Part shown: piece by piece, positions 1-64,000 of the stretch
Position numbering within the stretch: position 1 is the stretch's first letter
Layout: every line of letters starts with the position of its first letter
Source of the DNA: the human T2T-CHM13v2.0 reference genome, Homo sapiens
NCBI RefSeq assembly: GCF_009914755.1
Contig: NC_060937.1
Direction: 5' to 3' (one strand)
Length of the DNA: 64,000 nt
Notes under the pieces: generated by a model
Told to the model about the DNA's origin: nothing
Seen by the model: only the letters and a program-made list of their open reading frames with translations
Databases searched by the model: none
Made by a program: the position numbers and the translations under genes

Positions 1-176
1 GGTGGGAAGCAGCTGCTTCCTGAAGTTGCTACTTCCACAATACCTTAGAGTTTCTTTTTCTACCCTTTAAGTTACCAGCTGACAACTTTTTACTAATTAA
101 GAAGTGTTTGTATTAAATCTTCTCTGTTCAAATAGCTGGTATCATTTCTGCCTCCAGAGTGGACTCTGACCACTAC
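1..176 (+). mobile_element. 3' end of an old ERVL-type LTR (LTR33/LTR16-like), truncated by the window edge
   Basis: tattaaatcttctctgttcaaatagctggtatcatttctgcctcc...ggactctgaccactac resembles the poly(A)-signal/U5 end of old ERVL LTRs; family recalled, not searched. Confidence 0.35.
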
Positions 177-539
177 CTCTACTGAATATTGTCAACATTA
201 TTTCTTTCCTGAGATGAACATTTTATTGGACATTTGAAATAAGGCCTGGTGATAAGTTTATATATATGCATAAAATCATAATAAATGCAACAGCTACTGG
301 TACTGACTGATGTGGGGATGACACATTGGTGGCTGGGAAGCCACTAGCAGCATTGCCATTGCTAGGTTCAAAAATGATGAACAACTCTTGATCTCTTGAT
401 GATGTACTAGACAGAAACTACAATCTGCCCTGATTTGTAGTGTAGTTCCATTCCTGGGAAAGTTAGCACACACTAAAATGGGGGAAAATACACTTTGTGT
501 TTTTATGTAAAATATAGCCATGCCATACAAGATATGAAA

Positions 540-660
540 ATATTCATTGTTCAGGACAGTCTTATGCATTGCTGTTTGTCTAAAAACTCTCACTCTTACC
601 CACTAAGTGCCATTGCACTTATCCCAATTACGGGTGACCAAAACTGTGCCCACATCATGT
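540..660. mobile_element. Degenerate MER20-like hAT-Charlie fragment
   Basis: ggacagtcttatgcattg...tacccactaagtgccattgcac...gtgaccaaaac resembles MER20 internal sequence. Confidence 0.35.
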
Positions 661-1929
661 CTTAGAGTAATGTCATATCTGTTCAGAATAAAATAAGGCA
701 GAGGCAGAAGAGGCCATTTCCTTTATGAATTTAGTTGAGGATAAGTCATCCCATGGGTCTTCCACACTGAAAGGGCATCTCCTCATGCTTCTTTCCACTT
801 GGCAAAAGTCTCAAAGTCTAAGTTATAATGAAGATAGTTTTTATGAAAAGGATAATATCCTAAAAGAAATTCTTAGCCCCTATAAACACATTTTACAATC
901 AATATATGTTAATTTTAACATGAAAGAAATAAAACTAGTACAGGTAATAACAATAGTAATATTTGTGCATAATCATATTATAATACATAAATGCCTAGGC
1001 ACAACTACATTAGATACACAGGGTGAACACAATTATCAGTCTAGTTACCCTGGAGCACCCTAACACAAGACACCAGAGCGGCCTTTAAGGTTTGAGAAGA
1101 AAAGGGAAAAAGACAGAAAATGATTCTAAAAATCAATAAAAATGTTATACAGCAAAGGTTTTATGAAGAAGAAGGCAGCATGAAGCATAAGGTTAGGATT
1201 AGAGGGCCCTCAAGATTAAGCTGAAGTTAGGGGAGAAAGTACACATGCGTGGTTGATATACATGTGTATTTTTATTCGGGAAACCTGTTGGTGTGGACAC
1301 ATATATATACAGACAACCCTTGAACAACACGGTTTGAACTGTACACATCTATTTCTATGTAGAATGTTTTCAATAAATGTATTAGAAAAATTTGTGGAGA
1401 TTTGTGAAAATTTGCAAAAACATGCAGAGAAACCATGTGGCTTAGAAATATATTAAAAAAAATTCTTAAGTTAGGTGTGCCATGAATGCATAAAATATAT
1501 GTCAATACAAGCCTATTTGATGCTTTCCTACCATAAAATTTACATAAATCTATTGTAAAAAGGTAAATTGTATCAAAATTTATGTATATACTTACTGACC
1601 AAACATGGCATCACTGCAGTTGAGAGAATTATAAACACACATAAAGATGCAGTATTAAATTATAACTGCACAAAATTAACTGTAGCACATACTATACTAC
1701 TATAATTTCATAGCCACCTCCTGTTGCTATTGTAGTGAGCTCAAGTGTCAAAAGTATCCACTTAAAATGCCATGTAATGCTAATCATCTCTGCATGAGCA
1801 GGTCATAACCCTGGTAAATTACATATCACAGTAAAAAGTGATCTCTCATGTTTCTGGTGTATTTTTTTAAACATGTTTTAATGCAATAGCATAAACCTTG
1901 AATAACATATGAGACCCATACAAACTGCC

Positions 1930-3800
1930 ACTAGTGATGCTGGAAATGCTCTTAAGAAGCAGAGAAAAGTCATGACATTACAAGAAACAGTTAAATTGCT
2001 TGGTATGTATTACAGATTGAGGTCTGCAGCTGTGGTTTCATTTCAAGATAAATGAATCCTGTGTAAGGATCATTGTTTAAAAAAAAAAAAAAAAAGGAAG
2101 GAGAGAGGAGAGGAGAGAAGACTCATGAAGCCACTGCTGCAGCTATGCCAGCAGGCATGAACATCTTGGACTTTTTGCAAAATACCTTTTTATCTTGAAT
2201 TGAAAATGCAGCTTTTATGTAGATACAGAATTGCTATAAGAAAGGCATATCTATAAACTCTAATATGATTCAAGAAAAAGCAAAGTCATGGTATGACAAC
2301 TTAATAAAGGAAGGTGAAGGATCTAAAGCTAAAAAAGGAAGGAGAGGAGAGGAGAGAAGACTCATGAAGCCACTGCTGCAGCTATGCCAGCAGGCATGAA
2401 CATCTTGGACTTTTTGCAAAATACCTTTTTATCTTGAATTGAAAATGCAGCTTTTATGTAGATACAGAATTGCTATAAGAAAGGCATATTTATAAACTCT
2501 AATATGATTCAAGAAAAAGCAAAGTCATGGTATGACAACTTAATAAAGGAAGGTGAAGGATCTAAAGCTGAAGAACTTAATACCAGCAAAGGATGGTTTG
2601 ATAATTTTAGGAAGAGATTTGTTTTAAAAATATGAAGATAACAAGAGAAGCTGTATCTGCCAAACAAGAAGCAGCAGATGATTTCCCAGACACCATTAAG
2701 AAAATCACTGAGAAAAAATGGATATCTACCTGAACAGGTTTTTAATTCAGACAAAAGTGCTCTATTCTGGAGGGGGCAGGGAATCCACAAAGGACATTTC
2801 TTAGTAATGAAGATAAGCAAGCACTAGGATACAAGGAAGGAAGGGATAGGTTACCCCTACTGTTTTGCACAAATGCAATTGGATTTATGATTAGGACTGC
2901 CCTTTTTATACAGCTGCTAACTCCCAAGCCTTGAAGGGAAAAGGTAAACAGCAGCTGCCAGTCTTTTGGCTGTACAAGAAGAAGAGCTGGACAATGAGAA
3001 CCCTTTTTCTGGATTGATTCCATCAGTGACTTTGTCCCTGAAGTCAGGAAGTACCTCATCAATAAGGGACTGCCTTTTTAAAGTTCTTTTAATACCGGAC
3101 AATGCTCCGGCCACCTAGAACCCCATAGTTCAACAATGAACACATTGAAGCAGTCTACTCACCCCCAAACACAATGTCCCTAATTCAGCCTTTAAGTCAG
3201 GGGGTCCTAAGGATTTTTCAGACTCATTATGCATGGTACTTTATGGAAGGGGTTATCAACACTATGGAAGAGAGCTCAAATAGAGAAACATCATGAAAGC
3301 CTGGAAGGATCATACCATTGGAGATGCCGTCATTGTTACAGAAAATGCCCTGAAAGCCATCGATCCAGAAACCATAAATTCCTGCCGGAGGAAACTGTGT
3401 CCAGATGTTGTGCATAACTTCACAGGAATTATGACAGAATCTATCAAGGAAATTATTTAAAAGATTGTGGATATTGGGGAAAAAAAGTCAGGATGAAGGG
3501 TTTCTGAAATGGATCTTGGAAAAATTCAAGAGCTAATGGACCGCCAGAGTAGAGAAATTAACAGAAGATGACTTGATGGAGACGACTGCTTCTGAATCCG
3601 TGCCAGACAGTCATCAGTTTGGCAGAAGGGTTCCAATTATCCGAGATTCCTTTTGACTTCTTTTACGACATAGGCCCCTCTATGAGACAGGAGGCCCATG
3701 AAAACAAAGCAAATGGTGAAAGAAGGATTGGTACTTATAGAAACATTTTTAGAGAAATGAAAAAGCAAAAAGTTATACAGAAATTACAATGTATTTTCAT
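1930..3800 (+). pseudogene. Decayed Tigger2 transposase (CENP-B-type HTH plus DDE domain)
   Basis: Translated fragments KKQRKVMTLQETVKLL (~1953), TSKGWFDNFRKRF (~2582), VFNSDKSALFW (~2738), KVLLIPDNAP (~3080), PPNTMSLIQPLSQGV (~3162, catalytic D replaced by S); many stops and frameshifts; ends approximate. Confidence 0.85.
2090..2569 (+). repeat. Direct tandem duplication: 2090-2330 (241 bp) and 2331-2569 (239 bp)
   Basis: The copies read identically except for a 2-bp AG indel near the start and one C/T (atatctata vs atatttata). Confidence 0.97.
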
Positions 3801-4243
3801 AAAGTTGCACTAAATGTGCCTGCCTCTCCTGCCTTCTTTTCCACTTCTTCCACCTCTCCATCTCTGTCACCTATAAGACAGCAAGACCAGCCCCTCCTCA
3901 TTCTCCTCCCCCTTAGCCTACTCAATGTGAAGACACCAGGATGAAGACCTTTATGATGATCCACTTCCACTTAATGAAGAGCAAGTATGTTTTCTATTCT
4001 TATAATTTTCTTAATAGCATTTTCTTTTCTCTATCTTACCTTACAGTAAGACTACAGTATACAAAACATATACAAAATATGAGTTAATCAACTGTTGATA
4101 TTAACAGTAAGCCTTCTCAATCAACAGTTAGTAGTTAAGGTTTTGGAGAGTCAGAAGTTATATATGAATTTTCTACTGTGAGTGGGTCAGCACCCCAAAC
4201 CTTCATGTTGTTCATCAATCAACTGTACATATTTAAATACAAT

Positions 4244-4244
4244 T

Positions 4245-4290
<46 letters not shown>
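4244..4290. repeat. Compound (TG)n(TA)n microsatellite
   Basis: Direct reading. Confidence 0.95.
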
Positions 4291-4417
4291 ATATATTTCT
4301 TTATTTGACATAAAGAGGACATTGTTTTATATCTTATTCAAAGTTATTAGAGTTGGGATACATTACCTTATATATACAGTATATCAAAGAAAAGTTATTA
4401 GGTTAAAATAGAAATAA

Positions 4418-4437
4418 TGACCTTTTAGCAAAGGTCA
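4418..4437. promoter_or_regulatory. Everted nuclear-receptor repeat TGACCTTT-tagc-AAAGGTCA (ER8; two NBRE octamers)
   Basis: Perfect AAAGGTCA on both strands; motif match only, no functional evidence. Confidence 0.3.
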
Positions 4438-4620
4438 CTCAATAAATATCTGTACAATTAGGAATGAACAATAAGTTATAGAGTGAGGAGAGTGAACTAA
4501 AAAGAAACAAAATTATAAATGCTGATGATGCTGATGTCCAGATGATGAGCAGAATTAACTAGTGGTGAAGCTCTAATCTCATTTACTCATTAGAATTGAG
4601 GACTAGTCCTCCTTGAAAAA

Positions 4621-4737
4621 TGGTGACCAATGTCCTGGTATGCCAAGGACAGTCTGACTTATGCCTGTTGTCCTGGTTTTTATTAATACTTTACTCTTTA
4701 ATTTAAAAAAAACACACCACCAATTTGGATAATGGTT
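4621..4737. mobile_element. MER94-like hAT-Blackjack MITE
   Basis: ggtgaccaatgtcctggtatgccaaggacagtctgacttatgcctgttgtcc...caatttggataatggt. Confidence 0.6.
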
Positions 4738-4769
4738 AAGAAAACTTAGGAAAACTGATAAGAACAAGT

Positions 4770-5000
4770 AACATTCACTGAAAACTTAATATGCGCTATG
4801 ATGATATTTTCATGTTTTTATATGTGATTGTATTTACTTATTGTAACAACCAAGAAAGGCGATTATATTTACCCTGTTTTACATCTTAGGATTCCCAGAG
4901 ACTCAGAGAGGGTACTTGAATTTTTCAAGCACGTGCAGTTTCCAACTGTCAGAGGCAGGATTTCAACCCACAGCTATCAGATTTCAAGCTGCCATTAAAC
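4770..5000 (-). mobile_element. MIR relic
   Basis: attatatttaccctgttttaca...actcagagagg...ggcaggatttcaaccca. Confidence 0.55.
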
Positions 5001-7739
5001 ATGCCTGGGATATCCCTTCTGAGAGGAGAGTAGGCACAAAATACAACTAACCAGGAAACATAGATTCCTTATGCAGTCAGGAAGAAAAAGAAACTGGGCC
5101 ATATATAAGCTAGGACCTTGCTTGAACAATGGGAAATTTAAAAAATAATAAGAAGAAATTATCCACAAGACATGTTTTCAGCCAGACTAATTTATGACCA
5201 CTGTCAGCCACTGTAATTGCCTATTTGTACATAGTCTGTACTCATATAAATTCCCATACTTGCAATGAAATAACTGTCTGCTTCAGGCAAATGACTGGAG
5301 GACTTTTTTTTTTTTTTTAAGCACTGTAGTGTGGGGTCATAAGAAAATACAAAAACAAAAACCTATATTCTTGAAAAAATCCCTCCCAGGTAGAACTAAA
5401 AAATCCTAGGTGGTTATCACAAGATGCCTAAGACAAACTTTCATCACTTCACAATTTTGACTATGTTAAAACTCTAATTGGTTAGCATGTTGCTTTCAAA
5501 ATATATTCATGTGCCTCCTATTCTAAAATGACTTAAGGCTTTTAGAGCAGAAAGATCCAGAATTCAACATTTTCCCAAATTTCCAGAAAGGGCAGTACTT
5601 ATAAAAGCATTTGGTCAGAGACAGCGTTAGAAATATACTATCCCTTGGTGAAGCTGTCTGGGACAAATAGTTTTCCAATATGCTTTTAGACAAATTTATG
5701 GTTTAATGAAGTATTTTGCCTACTTGATCACAGTAACAAATCAGACATATTTATCACCTTCCCTTTTAACAGGCAGCAATTCTGTCTCCCAAGTAGACTT
5801 GGCTGACACTTTGCCATATTCTTCATGGTCCAAGTGATTAAAGAGTCCAAAATCTTAGACTGACGCAGTAACGCTCAGACGCACAAAAGTAACTTTGGAG
5901 CTGAGGGCCAAACTGGGGACACAAAAACCCTCTGGTGGGTATAAGATGACTGAACGAGTTTGTCATTTTTCCATTTTCAAATTGCCAACCTCGCCCCCTT
6001 CACACACAGGAAAATTGTATTTTTCCCAGAGCACATCTGTCAGACAATACTCTGAGGAGTGTTTGAAGCCACTCTGTGTAAACAGAGCAGAGACGATCAG
6101 AAAATAACAACTGCCACGTGTGTAAAGCTCCCTGCTGAGATCTGTGAGAGCACATGGGTGTCAAAACCATGAGCTAAGAGCCCTGCTCCCATTCGTCACC
6201 ATCAGCAGTCAACCCGAGAAAAACTGCTGAGCCTCAGCCCAAGTCTGGAGACCTGCTGCTCACTGGAATGCACTAGGGCTCACCATGCAGCCCAAATGGC
6301 CTCATCACAGTCATGTGTGGCTTTCCCTCTTCAGGTGTAGACTGAGTCCCATCTCCAGCATTACCTGTACACCCGTGATTGGACCTGCCCTAATTCTGCA
6401 CATTTGATGAAACTGTCTCAAGACCCCCACCAGCCAGTTCTGCATATCACCATCAGCAACAAGAGTTTCCTTTCTACCTCCAGCACCCTGCATCTATGCA
6501 GAAAACAGACAATCTGTCAGTAGTTTGCTTTTTTATTTAGCACTCCATTTCTAGAAAGTCGTGTCCCTAGATATTTATAATCAGAATGATGATTTAGCTG
6601 ATATACCCAGGTGTAATACCTAGACGATCTCTTAAGATTTGTATCTTACAAAGGATCTATCATTTTTTTGTGAGTAAAATATAAGTATCAATTTTTTTAT
6701 TATTCATATACTTTTTATGTTTTTATGCTAAGGCAGTGTGTGACAGTTTAAGGAAGATGTTCTATTTACAGCTATTAATAATTTACTCTTGCAACTTTTG
6801 TTAAAATATTTATACAAATAAGTTGTGCATGATAATTGCCTTGATTACATTTAGATACTGAGCTGTGAAATAAGCAAGCATTTGTTCAGAAAGCAGGAGA
6901 GGTTAAAATGTTATTAGAAATGGCTGAGACTAGAGGAGGTCAGAACTGGGATGAACTAAGTCCTGAGGTCTGTGTGCTTTGGGTGTGCCCCTACTCCTTC
7001 ATTTTGGAGAGGACCTATCAGGGGACATTGACTAGTGCGCTTTTAGGACAGAAAAGGCTCCCCTGCAACCAGGTAACCTCCAATGGGCCTGTTGCCTAAA
7101 ATGATTTTAACTAGAGGTAAAGTCTTTTATATTAAACTTAGACTTCAAAATGTAAACACCCCAAGAAGAGAAAACAGATTGACTTGAATCTACCTTAAGA
7201 TGTAAAGGACAGAAAACTATTTTCTCTCAGTTTTCCTAGAAGTGGGAAGGAAACTACAGACTGCCATATGTGAAGCAGGCAGGAAGGAAGTCTCTAGAAA
7301 AAGAAAAGGATATAACAGTGAGGGGCAGGGCTCTGGAGGGGGCCACCTCACAGCTTTGCCAAGGGGGAGGGTCATTCCCGTTTCCTCCTGCTCCCCATCC
7401 CTTCTCAGCTGAGGGTCTTCTCCAATTGACCATACACCATATTTATATGGGCCTAAAAGTCATAGTTTTTCAGGGAGAAGAATGGACACAGAGAGAAGAT
7501 AAATGGATGGAAAAAGGCAAGCAATGCGTATTTTACAAGGGCCAAAATTAGTGGAAAGAGGACAGAAATAACAGAGTGCTTGCAAAATGGGGTATTTACG
7601 TGCAGAGAAACAGCGTGCTCTTGCACCACTAAGCACTGTTCTCTAAACGTCTCTCTGCATCCCACTTTCTAAAATCCTCAACCAACTGCCTCTTAACCAC
7701 ACAAGGGTTCTTAGAGCCAGATTGTCAATGATAAAAACA

Positions 7740-7950
7740 AAATAGGACCAATTTATTAAGCATCCATTATTGAGCAGACACTGCACAAGGAAGTTTATGC
7801 AGTTATATCACCTAATTCTTATAACCATCTGCTGGCCCCATTTTTTTTTTCAGTTCAAAAAAGGCTCAAATTCATATAATAAGCAACTAGCAAGTAGGAA
7901 TTTAAACCCAACTTGCCCTGGCTCCAAAGCCCAAGCTCTCTCCAATTCAT
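7740..7950 (-). mobile_element. MIR relic
   Basis: atttattaagcatcc...ctaattcttataacc...ggaatttaaaccca...ctggctccaaagccc. Confidence 0.5.
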
Positions 7951-9050
7951 TATAAATACCTCAAAAACATCTCTTATTTGTTAATAAGATGCACTATTTA
8001 TTATTAAATTATTTGTTAATAAATGCATGTGTATATTAGTATTTATTTAATAAAATTCTTAATAATTATTTGTCAGTAATATTAATAAAATAATAATGAC
8101 TATGATATATAGTTAGGTTTAGTAGGGCCCTAGCAATGGGATATTTGATATTCAGGTACATTCAGGGTAATTCTTTTCCCTGGAATATTTATTCACAGCT
8201 ATGGATTTATTTAGGTGTGGAGGAGTCTTCTGAAGAAAGCAAAAATTAGACTCATGTCTTAAATTGAGGCTTAGACAACTATAGACATGCTTGATGAATT
8301 GGGATGAGGCTAGGAGAAGATAAAAGCTAGGTTTTTCTTATTCCATGAAAGACAATTCATCATGAGACAAAAGTACGGTATGATGCCTGGATGCAGTTCC
8401 AGGGTCTAAGAATCAAATCAAATGATATATTCAGGTGGAAAATGACAAATGCCTTGAAACCCTCGAGACCTAGCCATGAAAGCAGAATATATATTCCAAG
8501 AGTCAAAGAAAAATTATATATGCAAACCAAAAAAGCTGCCTTTCAAGATCTGCAGATTGGGTTCCAAGCAATGCTGCTGTGGAACCCTCCCTACAAGAGC
8601 ATACCACAAGGAGAGAGCCATTTCCTTCCCAACCTTCAGCAAAATGCCACGCCCTCCTAGCAATACCAAGACAAGGAGTTAATTGCTTGAGGCTGACCTG
8701 CAATAGCAGCAGATTCCTGGCTTTGCAGAACAGAAGGAGGTGCTTCCGGACCGCTTGTCCAGCCAGCATGTCAGGTGCACAGACAAGGCTTGTCAGTAGT
8801 AACAGTGATATCAGTGACCAATGATCAGAACTATCTGTCTGAGCACTAGTAACAAGCTGCATGCTACTTGGGGATACTTTGTTGAGACTGGGCAAGACAC
8901 AAGTTGGTTCTTGGAAGCAGAATGATTTAGCCTCCTGTTGAGAGCAAGCTCATTTGTGCATACACAGCATGGGAGCCACTATACTGGATACCTTACACAC
9001 ATTCATTTGTTACATTCTGCAACAATTTGTTAAGAACAGTACGTTATTCA

Positions 9051-9439
<389 letters not shown>

Positions 9440-9909
9440 TCACATTCTTTCTACTATATCCTGTGCTTTTTCATGACCCTTTACTTATCTCCTCATATTC
9501 CTCAGACTAAGTCCCAGATATTCTAGCAATGACCTTTTATTCAGAAAAATTGTTATTTGGGAACATTATGAAATATTTCATAAATTTAACTATTTACAGT
9601 TACATACATACCTGGGCCTTCCCCTATAATTATTTTGTAATTCAACAGAATATGATATAGTAACCAGAGAATTTCCTTTGAATGTAGAGAAACCCAAAGG
9701 TAAAGATGAGCAAGCAGATAATTCATGGGTATACCTCACAAAAAGAGATGTCAGCCAAATTTATCATTTATGTCCTTTTTAATTGTCTGCTGGACATAAT
9801 TATGGTACAACTTTTAAAAGGCAATAAAGTGTACCCATTCTTTATCTCAAATACACTTTGCATTCATCCCAAAGCAAAGTGCAGTTCCAAAGAGTCTAAA
9901 AACTTGTAG

Positions 9910-10278
<369 letters not shown>

Positions 10279-11849
10279 TAGTTTTCCTTTATGAACTACA
10301 CCCTGCAAGAGAAGGAAGTTGCCTAATACTTATCCTACTCAGCATTCCTTCAAGGAACAAAAGACAAACTCTAATGAAAACTGATCCAATAAAGTTGGTA
10401 TGAGTGATTAACTTTGCACAAATGATCATATATGTATCAGGCATTTTCCAAGTGCTCTCAGCTAAACCATTTTAAGAGAGCTCTAACCCAGTAGTAGCAA
10501 GAACAAGGTGTAAGAAGAAATGGCAATGAAAGGCAGTTTCTTGTCGAAAGTCACCAAGAAATCATGAGTTTAGAAGTGGGTTCCTTACCATTCTGGATGG
10601 TTCTTGACTTGATGGGTAATAAACTGCCTGTGGTAGTCCAACAAGCAATGGCAATGTAAGTCAGAAAAATGGAAGTGCTGTTTTTGGAGAATTGTATTGC
10701 CAGCTTAATACAGAAAGTAGAAAAGCTCATGATGCTTATTTGTTGTAACCAGCAGAGTTGGGGAGTAGGAGCTTTTGCCCAACCTCCTCATCAGGGAAAA
10801 GCTTGAGGGGCAGAAGGCCACTATTTTACCAATGACTTGATCAGCACTGAACATCCATCAAGACTCCATGGTGCCCTGCCCTGCCACTGAATATCACAAT
10901 AATTCAGACAAGTCAGTGGGTGACAGAATCTCCCATGTAACTCAAATACCACTACTGATAGTTTGAATATGTATTCATAAACTTTCATATGCATTTTTCA
11001 TGGTATCCTTCTAACCTTCTGTGTAACTAAAACGGGTATGATTCCATTTTGCAGATAGGGTAACTGATGGTCAAAGAGTAACACAAAAGCACAAAAGTAA
11101 CTTACATTCAAGTAAAGGACTCTGTCTCTTTAAAATCTCAAATACAGCAACCTTTCTCCCCGCAGTATACTCAGGGATTCTTGGGCCAGCTTCCAAGCCT
11201 GCAAATCCTCGTTCTAGTACACGGCCAGGAGGAAAGAATTCCAGGGAAAGATCTAAATTACAAGAGAATCTGTGACATCTGCCTGGCAAAATATTATTTC
11301 TTCAAAAAGTCCATTTTTTCAGAAATGACATTGAAGGTCTAACAACTTGCCATCCTTCAAAACCTGATGAAATTTGCTGAGGGAGAGAGAGAAAAACAAG
11401 AGGTGAGGACAGAAAGAATAAGTAAAGGTTCCTGATTAAACTCTGTAGAACAACCAAGTAGGAGAATGAATACCAATGGTAAGTCACAGGCTCACAGGCT
11501 AAAAGTAAAAGCTGCCCAGGAAGAAAGAGAAAGTTCTGGAAGCAAAGAAATCTCAAGTTTCTCAGTGGGTAATGAAAATAACTGTGTCATTTTAGATCAC
11601 ACACCTTACAGAATAGAAAGAAAAAACTTATCTTAAGATACACTCAAGTTTTTTGACTATTTTCCTGAAACCAAGGCGATGGTACTCTGATACTCTGCTA
11701 GGATATAAATAAGATTTTGTTTTTTATGAACTGAGCCCCTGATTTTTTTTTTGTCTAATGGTACAGTGCACCTCAGGTTATAAGTAAAATTATATTCCTA
11801 TTCTTTTCCAGATGTTATTTTCCTCGTATTAACAAGCCATTGATGTTTA

Positions 11850-11992
11850 CAGGAATAACCAGCAAAAATGAAGCAACATCACATGTAACTTGCTACAAAT
11901 GCAAAGCATCAAAGCCCAACAAGATCTCCTCAATAATAATGTGCATTTTAACAAGGTCTCCAGGCAGTCTATTTGCACACTGAGTAGCACTG
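11850..11992. mobile_element. MER5A-like hAT MITE, degenerate
   Basis: catcacatgtaacttgctacaaatgcaaa...tgcattttaacaaggtctccagg...agcactg. Confidence 0.55.
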
Positions 11993-12499
11993 TTTTAGAG
12001 GTCCTTTACCTGAGCAGGTTTTATTTTAGGTCCTGGCCCCACCCTGCTTTGGACTCTTTCTCCCGTTCTCTGCCATAGAGTAATGCAGAAGTCACTGACC
12101 ATCAAGAAATCCAGGATGATAAGCGCCAGAGGGTCCTTCTTCATTATCAAAACCTGGGGACATTGGCCATGGTCATCCACCAGGTTAGTTGCAGAGGCTG
12201 AGGCTCAGTCTTATTTCTCCAACTTCCTGCTTCAGGGACCTTCTCACTTCCCACTGTGTTTTTGCTGTTTGCCATCCCTGCAATGCCCCTTCCCTCACTT
12301 ACGCACTCCCTAAAAAAGGATATCGAGCAGGCGTGACCTAAGTCAAAACTGTCAAGTAGTACATTTATCTTCAGTAACCCCGAGGACTAAGGATCCTTTT
12401 GGTTCTGTTCTTTCCCCTAAACCAGCCATCAGCACCAGTACTGTCATTATACTCACCAACTTGTACTGAAGTTGCAAAGAAGTTTTGATAACAATAACA

Positions 12500-12700
12500 G
12501 TAATAGCAACCAACATCTATTAAACATGCATGACTTGCCAGGCACTGTGCTAAGCACCTTGCCCATTCATTTCTGACAATATCTTCAGAACAATGACCCA
12601 CCATAACACAAAATTCTATCATTAATTCATTTTGTACATAAGAACACTGGAGGTAGAAAACCACAGTATAACTTGCCATAGGTCACACAATTAGTGGCAT
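12500..12700 (-). mobile_element. MIR relic
   Basis: tgccaggcactgtgctaagcac...cattttgtacataagaacactggagg...acttgccataggtcacac. Confidence 0.65.
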
Positions 12701-12772
12701 TTATTTACTTATCTTCCGCTATAAATAATCAATGATTTAAGAACTCTCACTGCCAAAGGTATTTGCATTCTA

Positions 12773-13082
<310 letters not shown>

Positions 13083-14563
13083 GTCTTAGGAGAAGAGGAG
13101 CTACCTGGTAAAATTTCAGCAGCCACTGGCATGAAGGTTTTCCTTTGCCCCTGAAATCACCATCCTTGCAGTAGTGCCCTATGTACAAAGACATAGGGGT
13201 ATTTAGAGATTAAATTAAGAATAAAACACATTTCCAGAATCCAGATTACGCTGTAGCAAGGACTGTCCAGAAACCAAATCCAGGATACACAGCAAAATAT
13301 GACTTATGCAAAGGAAAATATCAATTTTCTAATGTAAGGAGGTTCTGCTCCAACCAAACACTTGCCCCACTATTGTGATGGAGAGGACATTTACTAAAAA
13401 ACAGAAAAATGAGGCTAGTTGGCTCTTTTCTTAATGTCAGTAAACTAATGATTGTGTTCTGAAGGCAGTGTATTATGATCTGCTGATGGAGGTTAGAGTT
13501 TCACATTGTGACTGAAAGTATTTTTCCATTGTTTCAGGCAAAAATCCTTATTTTTTTAAGAGAAAAGAAGAAAACTGCTGCCAGTATTAAGTAGGTCTAG
13601 AGAAATAATTAGGCATTTTTCCCTGATTATTTAATTGACCATGGTTGACCTCTATCGGTGACAATTATATTTTTTTCATGAGGAAACACTGACCTATTTT
13701 ATTCCATTTGCCTTCCAATATTTGAAAAAATGGGGGAAAAATCTAGCTTGAATGTAAATGTTTATAAATCCCTAATCATGGAAATTCGGAGGCATCTCTG
13801 GGCATTTTTATCACTGATAATCATTACCTTCAATGGAGAGTTTTCTGCATTATTGGAGAGTAGATTTCTAAAAGCGTGAAATATTACAATGTTAAATATA
13901 GCTAAGTGGGACATGAAAACTGTTTCATTTATTTTGTTATTCCAATAGGGCTTAGCTGACACACTGTTCTTGTAATATAGTCAGTGATTCAGAACCAGTA
14001 GCTTATTAAGCGGAAAAAATTAAATAGGAACTGCCTGTCATTTTGTAAACTCAATTTTCAGAGCATTTCAGCACATTCAACCAATGAGTTAGGTAATCAG
14101 AATCTCAGGAGATATTGGATTCAATGCATAATGTGTTTGTTTTAAATTATCAATGGCATTATCTATTAATTATTATCAATTGCCAACATACATTTCAACA
14201 TATTGCAATCAATATTTTGCATACTTAATAAATATTTATGAAAGATGGTGGTGGATTACAGACTGTAATAAATATATCATTGATTACAGGGTTTCCACCT
14301 ATAGCATTTACATTCAAAAAGATCAACATATTTTTACATTGGACCACAGAAAGGAGATCTAAGATGGTTCAGCTAGAAAAAATATTATTCCCAGATAAAC
14401 ATATTTATTTTATAAAATAAAATTTAGTTTGAATATTTTTATGTGCAGTAAGTCAATGCAGTGCTGAGTGATTGCTACTAAGGTATCCACACTAATTTGC
14501 ATGTACTTTGCTTTAAATATAAAAGATGTAACAGTAATTCACTCTTACTAACTGAAAAGCCTT

Positions 14564-14929
14564 GGCCAGGCGCAGTGCCTCACGCCTGTAATCCCAGCAT
14601 TTTGGGAGGCCGAGGTGGGTGAATCACTTGAGGTCAGGAGTTCGAGACCAGCCTGGCTAACATGGTGAAACCCTGCCTCTACTAAAAATACAAAATAAAT
14701 TAGCCAGGCACGGTGGTGGATGCCTGTAATCCCAGTTATTTGGGAGGCTGAGGCAGGAGAATTGCTTGAACCCAGGGAGGCGGAGGTTGCAGTGAGCCAA
14801 GATCGCACCATTGCACTCCAGCCTAGGTGACAACAGTGAAACTCTGTCGAAAAAGAGGGAGGGAGGGAGGGAGGGAGAGAGAAAAAGAAAGAAAGAGAGA
14901 GAGAGAAAGAAAGAAAAGAAAAGAAAAAG
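14564..14929 (+). mobile_element. AluS with an expanded purine tail (GAGG)n/(GA)n/(GAAA)n
   Basis: Full Alu; TSD aactgaaaagcctt at 14550-14563 and 14930-14943. Confidence 0.97.
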
Positions 14930-15719
14930 AACTGAAAAGCCTTTACCCCCAAAGGACATGATCACAAGGTAGACATTTGTGTGCAAATATTTCTGTTTGT
15001 GTTTATAAACAGTATCTTCACATATTTCTAAGAAGGCTGGTTAAGAGAAAATATGCTTACGTGCTTTCCTGAGAACATAGGGGAAATACATTATGGCTTG
15101 TAGTTTATAAATAAAAGTTAACTGCATACTCATTTCATCTTTACTTAAACTAAATAATATTCCATTAGAGTAAATGTGGTTTGTGAGTGAGGAAAATTAA
15201 TCAGGTGGTCCACACCTGGACTGAGGCAACAGTCCGATAGCTCACGGAAGCATTTCAAGAAAACCATTTAGAGTGTGGACTGTTTCAGAATGTGAACAAC
15301 ACACATTAATGTCCTGTTGATTTTCTTTGATGTTTGGGCTTATTTGAACTTCAGTTTGATGACTACTAGCCATATTTTATATGAGATGTGGTTTAGAGAC
15401 AACTTTTATAAAAACCAGTTTGCACTTGTATTCCTAAACCTATTTTTTTAAAAAAACGAATTAAACAGAGTTCAGTATAGAAATTTGGCAACTGTCTTAG
15501 TTGCTGACCCCTTAGAAATCTGGTTCCAAGTACTGTTGACAGGTTGTTATGGAATTTAAATGAGTGCCACAGTATTTAAAGCTCAGGTCAGAAGTAATAA
15601 AAACATATTGAAGAAGCAGGCTTTAATTCTAAGGAAAGACAGCTGGAAATCTGGCAAGTCTCTTTTGAGTCGATTAACCCAATTGCATCTTGACAGTTGT
15701 ACTTTTCATAGTGAGTAAA

Positions 15720-16140
15720 ATTTGATTCAACTCAATGTACATTAGGAGCATGGTGAGATATTCAAAGGTGAAAAAAAAGAGACTGGCCCCTGAGGAAGTG
15801 GAGGAGAATAAAAACAAGAAAAATGCCAGTATTTATTGAGCTCTTACTAATCCTTAGACACTATTCCAAGCACTAGTCATGATGGAATGCATAAAGAGAG
15901 ATGTAACTGGTCATGTGTGTTTGCATGTAGCTGGTGCAGAGGGAGCAGCAATGATGTCAAAATGAAGTAACTGGCATTGGAAAATTTCTTAAGATGGCAT
16001 GATTCAGAAGTCAGAGAAGAAAAGGATGGCATTCTGGGCAGATGGAATCGCATGAGCAAAGGCACACTTGCAGCAGAAACTGCAAGACATACTCAGAAAA
16101 CAGAAAGTCATATGGCTTGACTCTATCATAGGCGTGCTGG
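15720..16140 (-). mobile_element. L2/MIR relics
   Basis: atttattgagctcttacta...; ggcattctgggcagatggaatcgcatgagcaaaggcac is typical antisense L2. Confidence 0.5.
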
Positions 16141-17244
16141 ATACAGAGGGAACTTTTGCCTTCCTTAGCAATAGAGATAGTACGTTATGTAGTTTTCACA
16201 AAGATATTTAATCTCATTTGGAAATTCATACTATGTAAAATATTCTCATGGTTCTAATGAATTATGTGAATATATTTTACAGCATTTCTTCAGGACATTT
16301 ATAAATTATTTAGACTAAATAATGGCATTAAATTGAATTATATTTAATAACTTATGAAATAGTCATTAAATAGGAGTTTAGTAAATATGATTACATAGTT
16401 TATGCTATTTTTTCATCTTTGAAAATGATCAAAATTATCTTTGTGCTCTAGATTAATTTTTGATCTTATCTATTGTATCAATTTTGGAGAAAATCAGTAC
16501 AATTTTTAAAATTTTCTTTCCATGCCATTAACCCTGTGTTGCAAGTGTAATTTTGCTCTTTATGAACCACCCACATTTTCCTACTTATTACTTCTCAGTG
16601 ATTTTCCCCAGAAGACTGGATCTTGCATATGTTCGTATTCCTAACGCTATACCTGAAAGACACAGAATTACATAGTAGTAGATATCGGTCAAACAAGCAA
16701 AGGGTTAGAAATGTCTCCTACGGGGAGATGTGTTTAAAAAGTCAAATCTAGAATTAGATTGGATCTCTGTGAAACATGTTAAGATATTGTGTGAGCTCTT
16801 TCTAAAGATTCTTAGCCTCTGAAGACAGGTTTTATGTCTTAATCTCCCCAAAGGTTAGGTGTATATTTAAACCTATGTGTATATACAGGTGGATATGCAT
16901 AGATGCAAGGGTGTGTATATAAGTTCATGTATAGAAATAGGTATGGATAATTGCACATTTAATTGAACAGCCCTTGTTCATAGATGTGAAGTTTTTCCAT
17001 TCTTAAAGGGCTAATTTAATTTTACTATAACCTATCTGGTTTACCATATAACAAACAGGATAAAAGGATTTTAAAGAAAAGCCCCTCGTTGGCTTTAAAT
17101 AATACTTATGAGACTCAGAACATGTCACACAATAAGATGTTTCAACTTAACACATATTGTCCTTATGTTACTTCATCTTTTATACGTATAATGTCAAAGA
17201 CCTCTCAATCTGACTTATCTTTTAGATCACTAACAAGGAAAAAA

Positions 17245-17420
17245 CCAGAGGCTTTCAGGTAGGTTTCATGGATGGTCATGAATCCCTTGAAATTGTATAT
17301 ATGCATGTACACATAAACATATAAGTAAAGTAACATGTGTGTGCATGCATGTGCAAACATATTTCTAGAGAGAAGGTCTTTCATCACATTTTCAAAAATA
17401 TCACAGTCCCCAGAAGTTTG
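17245..17420. mobile_element. Old hAT-Charlie MITE relic
   Basis: catgaatcccttgaaattgtat...tttctagagagaaggtctttcatcacattttcaaa; subfamily uncertain. Confidence 0.4.
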
Positions 17421-17494
17421 CTTCTGAGTGTGACCCTAAATAGCTTTGATTCGAACTCAATTATAATTAAAGTTAAAATCATAAGATTTTCAGG

Positions 17495-17832
17495 AAAATC
17501 TCATGGAAGCAGAGTAGACTGGTAATTACCAGGGATTGGCTGGGGGGTGGTCCTGGGGAGGTTTTGGTCAAAGGATATGACATTTCAGGTAGACAGGAGG
17601 AATAAGTTCAACATATCCATTGTAAAGCATGACTGTAGTAATAACAATGTTTTGTATACTTGAAAATTGCCAAGAGAATAGAGTTTAAGTGTTCTTACCA
17701 CACACAAAACACTATGTGAGTTAATGCACATGTAATTAGTTTGATTTTGCCATTCTATAATGTGTATATATATCAAAACACCATGTTGTATACCATAAAT
17801 ATATACAATTATAATTTGTCAATAAAAAATAA
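17495..17832 (+). mobile_element. L1M 3' end
   Basis: ctcatggaagcagagtagactgg...tacttgaaaattgccaagaga...catgttgtataccataaatatatacaatt...aataaaaaa. Confidence 0.85.
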
Positions 17833-17886
17833 TATAATCACTATTTTTTGTAATTTTTAGCAGGAACTTTAAGAATGCTTGATAAG

Positions 17887-18193
17887 TTTTTTGTTTGTTT
17901 GTTTGTTTGTTTTTGAGATTGAGTCTTGCTCTGTCACCTAGGCTGGAGAGCAGTGGCGCGATTTTGGTTCACTGCAACATCGCCTCCCAGGTTCAAGAGG
18001 TTCTCCTGCCTCAGCCTCCTGAGTAGCTGGGACTACAGGCACCTGCCACAACGCCCAGGTAATTTTTGTATTTTTAGTAGAGATGGGCTTTCACCATGTT
18101 GGCCAGGCTGGTCTCGAACTCCCGACCTCAGGTGATCTGCCTGCCTCGGCCTTCCAAAGTGCTAAGATTACAGGCATGAGCCACCACAGCCAG
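17887..18193 (-). mobile_element. AluS
   Basis: (TTTG)n tail followed by a full antisense Alu. Confidence 0.96.
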
Positions 18194-18692
18194 ATGGTAA
18201 GTATTCTTTAGAGATTGCAAAACACTGCATTATTAATTAAAGATTAAGATACATAGATACTGGAAAGAGACAAATAGATTAAAGATAAATCGATTCAATG
18301 GATGTGGATCAGAATCCATAATGTTCTAACTTGAACTGTTGTTTTTCTGTATTCCGTAATCATAAAATTGAGGTTTTCTCTTAAGTCTACTTGCTAAGAT
18401 AAAGATATTTCCTATTAATATTAAAATTTATAATAGCTTCAAAAGACTTGTTTTAGAGCTTTAACGTGATGAGATTTGTTATAAGAAATGACATTTAATG
18501 GAATGTTTCTGGTAGAAAGCAGTGTTTTTTTCCCCAAAGCTGTGCACAGTGTTTGCCATCAGGGGTTGCTCTTCTGTCACACTTTGTGACACTCTCCTCA
18601 CAATTACCTGCTTGATCTAGTGATAATAAATCCCATCACCAAAAAACGATGCACAGCTACATTTATAAAAAGGAATACATTTGCAGGATCTC

Positions 18693-18920
18693 CAGTGGTC
18701 TGCAGACCACAGACCACAGGCTGACTATGGCCGCAGCTTGTTTTTGTAAGGAACGTTTTACTGGAGTGTACCCTCACCCATTCCTTCAGGATTTGTCTGT
18801 GGCTGCTTTGCGGCTGGGATCACAGCATTGAAGAGTTCCAACAGAACAACAGAACCACATGTTTCACAGAGCCACAGATATTTTCTAACCAGCATTTACA
18901 GAACAAGTGTGCCAATCCTC
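18693..18920. mobile_element. MER58A-like hAT-Charlie MITE
   Basis: cagtggtctgcagaccacagaccacagg...tgtttttgtaaggaacgttttactgga...tttacagaacaagtgtgccaatcc. Confidence 0.75.
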
Positions 18921-19640
18921 ACTCTAGACATTCATTGATTTCTCAATGTCTGTCATACACGCCTGTTACGTGATCCTCAGCTTTCAGCCCCCTCGCCCCT
19001 TAGATCTCACAGTCACCAAGCCTTCTAAGGGAAAGAATTTCAAGCGCCCCTCCATCTTCTTCATTTATTCGCTGGCTCAGTTCCTCTCTACCCTGCAATT
19101 GTTTCCTTTTTTGCCTCTCCTGCCTCATTTCTTCCCACTTGAAAATAATAATTTACTTTTCTGGAAATACCATTACCTGCTACTCTTGCTATAAACTGAC
19201 AAAGGTTCCCATTAGCCTTAAGAAAATGGTTAGAATCTTTATCCTGACAGAGGAGGCCTTGAAGAATCTGTTCCTGAGACCTTCATTTACAGAATCCTCT
19301 TACAGACAGCCCTCTGCCCAAGACTGCCTCTTCTACCACCTAAGTCCTGCCCACCCCTGCTTCAGGTTGCCCCATAATGCCTCACTGTCAGTCAGGCCTT
19401 TCACAGCCTCCTCCACCTGCAGGCACCACTGCTTCCTCCACACCCCTCAGCCATCACCACCTCTCATCTATACATGAAACGGAATATCCCCTTCCATTGG
19501 TGGATGCTGGGTTTGAGTTTCCCTTTCTACCTCTTCTACTAGAGTTAAGCTCACCAAAGCAAGAACTCTTTTATATCTCTTGACAGCCTCAAAACTTAGC
19601 CTAGTGCTTTGGGCAGAGTTAAGTTTAAAATATATTCTCA

Positions 19641-20018
<378 letters not shown>

Positions 20019-20339
20019 TCATGTACAAAGAATTTTGTAGGCCAACCATCAAACAAAAAAAAAAAAAACCAAAGCAAAACAAAAACAAACAAAATAAATC
20101 CAGTCCTTCAGGAGCTTATGGTCATACTCTGACCTTATTCTTACCAACTTTGTAGTTTATTGTCTCCTGTGACATGCAAGAACTGAAATTTTCTTTAGAA
20201 ATAGTTCCTATACTTTTTAAAATTTAATTTGTATTTTCCCCACTTAATTCTCATGTTATCCTCAGTTTGGTAAGTTAGTCTACATATCTAGCATCATAGC
20301 TCAAATAAAGTCTAACATACTTTAAACCCAATTAATAAT

Positions 20340-20560
20340 TATTATTAGCATTTATTAAGCATTTGTTTATTAAACACCAGTATTATTCTAGTACTTCATA
20401 CTTATTATCTCACTTAATCTCTCAAAACTCTGAGCGAGGTATTATTTTTAGAGATGAGGACACAGAGGTGGTGAGGTAATCTGACCCAGAGAATAGAATA
20501 GGTCAGGCTTCGAGCCCAGGTAGTCCATCTCATAAGCTCAGGCTGGTCAGGACTGCACCG
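20340..20560 (-). mobile_element. MIR relic
   Basis: agcatttattaagcattt...ctcacttaatctctca...ttttagagatgaggacacagagg. Confidence 0.6.
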
Positions 20561-21824
20561 TGCTACCGCAGCTAGACATGAATCTACGCAGGTGGGGCAG
20601 GGGTGAGAAGCTCAGGTCCCCCGCCTTCTCCACACCTGCCACCCCCCAGCCCAAAGAGCTGTCCAACCAGCTCAGTGTTTAAAATCCGAGTCACTTCTCA
20701 CGCATGGAATTCTCACACACCACCCGCAAGTTTTGTATTGATTTTTTTTCCTGAAGATTTTTAAATCATTTGAAAGGTATATTTACTCTCTTTCAAAACC
20801 CATGTTTTGAATTAACCATTTATTCATTCATTGAATCAACATTTACCGAAAGTCTTCTGTGCTCCAGGCATTTGGAATAAATAAATAAAACCACAGCTCA
20901 AATTATCTTGGGGCATGATATGATTAAATAGTTAATGGTTCTGGGATATCTTAATGAAATCCTTAATAGTAATGACAATAAATTAATTTATCAAATTATT
21001 TGATTTTAAAACATGTGCAGCACTTTATAGTTTCTGCACTCTACACTTTAATTTCTGAGCCTCATAATAACTCTGCAGGGTAGGTATGTAACATTCCTTA
21101 CAGATGAGAATATAGTTTCATCAAGCTTGAGCAATTTTCTCATGGCTCTCTCAAGACTGAAGTCTTCCAAGTTTGGGTTCAGTATTCCAAAGATTGGGGA
21201 CATAATGCACTCTAAGACATAGTTCTTGTACTCTTGAAAAAGTAGGTCATATTTCTACAGAAAAGGTCAGATATTTAGCTATACACTTTACTGACATCTA
21301 CTTAAATCAGAAGTTGATCTTCATGGAGTACAATTAGTTTGGTTTTTACCTGTGAATTCAATTAGCAGTATGAACAGATCTAAAGACAAATATTTCACCA
21401 TGTACTTACTTTAAGATCTAAGTTCTATTAACAAGCATGCTTCTCTGTTGAAAGCTGTACTACAGATAAACTGAATTGGATTTGCTGGTATAACAGTTAA
21501 AAGATCAGAATCAGTTTGCAAGAGGAACCACCTTCCTGATTGATTTGGATTCTGTATTCATTAGGATCCTAGACCAGGGCTTCTCTCTTCATCCCTTTCT
21601 TTTTCTCTGCTTCCTAACCTGTCCCTCTGTGGTGTGTGTACATCCTTCAGGGATAGGACATCGATCAAACCATGCAGCAATCCCAGAAGGTGGCATAGCA
21701 GAATACAACACCCTTCTTTAAACCACAAAGATCCCTGGGGACTATTTACTGTAAAATACAACTACATGGAAAGTATCTTAATTATAACATAATTCAGTTG
21801 TCAATATATCTATATTCTACATTG

Positions 21825-21981
21825 ACTCCACCTAAAACTTTGAGTTAGAATTACTTTTGGAGCTTTTTCAAAATGCACACATCAAGGACTATCCCCAGAC
21901 CCACCAGTTCCAAATCTCTTTACAGTATTTGTTACAGCCTAATGGACGGTGCTGCTGTGTAGCTACATTTGAGAACCACTG
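21825..21981. mobile_element. MER5-family MITE, degenerate
   Basis: ttagaattacttttggagctttttcaaaatgca...ccccagacc...tttgagaaccactg. Confidence 0.55.
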
Positions 21982-22419
21982 GTCAAAGGGTTGGGACATG
22001 ACCCTTCCACCCCTTTACCCTCAGAGTCATAAACAGAAGATGCTGATGTTAAAATTAAGATGTGTTTACACTGAAGAAAACTATTTTAGTTTATATATCT
22101 TCCAATTTCACAAGTAGTAAAAGGAATAAAATTATGGGGAAAATCATTACTACTTAGGCTACCACACTCCAAGAAACAGAAATTCAAGAAAAGGCATCAA
22201 GGCCACCATGTTGGGGCTCACCTCACTGTGGAGACGGCTGATTTTACCTCAAGGTGAGACAGGAACCTAGTCCAGTCCTAACAAGATCCAATCCTTCAAC
22301 CATCAAGAGGCAAAAGAAAATATCACAAGATTGGATTGGTCATTAGATCAAACTACAAGGGAAGGAGAGTGGTGCAAATAATCTAGTCCAAGGAGGAAAA
22401 TGAAACTAAAAGAGTGTCT

Positions 22420-22740
22420 TGTTTGCATTTCTTGGATGATTAGTGACATTGGGCATTTTACATATACCTATTGATTACTGTATGTCTTTCTGAAGAAATA
22501 TCGAGTTCTTTGCCTGTTTTCTAAGTGGGTTATTCATTTTTGGGTACTATTGAGTTGTAGGAATTTCTTATATATTTTAGAGATCAACCCTTTATCAGAT
22601 ACATGATTAGCAAATATTTTCTCCCATACCGTATGATGCCTTTTCACTCAGTTGACTGTGTCCTTTCCTGTGCAGAAGCTTTTGAGTTTGATGTAGTCCC
22701 ACGGTTTATTTTTGTTTTTGTTACTTGAGCTTTTGGTGTC
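22420..22740 (-). mobile_element. L1M ORF2 3' region, inverted segment
   Basis: Minus strand encodes KPWDYIKLKSFCTGKDTVN, the L1 ORF2 C-terminal region. Confidence 0.9.
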
Positions 22741-22744
22741 AATT

Positions 22745-23272
22745 CCAAGATAATTGAAATAAGAATCTGGAAGAGATATCTGCATTGTTATGTTCATTGC
22801 AACATTATTCACAGTAGCCAAGATGTAGAAACAACATAAATGTCCATCAACATTTATGTTGTCATAAACATAAATCAACAGAGGAATGGATAAAGTGTGG
22901 TGCACATATACAATGGAATACCATTCGGCTTTAAGAAAATCCTCTGATATGTGACAACATGGATGAGCCTTGAGAACATTATGGTAAGCAATATAACTCA
23001 GTCATGGAAATACAAACACTGCACAACTCCACTCATCTGAGATATCTAAAACAGTCAAATTCATAGAATCAGGGAGTGGAATGATGGTTACCAGGGGCTG
23101 AGGGAAGGGGGAGAGGAGAAGTTACTAATCAAGAGGCATAAAGTTTCAGTCAAGATGAATAGCTCCAGAGATTGGGGGTACAACATTGTACCTATAGTCA
23201 ATAATTATATATTGAACACTCACAAATTAGTTAAGAGCATATTACATGCTCTTACAGTAAAATAAAATAAAC
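22745..23272 (+). mobile_element. L1M 3' end (sense segment abutting the inverted piece)
   Basis: atgttcattgcaacattattcacagtagccaag...atggataaagtgtgg...3' UTR...aaataaaataaa. Confidence 0.88.
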
Positions 23273-23679
23273 ATTTCATTGTATAGCCTTTTAAAAGGCT
23301 GAATTGGACAGATGGGACCAATGGTAAAGGATAATATTTGAGAAATGAGAGTGGAGAACCCCTGCCCACCAGGTAAATGATTTAGAGGGCTGCTTCTTCC
23401 TTGATTCTCATGGTGATGACAGCACAGTTGCTTATGCATGAATGGGATCAATAGAAGCCTTCTTGTTAGAGGTTACCCTGGGGGAACAGGTTTTGTCACA
23501 GAGGTAACACAGAAGCACAGCTGTCCCCATGGTTCTCCTTCCCTTCCCCGCTTGTCCCCACCCTCTCTGTGCTTACAACAGGAAGGCTTTATCATATCCA
23601 TACCACTGCAGTCTTATCACAATCATCAGACACAAGACCACTGCTCAAAAATGAGCAATTATTATTTTAATGGTCATTT

Positions 23680-23890
23680 TAATGGTAGCCATTCTGACTG
23701 GTGTGAAATGGTATCTCATTGTCATTTTAATTTGTATTTCTCTGATGATTAGTGATGATGAGCATTTCTTCATGTCATTGCTGACCACATGTAGGGCTTC
23801 TTTTAATAAGTGTCTGTTCATGTCCTTTGCCCATTTGTTAACGGGGTTGTTTTTTGCCTGCTGATTTCTTTAAGTTTCCTATGGATTCCG
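23680..23890 (-). mobile_element. L1P ORF2 3' region, inverted segment
   Basis: agccattctgactggtgtgaaatggtatctcattg...tgtctgttcatgtcctttgccca. Confidence 0.9.
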
Positions 23891-23893
23891 GAC

Positions 23894-24104
23894 AGGAGCT
23901 AAACATTGAATCCACATGGACACAAAGATAGAAACAGCAGACACTGAGAACTGCTTGAGTGGAGAGGGTCAGGGAGCATGGGTTGGAAGGCTACCTATCG
24001 AGTATTTTGCTCAATACCTTGGTGACAAGATCACTTGTACACCAATCCTCAGCGACACACGATTTACCCATGTAACAAATGAACCAAAAATAAAGTAGAA
24101 AAAA
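23894..24104 (+). mobile_element. Old L1PA/L1PB 3' UTR end
   Basis: ggagctaaacattgaatccacatggacacaaaga...cctcagcgacacacgatttacccatgtaacaaa. Confidence 0.85.
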
Positions 24105-24105
24105 A

Positions 24106-24419
<314 letters not shown>

Positions 24420-25135
24420 ACACAATCCACCACTTCATATCACTAGGATGGCTATTATAATAATTTAAAAAAGGAAAAATAGCAAGTGCTGCTGTGGATG
24501 TGGATAAATTATAATCCTTGTGCATTGCTGGTAGGAATGTGAAGTGATGTAGTCATTATGGAAAACAGTTTGAGAGTTCCTCAAAATATGAAACATGGAA
24601 TTGCCATATGATCAGTAATTTTACTCCTAGGGGTGTGTGTGTGCGTAGTATAGTGTGTGTGTGCATGTGTATATATGCACGTATAGGAGTATATTCTATA
24701 TACAATAAATTATATTTTATAATCATATGTATAACATATACAATAGAATGTTATTCTTCCACAAAGAAAAAATAAATTTCTGATGTTATGTCACAACATA
24801 GATGGGTCTTGAAAATATTATATTAAGTAAAATAAGCCAGGCAAGAAAGGACAAATCTTGTATGATTTGATTTATGTGAAGTGCCAGAATGGGCAAATTA
24901 ATAAAGACCTAAAGTATATCAGAGGGCGCCAGGAACAGGGGCATGAGGGAATGGAGAATTATTGCTTAATGGATACAGAGTTTGTTTGAGATGATAAAAA
25001 AGTTTTAGAAACACATAGTGGAGATGGTTGCCAAATATTCCAAATGTAACTAATGCCACTGAATTTTAAAGGTAAGAGTGGTTAAAATGGTAAATATTAT
25101 GTTATACATACAAGTATTTTATTACAGTAGGAAAA
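24420..25135 (+). mobile_element. L1MB-like 3' fragment
   Basis: cactaggatggctatt...tgcattgctggtaggaatg...tggaaaacagtttg...atagtggagatggttg...ggttaaaatggtaaat. Confidence 0.85.
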
Positions 25136-25718
25136 GAAAAGCCCAGTTAAGCTCCTCTTAGGTCCACACGGCCCTACCTTACCTCCCAGCACCAACACTG
25201 AATGATCAGCCCACTTGGGGTCATGGCCTTCGCTGCAGAATGCAGTCTACCCCTCACTCCACCTGCAGACAGGCTCCCACTCCCCTGTCCTTGGGAACCT
25301 CATGCCAGCCAGGTAGGGGTCACTCACTTTCTGAGCACCTGAGCCTACGTTTTGCCTCCGATCCCCAGGTCCTTTTCAGCTGTTCCGAGCTTCTTGTCTG
25401 CTTTTCTCCTTACCTAGCTTGCCTTTTTGGTTTCTATAATATTTTTTCTGGTGCTGGTGGTTGGCCCAGTCTTTGCAGGGACTATTCAGCTCTCTGTATT
25501 TGGCTTTTCCAAATGTCTTGTCTGTTTACTTGGCTTCTGCCCTTTATCTGTCCTCATCCTCCCACCTCACATAGCCCAACTCTAGTCTGCTCCCGTCCTG
25601 ACTTGCTCCTGTCCTGACTTGCTCCATGTTCTGGGCCTGTCATACCTGAAACACAAACTTCTTTGTGGTTCTAAGCACCTGACTTTTAAGTGAGCCAATT
25701 CACAATCCTAAGTTTATT

Positions 25719-25779
25719 CCAGGAAGCCTCAACTCGGCTTCGTAGAGGAATCACTTGGAGAGCTTTGAAAAATACTGGT
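25719..25779. mobile_element. MER5A1-like MITE, left part
   Basis: ctcaactcggc...gaatcacttggagagctttgaaaaatactg. Confidence 0.6.
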
Positions 25780-25784
25780 AATCA

Positions 25785-28130
25785 AGGTAGAAATTTACCC
25801 TGAAGACATATCTCTAGAAGTACAAAATACTATAAGGCACAAGGAGGCATTGTTTATAATAGGAGAAGCCAGGAAACAACTCAAGGGTTCATCCCGAGGG
25901 TACTGGTAGAATAAACAGTGGCACACCCATCCACTATGCAGCCAGAGAAGAGGATGAACAAAGAGAGCGGTGTTGGAATGATCCCAAGGATAAGTCGTTT
26001 TAAAAGAAAAAATACTGTGTAGAATGATATATATGGTGTGCAACATTTGGTAAGGACAGGGAAAAATAAGAAAAATATGTGTAAGTTTACGTATGTGTAT
26101 TTGTTTATTTTTTCAAAAAGAAACAGTGGCAGTATAAATCAGAAGCTGACACAAATGGTTACTAAGTAGAAAGAAAAATGGGCAGAGAGGCTAGGGAAAG
26201 AAATAATTTTTTGTGTGAACCTTTTTATTTAATTTCAATTTTGAGCCATGTAGATATTTTACCTATTTTAAATAAAAAACTACAATAAATGAATATAACT
26301 GTATGCCAAATTGGTACCCAATCACAAGAGAACATAATTATTTCAAGTGGCTTTTTAACACAGAACTCTGTGTATATACTCAAGACAAAGGAAAATCTAA
26401 TGTGAAATTTTGACAGTAGTTTTGTTAGTACTAATGTTGAAATATTAATTTTGAAATTATTATATTCATTGTATAGGATAAATAAATATATTGTATACGA
26501 TAAATAATTTTGACATCATTGTAGTTATATACGTATGGGATAAATAAATATATTGTTATTAGGAACCAAGCTTGTTAATGTTAAAAAGAGAGAGAAAAAT
26601 AATTTAAGAAAACCCTATAATATTAAATATTAAATTTTGATTTAAAAATAATTTTTTTAAACTTTGACAACGGACCAAGAAAATAATACCCCAGTGACAA
26701 TAAAAGCCTCTATCACCCAAATATTGGTTACTACAGACTATTTTATACTCAAAGGATCTTGCGTTGCTTAGATAAATGGTGGTCCATCTATGTTAGAACA
26801 ATTTCAAGATGAGCCTGAGACATATTGTGCCAGAAACCAAATAACTGATCAGACATTAACAGTAGGTTTTCAGAATAACTCATGAATGAACTTATGGGGA
26901 CTCCCACTTTGCAAGTTTGGAAAAAAAATTCACTATATTTCCTTCTTTTTATGATTGAATAGTATTCTATCATATATGTATATATACTTCAAAATATCAT
27001 GTGCATATTAAATACATACAATTTTATGTCACTTAAAAAATAAATCTGAAGATATTTCATATTTGTTTACAAAGCATAAATAAGTATATGAATTCACACT
27101 TACACCAAAAAATTAAATTAAATTTACTAGATATAATTGTTATACAATTCTTACTCTGAAAAAAATGGTGGTCAAATGACAATGATTATGCCTTTACCTT
27201 TACGTTGCTGGAGTAAGAGTAGTTCATTCCCAGCTAATAAATTTAGAAGAATGATAGACTCCTACAACCCCTAATGAATTCAGTAAAACTGTTGATTCAG
27301 CCAAACATCATCACTGGATGCTAGGATCTTTATAACAGGGGGATCTGTCTAACATCAACTTGAGTATCAATAATAGTGACCTCATGGGCCTCTAGTGTGT
27401 TGCAATATGAAGTCTACAGCATCATCTATGAGGTATCCTTGCCAAAATGAGTAAGCTGAATCTCATCAAGCATTTACGCTTACCTTCCTTATTCCAGAGA
27501 AAATAACACAGAGAAACAAACTAGCCAATACTTTGAAAAATCACTCAGATCTATCCTGAACACAGGTACTCTACAAGACAACTGGCTGAGTCTTCCAAAC
27601 AGACTATATCGTGGGGAGAGGGTAACTAGGGAGATTGTTCTAGATTGGGAGAGACTAATGACACACAATAACCAATGCAATGCAATAACCTTGATTGGAT
27701 CCTGGATAAGAAAATTACTAGGGATGACAAAACAGGAAATCTGAATATGAACAGAATACTAAACGAGGCTAAGAAAGTATTTTTTAATATTCTAAGGAGA
27801 ATAATGGTATGTGACTATGTCAGTGGAAGTCCTTATTCTTAGAGGTGAGGTAAAATGATGTCTGCAGCTTCCCTTCAAATGGTTTAGATGGAAATAAATA
27901 ATATATATGTATGTCTGTGTGCATATATATATTCTATATTCACGCACACATAAAAGTATGTTATATATGTATGTATGTGCACACACGTGTGTTCCCCTGC
28001 ATTTGTGCATGCACACCAAATATAACAAACTGTTAACAATCATTGAAGCTGGATAGTGAATAAGGATGTTTATTGTTCCAGTTTTTAAATGTTTCCGTAT
28101 GTTTGAACACTTTTATCACAAAAATCAGAA
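25785..28130 (+). mobile_element. Old L1M (L1MC-ME class) 3' region, highly diverged
   Basis: gcattgtttataatagga...ggaaacaactcaa...; aaccaatgcaatgcaataaccttgattggatcctgg; gtttccgtatgtttgaacacttttatcacaaaa. Confidence 0.6.
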
Positions 28131-28248
28131 AAAGTACAGAGAGCAGGATCCACCCAGAGAGATTCAGATGAGCCAGGATGGGGCTTGGGCATCAGTACTC
28201 TTAATAAACTCCCATGTGATACTGATCTACAGCCAGTGTTGAACATTG
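28130..28248. mobile_element. MER5A1-like MITE, right part
   Basis: ccacccagagagattcagat...ggggcttgggcatcagtactcttaataaactcccatgtgatactgatctacagccagtgttga. Confidence 0.65.
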
Positions 28249-28885
28249 CCCTCACCCATCATGCCCCACCATCCTGCCACCCAACCTCACTAGATTCTGG
28301 CATCTCCTGGCCCTACAGACACCTCCTCAGAGCTCTTGATGCCTCGTTGAGCCCCTTGAGTCAAGACTCCTGGGGAGCTCTTTCTTCAACTCACTATACA
28401 GGCCTTTTTGGACGGCCAAACAAAATCCCACCAGGAAGACATTCATCAAAAAGAGAGGTGTCATGGAAAACTGCAAAGGCAGACAAATGTGAACCATAGG
28501 GGAAGATATGGGCCTAATATGGGAAGCAGCAACACTAAACAAAGCCGTAAACAACTCAATGAAAAGACCTAGGGAAAAAAGCAAAGAAAGTGGAAAGCTA
28601 TACTGATGAGAGTCCCAAAAGTACCGCTAAGCCATGAGGTCATGCTTAGGATTTATTCATGTCAGCGTCATGAGTAGTGTTAAATGAGGAGAGCTATCAG
28701 AGAGACCTTTGTTTCAGGGATTCAAAAGCTGGGACCCAGGGACACAGGACATAAGTAGATAGGCCTAGGCCACTACCAGTGTTTTCACTAGAAGAGAAAG
28801 TAATTTTGGAAGCAGCACAGATGTGTGTCCCCAGCTGCTCTGCCTCCCCTTCCCCTCACAAAGACGTCATCCAGAACCCTGGTGA

Positions 28886-29356
<471 letters not shown>

Positions 29357-31059
29357 TCAGGATCAGATTCCAAATCGTTAGTCCCTATTTTTCCACAACT
29401 GACCTGCTTGAGCCAGCACCTGCTGTGGGGGTTGCATGCCTGTTTGGAATCTGCTTGCCCACAACTTCCTTCCACAAATGGGCTTCTCACTTCACAAAGG
29501 AAAGCCATACTTCTCAGTGGTCAGGAATCTTACTGTGGGGCATTGCCTACAGGTGGAAAATCTTATCAAAGGGAAGTTCAAAATATTTGTGTTGGCAAAA
29601 TCTCCTTTGCCCAAGGGACCATACTCTTCACCATTTTTTATCCCATCCATCTCCAGAAGAGATGTGTACCTTAGAAAATTAGTTTTTATAGTTAACAATT
29701 ACTAAATATTTTGAATAAAAAAATCTATTTGATTCATCATTTACTACTAATAAGCATAGTAAAACTAAATGCAGAAGAAAAAGTTTAACCCTGGGAACCT
29801 TATGTCCCATGAAAATTATTTAATTAAGTTTTTATTTGTAATCATATTTTGTTGCCAATAACTATGTGTTATAGACTTGATCCAAGTGGAAATGTTTACT
29901 TATATTAATTTATACACCCTTGTATTTTGCTGTAAAAATAGTCTAAAGTATATATGTTGTACATACCCAAATGCTTCCGTAAGACTTGAAAGCGTGTCTT
30001 TGAAATTGAGGACGGGAATGTCAGGGAACAGCTTCTGCTATATCGAGTGTGTTCTGAACAAAGTTAATGGAGTGTAAATTCATCAGGCTCCTAATCAAAG
30101 GTTTGTCTCATCTGGCTTAAAGGCAATTAAACATAAAATCCAAGATGTCTAACATAAGCAAAAAGAACAGTTTAGCTTTTTTGGAGTAGCCTAAGAAAAC
30201 GGCTTTCTGCTGAAGAAACCTTATTCTGGCATTTAAAAGTTAGGTTTCAATGGAATGAAATCAAACGTAAATTGACAAAGACAAAATAAGAAACCATCAA
30301 TGATTGAAATATTGTTTGTGATTACACAAATTCATGGGATATACTAGAGTCATGAGTTTTGTTCTCCTGGGATGTATTTGCAATTAAAAGCAACAGATTA
30401 AAAAGCAACTTAATTTATTCACAAACTCACCCAAGAAAAATGCCATCCAACACACTGAAGATTTCTATTCATTCAGGAATTTGCTAATTTCCCTGTAGTA
30501 TATGAGGCTGGTATTTTTATACTCAGCCCACATATTAGTAACAGGACTTCTGATCCTAGCTGAAATTCTCTTTTATTATCCAAAGGCTCGTCAAACTGGA
30601 TTATCTCGAAATCCTAATCACATCTCATCCCTCCACTCCACCTCTGACTTTCAGCAGATATCTTGACCTTTCATCTCACAGCTTCCTGCTAACAAGCCCC
30701 TAGCCCATATGTGCCCACAAATATCATTTCCCCTTGCATAGATATTATGACAGCGGGAGTAGCTCATCATATAGAGCGCTCTCCCCAAAATAACCAGTCT
30801 TCATCTTGTTGTTAAAGCCAGTGAGTATCTTTCAGTTGTTATATGACTGCCAAATGACTCTTTGGCAGCATTTTACACTTCTGAAAATCAAAATGCAACT
30901 TTTTATAAGCATTTTGATTTTAATAGAACTATTTAGTTACATGCCCTACATGGCATTTTCTCTAGCAGGAAAATGAACAGTTTGGTCTTAGAAAGATTTT
31001 TGATATAAATATTTCAAAAATAAATGATAGCAAATACTTATTGAGGATGTAAATATTCC

Positions 31060-31260
31060 AATATTTATTTTAAATACTTCATATTTATTAAAGCATTTGA
31101 TCCCCCAGATAACTCTGTAAGATGGGTATTTATACTCTCTCCATTTTACAGATGCTGAAGAGAAAGTGTAAAAAAATTGCTCCAAGTCGCAGAGGTGGCA
31201 AGTGTTTGATCTCAAGTTGCCTTAGCCTGCCCTTTACCTACCAAATGCTGCCAAGTTACC
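31060..31260 (-). mobile_element. MIR relic
   Basis: taactctgtaagatgggtatt...ccattttacagatgctga...tgctccaagtcgcag. Confidence 0.6.
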
Positions 31261-34200
31261 TGTAAAATTCACTTGACCAGACACATCGAGCAATCAGATT
31301 AATTGAGATTTGATTTTAAGATGGGCAGCATTACAAAGAATTTATAGACAGGTAGTGAGATACCTAGAAAGACAGACGGATGGTAAGAATGAGCTGATTA
31401 AGAAGACACCTCCATGTGAAGTAGCTATCAGTTGGTATACCAAAACCAAATCACAGAAAGATTAAAGAACTTGGAGGTTATCAAATCAAGCCTGGAACAG
31501 AATTTTCTAGGTCATATGCAGCCAACAATGTTTCCTACTAGACTGAGAAGAAGCTACATTTTCTTTTAAGCACTTTGCTAAGTAAAATTACAAAGATGGT
31601 AGAAAGAAGAATGCAAGGTTAATCAATAATTAAGTTAGAAAATGAAGTTTTGCTTAAGATATTAGATAAAAGCATTCAAGCAATTAATTGAAATGCATAT
31701 AATGCTGCTGCTATAGAAATTTAGGTAACAGGCAGATTAAGTAAAAATTGATTTTTCTTGCAAGACACTAACACCCAGAATATCAAGGGGTGGACAAAAA
31801 AGAAATAGTACTAAACAAATTTTTTTGAACCCAGGTGATCAAAATGTTATACAGTTTTCCAAATTCAAACACTATGAAGCTGTCCTTAGATAATGGCCCT
31901 ACCATTTTCCCATTACTTTGCAACTTTCATATTGCTCTACATCTTCAAAGTTTTTCTATTAGAGATAGCGGATATCACTAGTAGCTTTAAAATAAGTGAT
32001 TCTTGACCCCCATCCGGATATTAAGTGTTTTGCATGTTCAGACTCATGTTAGGTTTAATTTAAAGAGCTAGTGGTTAGGCACTCCATAGAATAAGTGTGA
32101 AACAATAGTCATTTACGTGAATTAAATGTTTGACATTAGAAGTGTTTTGAGCCTAGAAACAGACACATAAATGATCGTAGTTAATGGAAATACTGCCATG
32201 CTTAAGATCATTCAGCACTTCTCCAGAATGCAAAGTATATTTAGAATTAGATGCAGATTTACATGTGAATAAAAGATTTTCTCCAGCCTTACTCTCCAAC
32301 ATCCAGAGTAACAACAGAACAGCAATGAGAAAGAGAAAGTGACATGAAAATAATTTGAAGGCAAAAAGCAAGAATGAGAAATGTTCATGCTCAGGTAAAT
32401 TCTGAGAACAAGGTAGTGCTATAAAGAGGGGAAAGAATAGAAAGAAGTATTAATTAATAGTCACTAAAAATTAAAAAGCTGTCCCACTTGAAAGTATTAA
32501 CTGGGTTATTAAGAGAAAAGAGGAAAAATTACTGTGGACTGTGCGGTGTGGATCTGGGACAAAAGGTAGTATAGGAAAGCATAATTTATGGAATAGAAAG
32601 CTATATGGAGTTTTAAAAATAAGCAGTAATTTTGACCACCAAAATAGAGATGATTATACTCTTAAGAGGAAAATGTTGAGTTGTAGCCATAGTGGGGTTC
32701 TGTTACAGCAAAAGTACAAGACAATGGAATATGCAGCTATTAAAAATTAGAAGAGACAAGGCCAATTTTCTGTAGTACTGGAAGGTTTTGGTATTCACTA
32801 AAATTAAAGATTTAAACAAAAGGAAAGTCATCAAATGTCTTTTACCCTTAGAATGCACCAGTATGGATACAGTTCTGGAAATGTACTGTACAGGCATGAG
32901 TTCAAGTCCTCTGATGGGCCAGATGGATTTTTATCTCCTCATCCAGGAGCAGGAGGGCCAGCACATTTCTTGCTTTTAATGATCTGAGGCTTCCAATGTT
33001 TTCCTTTTGTCTTTCTCTAGCATCTCTGGCTTGTTCTTGAGCCTATTTACTCTTGTTTCATCTTCCTGTTATTTATATATATTCATAGCAAACATTCTTC
33101 TGCATTCATTTTAGGAACAAAAGCTTATGATGGTATATAAAATTCTTATCTTTACCTTCCTTCTCTCTATATTGAAAAATAATTCCTTTACCTTTTATTC
33201 TTAGAAATACTATTTCACTACTCTAGTATTCAGAACATACCTCAATTTCTCCAGGTTAAGTTTCTGAAGTTCAGCAAACTACATGGAATTCCAATAATTC
33301 AAAGTAGAATAACCATATGGTTTCACAACACACTGTTATTGTTTTTTGTTTATCTCTTTTGAAAAACTTTAAACTGTGGATTGCTTCATCTTTTGGTAAG
33401 CTAAACTCACAGATATTATTGTTTAATATGTACACTTGATCAACTTTTCCCATATTGCATTTCTATTGAAAATTTATTTTGCTAAGGTTATCAAGCTAGT
33501 TCTCCAATTTGTTAGTCAATTATATTTTTGGTTTTGACAAGTAAGAAAGCTTTTATTGAATTTTCTTATTACACATGCATTTATATTATTTAAAAATACA
33601 TATTCATAGAAAAAAGAAAACATAGAAAACCGTAAGAGTCACTCAAAATATCTCAACTTGCAGATAACCATTGTTAACATTCTGCTATGCATCATCATTT
33701 AGAATCATAGAGCCAATTCTCAAAGAGTAATAGACACAACGCTTCACCTACTGTTGTATAAAAACTGGCCCATGAATTAACATAGAAAGAAAATGCTGGT
33801 TCATGATAACTATTGCTGTATGTGTGTCTCCATCAACCACTGGATACTACCTATTCTTCTGGGGATATGGGATGAAATATTCTCTCTCAGGAAGACACCT
33901 GGATAGCAGGGCAGAAAAGCCATTTTACATTCAGCCTTTTTGACAAAGAAGTAAGCACTTGAAAAATTATTGACTTTTTCTGTTTTATTTTCTAGTATAG
34001 CATTCAATTGATTTGAACTGTTTCTTTTTAAAATATATTTTGCATAGTGTGTCATGGTGTAAAACACACAACCATTATTTCAACAAATATTCATTGTCTA
34101 ACTTTCCTTTTGGCAACTGATGCTGTGGATATAGTCGATGAAATTTTAACTTTAAATAAAAGCTCTGTCATATCTTAAGAACTCTAAAGCTATACAATTT

Positions 34201-34369
34201 TAAAATTCTCAAATTTCAGGGGAAAGCTTGCATGGAGATTGGATTATTTACTTCTCACCCAAACCAGCTCTTCTCTCTCAATTCCCTGTGTCCATGGTTA
34301 CCAGCATCATTCACTTGCTTATCTAAGCTAAAGAGGCCTTGGATCTTTTCTCTCCCTTCATCCCAACCA

Positions 34370-34945
34370 TTATAAAGTATACAGTTCAGTGGCATTAATT
34401 ATATTCAGAACATTGTACAACCATCACCACTACTTTTTCCAAAACTTTATTCATCATCCCAAACAGAAACTACCGCACCCATTAAGCAAGAACTCCCATT
34501 TCCTCCCTCTCCTTTGCTACTGATCATCTCTAATCTACTTTAGGTCTCTATGAATTTCCCTATTCTAGGAACTTCACGCATGTGGAATCATACAATATGT
34601 GTCCTATTGTGTCTGGTTTATTTCACTGAGCATAATGTTTTCAAGGTTCATTCATGTTGTAGAACTTCACTCATGCATCAGAACGTCATTTCTCAAATAT
34701 TCTATTGTATGTAGATACCACATTTTGTTTATTCATTCATCTGTTGATGGACATTTAGTTTCTGTCCACCATTTGGCTACTGTGAATAATGCTGCAATCA
34801 ACACTGGAGAACAAGTATCTGTTTTCGTCCCTCCTTTCAGTTCCTTTGGGTATATACCTCGGAGTGGAATTATTGGTCAGTATGGTAATTTCATATTTTT
34901 TTGAGAAACTGTAAAATTGTTTTAAAACATATTTGCAACCATACT
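34370..34945 (-). mobile_element. L1MB-like 3' fragment
   Basis: tacagttcagtggcattaa...ggaatcatacaatatgtg...ttcattcatctgttgatggacattt...agtggaatt. Confidence 0.88.
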
Positions 34946-35529
34946 TCAATTTTATATCACAATTTAATAGTTAAATACCAACAGTAATCTTTTAATAAAA
35001 GTACCTAACTCTTATGGATCATTTCCTGTATGCCAGCATCTCATCTAATTTTTCTCAATGATTCTGTGCAGTAATTACCATCATTAGCCACATTCTACCA
35101 AGAAGAAAACTGGGACTAACAAAAATCAAGCCATTTGTCCCATCTGGTGGTAGACGGGATTGGCAGGTAATTCTGTCTGTATAAAATACCTAAAGAAGAT
35201 TTAACTGTTGTCATTTTACAGGTAGAATCAGGGCCACAATGGCTAGAACAATTTGCTTTGAGGTAACAAGCTGAGTAAGTAACTGCAGGGTCACTAGAAC
35301 TGCAGAGTTACACTAGAACTCACTTCTTAATGACTTGCCCAGCTCTTCCATTGCACCAGGATGCCTGCCTCACTCATATTATATATATATACATATATGT
35401 AAAAGATAATATTGTGATCATTGTATAGCTACACATTCATATTTACTCTTAAACTGAAGTCCATTTGTCTCATAAGTAAAAAGAGAGAAAAAACTGGAGA
35501 CCAAGATTATTACAATTATAATAAACCTG

Positions 35530-35770
35530 AAGTATTTATGGAATAATGCATTTGTACTAAGCATCACACCAAATGTTTTACACACATTATCTTAACTTCA
35601 CAATAAATCTATGAGCTAAGTGTTATTATCACTTCCTCTTTCTGTATGAGGTATAAAGTAGATATCAGAAAAACCAATGAACTTGGAAAAGTGTACACAA
35701 CCACTAAGTTGTAACGCAAGGCTTCAACTCTCAGTGCACCCAAAGTCAAAGCCCATGATGTTAACTCTTC
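35530..35770 (-). mobile_element. MIR relic
   Basis: cacattatcttaacttcacaataaatctatgag...ccaaagtcaaagcccatgatgttaac. Confidence 0.55.
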
Positions 35771-36369
35771 TTATTCTGTAAGAGTTATCTATCATAAGGA
35801 AGAAAATCAGATGCAAAGAGGATTTGTATAACTTTTACTCACACTTAAAACCATAAGAAACCCTAACTCAAAGAATCATGAATGCTTATGATTTTATTAT
35901 TTAAAATTTTTATGTCTTAATGTTCTATTCTTTTTGTTACAAGTGTTAAATTCATAAAATGTTGGTTGATCCTAGATTCCTTCTAGGAAAGGCAAAATGG
36001 GAGAAATTCCTCACCACTGAGCAATGCCAATGACTTGAATGAAGTGACTAAAATAAATTAACACGAGTGGTGTTCACAATGAGATTGTTAGAAGTGCTAC
36101 ATATTTTTTAACAATGATTCTTTTGCATCATGTTAGCTATGGAGTCTCAGCTGGCAGCTATCAGCTGTCTCTAGCTGTAAATGACAGCACAAGTGAGCAG
36201 GGCTCACCTACACTTGCTCTGCTCCCACTGATCCCTCCATCCCCATCTCGCAGCGGTGGGGAAGCACCTGCCCCTTCCAGGAAAGAGAACACCTTTCTGA
36301 ACACTGCCTGCCCCAGCTCTCACAGAGAGGCAGTGGGTTCAGTGTCATAATGCGGTCTTCACTCCACAT

Positions 36370-36570
36370 CCCGGATATCCAATCCTGACTACACCCCTTA
36401 CTAACAAGGGAACCTTGGACACGTTGCTTAACTTCTCTGTGCCTCGGCTTTCTCATCTATAAAAAAGATGATGATAGAAGCATTTAATCCATAAGGCTGT
36501 TGAGAGGGTGGATCCTTCAAATAGTAGCCCATACTAGGAGCTCAGTAGCTGTCGGCTAATATCATTACTT
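36370..36570 (+). mobile_element. MIR
   Basis: accttggacacgttgcttaacttctctgtgcctcggctttctcatctataaaa is the MIR core. Confidence 0.75.
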
Positions 36571-36690
36571 TTATCATTAACACTATCTCCCAGGAAAGGT
36601 TAGCCATTCAGGAACTCCAGCCCCAGTAAGAAGGTGGACAAATATGCCTGTGGCTGACAAGTGGATTGGCCAAGTAGAGGTAGGAGGTCC
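36480..36690 (+). repeat. Donor copy of a ~210-bp dispersed direct duplication (second copy at ~38305-38526)
   Basis: Shared blocks aatagtag.ccatactagga.ctcagtag, ggttagccattcaggaactccagccc, acaaatatgcc, ctgacaa. Confidence 0.9.
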
Positions 36691-37070
36691 CCGCGGTGTT
36701 ACTGTTAACAGAAAGCTGAAGTTGATTCTGTAATTCCCATTTGGCTCTGAACCCACATTCTATTGAAAGGAAGTTTAAACTTGTTCTAGCAAATCAAACT
36801 TACTGGGCTTTTAACCACATGACTCACCCCAATGTGAGTGCTAATTCTGAAAAACTCCACCCTCACTTCCCCATGAACACATGTTATCACTCTAGAGTCA
36901 CTGAAAACAGACAAAGGGAAATGAAGCATGAAGCTCATTCTAGGTCACTGGCAAACGTATGTGAAAAAGTGCTGTCTTCTGAAGAGAAGTGATTTATGTT
37001 GGAAAAGGTTAATGGCATTCTCTTTGACATAGGCAGGCTTTTCAGTAATACTGAGTTCTCTTAAAATTTA

Positions 37071-37554
<484 letters not shown>

Positions 37555-37924
37555 TTAAAACTTCCCTTTAAGGATTTTTTTTCACTCCATGTTGAGCTGA
37601 TTACTGAGGACATTGACTAAACTTTGAAGCAGAGCAGTTCATTAATAAATTTGATGTGATACAGTTTTACATGTTTAGAAGAATTCCACAGAGTGGACGA
37701 GCGTTGAACCTGGCATCAATTCTCTCCTTTAGCAAAACTTGGAAAAATATTGATATTAAAACTCTGTTACTATTGGAAGAGATTTCTGTCTCTATTTGAC
37801 ACGAATAAAGAAATGTATATTACATGAGTATTTCCCTTCCTCAATTCCTTACAATGTGTACACACTAGTTCTCTTTGGGAAGAAACAAGCCAAGCACAAG
37901 TTTCAAAAAATTCTTACTGATAAT

Positions 37925-38120
37925 GCACACAGGAAGGGGAACATCACACACCGGGGCCTATTGTGGGATGGGGGTAGGGGGGAGGGATAGCATTAGGAGA
38001 TATACCTAATGTAAATGATGAGTTAATGGGTGCAGCACACCAACATGGCACATGTATACATATGTAACAAACCTGCACATTGTACACATGTACCCTAAAA
38101 GTATAATAATAAAAAAAAAG
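37925..38120 (+). mobile_element. L1PA 3' end, ~200 bp, heavily 5'-truncated
   Basis: cacaggaaggggaacatcacacaccggggcct...gggatagcattaggagatatacctaatg...A tail. Confidence 0.95.
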
Positions 38121-38220
38121 AATTAAGAGCCAACCTGGTAAATTAAAGTTCTCCATTGCAGATCTATTCTATTGGGTAATAAAATGTGCTTTCCTTGGGC
38201 CAAAATCAGCAATAGAGTGT

Positions 38221-38928
38221 TACATTAGTTTCCTGTTGCTCCTGTAACAAATCACCACAAATGTAGCAGCTTAAAACTACATAAATTTATTATCTTACAG
38301 TTCTAGTATCTCATATTTAAGGTTTTAGAGAAAGTAGAACCTTGAATAGTAGTCCATACTAGGAACTCAGTAGTTGTTGGCTAATATTATTACTATTGTC
38401 ATTAACATTAACACTTACTATCTCACAAAAATGGTTAGCCATTCAGGAACTCCAGCCCGGGGAAGAAGCTGAACAAATATGCCCATGTCTGACAAAAGGA
38501 CTGGCAAAGTGGAGGTAAATGAGTCCAAAATGGGTCTCACTGATCAATAGTCAAGGCAGGGCTGTGTTCTTTCTGGTGGCTCCAGGGAAGCTGGGTCTAC
38601 CTGCTTTTTCCTGCGTCTAGAGGTTGCCTGCATTCTTTGGCTGGTGGCCCCTCCTCCATCTTTGCCCGAAATGATGGGTTGAACCTTTCACGTATCACAT
38701 CCCTCTAAGCTCCTCTTCTGCCTCCCTTCTCCAATTTTAAAGACCTTTGTGATTACATTGGGTCCACCTGGATAATGCAGGCTCATTTCCCTAGTTTCAA
38801 GCCAGCAGTCTGGCAAATAAATTCAATATGCAAATTAATACCCCCTTTGTCAGATAACTGAACATATTTATAGGTTTCTGGAATTAGCCTGTGGACACAT
38901 TTTGGCAATGACGGTTCTACCTATCACA
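38221..38928 (-). mobile_element. MLT1C/D-like MaLR solo LTR, interrupted at ~38305-38515
   Basis: attagtttcctgttgctcctgtaacaaatcaccacaaa...cttacagttct | gtccaaaatgggtctcactg...gtgattacattgggtccacctggataat...ttctacctatcaca. Confidence 0.88.
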
Positions 38929-40775
38929 GGTAGAAAATAAAAAACAAGAAAAATAAAGTAAAAAGAGAGCGTACAAGGGAAAGCCAAATGCCCTAGGATG
39001 ACACTTTCAAACATCACATCCACCTGTCTTAATCTAGGTTGTTGAAGTGAACAAACAGCTGAGGGCATGGTATATTTAAGCTTCTGTGAGGGAAGGACAG
39101 GCCTCCCTCAGCCCAGGACTGAAATCCACTATACCCGAAGGCTATAATAACAGATCAAATGCTCAGATTTTACTCTGAAGGGCTGTTCATAGTGTAAATG
39201 TTGCCCAAGAGCCATTAAATACATTTGCCCCCACTTTTTGCTTAAATGGAAATTCCACCAAGTGAATAAATGCATAGCAAAACTAGGTGCATTCTTGCAT
39301 TGTGGACAGTCAACACACCTAAAGAGTGTGACTCAAAACTAATTGAAATTAAAAGCAAAATTCTCCAATTGATGTGTTTCTGGTGTCCCCTCATAGACAT
39401 GAATTCCCTCCTTTGCCTCTCCCTTATGTTTCTGCCTAAAGCAGCAGGCAATGAAGGCTAAACCTCTGAAAGTGAGCAGCTGAAAAATTGGGATATATTG
39501 CTGGCGTACTTGCTACTTGTGAAATATCTCCTGTGCCAATAATGAAATCCATCATGTGACCAGCTGTCTTTGCAAACCAAAGAGGTAGAGCAAGTTAAAT
39601 TTCTATTTCAACTGATGCTTTTTATAAAGAAACCACAGCAGCTCTCATTGTTTATTTAAAATTAGTGCAAATGAAAGCTTTTAATTGTCTCTGTGATGTG
39701 GCTTCCTTCCTGCTTAAGATGAGCTCATGGTGCCTCCTCCATGATCCTCTCCCCTCCCCAGCCTGGTCTGCTGTCTCAGCCGTATGCGCAACTCATTCTC
39801 ATCTCCATGGTGTCACTCATGTTATCTGGCCTGAAATTGTGCCTTTTCTCTAAGCCATTTCAATAGAATAAATTGGAATACTATTTTCTATATGAAGCTT
39901 TGGTCAAATACTACAACTCAGATTAATATAAAACACTCCAAAATCCTATAGTATTTAATGCCACGGAGATTGCTACCTAATTTGTTTATGTTTTCTTTTT
40001 AATCTTCTAAGATGTTCTAGGCTTTATTTGACTGCATCCCACATCTTGTTTCGTAATTTTCTTAGGATTTAAGGCAGAACCTAATGTTCAAACTCACTGG
40101 TAATCACGGAAACACAAATTACAACAGTAAGAAATGATCAAATAACGTGAGATTCATCGAAATAGCAGAAATAGGAAAGTCAATATTACCAACTGTGACT
40201 AAAGATAGGAGGAATTAAGTACTCTTACGTCCTTGTAAAGTTGTGCAGCCATTCTGGATCAGATTGGAAGGACTTGGGAAAATAAGTTTTTTTTGTTTTG
40301 TTTTGTTTTGGTTTTTTTTGCCTTAAGACACAATACACTCTCTCCTGAATATCCCAGAGATATTCTCACAACATCCATCAGCAGACACAAATGGGAATGT
40401 TTTCCATGGTCTCCTATGTGGGAATGGGGAGTTGGCGACCACCCCAGGGTCCATCAGGGGAGAGGAATTGTGAAATATACTGGAAACACACTGCAGAATA
40501 GTGTGCGGCAGAGAGAGACAACACGGGGAGATCTTACACACATAACATTAAAAGAAGAAAGAAAATACAAAATATTTTCTACCACAGTACTACTTTTGTA
40601 AATTTAAGACATATACACATAAAACATTACATATTGGTACATTTTAAGACATAATTAACTCAATCTGAGGTCCAAACTAAAGCAGCTAATGACAGACAGA
40701 TGTGGACATACAGAATCTAGCAATGTCATGTGAAAGTCATAGGCAGTTTTCTGTCTCGTCTCTTAAAAGGCATAC

Positions 40776-41098
40776 TTTTCTTTCTTTCTTTCTTTTTTTT
40801 TTTTTTTTGAGACAGAGTGCCCAGGCCTGAGTGCAGTGGCATGATCTCAGCTCACTGCAACCTCTGCCTCCTGGGTTCAAGCAATTCTGCCACAGGTAAT
40901 TCTTCTGCTGCAGCCTCTCAAGTAGCTGGGACTATAGGTGTGCATCACCACATCACTTGGCTAATTTTTTGCATTTTTAGTAGAGACAAGGTTTCACCAT
41001 GTTGGCCAGGCTGGCCTCGAACTCCTGACCTCAAGCAATCCACCCGCCTCAGCCTCCCAAAGTTCTGGGATTACAGCTGTGAGCCCCTGCACCCGGCC
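40776..41098 (-). mobile_element. AluS/J with small internal indels
   Basis: Antisense Alu with extra aattctgccacaggt in the right arm. Confidence 0.94.
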
Positions 41099-43179
41099 CT
41101 TAAGTGGGTTTACTTTTGACTAAAGATAACATTACTTATCCTTTAATTAAATCCAAAAGTGAGCAATGAAACAGTGAGCGGAGTTGTTAAAAAGATTTTC
41201 AGGTGTTCTGTTGAACCTGAATGCATTTCCATTTGAGCACTTGCATTTATCTCTGAAAACATAGCCACCAGTGAGCTTTAGAACATCTGCTATCAAAACC
41301 ATCAAAACTGAAAGCCTTTCTATTCCATCTCCTACAATTATATTGAAATGGATTGTTGACCATTATTTTCTATCTTCAACACATTTATTTTCATCAGCGA
41401 TTTCCCACCAGCACAGCAGTATGACATTTAATGGAATAGCTATTGTGAAATAATTATGTTTACCATTATAATTCTAGGTCTGCACTGATTTTAATCAAAC
41501 TATTCCAAATAGCTTTTTGATCATAGTTATTATATACAATTTAGAATAATCTGATCAGGTTGGAATAGCTTCTCCTAATTAAACAAGTGTGTACATAAAA
41601 GGTGTATATGAATGGCTGTTTACATTTTAAGGAATAAAAGAAAATCAGACTTACGAATGTCTTATTAAAATGAACAATAATTTGGATTGTGTTAAATCAG
41701 TTCTCTATAACATGTGTGCATTTAAGTATGTATATATATTATAGAAGTGTGTATATGTATCATAGAAGACTAAATATATGGTAAAGATTTCTATAGAGCA
41801 TAATATGTAAAGTAAGAGACTTATATAGAAATGGAAATTCAGAAGGTAAAATTTCCCAAGGAAAAATATTCATTCTAATATATCAATCATGATTTACTAA
41901 GTTGCAAATCTTTTTAAAACAGTCCCAACATTTTAGATCAATTGTTAACCGACAATTGGCTTACACGAGGTGGATTAATTAGTTACTAGCTTCATTTGTG
42001 CTTTCCAAAAGCATGTTTTAGCTTTTATTTGTCATACAACAGAGTTAAGCATGGGCTACCTTGTTTAGAATTCCCTCGTTGCTGCATGTGGAGGTTAATA
42101 CTCATGTCATGAGCACCAAAAGTCTGGTCAGTGTGCATGGGGAATGGACTATTAACATTGTTTCTTCCCTGCTGTTTCTTCTAGGAAAACTGACACGCTT
42201 CACTTTTCTTGATCTCTTTCTACAAAACACACAAATTAAGCAAATATCTGAACACACCAACAAACAAAAGCAATAAACAAACACTTCATTTTGTCATCTT
42301 TATTTTTATGTAGTGTTTATTACATTAAAACACATATGTTATATGTATGTCTTGAACAAGGCACTGGGCTAGACACTGAGTATTGAACAGACAAATAAGT
42401 TATAGTCCCTGCCTGTAAGAAGACTAAAATCTCTTCAGAAAAGTGCAGGTGTCATGCATTCTAATGAAGGACATGGTAGGAAAAAAGCCTGTGAGAGAGA
42501 AGTGTGTTCAGTCAGGCTCTAGGTTATTTCAGTCCTGTCTTTCATGGCTCCTTATTCTTCCCATTGCTTAGGAAAAAAAATCCCTAAGCAGTGTTGCTTG
42601 ACCAGACCTGTGTGCTTGTCCCCAATATGCTCAAGAGAATGATACAGGTACTTTTCTGCCCACCTTGAGATAATCAATTGTCCTGAATGGAAAATCAGTG
42701 CTATGATTGGCAGCCCCATACAGGCAAGCATGTATGTTATACCTCCACGGGAATCAGTAATGAAAGTAATGATGGGCATCAAATATTATGTAGCCTGTCT
42801 TAGCATTTGTGCCTTTGCACACAATAGAGTTAATATGAATCATTTTGGTGTAGAAATTGTGAGAACAAGGTCACTGTGTAAACTGACAAAGAGCTTTCCT
42901 CTCAAGTGACAAGTTGGACTAATTGCCTGGGGCCCCATGCTGAAACTCAACAATATAATGACCAGCGTGTTCCTTATAGTGACTGATATGGCATCTGAGA
43001 TGGAGGAATTCAAAATTGAGTATTTGTTCGTTATCATTTTACAAAGTAGCTTAAATTAAGGATTTTTTAATTAAACAACAAAAATCTCTGTTGATACAAA
43101 TGTTTCCTGGTCCCTTCTAGATTCTTAAACCAAACTTTTTCAATGTAGCCTCGGGCCAAATTTCTTTGAACTAAAAATC

Positions 43180-43294
43180 AGCCAGGTTCAGTGGCTCATG
43201 CCTATAATCCCAGCAATCTGGGAGGCCGAAGTAGAGGGATTGCTTGAGTCTAGGAGTTCAAGACCAGTCTGGGTAACATAGGGAGACCCCGTGT

Positions 43295-43337
<43 letters not shown>

Positions 43338-43503
43338 TCCGCGTGGTGGTGTGCACCAATAATACTAGTTACTTGGAAGGCGGAGGCAAGAAGATGACTT
43401 AAACCCACGACTTCAAGGCTATAGTAAGCTATGATCGCACCATCGCACTCCAGCCTGGGTGACAGAGCAAGACCCTATCTCAAACAAACAAACAAAGAAA
43501 AAG
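43180..43503 (+). mobile_element. AluJ with (CA)n replacing the middle A-rich linker (~43296-43334)
   Basis: ggattgcttgagtctaggag, aggctatagtaagctatgatcgc; direct reading of the CA run. Confidence 0.93.
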
Positions 43504-43915
43504 ACAGGATAAAAGTCACAGAAATGGTCTACACACTAGGAAAAAATGTGACAATTTTTTCATGAACACAGCATTGTCTCCTCTTCAAAGCCCTCCATGT
43601 GCCCCAGCTAACATCTGGTATCAAGTCAATTACGTGGAACAAAGTCTGCTTGCACCATGAGAAAGCTCAGCAGCATTTAGTTTCTACAAGCCATACGAAC
43701 AAATAGCACATTTACAGGAATGCAATTACAAAAAAGCTTTATCTGAGTTAAACTTGGAATTCTCATTAAAATTTTTTTAATTGGTTGTTTTTATTACAAA
43801 TAGTACAGAGTTAAAAATGATAAGATACTAGGACTTTGGTTAACAGCTCTGTAATGGAGTTTATAATATTTGGAAAACTGCCTGTAAACAGAATTTCTCT
43901 ACATGTGGGATTTGA

Positions 43916-44229
<314 letters not shown>

Positions 44230-44479
44230 CCCGTTAAATTTTAAATAAGAATTTTGCTCTAAATCTTTTTACTTAATTTACATATCTTGATGCATTTGCT
44301 TGGAGAGCTATATTCCCTAAAAGAAGTAAGATCTTCAGCAGTAATATATCATATTGTGACCCAGAACTCTTTAGCTTAATGATAATGATAGGATTTTAAA
44401 ATTTAATGCTCCATTCTATGTCATTTTACACCTTAACAATAAAAATATTATTCATATCTAGAATGCAAACACTGATAGT

Positions 44480-44730
44480 TGATATTTATCGTGAACTTAT
44501 TAGATGCCAAGTACTAGTTTACCAATTATATGTGTTTTAAATCTTGGAACCCTTACAGCAATCCTGTGAAGTAAGTGTTATCATCATAATTATTACCTGT
44601 GTTTTAGAGATGAGGAAACTGAGGCATGGAAAGTTTAGAGGGCATGTCCAAGATCACACGTTAAGTGGCAGAGCCACCGACTGGACTCAGGTAGTCTTAT
44701 TACACATTTGAGCTCATGCCTCCCATAACA
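44480..44730 (-). mobile_element. MIR
   Basis: ttacagcaatcctgtgaagtaag...ttttagagatgaggaaactgaggc...ccaagatcacac. Confidence 0.75.
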
Positions 44731-46025
44731 ACAACAACAAATCAACAGAAAATAATCAGCTCCAACACACCCACAGCATTGCTTAGAAAATGGGCTCCCT
44801 GATTCAAATGGCTTTAATTGCAAAAGGCACTATAGCAACCACAATGATCCTCTTGGAAGAGTTAGTTCTTCTAGGATCAACATAGGCAGCAAGCCTAGCT
44901 GTAAAGCAGCCCACAGATTAAATAAATTCTATGGGAAAAAAAAAAAAAAAACCTGAGACTGATAAAGTTAGTCCATAGGTTTGAACCATGAAATAATCCA
45001 AAGTAAGTATGACTGATCTGAATATGGAAATGTACTGTGTTCAGTTAGCAAAATAAAAGTGGCATATTCTTCTCCATGTTTATCTTAACTAGCTCATATG
45101 TATTTGATGTATGCCAGATAAAAAGAAAACAATGATCCAGAGCTATGCCCTGCCTCTCTCCCATACTTGGCTAATGGACCAGTCATGGAGTTTTTATCAA
45201 GACGGGGAGAAAACCTGGGACATTAGATTACTTAGTCGAACAATATTTACGAACTTTGTGACAGTGATAAGAGCCTGAAACTAGGCCATACTGCTCTTTA
45301 TATTTTAGAAACAGCAATGAGGTCACTTTTAAACTATGCTAAAGTTTGGCTACTAATGTGGTGTGGTTGCTTCATTATGCTCTTAAACAGCCACACCAGC
45401 CATTCCTTCAGCACTGTCTATTGGGCACTCTATAAAAATCCCAACTTTTGTTTTTCCAGTGATCACAATATATTCATGCTGAAGCAACCTCATTTCAGAC
45501 ATCTATCCCTCTTGGCAACCAAAACAAGATAACTGACAAGGATTAAAAGCCAAAATTTATGACTAAATAGTGTTTATTGACTTTGCACAACTAACTGCAA
45601 ACTTATCTCATAGAGATATACTCCGGACAAGCAAATAAAATTACTTGAGCAAAAGTATCTCGAAACTACACATAGTTGTCCAGGCTGTAGATTATTCCAT
45701 AATAAAATATATGCAACCAAGTTGTTTGGTCATATGCCTGATGTGTCCCAAATAAGTCTGGACTCTGGTAATTTTTAAACTTAGATGAGGAATCCCTACA
45801 AAGAAATGGACTTAAGCTTGGTGCAACCCAAGGAACTTGTTCTGGACTGTCAACACCTTGAATTTGTAGGTGAAACATACATCCTAGTTCTTGTTTACTT
45901 TCCAGGCATAATAATTAATAACTCCTCATTTTACTCTCAAAATGTCTTTGTTTGAATGAATTGTAGTCATGACACATCAGTACCCTTCAAGTCTGATAAC
46001 ACAAACCTTGTGAAATTTATAGATC

Positions 46026-46489
46026 TTGTACTATTGTGTTATTGTCTTTTAGGGCCATAAGTTAGATCACATCCTTCAAGTGGGTAAGGCTTTGTCTGAA
46101 AAGAATGATGGTCTCATTGCCAATCAATGAAAAGGATGAGCCTTGAGATAAAACATGGTGACACAGGAGGTGGGCCTCAGTCCAGGGTGATGGAGGAGAA
46201 AAGCGCTCAGCCTAGGACTGGGATTTCAGGTGGCCTCAGACACTGAAGTTCTGAGAAGTCCTTGTGAGGGAAAGTGGACCGTCCCAGCTGAAATCCCAGT
46301 CCTAGGCTGAGTACTTTTCTCCTCCATCGCCCTGGCCTGAGGCCCACCTCCTGTGTCACCATGTTTTATCTCGGGACTCATCCTTTTCATTGATTGGCAA
46401 TGAGACCATCATTCTTTTCAGACAAAGCCTTACCCACTTGAAGGATGTGATCTAACTTATGGCCCTAAGACAATAACACAATAGTACAA
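46026..46489. repeat. Long inverted repeat: arms 46026-46233 and 46284-46489, 50-nt spacer
   Basis: Base-by-base reverse-complement match; about 8 substitutions plus one 2-bp indel over ~206 bp; arms are not Alu or L1. Confidence 0.97.
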
Positions 46490-47099
46490 TTTCTATGACA
46501 GTCCAGAACAAGTTGCCTGGGAAACATGGAAAACAGTGCAGAGCTGGATCCTGCCATCCAAGGCCAGAGTGGCAACACAGGAGTGGCCCACAGGGAGAGG
46601 CAGTGTGGTGAGGTGTCAGTCCATCCAATGCCTCAGCCACCGAGGAGGCCCTCAGTGTCCTGAACAGGACAGAGGAGAGGACACCAGGTACTTCCTCCTG
46701 AACAGAAGGAGCTGGGCAAATTAAAGGGTGCTCATTTCTAGCAATAAATGTGCCATTAAGTGAAGCAAAGTTATTGTGCAACATGGGAGTTGTTCACAAA
46801 TTGTTAGCAGCTTACATAACTGATCACAACTGGTATTGTTTTCATACAGTAAAACCGTGTTTTAGTGTTTCAGTTCTTACTTTATAATTGCTTTGGGATC
46901 TATGATCAAATGTAAAAGCTATGAGTTTTCTGAGTACTGTGTGCTTTTTATTTATCACTATGCACATTTTAAAGCAAAAGTGGTTTGTATTGCCTAATAT
47001 GTAAAATTCCCTTTGATGGTCTTGCTACAAGTTCCATGTAAACAATGTATTCCAACATCCCTGTGGTCTTTTTTGAAGGCAGAGATGGTTGCCCTTGTC

Positions 47100-47500
<401 letters not shown>

Positions 47501-48089
47501 TTATTAATCCAAAGAATGTGTCCCCATTCATCGCCTCATATGTCCTATGAGCAATGCTCCACGGATGACTGCTGTGGAGGGGGGGATGGCATGGAAGAGA
47601 TAATGCTAGTTAAGGATGGAAGGAGAGGGACTTAGAATAGGCTCTTAATTCCTAGAATCAGAGGGCACTGGGCAGAGGAGTGAGAAAATCAAAGAGTAGT
47701 CAGTTATGTGAAGAAACGAGGAAAGACCAAGATGTTTCTATCCCAAGAAGCTTTCAGCAGCTTTCAGCAGCTTGATGCTGCAGGCTGGAGAGCTATGGGA
47801 ACAAATTCACCCACTCAACCCCTCCCCTGCCAGCCTGCTACAAACCAAGCCAGGGCAGGAACGGCATGCCTTCCAGGGGTGCCTGATATACCAGATATTT
47901 TCATTGTCATGTAATTGTTTTGCATGAAACACAGTGGATTGAAAATATCACATAAATGTCATTACGTACAAGCCTTCGTGTAACATCAAGTTTATGGTGG
48001 CAGCTTTAGGTCAAACTCTTCAAGACCCCCCCCCCCCCCTTACAGCAGTAAGTCATCCGTGTTTGGTGCTTTGGTGGAAAATGGTGACA

Positions 48090-48300
48090 GAGTAGTAAGA
48101 TTTGGAGAATCTTATTAGTTGTGTGGCCTTGGGCAAGCCCTCCATCTGTGCTCATTTATAATGGGGATAATAATGGGGTCTTTGAAAAGTTGTTCAAAAA
48201 AGTTGTAAAAGTTAAAACTTGTACTAGACATAAATAAAATGACTACCCAATACAGTATCTGGTATATAGCAGATACTCAATAATGTTAACTAATTTTGCT
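48090..48300 (+). mobile_element. MIR relic
   Basis: tagttgtgtggccttgggcaag...ctcatttataatggggataataat...tacagtatctggtatatagcagatactcaata. Confidence 0.65.
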
Positions 48301-48794
48301 ATTATATTTAACCAAAACAGACTCAGTGCTTTCTGTGTACTAGGCACAATGTTTGATGTTGGATCATTTCAGATGCAAAAGAAATGTGTGCCTAAGCCAC
48401 CCAGGGATTTTCATATTTTTCTCCCCAACTTTTACTTCAAAAAGAAACAAAGTGTATCATTCCATTATTTTAGAGATAAAAGGCTGAAAACTACCTGTAA
48501 AAGGTAACAGACTGCTATGAAGGAAGTCCAGTGTGCATGTGATTTATCATTACCTATGCTGATAAGGGGAGTGAGAAAATAGGAAAATCCAAGGTATTTA
48601 AAGAAAGACAGCTGATACCTCTAAATAGGGATAAAGTAGCAGAACCTGAACTTAATAAAACCTCAAGATGAATATGAAAGAGGTCACAATTTTTTGAGGA
48701 GACTCCCTGACCCTTTAGCAGAAACTCTGCCCCCAGTACTCAATCTATAAACTGGGTTATGAGAAAATTCAAGAATAGAAACTGACAACATGCC

Positions 48795-49210
48795 TTGTTG
48801 TATTGTCGTATTACTTCGGCAAAAAGTGATAGAAACTAAACTCAAACCCAAATTAACCTAAGCATACTAAGAATGTATTGTGTTACCAAATCCAAGGATG
48901 AATTAAATGACCAAAAAAAGAAAAGTGGGGTTATAGGAAGAGCAGACAGCTGCATCCTCACAACAGAAACCAGAGGCATTAATGCCACCAAAATTTTCTT
49001 TCCCATTCTTAACTCACCACCAACATTTGACAGTAAACATGGCTACCAATAGTTTTTCAGAAAATATATTGTAGGGCTTCCTCTACTAGAAATAGACCTA
49101 CTCTCTTTATCAGCACTAGTTTCAGAAATCCCAGGGGAGGATTCTAGTTGGCTTGGTTTGGACAGGGAGTCTATTCCTGGCCCAATCAACTTTGGTCACC
49201 CAGGAAAATG
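48795..49210 (-). mobile_element. Old MLT1 (J/K/L-like) LTR relic
   Basis: aagtgatagaaac...aatgtattg...aaatcccaggggaggattctagttggcttgg...cctggcccaatcaac. Confidence 0.5.
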
Positions 49211-49791
49211 GACGTGTTGAATGAAGGCAGTGACTGTTTCAGAGACACGAAACAGAACTGGTTGTACACCCAGTAGATGTTCAGTGGAGCCATGAGTTCA
49301 AGAGCCATTTCTATCTGGGCCTTTTCTATGAGGGTCAGTTACTGCTACGTTAAACAAGACAGTTTTCTCTTTCATGTAGCTTTCTAGTGATACTTATCAG
49401 TACAAAAACAAGAAACAGTTTATGAACGAATGCAGCAATTTAGAAGAGTTTTTAAAACAGATTTCAAGACGAGAAAATGCATTTGTGGAAAATGTACTTA
49501 CTTTTTCTCAAAGAATAACAGCATTTTGCTGGACAAAAGGAACCTGAAAATCATGAGGAGTTATACTATTGTAATTTCAGAAGTTTCTCTAGCTAGATAA
49601 CTGCTAGGGTTATTTCTCCAATACATAATTGTGATGCATTTGGAAAACATATTAAGCTCAATTACATAGGATTTTTCTTTAAGTATAGGTATGAGTTAAC
49701 ACTATTTAGTTATTTGGATGCTGAATCATAATGTACCGAAAGAAAAAAAGAGGCAGCTTTCTCTGACTTACTGCATAAATTTATGCATCTA

Positions 49792-49805
49792 CCACTAGAG
49801 GGCAC
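49792..49805 (+). promoter_or_regulatory. CTCF core motif CCACTAGAGGGCAC
   Basis: Close match to the CTCF core (CCAC/G-YAG-RGGGC-RC) in repeat-free sequence; motif only. Confidence 0.6.
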
Positions 49806-52000
49806 AAATAAGGCTGTTTTCTGGGAAAAGGTTTTGAAAATGACAAAATTCCATATTTTGGAACGGTGACTGAGTTAAGATATGTAGATATGCATGTTTT
49901 CTTTAAATCTGAGAAGAAAAATCAAAACATACTCATACTTCACCGTGTACCATTTTGTTCTCTTCCCTCTTTCTCTCAAAAATAAAGTACACATGCATGA
50001 GGGAAATAAGAAATATCAATGGTTCATAAGATTTTAGACACAAATAATAAAAATTAAATGGCTACCAAGAAATAGACTAGCACATAAAAATACTGCTACA
50101 GCAACATGGCAAAATGCCACAAATTAGCAAAAGTATTCATATTTGTCTACACCACACTTACAATCTTTGGAGTGATTTTCTCCTAAATCATCAAGCACAA
50201 TACAGTTCACAAAACTGATCCCAAATCTTGCAAATATTAGATATATATTGCATCTTTTCTTAACAAATGTAGCACTGTGGTAAAAATAGGATATGATTTG
50301 GTTGCATTTTCACACAATACTGTGCTTGAGTCATGCTCGCAGAATACCTCCATCTGCAACAGCTGTTTTACTCCTTAAAAAAAAAAATGGAAAAGGAAAA
50401 AACCCAACTTCTCCAGAATAAGCAAACAGTCCCTAATCTTGTCACCCTGGATGTCTGACAAGTACTAATAACTATGACTAGGTTTTGATAACTTCCTTGA
50501 TTTGTTTTCAGGGTTATTATTATTTTGCTGGAAAAGGGCCTTGTGAGAGCCAATGATTGTATTGGAAATAAAGCCAAAACAAAGTTCAAAGCTTGCTGAG
50601 ATGCCTCTAAGGTAGAAAGGGTAGCAAGGTGAATGGCATGATGAGGAAAGTGAAAATGCTGTCGCAAATTGGATAAAAGTGATGAGTTGGTAGCTTCCAT
50701 ACCTTTCACACCTTGATGTTTCCCATCACTAATTCACAGTAGCATCAAGAATGTATCAAAATGTAGCTTGTCTTCACTTTATTAAAATTTCTCTAAAACA
50801 CAAATTTTGAATGTTATAAACAAGGAGTTAATAGATGTTCATTCAATCACTCAGCTTAGTCCCTTCCAATGTTTCCTTTAAAAACAACATACGCTTTTAT
50901 TCTCTTTTTAAAAAATGCTCTACTAAAATCTACACACCTTCTGCACCTTCTATAAACATTTTGCTCTAGTCCAATCCTGTTTCCTTTCCTGCTTCAGGTT
51001 TTGTCATTTTCCTCCTGATGCCAACTTGAGATTCCACCATGGTTTATCCCCATACATGGCTGAATCCACAGAAAATGGCAATTATGACACAGATACCCAC
51101 TTATCCTCCCAGTGATGGTCATGCATGTAGCAATAAGAATCCTTTTTAAGAAACAGCACGTCTCAATCTGAGCCAGAGGGTAGAGTTTCCTCTACAAAAT
51201 ACTTTCAAATGCTTTGTCCTCTAGAATTTCTTGATTATTAATGGTTTTCACAAGTATGGGGGGTTAGGTGGGCCACAAACTGCTTCCAGGTGGCAAAATA
51301 ACTATTAACCCTTCTACTCAGATTTAAAAAAAAATGTGTGTGTGTTTATGCATGCTATGTGCTTATGTAATATATTAAATGCAAATATGTATTAGTACAT
51401 ATAAAACTTCCTAATTAACACCAACAAAGCCTTCAAGAGTAAAACTGAGGGGTATGGTGAACATTTTGAAACTAATTATGACCCTCTACTAAAATATTGC
51501 CAATTCATTCTCCCTGAGGGGAAAAAAATACACACTTGTTTTTCGTCTTGTGCATTAATAGTCTAAGAAATTGACCTATTGAGTAGAAATCAAAGGAAGT
51601 TTATATCTGCCCAGTAATTTCTGGATTTGAGAATCAGTTATTCAAGCTTTAACCCATGTTTCTACTGACTTGATAGAGTCAAATTGACTTCAAAATTAAT
51701 TTAACCCCGAAGACACTATGTTTCAGACCTCTATCTAAAATACATATATAAAGAAATACACAAATTAAAACCGTTGCTTCCTTTTGGTGGAGTGGATCTT
51801 CCAGAGCCTGGGGGATGTTTGTACCTCCTCTCTCTTGGCTGTCACACCTTGAGCATTTGAGTTTACAGATTCCATAGAATCACTTAGGTCCTCTAAGTTA
51901 CCAATATTATTATACAGTTTCCTACAAAGTAGAAGTGGTCCAGATTATCATGAGAAATGCCCTCAAATTTTAAAGCCAAAATATGACACAGCACGCATAT

Positions 52001-52199
52001 TATTTTACTTATTTTAGAGACAGGGTTTCTCTCTGTTGCCCCGGCTGGAATGCAGTGGTGCAATTATAGCTCACTATAGCCTTAACCTCCTGGGCTCCAG
52101 TGGTCCTCCCACCTCAGCCTACTGAGTAGCTGGAAATACAAGTGCACACCACTGTACCTGGCTAATATATATCTATGGCATGAGCTACTGTATCTGGCC
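52001..52199 (-). mobile_element. AluJ with most of the left arm deleted
   Basis: Antisense right arm to cctggctaat, then directly ggcatgagctactgtatctggcc (the Alu 5' end). Confidence 0.88.
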
Positions 52200-52393
52200 C
52201 GCCATGCATAGTAAGATTAAAAAATTTTTAAAAATCCACACCAAGCATATGTTACAACCTAATCTCTGAACAGTTCTACTGCTTCCATCTTCTCCATGAT
52301 TTTCCTTCAAAAACTTTTGATTAGATCAGGATTTTTACACTGAACTGCTTATCCAAAAGAAATAAATGGAAGTACATAAAAATGATTACAGTA

Positions 52394-52501
52394 AAATCAA
52401 TGATTTACTTTATAAATAGCTATCATATATACATTTACATCAAATTTATATTAAATGTATTATAGTATATGATAGCTATTTATAAAGTAAATTATTGATT
52501 T
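52394..52501. repeat. AT-rich inverted repeat: 36-bp arms plus an inner 8-bp stem
   Basis: 52394-52429 vs 52466-52501 with one mismatch; tacattta (52430-52437) pairs with taaatgta (52452-52459). Confidence 0.93.
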
Positions 52502-53039
52502 AATATAAGTGTGTTATATATGATAGTTATATATAAATAAAAGAGAATAGAGTCCATATTTACACAAAACTTTGAAATAATTATAGTCCTTCTGTCATTC
52601 TCCTAGCTTATTTATGTAGTACATCTGAGTTGTAGAAAATTGGAAAAATCATGAATCATTCAAATAATTGTGAATGGTAATTGAACAGTTTTCCTTGCAA
52701 TATTCTTGAATTGCATTGATCCCAGAGTCCAAGAGAAGACTGACAGGAGCTTGATGCCATGCAACACAAAGCTTAAGTCATCAAAAGTACATGTATTTCA
52801 AATAATTTTCATCTAAAAGAACATCACATAAACACAAATGCAACAGATTCTAAAACTATGATCTAAATCAGAAAAGGTAAATCATTTTAAAAATGAATAC
52901 GTTTCTATTTATCTGCCCACTTATATATTTATTTTTAAGCAAAATGAATATATAAAGACTACCAGGTAATTCTTCCGTAATATTTGAAAAATAAATCCCT
53001 AAATAAACATCCCTGGATTTTGTTATGCTATCTGACTAA

Positions 53040-53530
53040 TGTGATGGGTGATTTGGGTTGCCAACAGTTATTATTTTCTTTCTTCAATTTTAACAGAACC
53101 TCGATGTTGTTCAAAGTATTGTGGGTAGGCATATGAATCCTCCATTTGGAGGAGGTTGAGCCCTCCTTAGCACTTCTATGTGATTTCTAATTAAGTTATG
53201 ACAATCATGGCAATTGGGTTTTTTTGGCAATGATTGATTTAGAAATCGGCATGAGACTCAATTCTAGCCAATGAACTATATAAGTTCTACTAGAAAAGGA
53301 GGGTGTTTTGGGCATTGTTGGGTGACGTCTGGATCTGCTAAAGCTGTCTTGCACCCATAGGGCTGAAGCCAACATACCCATGGTGGCAGAGTGGTAAGAT
53401 GGAAAAAACAGAACCTAGATGAATGTCATTATGCTGCTGAATTAACCAACACTAGAATTTCCCTTCCTCCAGGCTTTTAATTTATATTTAAGAACATTTT
53501 AGCTGGGTTTTCTGGTTTCTCGTACTGACT
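53040..53530 (+). mobile_element. Old MLT1 (I/J-like) LTR relic
   Basis: tgattgatttagaaatcggcatgagactcaattctagccaatga...ggcagagtggtaagatggaaaaaac...tagctgggttttctg. Confidence 0.6.
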
Positions 53531-55379
53531 TATGTTAAATCATATAATCCATGCCTATTTTAAATATGCACTTTCCTTCAGTGTACCAGTTACACCTGTT
53601 AATGATAGTCTTTATATTGCAAAATCACTGTAGTTGTTATGCTGCATAGCAATAGCAAAAGTGATATATATGCCTTTTCCCCAACAGCTATGTTAGGCCC
53701 CCAAACCACCTTAGGAAATATCAGTAGATTAATAAAATTAACCAGTGCATTGGTTATCTTTATGCATTTAGCACAGAAATCCTCCTACAGGGAGAGAGAG
53801 TATTTAGAGAAGTATATAAACATTATTTTATTTGAGTGCAAGAGATATGAAATCCATTTACTATGAAAGAAACAAACCAGACTACATCCTTGCAAAATCA
53901 TTCCTATTTATTTTTCAATAGCATTCTACTTAAGCTCCAAAGATTGTGCATTAGGAGAAAACAGTGAGTATATCAGAGAAGAGCAGATCCAACCTATTAG
54001 CACTCTGATAAGCAAAGCAAATTACTGAGGACAATTACCCAGGAACTTTTATATTCTGCAAGCCTTGTTCTTGTGATTCATAAAACTCTTCCTGGTTGCT
54101 TGTACAAAGTCACTTCACAATGACTATCAGTGTCAGTTGGGGAAAAAAAGTTTTGTTCTATTTTACCCTTCTCAGTGTAACATGTAATTTACACGCAGTA
54201 CATGTTACCTTAGATTGATGCTAGTGGCTCTTGGTAGGACCTTGAAGAAGTCACTAGCTGATGAAGGTCAGTGTTGATTTTGGTGGCTGACAAATTATTT
54301 TGTGGGATGAGCAACAAAGTCACATTCATTTTAAGGTAAGCATTAGTATAGCATGACAATGTCATTAGCTCATGGGTTTACAGAAATAAAAGTGGCCCCT
54401 TTTTATGTTTGACATGTGCAAGAGAACTTAAATACAGCAATATGTCATTACTTTCCTAATTCGTTCAACCAATACTTTTGAAGCTGCCTTTATAACAATA
54501 TTACAGAGTAATAAATACCGTAGCTAGAAGACACTCTTTTCCATGGTCTTTGTAAGTGGGAAAATGGAAGCCCAATGAGATAAAGAAATTTACACTAGTA
54601 CAGGTATTTAGTGTCAGCAACAGAACTCAATTCTGAATCTCTTAACATCTAGGCCACCACTCTTTCAACTACATCATGATACTTAGATAATATAAAAATC
54701 CTCCAAAAAACTGCCTGTGTTTAATTAAACCAAGAAAAAGCATGAGTTTCAAACGATAAAAATATACATTTTTTCCAACCAGCCCTGGTAATCAGACACA
54801 TTCATGAAGACCACTAATGAGAACGAATTGTATGAAACACAGGGAAGACATCACATAAAATAACAGGGCCCATGAGGGAAAAGAATAAAGTCTGAAGTGC
54901 TGATAGAAACTTAGTGATCAATCCTTGGTTCCATTTTAGCTTCTGCCAGTGGCTGGCAGCCTATATTATGACATCAAAAGAGTTATCAGTGATGCTCATT
55001 GATGGAAGCTCTTTTAATAAATAAATAGCATCCACTAGTAGCCCCACAGAATATATTATGGTACAATTTAGTGGTTATAAAGTATTTTGTTGAATTATTT
55101 TAGGCCACCCTTGGAAAAATATTTATTGAAAATATTTATAGAAAGAACCTTACTTGTGTCTAGTCAAGACCCTTTGCTAGCAGATGGGGAAAGTGAGAAT
55201 CAGACTGAAGTGACTGACCCAGGGAGCCTGGAAGCAATTGATAGGATTCAAATTCTGGTTTTCTGAACTCTTTGTCCAAATTGATTCTGTCCTGAATTTG
55301 ACCAGGTAAGATTCATGGGCTTGTTACGAAGGCAGTCCAGGCCTTCTGAATATGCAGGTGTATGTGTTCATAGTGCAGG

Positions 55380-55545
55380 CCATTTATTCAGCATTTCCAT
55401 ATGCCTGACACTGGTGGAGAATGCAATGCACAGATGAATAAAGCATGCCTACTTTCCAAGAGCTTATGTGACACAAGGAAGGCAGACAAACATATTTCAT
55501 TGTCATGTGTTAAATATTGTGACAGTGCAGAGATACAAAAGATTA
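55380..55545 (-). mobile_element. L2 3' relic
   Basis: catttattcagcatttccatatgcctgacactg...cagatgaataaagcatgcctactttccaagagctta. Confidence 0.55.
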
Positions 55546-56509
55546 CTAAAAGGACAACTTTTAAAAGCCATCTCTCTTGTACATGTCAAAAATGTCATCA
55601 AAATGCCACTTTCTGGTACTACCTATTTAGACCTTTGAAATGCAAATATTTCAGCACAGAAGCCCAGAGTCCTTGGGGAGGAGGTGGATGGTCTGCCTGC
55701 TTCACTAAAAGGGGAGTGGTAGAAAAGGGGCTGAAAGGACTAAAAAAGCTGAACTTGAGTTAATTTACCTTCCTGTCAGTGATCTCAAGTTTGTCTCATA
55801 GGAAGGTTTTGCATGCCAAAAATGGTTCTTTTGTTTAATCTCAATAGGGAAAAACTGTGCAGGTTTTAGTTTATTCTGTATGCCAGGCCATGCATTTAGA
55901 GAACTTCTTATGCACACACACATAAGTAATAATTACTCTTCAAAATTTGGCAAATGTCCAAAATGTAGCAATTTCCCATACCTGGAAGGTATGTAATTTT
56001 TTAGCAAAATCTTTTTTTAATAAATCTGAATTAAAATGTTTTGCCAAGCATAGAGCCTCCAAGGCTATAAGAGATAATGTGTCAACGGTCCCTGCATCGA
56101 AAATGAAAGTTTCATCCTACATGAGAAGCTCATTTATCTTCTGTGCAGTTACTCTCTAAAATCTTATCTTATATTTAAATTCAATGTAACTTGGGGGGAA
56201 AAAAAGTCATTTTGAAACTCCAAACTAAGAAACTGATTGAGCACTCAGAATTATTTTTTGCAGAAATAATTATAAAATCACTTTAATTGTTGTATTGATT
56301 ATATACAAGAATTTTTGAGCCTGATTTTTTAAAATGATACTTTCTTACTATATATTTTAATTGTCTTATAATTTGGTTCAATATTGCCCTTTTAAAAAAT
56401 GAAAAAATCATCACATCATATAGAGTGAGGGATCAAGTTTGTGTTAGGAATAGAGTTTTAAGCCAAAGTTTCCTGAGGTTCAATTTACTCTGTATAAAAT
56501 ACATTCGAT

Positions 56510-56800
56510 GGCCAGGCGCAGTGGCTCACACCTGTAATGCCAGCACTTTGGGAGGTCTAGCCAGGCAGATTGCCTGAGCTCAGTAGCTCGCGACCAGCCT
56601 GGGCAACAGGGTGAAACCCCGTCTCTACCAAAATACAAAAAATTAGCCATGCATGGCGGCATGCAACTGTAGTCCCAGCTACTCAGGAGCTTGAACCCAG
56701 GAGGTGGACGTTGCAGTGAGCCGAGATCGCACCACTGCACTCCAGCCTGGGCAACAGGGCGAGACTCAGTCTCAAAAAAATAATTAATTAATTTAATTTA
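56510..56800 (+). mobile_element. Alu with a short right-arm deletion
   Basis: ctactcaggag|cttgaaccc; TSD-like aatacattc on both sides. Confidence 0.94.
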
Positions 56801-58698
56801 ATACATTCCATTATTTGAAAAAAATCCACACTCATTGGTTATCTGGACTGGATTCTAAATTGGGAGATAGATGGTGAGCCTCTTTGTGATCACTGACCAG
56901 CGCGTACCTGGAATATACAATGTGTGCTGCAGTGCCGCACATGTATACACACAAACACACTTTTATACATATTAGGATATGCATACATTTGTCAGGGAGA
57001 CATAGAAAACTGCAACTTTTTATTAGTAATAGCCCACATTTATCTAGTACTTACTATGTGTTAAGCTATATGCTAAGTGCTTTACCTGCATGGGTCAAAA
57101 CAGAAATATCTAAGGCAGCATGTCATTAATTAAAGTAATATGAATAATTAAAATAATATCATTATTTTAAAATAACTATAATTGCTTTTTATATTTATTA
57201 AAATAATTATAAATAAATGTTTGGAACACTCATTGATATAAAATGGCCTCTCTTATGGCGAATTCTAAGAAACACTAGGTTCTTTGACTGCAAACAGGTG
57301 TTACTTAAAAAAAGAAAGGTTAAGTAAGTTTAAGGAAGGATAAGATAAAATAAGTCAACAGGCTTCTGTACCATAGCACTTCTTAAAGCCTTTATTATAC
57401 AACTACACACAGTACTGTGAGAGAGAGACAGAGACTGAAGACCCTGACATCACACTCATGCAAGGACACACGACATCTTAGAGCCCATCTCCGACCTGAT
57501 ATACACAGAGTACACCTTGGAAAACATTAATACAAAGACTCAAAGTGCAACCTCATGGAAGAGTCAGGTAGGTGGAAAATGCTCATAAAGGAGATTAGAT
57601 GTGACATTTGTTTGAAAGGAGACTTTCCACTTGACTGATTGGTGGGGAGGGGAAGCTGAAGTTGGGGGGAGTAATAGGGACAAAGGCACAGAGCCCAGAC
57701 AGGGCGACGAAGTCGAGGGACATCAGGCAGCAAGAGCAGCCCAGGGCAGAGCTCCGGAAGCCTTGTAAGGGGAGTTAACGAATTGGGTAATACAGGGAGC
57801 CCTACTTGGACATGATTGTTCCTTTAAACCATCTCTTCTTTCCTTTACTAGGGAGAATAGACAATCACAGGCCCCTGTTCTAAAGCCTCTACTTAGCTAT
57901 GACAGCACAGTTTTTATTCAAGAGAAGCTTGTCAACAAATTCGAAGACAAAAATCATTATATATTTATATATATGTATTAGAACCATGTATAGGAACCAG
58001 GATCTTTAGGGCATGTCTTAGAATGTGAGTTGAGGGGAAAATGCTACCCCAGTTGAAGCGGAGTAAGACAGTGGAAAGAGCATTGATCAGGGAACTGAGA
58101 AATTTTTCTGGTCTCAGTTCCACCAGCTCCATGACTGCAGTCAAGTCCCTTAGCATCTTTGAATCTCGACCTCAGAGATTATCAGTAAAGGCAGAGATGT
58201 GGCTGGACGATCTAAAATCTATGAAGCCCTAAATGTCTACATTCTCTAGAGTGGTTTCTGTGTATTTGTGTTTTTAGGTTTTTTTTTTTTCTTAAATAAC
58301 AGAAGTAAACATTGTGACATAGAGTGGGGATGATAATATCAACCTGACAGAGCTGATATAAGAGTTTAATATAAAAGACTAACAACATAAATGTAAATTG
58401 TTACATTATTTCTCTAAGGCATGGCCACTTTTGCAATGGGTTCTTCATGTGCCCACCATTCTCACTTACGTTATTCCAAGTCACACCTCTCACTCCATGC
58501 TTTGTGGTCGTTATTTGTCCTATGATTCCCGATTCTATTTGCCTCCTTTAAACATGACAAGCCAAGGAGTAAAAAGATAAGGAAGATAAGGACCAAAGGG
58601 TGAAGGCAGAGGTTTTTCTCATTTGAGCATCAGCCTGCTCATCTCATTCTCACACTCTTGCCTGGAATTCCTCAAAACATCTTTCTCTTGGTGTAGAC

Positions 58699-58907
58699 CA
58701 GTGGTTCTCAAATGCAGGTGATTTTGCCTGCCAGGGAATATTTGGCAATCTGGAGACATTTTTGGTTGTCAGCTAAGGGTCTAGGAGGTCTACTGGTATG
58801 TTGTAGATAGAGATCTGGGTGCTGCCAATCACCTTGCAAAGCATAGGACAGCCCCTACAATTAATCATCTAGCCCCAAATATCAGCAGAGCTGAGGCTGA
58901 GAAACTG
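58699..58907. mobile_element. MER20 hAT-Charlie MITE
   Basis: cagtggttctcaa...atttggcaatctggagacatttttggttgtca...aggacagcccctac...tgaggctgagaaactg. Confidence 0.88.
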
Positions 58908-59479
58908 GCCCAACTGAAGTAGGGAGTTTAGCAAAGAAAAGTATGTGTTGGGAATGCAAAGAAAATGGATACACTAGCAGTAGATAATGGGGTTATGAAG
59001 ATTACGCTTTTTTAAAGCACTTTTGCATTTTAACAGTTTTCAATGAACTTAGGTTACTTTTAATTTTTCCCCAGCTATCTGGTGGAGCAGAGGAAGAAAT
59101 GCTATTGGAAAACTTCATTGTGTTTGAGGTTTTATTATAGTACAAAGCCAAGAGACAGGTCAGCAGGGGGCTAACTTATTTTAAGTTCTTTTATTCTTTT
59201 ATACCATAATGAGGTATATGCCATGGAGAAATTGCTAAATCCTAATGGAAGTAGCAGCTGTGTGCCATGTTGATTATGTGATGCTGGGGGTATCCAGCGT
59301 ACCCCAAGTAAGACCCAAAGTACCCAAAGTAAGTGATGCCTGTTTTTTCTCACCTATCCTGGTAGGCTTCCATCATCTTCTTACGCCTTATTTTAAAAGC
59401 CCCCTACTCCCAAAACGAGAGTACTTAACATCTATACTAATGTCAAATCGTATGCTGAGGATGAGATACCTTCAGTTCC

Positions 59480-59780
59480 TTTTTGTTTGTTTGTTTTTTG
59501 AGACAGAGTTTCACTCTTGTTGTCCAGCTGGAGTGCAATGGTGGGATCTTGGCTCAATGCAACCTCCTCCTCCTGGGTTCAAGTGATTGTCCTGCCTTAG
59601 CCTCCAGAGTAGCTGGGATTACAGGCACCTGCCACCATGCCCGGCTAATTTTTTGTGTGTTTTTAGTAGAGACGGGATTTCACCATGTGGGCAAGGCTGG
59701 TCTCGAACTGCTGAGCTCAGGTGATCCACCTCAGCCTCCCAACGTACTAGGATTACAGGCATGAGCCACCATACCCGACC
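59480..59780 (-). mobile_element. AluS (Sq/Sp-like)
   Basis: gagtttcactcttgttg diagnostic; antisense full Alu. Confidence 0.95.
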
Positions 59781-60252
59781 TCCATTTTTACCTTCAAGTA
59801 AACAGTCCATGTAAAATAATGACTCACATTAGTAGATAATACTTACATAATATTTATATTTATGTAACTCTATAGCTTGTAATAACCTAGTATTTCATAA
59901 ATGTTAGCTCAATTATTCCCCACAACAAGATTACAATGCATTATTAGCCCATTTTACTGCTGAGGAGATTTCCAGGAAGTTGATGTTCACAAGGCTCACA
60001 GGGTGTTCAAGCCCCTGACTGCCAAGTGGTGGCTTTTCATTCTACCCAATACGAAGCACGGATATTTATGGTATTTCATCACACCCCACACTCAGGAACA
60101 CAAATACTGGTTTTCTATACCTGAAAGTGAAAATGGTGGTTTTCTTTATCAAGGCTAATTTTTTGCTACTGATGACAACCTCTCATCATGATTTCATTAG
60201 AAATTTAAGACTTGGTAAAGCTCCTAAACATCAAAGCAAAGGCTTCACTGGT

Positions 60253-60610
60253 CATGTTAGTTTGCTAGGGTTCCCATAACAAAGTACCACAGATTGGGTT
60301 GCTTAAAGAGCAGAAATTACTTTCTCACAAATGAGAAGTTAGAGTCCAAGATCAAGGTTGAGGTCTTCTGAAGCTTCCCTCCTTGGTTTGTAGACACCAT
60401 TTTCTCCCTGGGTCTTCACATGGTCTTCCCTCTGTGTGTGTCTGTGTCATGATCTCTTCTCATAAGGATACAAGTCAGATTGGATTAAAGCCTACGCTGG
60501 TGACCTAATTTTGACTTAATACCTATCTCCGAATACAGTTGCATTTTGGAGTATAGGGAGTGAGGACTTCAACCTATGAATTTTAGGGGGACGCAATTCA
60601 TCCCACAATA
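60253..60610 (-). mobile_element. MLT1A/B-like MaLR solo LTR
   Basis: ttagtttgctaggg..ccataacaaagtaccacaga...ggggacgcaattcatccc; 5-bp TSD ctggt at 60248-60252 and 60611-60615. Confidence 0.9.
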
Positions 60611-61567
60611 CTGGTGTCAGGGAATTTGCTAGAGCTCAGATCTGGGATCCATAAGTAACTGAAACCACAATGCCCAAACAGAAAGATCTTTTTGGAGTTA
60701 TGCCATGTTCCGCTTTACCTATAATTTTTACATGTTAAAAAATATATCTAAACACTGCATTTTATTCTTAGAGCTTACCTTTGTGCAGTGATGTGGAAGA
60801 TGTATTGACATGTTAATGAACTAATGTTTCAAGTTCTGCTGAACATTTAATTTTAAAAGATGTGAGGGGGCCGTTTAAGAGGTCTGTTTTTGGCTGCTTG
60901 GGAAACCACTTTTTGACTTTCTATGTGACTTCATTCTCCCTCCTACACCGTGGCAGGCCCAGGTCCTTGCTAGCATCAGGCTGTGCACAGCTTGGGTGGA
61001 GCTGCTGGGAGCTGCAAGGCTGCTGCTCTCCTCCTTTCCAGGTGCATTAACCTGAATTCGCCTATAGAGTGAAGCGATTAACCGAATTCAAAATTATCTC
61101 AAATAGGACAGAGCTTTTGTAGACATACCTGACATTTTTATATTTCAAGGGAGGCTGGAGGAGAAAGAACATCATAGACAACAGAACTAACTGCCAAGAT
61201 TAGCTGCTGCTCTGTTGTTCTGTTGAGAGAGAAAGAAAAAGAACTAGAATTTTTATATGTAGATGCCCCTGATACGCATACATATTTTTCTCTGAAATAA
61301 AGATGATGGCAATTGATCTAGAGAATAACAGCATGTATAGAAATAGAAAGAACTTGATTCTTGGCTCATGAAGTCTGGCTTATATCAGCAAATCTGGTAT
61401 TTGCTTCTTGCACGCCCTTGAGCAAATTGCTCCCCTCTGAGATTTATTTTCCATATGCAATAGGATGGGCATCATCTCAGTGAAGCCTATTTATTTTACA
61501 GTTTTATATGGATCAAATGAGATACAGTACATGAAATGTAAGTAAACAATTACCATTTTGAGAATTT

Positions 61568-61730
61568 TGTTTATTTTATTTTTATTGAGGTAAAAAATGT
61601 ATACAATTTACCCTATTTATCATTTTTAAATGTACAGTTCAGTAGTAGCAAGTGCATTATATTATTTTTCTTCTTCAGTTCTCCCTCCCTCCTTGCCTTC
61701 CCAGCCTCTGGTAACCACCATTCTACTCTC
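61568..61730 (-). mobile_element. Short L1M 3' end
   Basis: ttttattgaggtaaaa...ttttaaatgtacagttcagtag...cccagcctctggtaaccaccattctactctc. Confidence 0.75.
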
Positions 61731-62094
61731 AGAGTTAGCAATGTATTTCTATTCTCTCTAGTTGGAAATCCATCTAATCTCAGAGAATGAGAGAGAAGGA
61801 CGAATCACAAGTAATCACAGATGCAATGAAAATAATATTTAATAACCTCTTACTACACCTGGGCAGTATATTAAGCAATTTATAAAGGTGGTCTTATCTA
61901 ATTCTCACAAAATCCTTTGAGATAGGCATTGTTCTTCTCTCTATTGTAGCTTCAAGGAAATCAATATTTAAAGAGGTTAAGAGTCAAAGGCAGACTTTGT
62001 CTCTGGGTTATCCAACTTCAGTATCTCTGAGTTTAGCTCGTATTCTATATGGTATCCACGAGAATAACAACAATGTAAATATAGTTAAATCTTT

Positions 62095-62558
62095 GAACTC
62101 CCAATCTAGCAAGGCAGGCCAACATTCAAATTCAGGAAATACAGAGAATGCCACAAAGATACTCCCCGAGAAGAGCAACTCCAAGACACATAATTGTCAG
62201 ATTCACCAAAGTTGAAATGAAGGAAAAAATGTTAAAAGCAGCCAGAGAGAAAAGTTGGGTTACCCACAAAGGGAAGCCCATCAGACTAACAGCGGATCTC
62301 TCGGCAGAAACCCTACAAGCCAGAAGAGAGTGGGGGCCAATATTCAACATTCTTAAAGAAAAGAATTTTCAACCCAGAATTTCATATCCAGCCAAACTAA
62401 GCTTCATAAGTGAAGGAGAAATAAAATACTTTACAGACAAGTAAATGCTGAGAGATTTTGTCACCACCAGGCCTGCCCTAAAAGAGCTCCTGAAGGAAGT
62501 ACTAAACATGGAAAGGAACAACCGGTACCAGCCACTGCAAAAACATGCCAAATTGTAA
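62095..62558 (+). pseudogene. L1 ORF1p C-terminal part, inactivated
   Basis: RATPRHIIVRFTKVEMKEKMLKAAREK...YPAKLSF; premature TAA at 62442-62444; natural stop at 62556-62558. Confidence 0.95.
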
Positions 62559-62621
62559 AGATCATCGAGGCTAGGAAGAAACTGCATCAACTAACGAGCA
62601 AAATAACCAGCTAACATCATA

Positions 62622-64000
<1,379 letters not shown>

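What the first reader, a model, noticed from the sequence alone, without database searches (positions are those of the whole stretch)
46026..46489. Non-Alu fold-back element: ~206-bp arms, ~95% identity, 50-nt loop
Seen: 46026-46233 is the reverse complement of 46284-46489, with about 8 substitutions and a 2-bp indel. The outer ~90 bp (from agggccataag to aaggatgag) match perfectly, and the differences cluster toward the loop. On a plus-strand RNA four differences become G-U wobbles and two are A-C pairs. I do not recognise the arms as any repeat family and see no TSD. Weak homology extends ~9 bp further out. Established: long, tightly spaced inverted repeats form hairpins or cruciforms, and when transcribed are substrates for ADAR, Dicer/Drosha and dsRNA sensors. 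Inference: a local inverted duplication, possibly maintained by arm-to-arm conversion. It is a candidate hairpin-RNA (endo-siRNA or proto-miRNA) locus or an undescribed fold-back element. This is the strongest unexplained signal in the window; function is unproven.
Basis: partly seen in the sequence, partly recalled or inferred. Interest (0 to 1): 0.8.

Follow-up and report, generated by a model that had tools for sequence, protein, structure and literature searches.

The report
Single-copy inverted duplication in FGF14 intron
A real, near-perfect 215-bp hairpin-forming inverted repeat sits in an intron of the brain gene FGF14, but it looks like an old one-off local duplication decaying neutrally, not a mobile element or a proven RNA gene.

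Summary
The arms are 46019-46233 and 46284-46496: 215 aligned columns, 10 substitutions, one 2-bp indel, 94.4% identity, with a 50-nt spacer. A further collinear pair, 45827-45852 / 46496-46521 (24 of 26), shows the duplication was longer. The left side carries 166 bp (45853-46018) that the right side lacks. Either strand folds into one long hairpin (RNA -409.8 / -402.2 kcal/mol, z = -41).

The arm occurs only twice in the 3.1-Gb assembly, namely as the two arms. An Alu control gave 5302 candidates. There is no target-site duplication, no Rfam family above threshold, and both flanks are single-copy.

Four of the 10 substitutions fall in three CpG dinucleotides. Wobble pairs show no bias towards either strand. 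The 92-bp perfect block is only weakly unusual (p 0.01-0.15).

Best reading: a locus-specific inverted duplication made by template switching or fold-back repair, roughly 15-30 Myr ago by recalled rates, and decaying neutrally. It is probably an intronic ADAR substrate in FGF14 pre-mRNA. Small-RNA or other function is untested. No primate genomes, Dfam or expression data were available.

The parts
45827..45852 (.). Outer left segment of the inverted duplication. It pairs with 46496-46521.
   Evidence: 24 of 26 complementary, with mismatches at 45831 and 45833. Also recovered in the whole-genome search (E = 2.76 on its own). It is credible because it is collinear with the right arm and directly abuts it.
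45853..46018 (.). 166-bp segment present only on the left side. It is either an insertion into the left arm, a deletion from the right arm, or a segment skipped during a multi-step template switch.
   Evidence: On the right side 46496 and 46497 are contiguous. There is no significant similarity to the arm. One isolated 60-bp, 82% match lies on contig C2.
46019..46233 (.). Left arm, 215 nt.
   Evidence: blastn against 46496-46284: 94.4% over 215 columns, 10 mismatches, 1 gap opening, E = 3e-75. Column-by-column list.
46234..46283 (.). 50-nt unpaired spacer, the hairpin loop. It contains a small local stem.
   Evidence: spacer sequence printed.
46284..46496 (.). Right arm, 213 nt. It lacks the 2 bp found at 46047-46048 in the left arm.
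   Evidence: It is the only other place in the genome that matches the left arm.
46496..46521 (.). Outer right segment. It pairs with 45827-45852.

Best explanation
This is a locus-specific inverted duplication of unique intronic DNA. It is not a transposon and not a demonstrated RNA gene.

Proposed origin (inferred): during replication or break repair, a nascent 3' end switched template onto the complementary strand about 50 nt back. It copied about 240 nt in reverse orientation and then returned. The 166-bp asymmetry came either from a second jump during that event or from a later indel.

Since then the two arms have decayed by ordinary point mutation, with CpG transitions prominent. One short arm-to-arm conversion or re-homogenisation may have occurred in the middle of the arm. 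Arm divergence of about 4.7% suggests an age of very roughly 15-30 Myr. That uses recalled primate substitution rates and carries a wide Poisson error.

Likely consequences (inferred, not shown): the window lies inside the FGF14 gene span, with the gene on the minus strand. Any primary transcript that covers this intron will therefore contain a ~215-bp, ~95% paired hairpin. The most likely fate is promiscuous A-to-I editing by nuclear ADARs, followed by degradation with the intron. At the DNA level it is a potential hairpin or cruciform former that has evidently been tolerated.
For: 1. Structure. The arms, the spacer and the outer collinear pair are described. The RNA fold is -409.8 (plus strand) and -402.2 (minus strand) kcal/mol, against -144.5 +/- 6.4 for shuffles. 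The DNA fold is -250.8, z = -38.

2. Single locus. The left-arm query found 2 places in 3.1 Gb, both of them the arms. A 559-bp query at E <= 10 raised only 2 first-look candidates. A 30-mer with up to 3 mismatches hit 1 forward and 1 reverse site, with 0/0 for the reversed-pattern control. The same tool gave 5302 candidates, with scored hits at 80-86% identity, for the neighbouring Alu-like segment. Both flanks are single-copy.

3. No transposon hallmarks. There is no target-site duplication at 45826/46522 or at 46018/46497. There are no direct repeats in 45780-46560.

4. Neutral-looking decay. Of 10 substitutions, 6 are transitions and 4 fall in three CpG dinucleotides, each CpG intact in only one arm. 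Transition differences give 4 G-U on the plus strand and 2 on the minus strand, so pairing is not preserved on the transcribed strand.

5. Not an assembly fold-back artefact. The arms differ at 10 sites plus an indel.

6. Mechanistic precedent. Template switching creates hairpins de novo in primates (PMC10710096, passages read). Fold-back repair leaves a spacer between inverted copies (PMC3907307, passages read).
Against: - No outgroup genome was available. The ancestral single-copy state, the identity of the source arm and the age are therefore all inferred.
- Known short template-switch events are tens of bases: the detection criteria were at least 15 nt, with new hairpin stems of 30-55. The fold-back duplications are megabase-scale with 766-70,466-bp spacers. 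This event, with ~240-nt arms and a 50-nt spacer, lies between the two documented size classes.
- No junction microhomology can be recognised at the arm/spacer boundary.
- Dfam/RepeatMasker could not be run. The duplicated sequence could itself be a very old, highly diverged repeat fragment that the genome search cannot see.
- The 92-bp perfect block is mildly improbable under uniform decay (p = 0.014-0.15).
- Transcription and editing were not tested.
Confidence: 0.7

Rival explanations
1. The inverted duplication is much older than its 4.7% arm divergence suggests. Recurrent arm-to-arm gene conversion or template-switch homogenisation keeps the arms similar, as in the large sex-chromosome palindromes (recalled).
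For: There is a perfect 92-bp block flanked on both sides by differences. A run of at least 92 has p = 0.021 with 11 independent events in 215 columns and p = 0.014 with 14 events in 241 columns. Template switching between imperfect inverted-repeat arms can homogenise and expand them (PMC13100816; abstract start seen in the listing only).
Against: When adjacent differences count as single events, the p-value rises to 0.08-0.15. All three CpG dinucleotides survive in only one arm, and the arms differ by a 2-bp and a 166-bp indel, so homogenisation is at best local. No comparative data are available.
Confidence: 0.12
2. It is a functional hairpin-RNA gene. The long stem would be processed into endo-siRNAs or a young miRNA, or would act as a regulated ADAR or dsRNA-sensor ligand in FGF14-expressing neurons.
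For: The hairpin is extremely stable on both strands. It lies inside a transcribed gene span (hub annotation). The apical part has sub-threshold Rfam matches to miRNA precursor models: mir-3622 at 41.1 and 39.7 bits on the two strands.
Against: - The mir-3622 score is about half the gathering score of 78, and most of it comes from generic hairpin pairing (alignment).
- The arm query found no other locus in the genome.
- The hub's RefSeq table lists no miRNA gene in the window.
- On the FGF14 sense strand only 2 of 6 transition differences are G-U, so pairing is not preserved.
- A 215-bp uninterrupted stem lacks the ~35-bp stem geometry preferred for pri-miRNAs (PMC10710096, passage).
- Long near-perfect dsRNAs in human transcripts are generally weakly expressed and selected against, not used (PMC7006430, passages).
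Confidence: 0.07
3. It is a single surviving copy of a fold-back or MITE-like DNA transposon with long terminal inverted repeats, or a very old palindromic MER-type element.
For: The long inverted arms with a short internal loop fit the architecture of fold-back and MITE elements. Dfam could not be queried. Old families diverged by more than about 30% would escape the genome search.
Against: A young element (arms 94% alike) should have other similar copies, and none exist (the tool's sensitivity to ~80% identical repeats is shown). An old element would have arms that had diverged far more than 5.6%. There is no target-site duplication at either boundary.
Confidence: 0.06
4. It is an assembly or sequencing artefact, a chimeric fold-back, in T2T-CHM13.
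For: Fold-back chimeras are a known read-level artefact (recalled).
Against: The arms differ by 10 substitutions, a 2-bp indel and a 166-bp asymmetry. A fold-back chimera would give identical arms.
Confidence: 0.01

Closest known systems
Template-switch mutations that create hairpins de novo (Loytynoja and colleagues; PMC10710096, passages read)
   Same: An inverted copy of adjacent unique sequence appears at one locus and instantly creates a near-perfect stem-loop in transcribed DNA. No transposon is involved.
   Different: Documented events are short (detected at 15 nt or more; new stems 30-55 nt). This one has arms of about 215-240 nt. The ancestral state could not be checked here.
Fold-back inverted duplications with a single-copy spacer (Hermetz et al. 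2014, PMC3907307, passages read)
   Same: The architecture is copy, spacer, inverted copy. The spacer is interpreted as the fold-back loop.
   Different: Those are megabase-scale pathogenic rearrangements next to terminal deletions, with spacers of 766-70,466 bp and 2-8 bp of junction microhomology. This is a ~0.7-kb interstitial, fixed-looking event with a 50-nt spacer and no recognisable microhomology.
Long, nearly perfect intramolecular dsRNAs of human pre-mRNAs (Barak et al. 2020, PMC7006430; dsRNAscan preprint PMC11838218)
   Same: It is an intronic inverted duplicated sequence predicted to form a long duplex, the class expected to be ADAR substrates. Its predicted energy (-410 kcal/mol) equals the median the preprint reports for edited repetitive dsRNAs.
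   Different: It falls below the 'long and nearly perfect' cut-offs used there (over 300 bp and over 96%). In the preprint, over 90% of predicted dsRNAs involve repeats, mostly Alu pairs for the edited ones. This one is built from single-copy sequence with a 50-nt loop. FGF14 occurs in neither main text and not in Barak's three supplementary files. The preprint's supplements are closed, so the locus may be listed there.
hpRNA / endo-siRNA hairpin loci of Drosophila and mouse oocytes, and plant proto-miRNAs from inverted duplications (recalled, not read here)
   Same: A long inverted duplication gives a hairpin transcript.
   Different: Those are defined by Dicer-dependent small RNAs and usually by a target gene homologous to the arms. 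Here no small-RNA data exist, and no other genomic sequence is homologous to the arms.
Palindromic MITE-derived hairpins such as MADE1 and MER53 (recalled)
   Same: Palindromic DNA that folds into a hairpin on either strand.
   Different: Those are multi-copy families with target-site duplications. This is single-copy and has none.

Membership tests
Fold-back / MITE-type DNA transposon | Multiple dispersed copies in the genome | tested here: not met
   Only the two arms match in 3.1 Gb. A 30-mer with up to 3 mismatches hits 1 forward and 1 reverse site, control 0/0. An Alu control with the same tool gave 5302 candidates.
Fold-back / MITE-type DNA transposon | Target-site duplication flanking the terminal inverted repeats | tested here: not met
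   The flanks printed show no direct repeat at 45826/46522 or at 46018/46497. One search found 0 direct-repeat families in 45780-46560.
Fold-back / MITE-type DNA transposon | Match to a curated repeat consensus (Dfam/Repbase) | not testable with these tools
miRNA precursor (Rfam mir-3622 or any other family) | Covariance-model score at or above the family's gathering score | tested here: not met
   The best match is mir-3622, at 41.1 bits (minus strand) and 39.7 bits (plus strand), against a gathering score of 78. All other matches score 21 bits or less.
hpRNA / endo-siRNA locus | Long inverted-repeat hairpin in a transcript | tested here: inconclusive
   The hairpin is certain. Transcription is inferred only from its position inside the FGF14 gene span (hub table) and was not measured.
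hpRNA / endo-siRNA locus | Dicer-dependent 21-23-nt small RNAs from both arms | not testable with these tools
   No small-RNA data are available.
Template-switch / fold-back inverted duplication | An inverted copy lying next to its single-copy source, separated by a short spacer | tested here: met
Template-switch / fold-back inverted duplication | Ancestral state with only one arm in outgroup genomes | not testable with these tools
   No primate or other vertebrate genome is held.
Template-switch / fold-back inverted duplication | Microhomology at the switch junctions | tested here: inconclusive
   None is recognisable at 46233/46284 or at the outer ends. With about 5% later divergence the original junctions cannot be placed to the base.
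'Long and nearly perfect' MDA5-class dsRNA (over 300 bp, over 96%; PMC7006430, PMC11838218) | Stem over 300 bp and over 96% identity or pairing | tested here: not met
   215 columns at 94.4%. Not found among the chr13 entries or under FGF14 in Barak's supplementary files.
Palindromic AT-rich repeat (PATRR; recalled definition) | AT-rich, nearly spacer-free palindrome | tested here: not met
   The arm GC content is 44.7%, against 37.8% for the window, and the spacer is 50 nt.

The most novel reading that the evidence does not exclude
A catarrhine- or hominoid-specific hairpin, born by template switching in the long FGF14 intron, has biological activity in cerebellar neurons. It could act as RNA, giving a hyper-edited dsRNA or small RNAs that affect FGF14 pre-mRNA processing. 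It could act as DNA, as a hairpin or cruciform fork barrier about 23 kb from the pure (GAA)81 tract that is probably the SCA27B repeat, and so influence replication through that repeat.
Probability: 0.04. Interest if true: 0.65.

Novelty: new member of a known kind. Interest (0 to 1): 0.2.

Why it matters
As it stands this is a clean example of how unique DNA can become a long hairpin in one mutational step, at a size between the two documented classes of inverted duplication. That is useful for catalogues of non-B DNA and of non-repeat dsRNA, and as a likely non-Alu ADAR substrate in a neuronal gene. It would matter more if it proved to be processed into small RNAs, or if it affected stability or replication of the nearby FGF14 GAA tract. 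Nothing found here supports either idea.

Tried and rejected
- **Repeat family.** The whole-genome searches with the arm and with a 30-mer allowing 3 mismatches found only the two arms. The positive control worked.
- **Known RNA family.** Rfam at E <= 1 over 3.5 kb and over 521 bp gave only sub-threshold miRNA-model matches, which come from generic pairing.
- **Larger palindrome or complex rearrangement.** blastn of 6 kb on the left against 6 kb on the right found, apart from the arms and the 26-nt outer pair, only Alu-type matches that are not centred on the hairpin.
- **Arms related to their own flanks or to the 166-bp segment.** Local alignments did not exceed 100 shuffles in any of 6 comparisons. 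A resemblance I thought I saw by eye to the GC-rich right flank was therefore chance.
- **Short nested repeats or a target-site duplication.** None were found.
- **The 166-bp segment as a repeat.** It has one isolated 60-bp, 82% match on C2 with nothing around it. This is left unexplained.
- **Selection for pairing.** G-U against A-C counts show no strand bias.
- **Literature.** A search for FGF14 + 'inverted repeat' + intron found 7 papers, of which the 6 listed are not about this structure. A search for FGF14 + A-to-I, hairpin or dsRNA listed nothing relevant among its 12 rows.
- **Not possible here.** Primate alignments, Dfam, RNA-seq, small-RNA-seq, editing databases and population haplotypes.

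Full report
**1. Is it there?**

Yes. The sequence and the repeat finder show three collinear inverted pairs around one centre:
- 46049-46233 / 46284-46468: 185 nt, 96% complementary.
- 46019-46048 / 46467-46496: 30 nt, 93%.
- 45827-45852 / 46496-46521: 26 nt, 92%.

A gapped blastn of the left 6 kb against the right 6 kb joins the first two pairs into one alignment, 46019-46233 against 46496-46284. It has 215 columns, 10 mismatches, one gap opening, 94.4% identity and E = 3e-75.

- 8 substitutions inside 46026-46233, at 46141, 46143, 46144, 46181, 46188, 46204, 46205 and 46230.
- A 2-bp indel at 46047-46048.
- A perfect 92-bp block, 46049-46140.
- A 50-nt spacer, 46234-46283.

The structure is far beyond chance:
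- RNA minimum free energy is -409.8 kcal/mol, against -144.5 +/- 6.4 for 100 dinucleotide shuffles. That is z = -41.5, with 0 shuffles as good.
- The minus strand, which is the FGF14 sense strand, folds at -402.2.
- As single-stranded DNA it folds at -250.8, z = -38.
- It is the strongest of the 9 inverted pairs of at least 40 nt within 3 kb in the window. The other 8 are 65-141 nt at 74-82%, and they sit at Alu-sized stretches that the hub lists as masked.

**2.

The third pair directly abuts the right arm, sharing base 46496, but lies 166 bp beyond the left arm. The duplication was therefore at least about 240 nt per arm. The left side carries a 166-bp segment, 45853-46018, with no counterpart on the right.

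There are also differences outside the perfect block: 46024, 46025, the 2-bp indel, and 45831 and 45833. The perfect block is therefore internal. 'Differences cluster toward the loop' is only half the picture.

A simulation gives the probability of a perfect run of at least 92 bp:
- 0.021 for 11 independent events in 215 columns, rising to 0.15 if adjacent differences are merged into 7 events.
- 0.014 (14 events), 0.080 (10 events) and 0.12 (9 events) over 241 columns.

This is a weak hint of one local homogenisation event and nothing more.

**3. Is it a repeat family?**

Within the reach of the tools, no.
- The left arm finds exactly two places in the 3.1-Gb assembly, and they are the two arms.
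- A 559-bp query at E <= 10 raised only two first-look candidates. It returned itself, the right arm, the 26-nt outer pair and one isolated 60-bp, 82% match on C2 that falls in the 166-bp segment.
- A 30-mer from the perfect block with up to 3 mismatches hits once on each strand, and the reversed-pattern control hits 0/0.
- As a positive control, the neighbouring Alu-like segment 47189-47420 raised 5302 candidates. The 40 that were scored gave 42 matches including the query's own place, and 39 of these are long matches elsewhere at 81-86% identity. The tool therefore does see families at about 80% identity.
- Both flanks, 45100-45826 and 46522-47180, are single-copy by the same test.

The logic holds even without Dfam. 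A young palindromic element with arms 94% alike would have similar copies elsewhere, and there are none. An old element would have arms that had diverged much more than 5.6%. Either way, the similarity of the two arms needs a local duplication.

There is no target-site duplication at either candidate boundary. There are no short direct repeats in 45780-46560. The arm has no detectable similarity to its flanks or to the 166-bp segment: 6 comparisons, none above 100 shuffles.

**4. Is it a known RNA?**

Rfam at E <= 1 gives only sub-threshold miRNA-precursor matches centred on the loop. The best is mir-3622, at 41.1 bits on the minus strand and 39.7 on the plus strand, against a gathering score of 78. 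The others score 21 bits or less. The alignment shows that the score comes mostly from perfect pairing, with 38-50 loop positions inserted into the model. The arm query did not retrieve any other locus in the genome. I reject membership. The hub's RefSeq table lists no miRNA gene in the window.

**5. How do the arms differ?**

- Six of the 10 substitutions are transitions.
- Four of the 10 fall in three CpG dinucleotides, at columns 46144, 46188 and 46204/46205. Each of these CpGs is intact in only one arm. The left arm has 1 CpG and the right arm has 2.
- Each transition gives G-U on one strand and A-C on the other. The split is 4 to 2 in favour of the plus strand, which is not the FGF14 sense strand.

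There is thus no sign that pairing is being preserved in the transcript. The spectrum is what neutral decay of two copies would give.

Ten substitutions in about 213 aligned bases is 4.7%. By recalled primate divergences this lies between human-orangutan and human-macaque, so very roughly 15-30 Myr. The Poisson interval spans at least a factor of two each way, and the estimate would be too young if conversion has occurred. This is inference, not measurement, because no other vertebrate genome was available.

**6. Mechanism**

The architecture is a source, a 50-nt single-copy spacer and an inverted copy, all at one locus. That matches template switching of a nascent strand onto the complementary strand, or fold-back priming of a resected end.

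Both processes are documented in humans at other scales:
- Short template-switch mutations create new hairpins in primate genomes. Detection there required at least 15 nt, and new stems were 30-55 nt (PMC10710096, passages read).
- Megabase fold-back inverted duplications leave spacers of 766-70,466 bp and 2-8 bp of junction microhomology (PMC3907307, passages read).

The present event sits between these sizes. The 166-bp asymmetry could be a second jump during the same event or a later indel. I cannot recognise junction microhomology, and after about 5% divergence that test is inconclusive.

The 10 substitutions, the 2-bp indel and the 166-bp asymmetry rule out a chimeric-read assembly artefact.

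**7. Likely consequences (inferred)**

The window lies within the FGF14 span, with the gene on the minus strand and no exon of the selected transcript present (hub table). By recall only, the long 1b-type isoforms transcribe through this region. I did not test this.

A transcript covering the region would carry a ~215-bp duplex with 64 and 58 adenosines in its two arms. That is a good ADAR substrate.

The structure falls short of the 'long and nearly perfect' class (over 300 bp, over 96%) that two surveys single out as potential MDA5 ligands:
- One found 197 such structures in human RefSeq transcripts (PMC7006430, passages).
- The other found 2,018 among 5.13 million predicted dsRNAs (PMC11838218, section 10 read).

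It is also intronic, so it should not reach the cytoplasm.

FGF14 does not occur in the main text of either paper or in the three supplementary files of PMC7006430. The supplements of the bioRxiv preprint are closed, so the locus may well be listed there as one of about 0.5 million 'non-repetitive' predicted dsRNAs.

A 215-bp uninterrupted stem is not the geometry preferred for pri-miRNA processing, which is about a 35-bp stem (passage). By recall, somatic mammalian Dicer handles long dsRNA poorly. I therefore rate a small-RNA function as unlikely but untested.

**8. Surroundings**

- GC content rises to 0.46-0.54 across 46125-46750, against 0.38 for the window.
- Ten kilobases fetched beyond the window end contain a pure (GAA)81 tract at L008 5550-5792. 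That is window-equivalent 69550-69792, about 23 kb from the right arm.
- By position in FGF14 and by recall, this is the repeat whose expansion causes the FGF14 GAA ataxia. Papers on that ataxia appear in the reference list seen.
- I found no evidence of any link between the hairpin and the GAA tract.

**9. Verdict**

This is a real, striking but ordinary kind of structure: a single-copy inverted duplication of intronic DNA, most likely a neutral relic of one replication or repair accident in the primate lineage. 'Fold-back element' is not supported. 'Hairpin-RNA locus' remains an untested possibility with nothing in the sequence to favour it.

Noticed in passing
L008:5550-5792 (G000:C13:101377550-101377792; window-equivalent 69550-69792, outside the window): A pure (GAA)81 tract with 100% matches lies about 23 kb beyond the right arm. 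By position in FGF14 and by recall, it is probably the intronic GAA repeat whose expansion causes FGF14-related ataxia (SCA27B). At 81 units it would be well below the pathogenic range, by recall.
   Followed up: partly
window 45888-45947: Part of the 166-bp left-only segment has one isolated 60-bp, 82% match on another chromosome (G000:C2:65743819-65743878, minus strand; E = 2e-5) with no homology around it. It could be an ancient repeat fragment or chance in AT-rich sequence.
   Followed up: partly
window 46195-46322, both strands: Sub-threshold Rfam matches to the mir-3622 model (41.1 and 39.7 bits, gathering score 78) sit on the apical part of the hairpin. The model is matched about equally well on both strands, as this palindrome would be.
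   Followed up: yes
window 47189-47420: An Alu-like element: a Metazoa_SRP sub-threshold match at 44.4 bits, and 5302 first-look candidates genome-wide. It pairs in inverted orientation with the Alu-like stretch at 43936-44107 (74%), about 3.1 kb away. That forms a second, weaker potential duplex enclosing the hairpin.
   Followed up: partly
window 9077-10295, 17983-19923, 40980-43298, 56625-59666: Several inverted Alu-sized pairs (65-141 nt segments, 74-82% complementary, 0.6-2.9 kb apart). These are ordinary inverted-Alu duplex candidates in the same intron.
   Followed up: no
window 43296-43335: A perfect (CA)20 microsatellite.
   Followed up: no
window 46500-46750: A GC-rich (0.54), purine-skewed single-copy stretch lies immediately right of the palindrome. 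It shows no similarity to the arms and no other genomic copy.
   Followed up: partly
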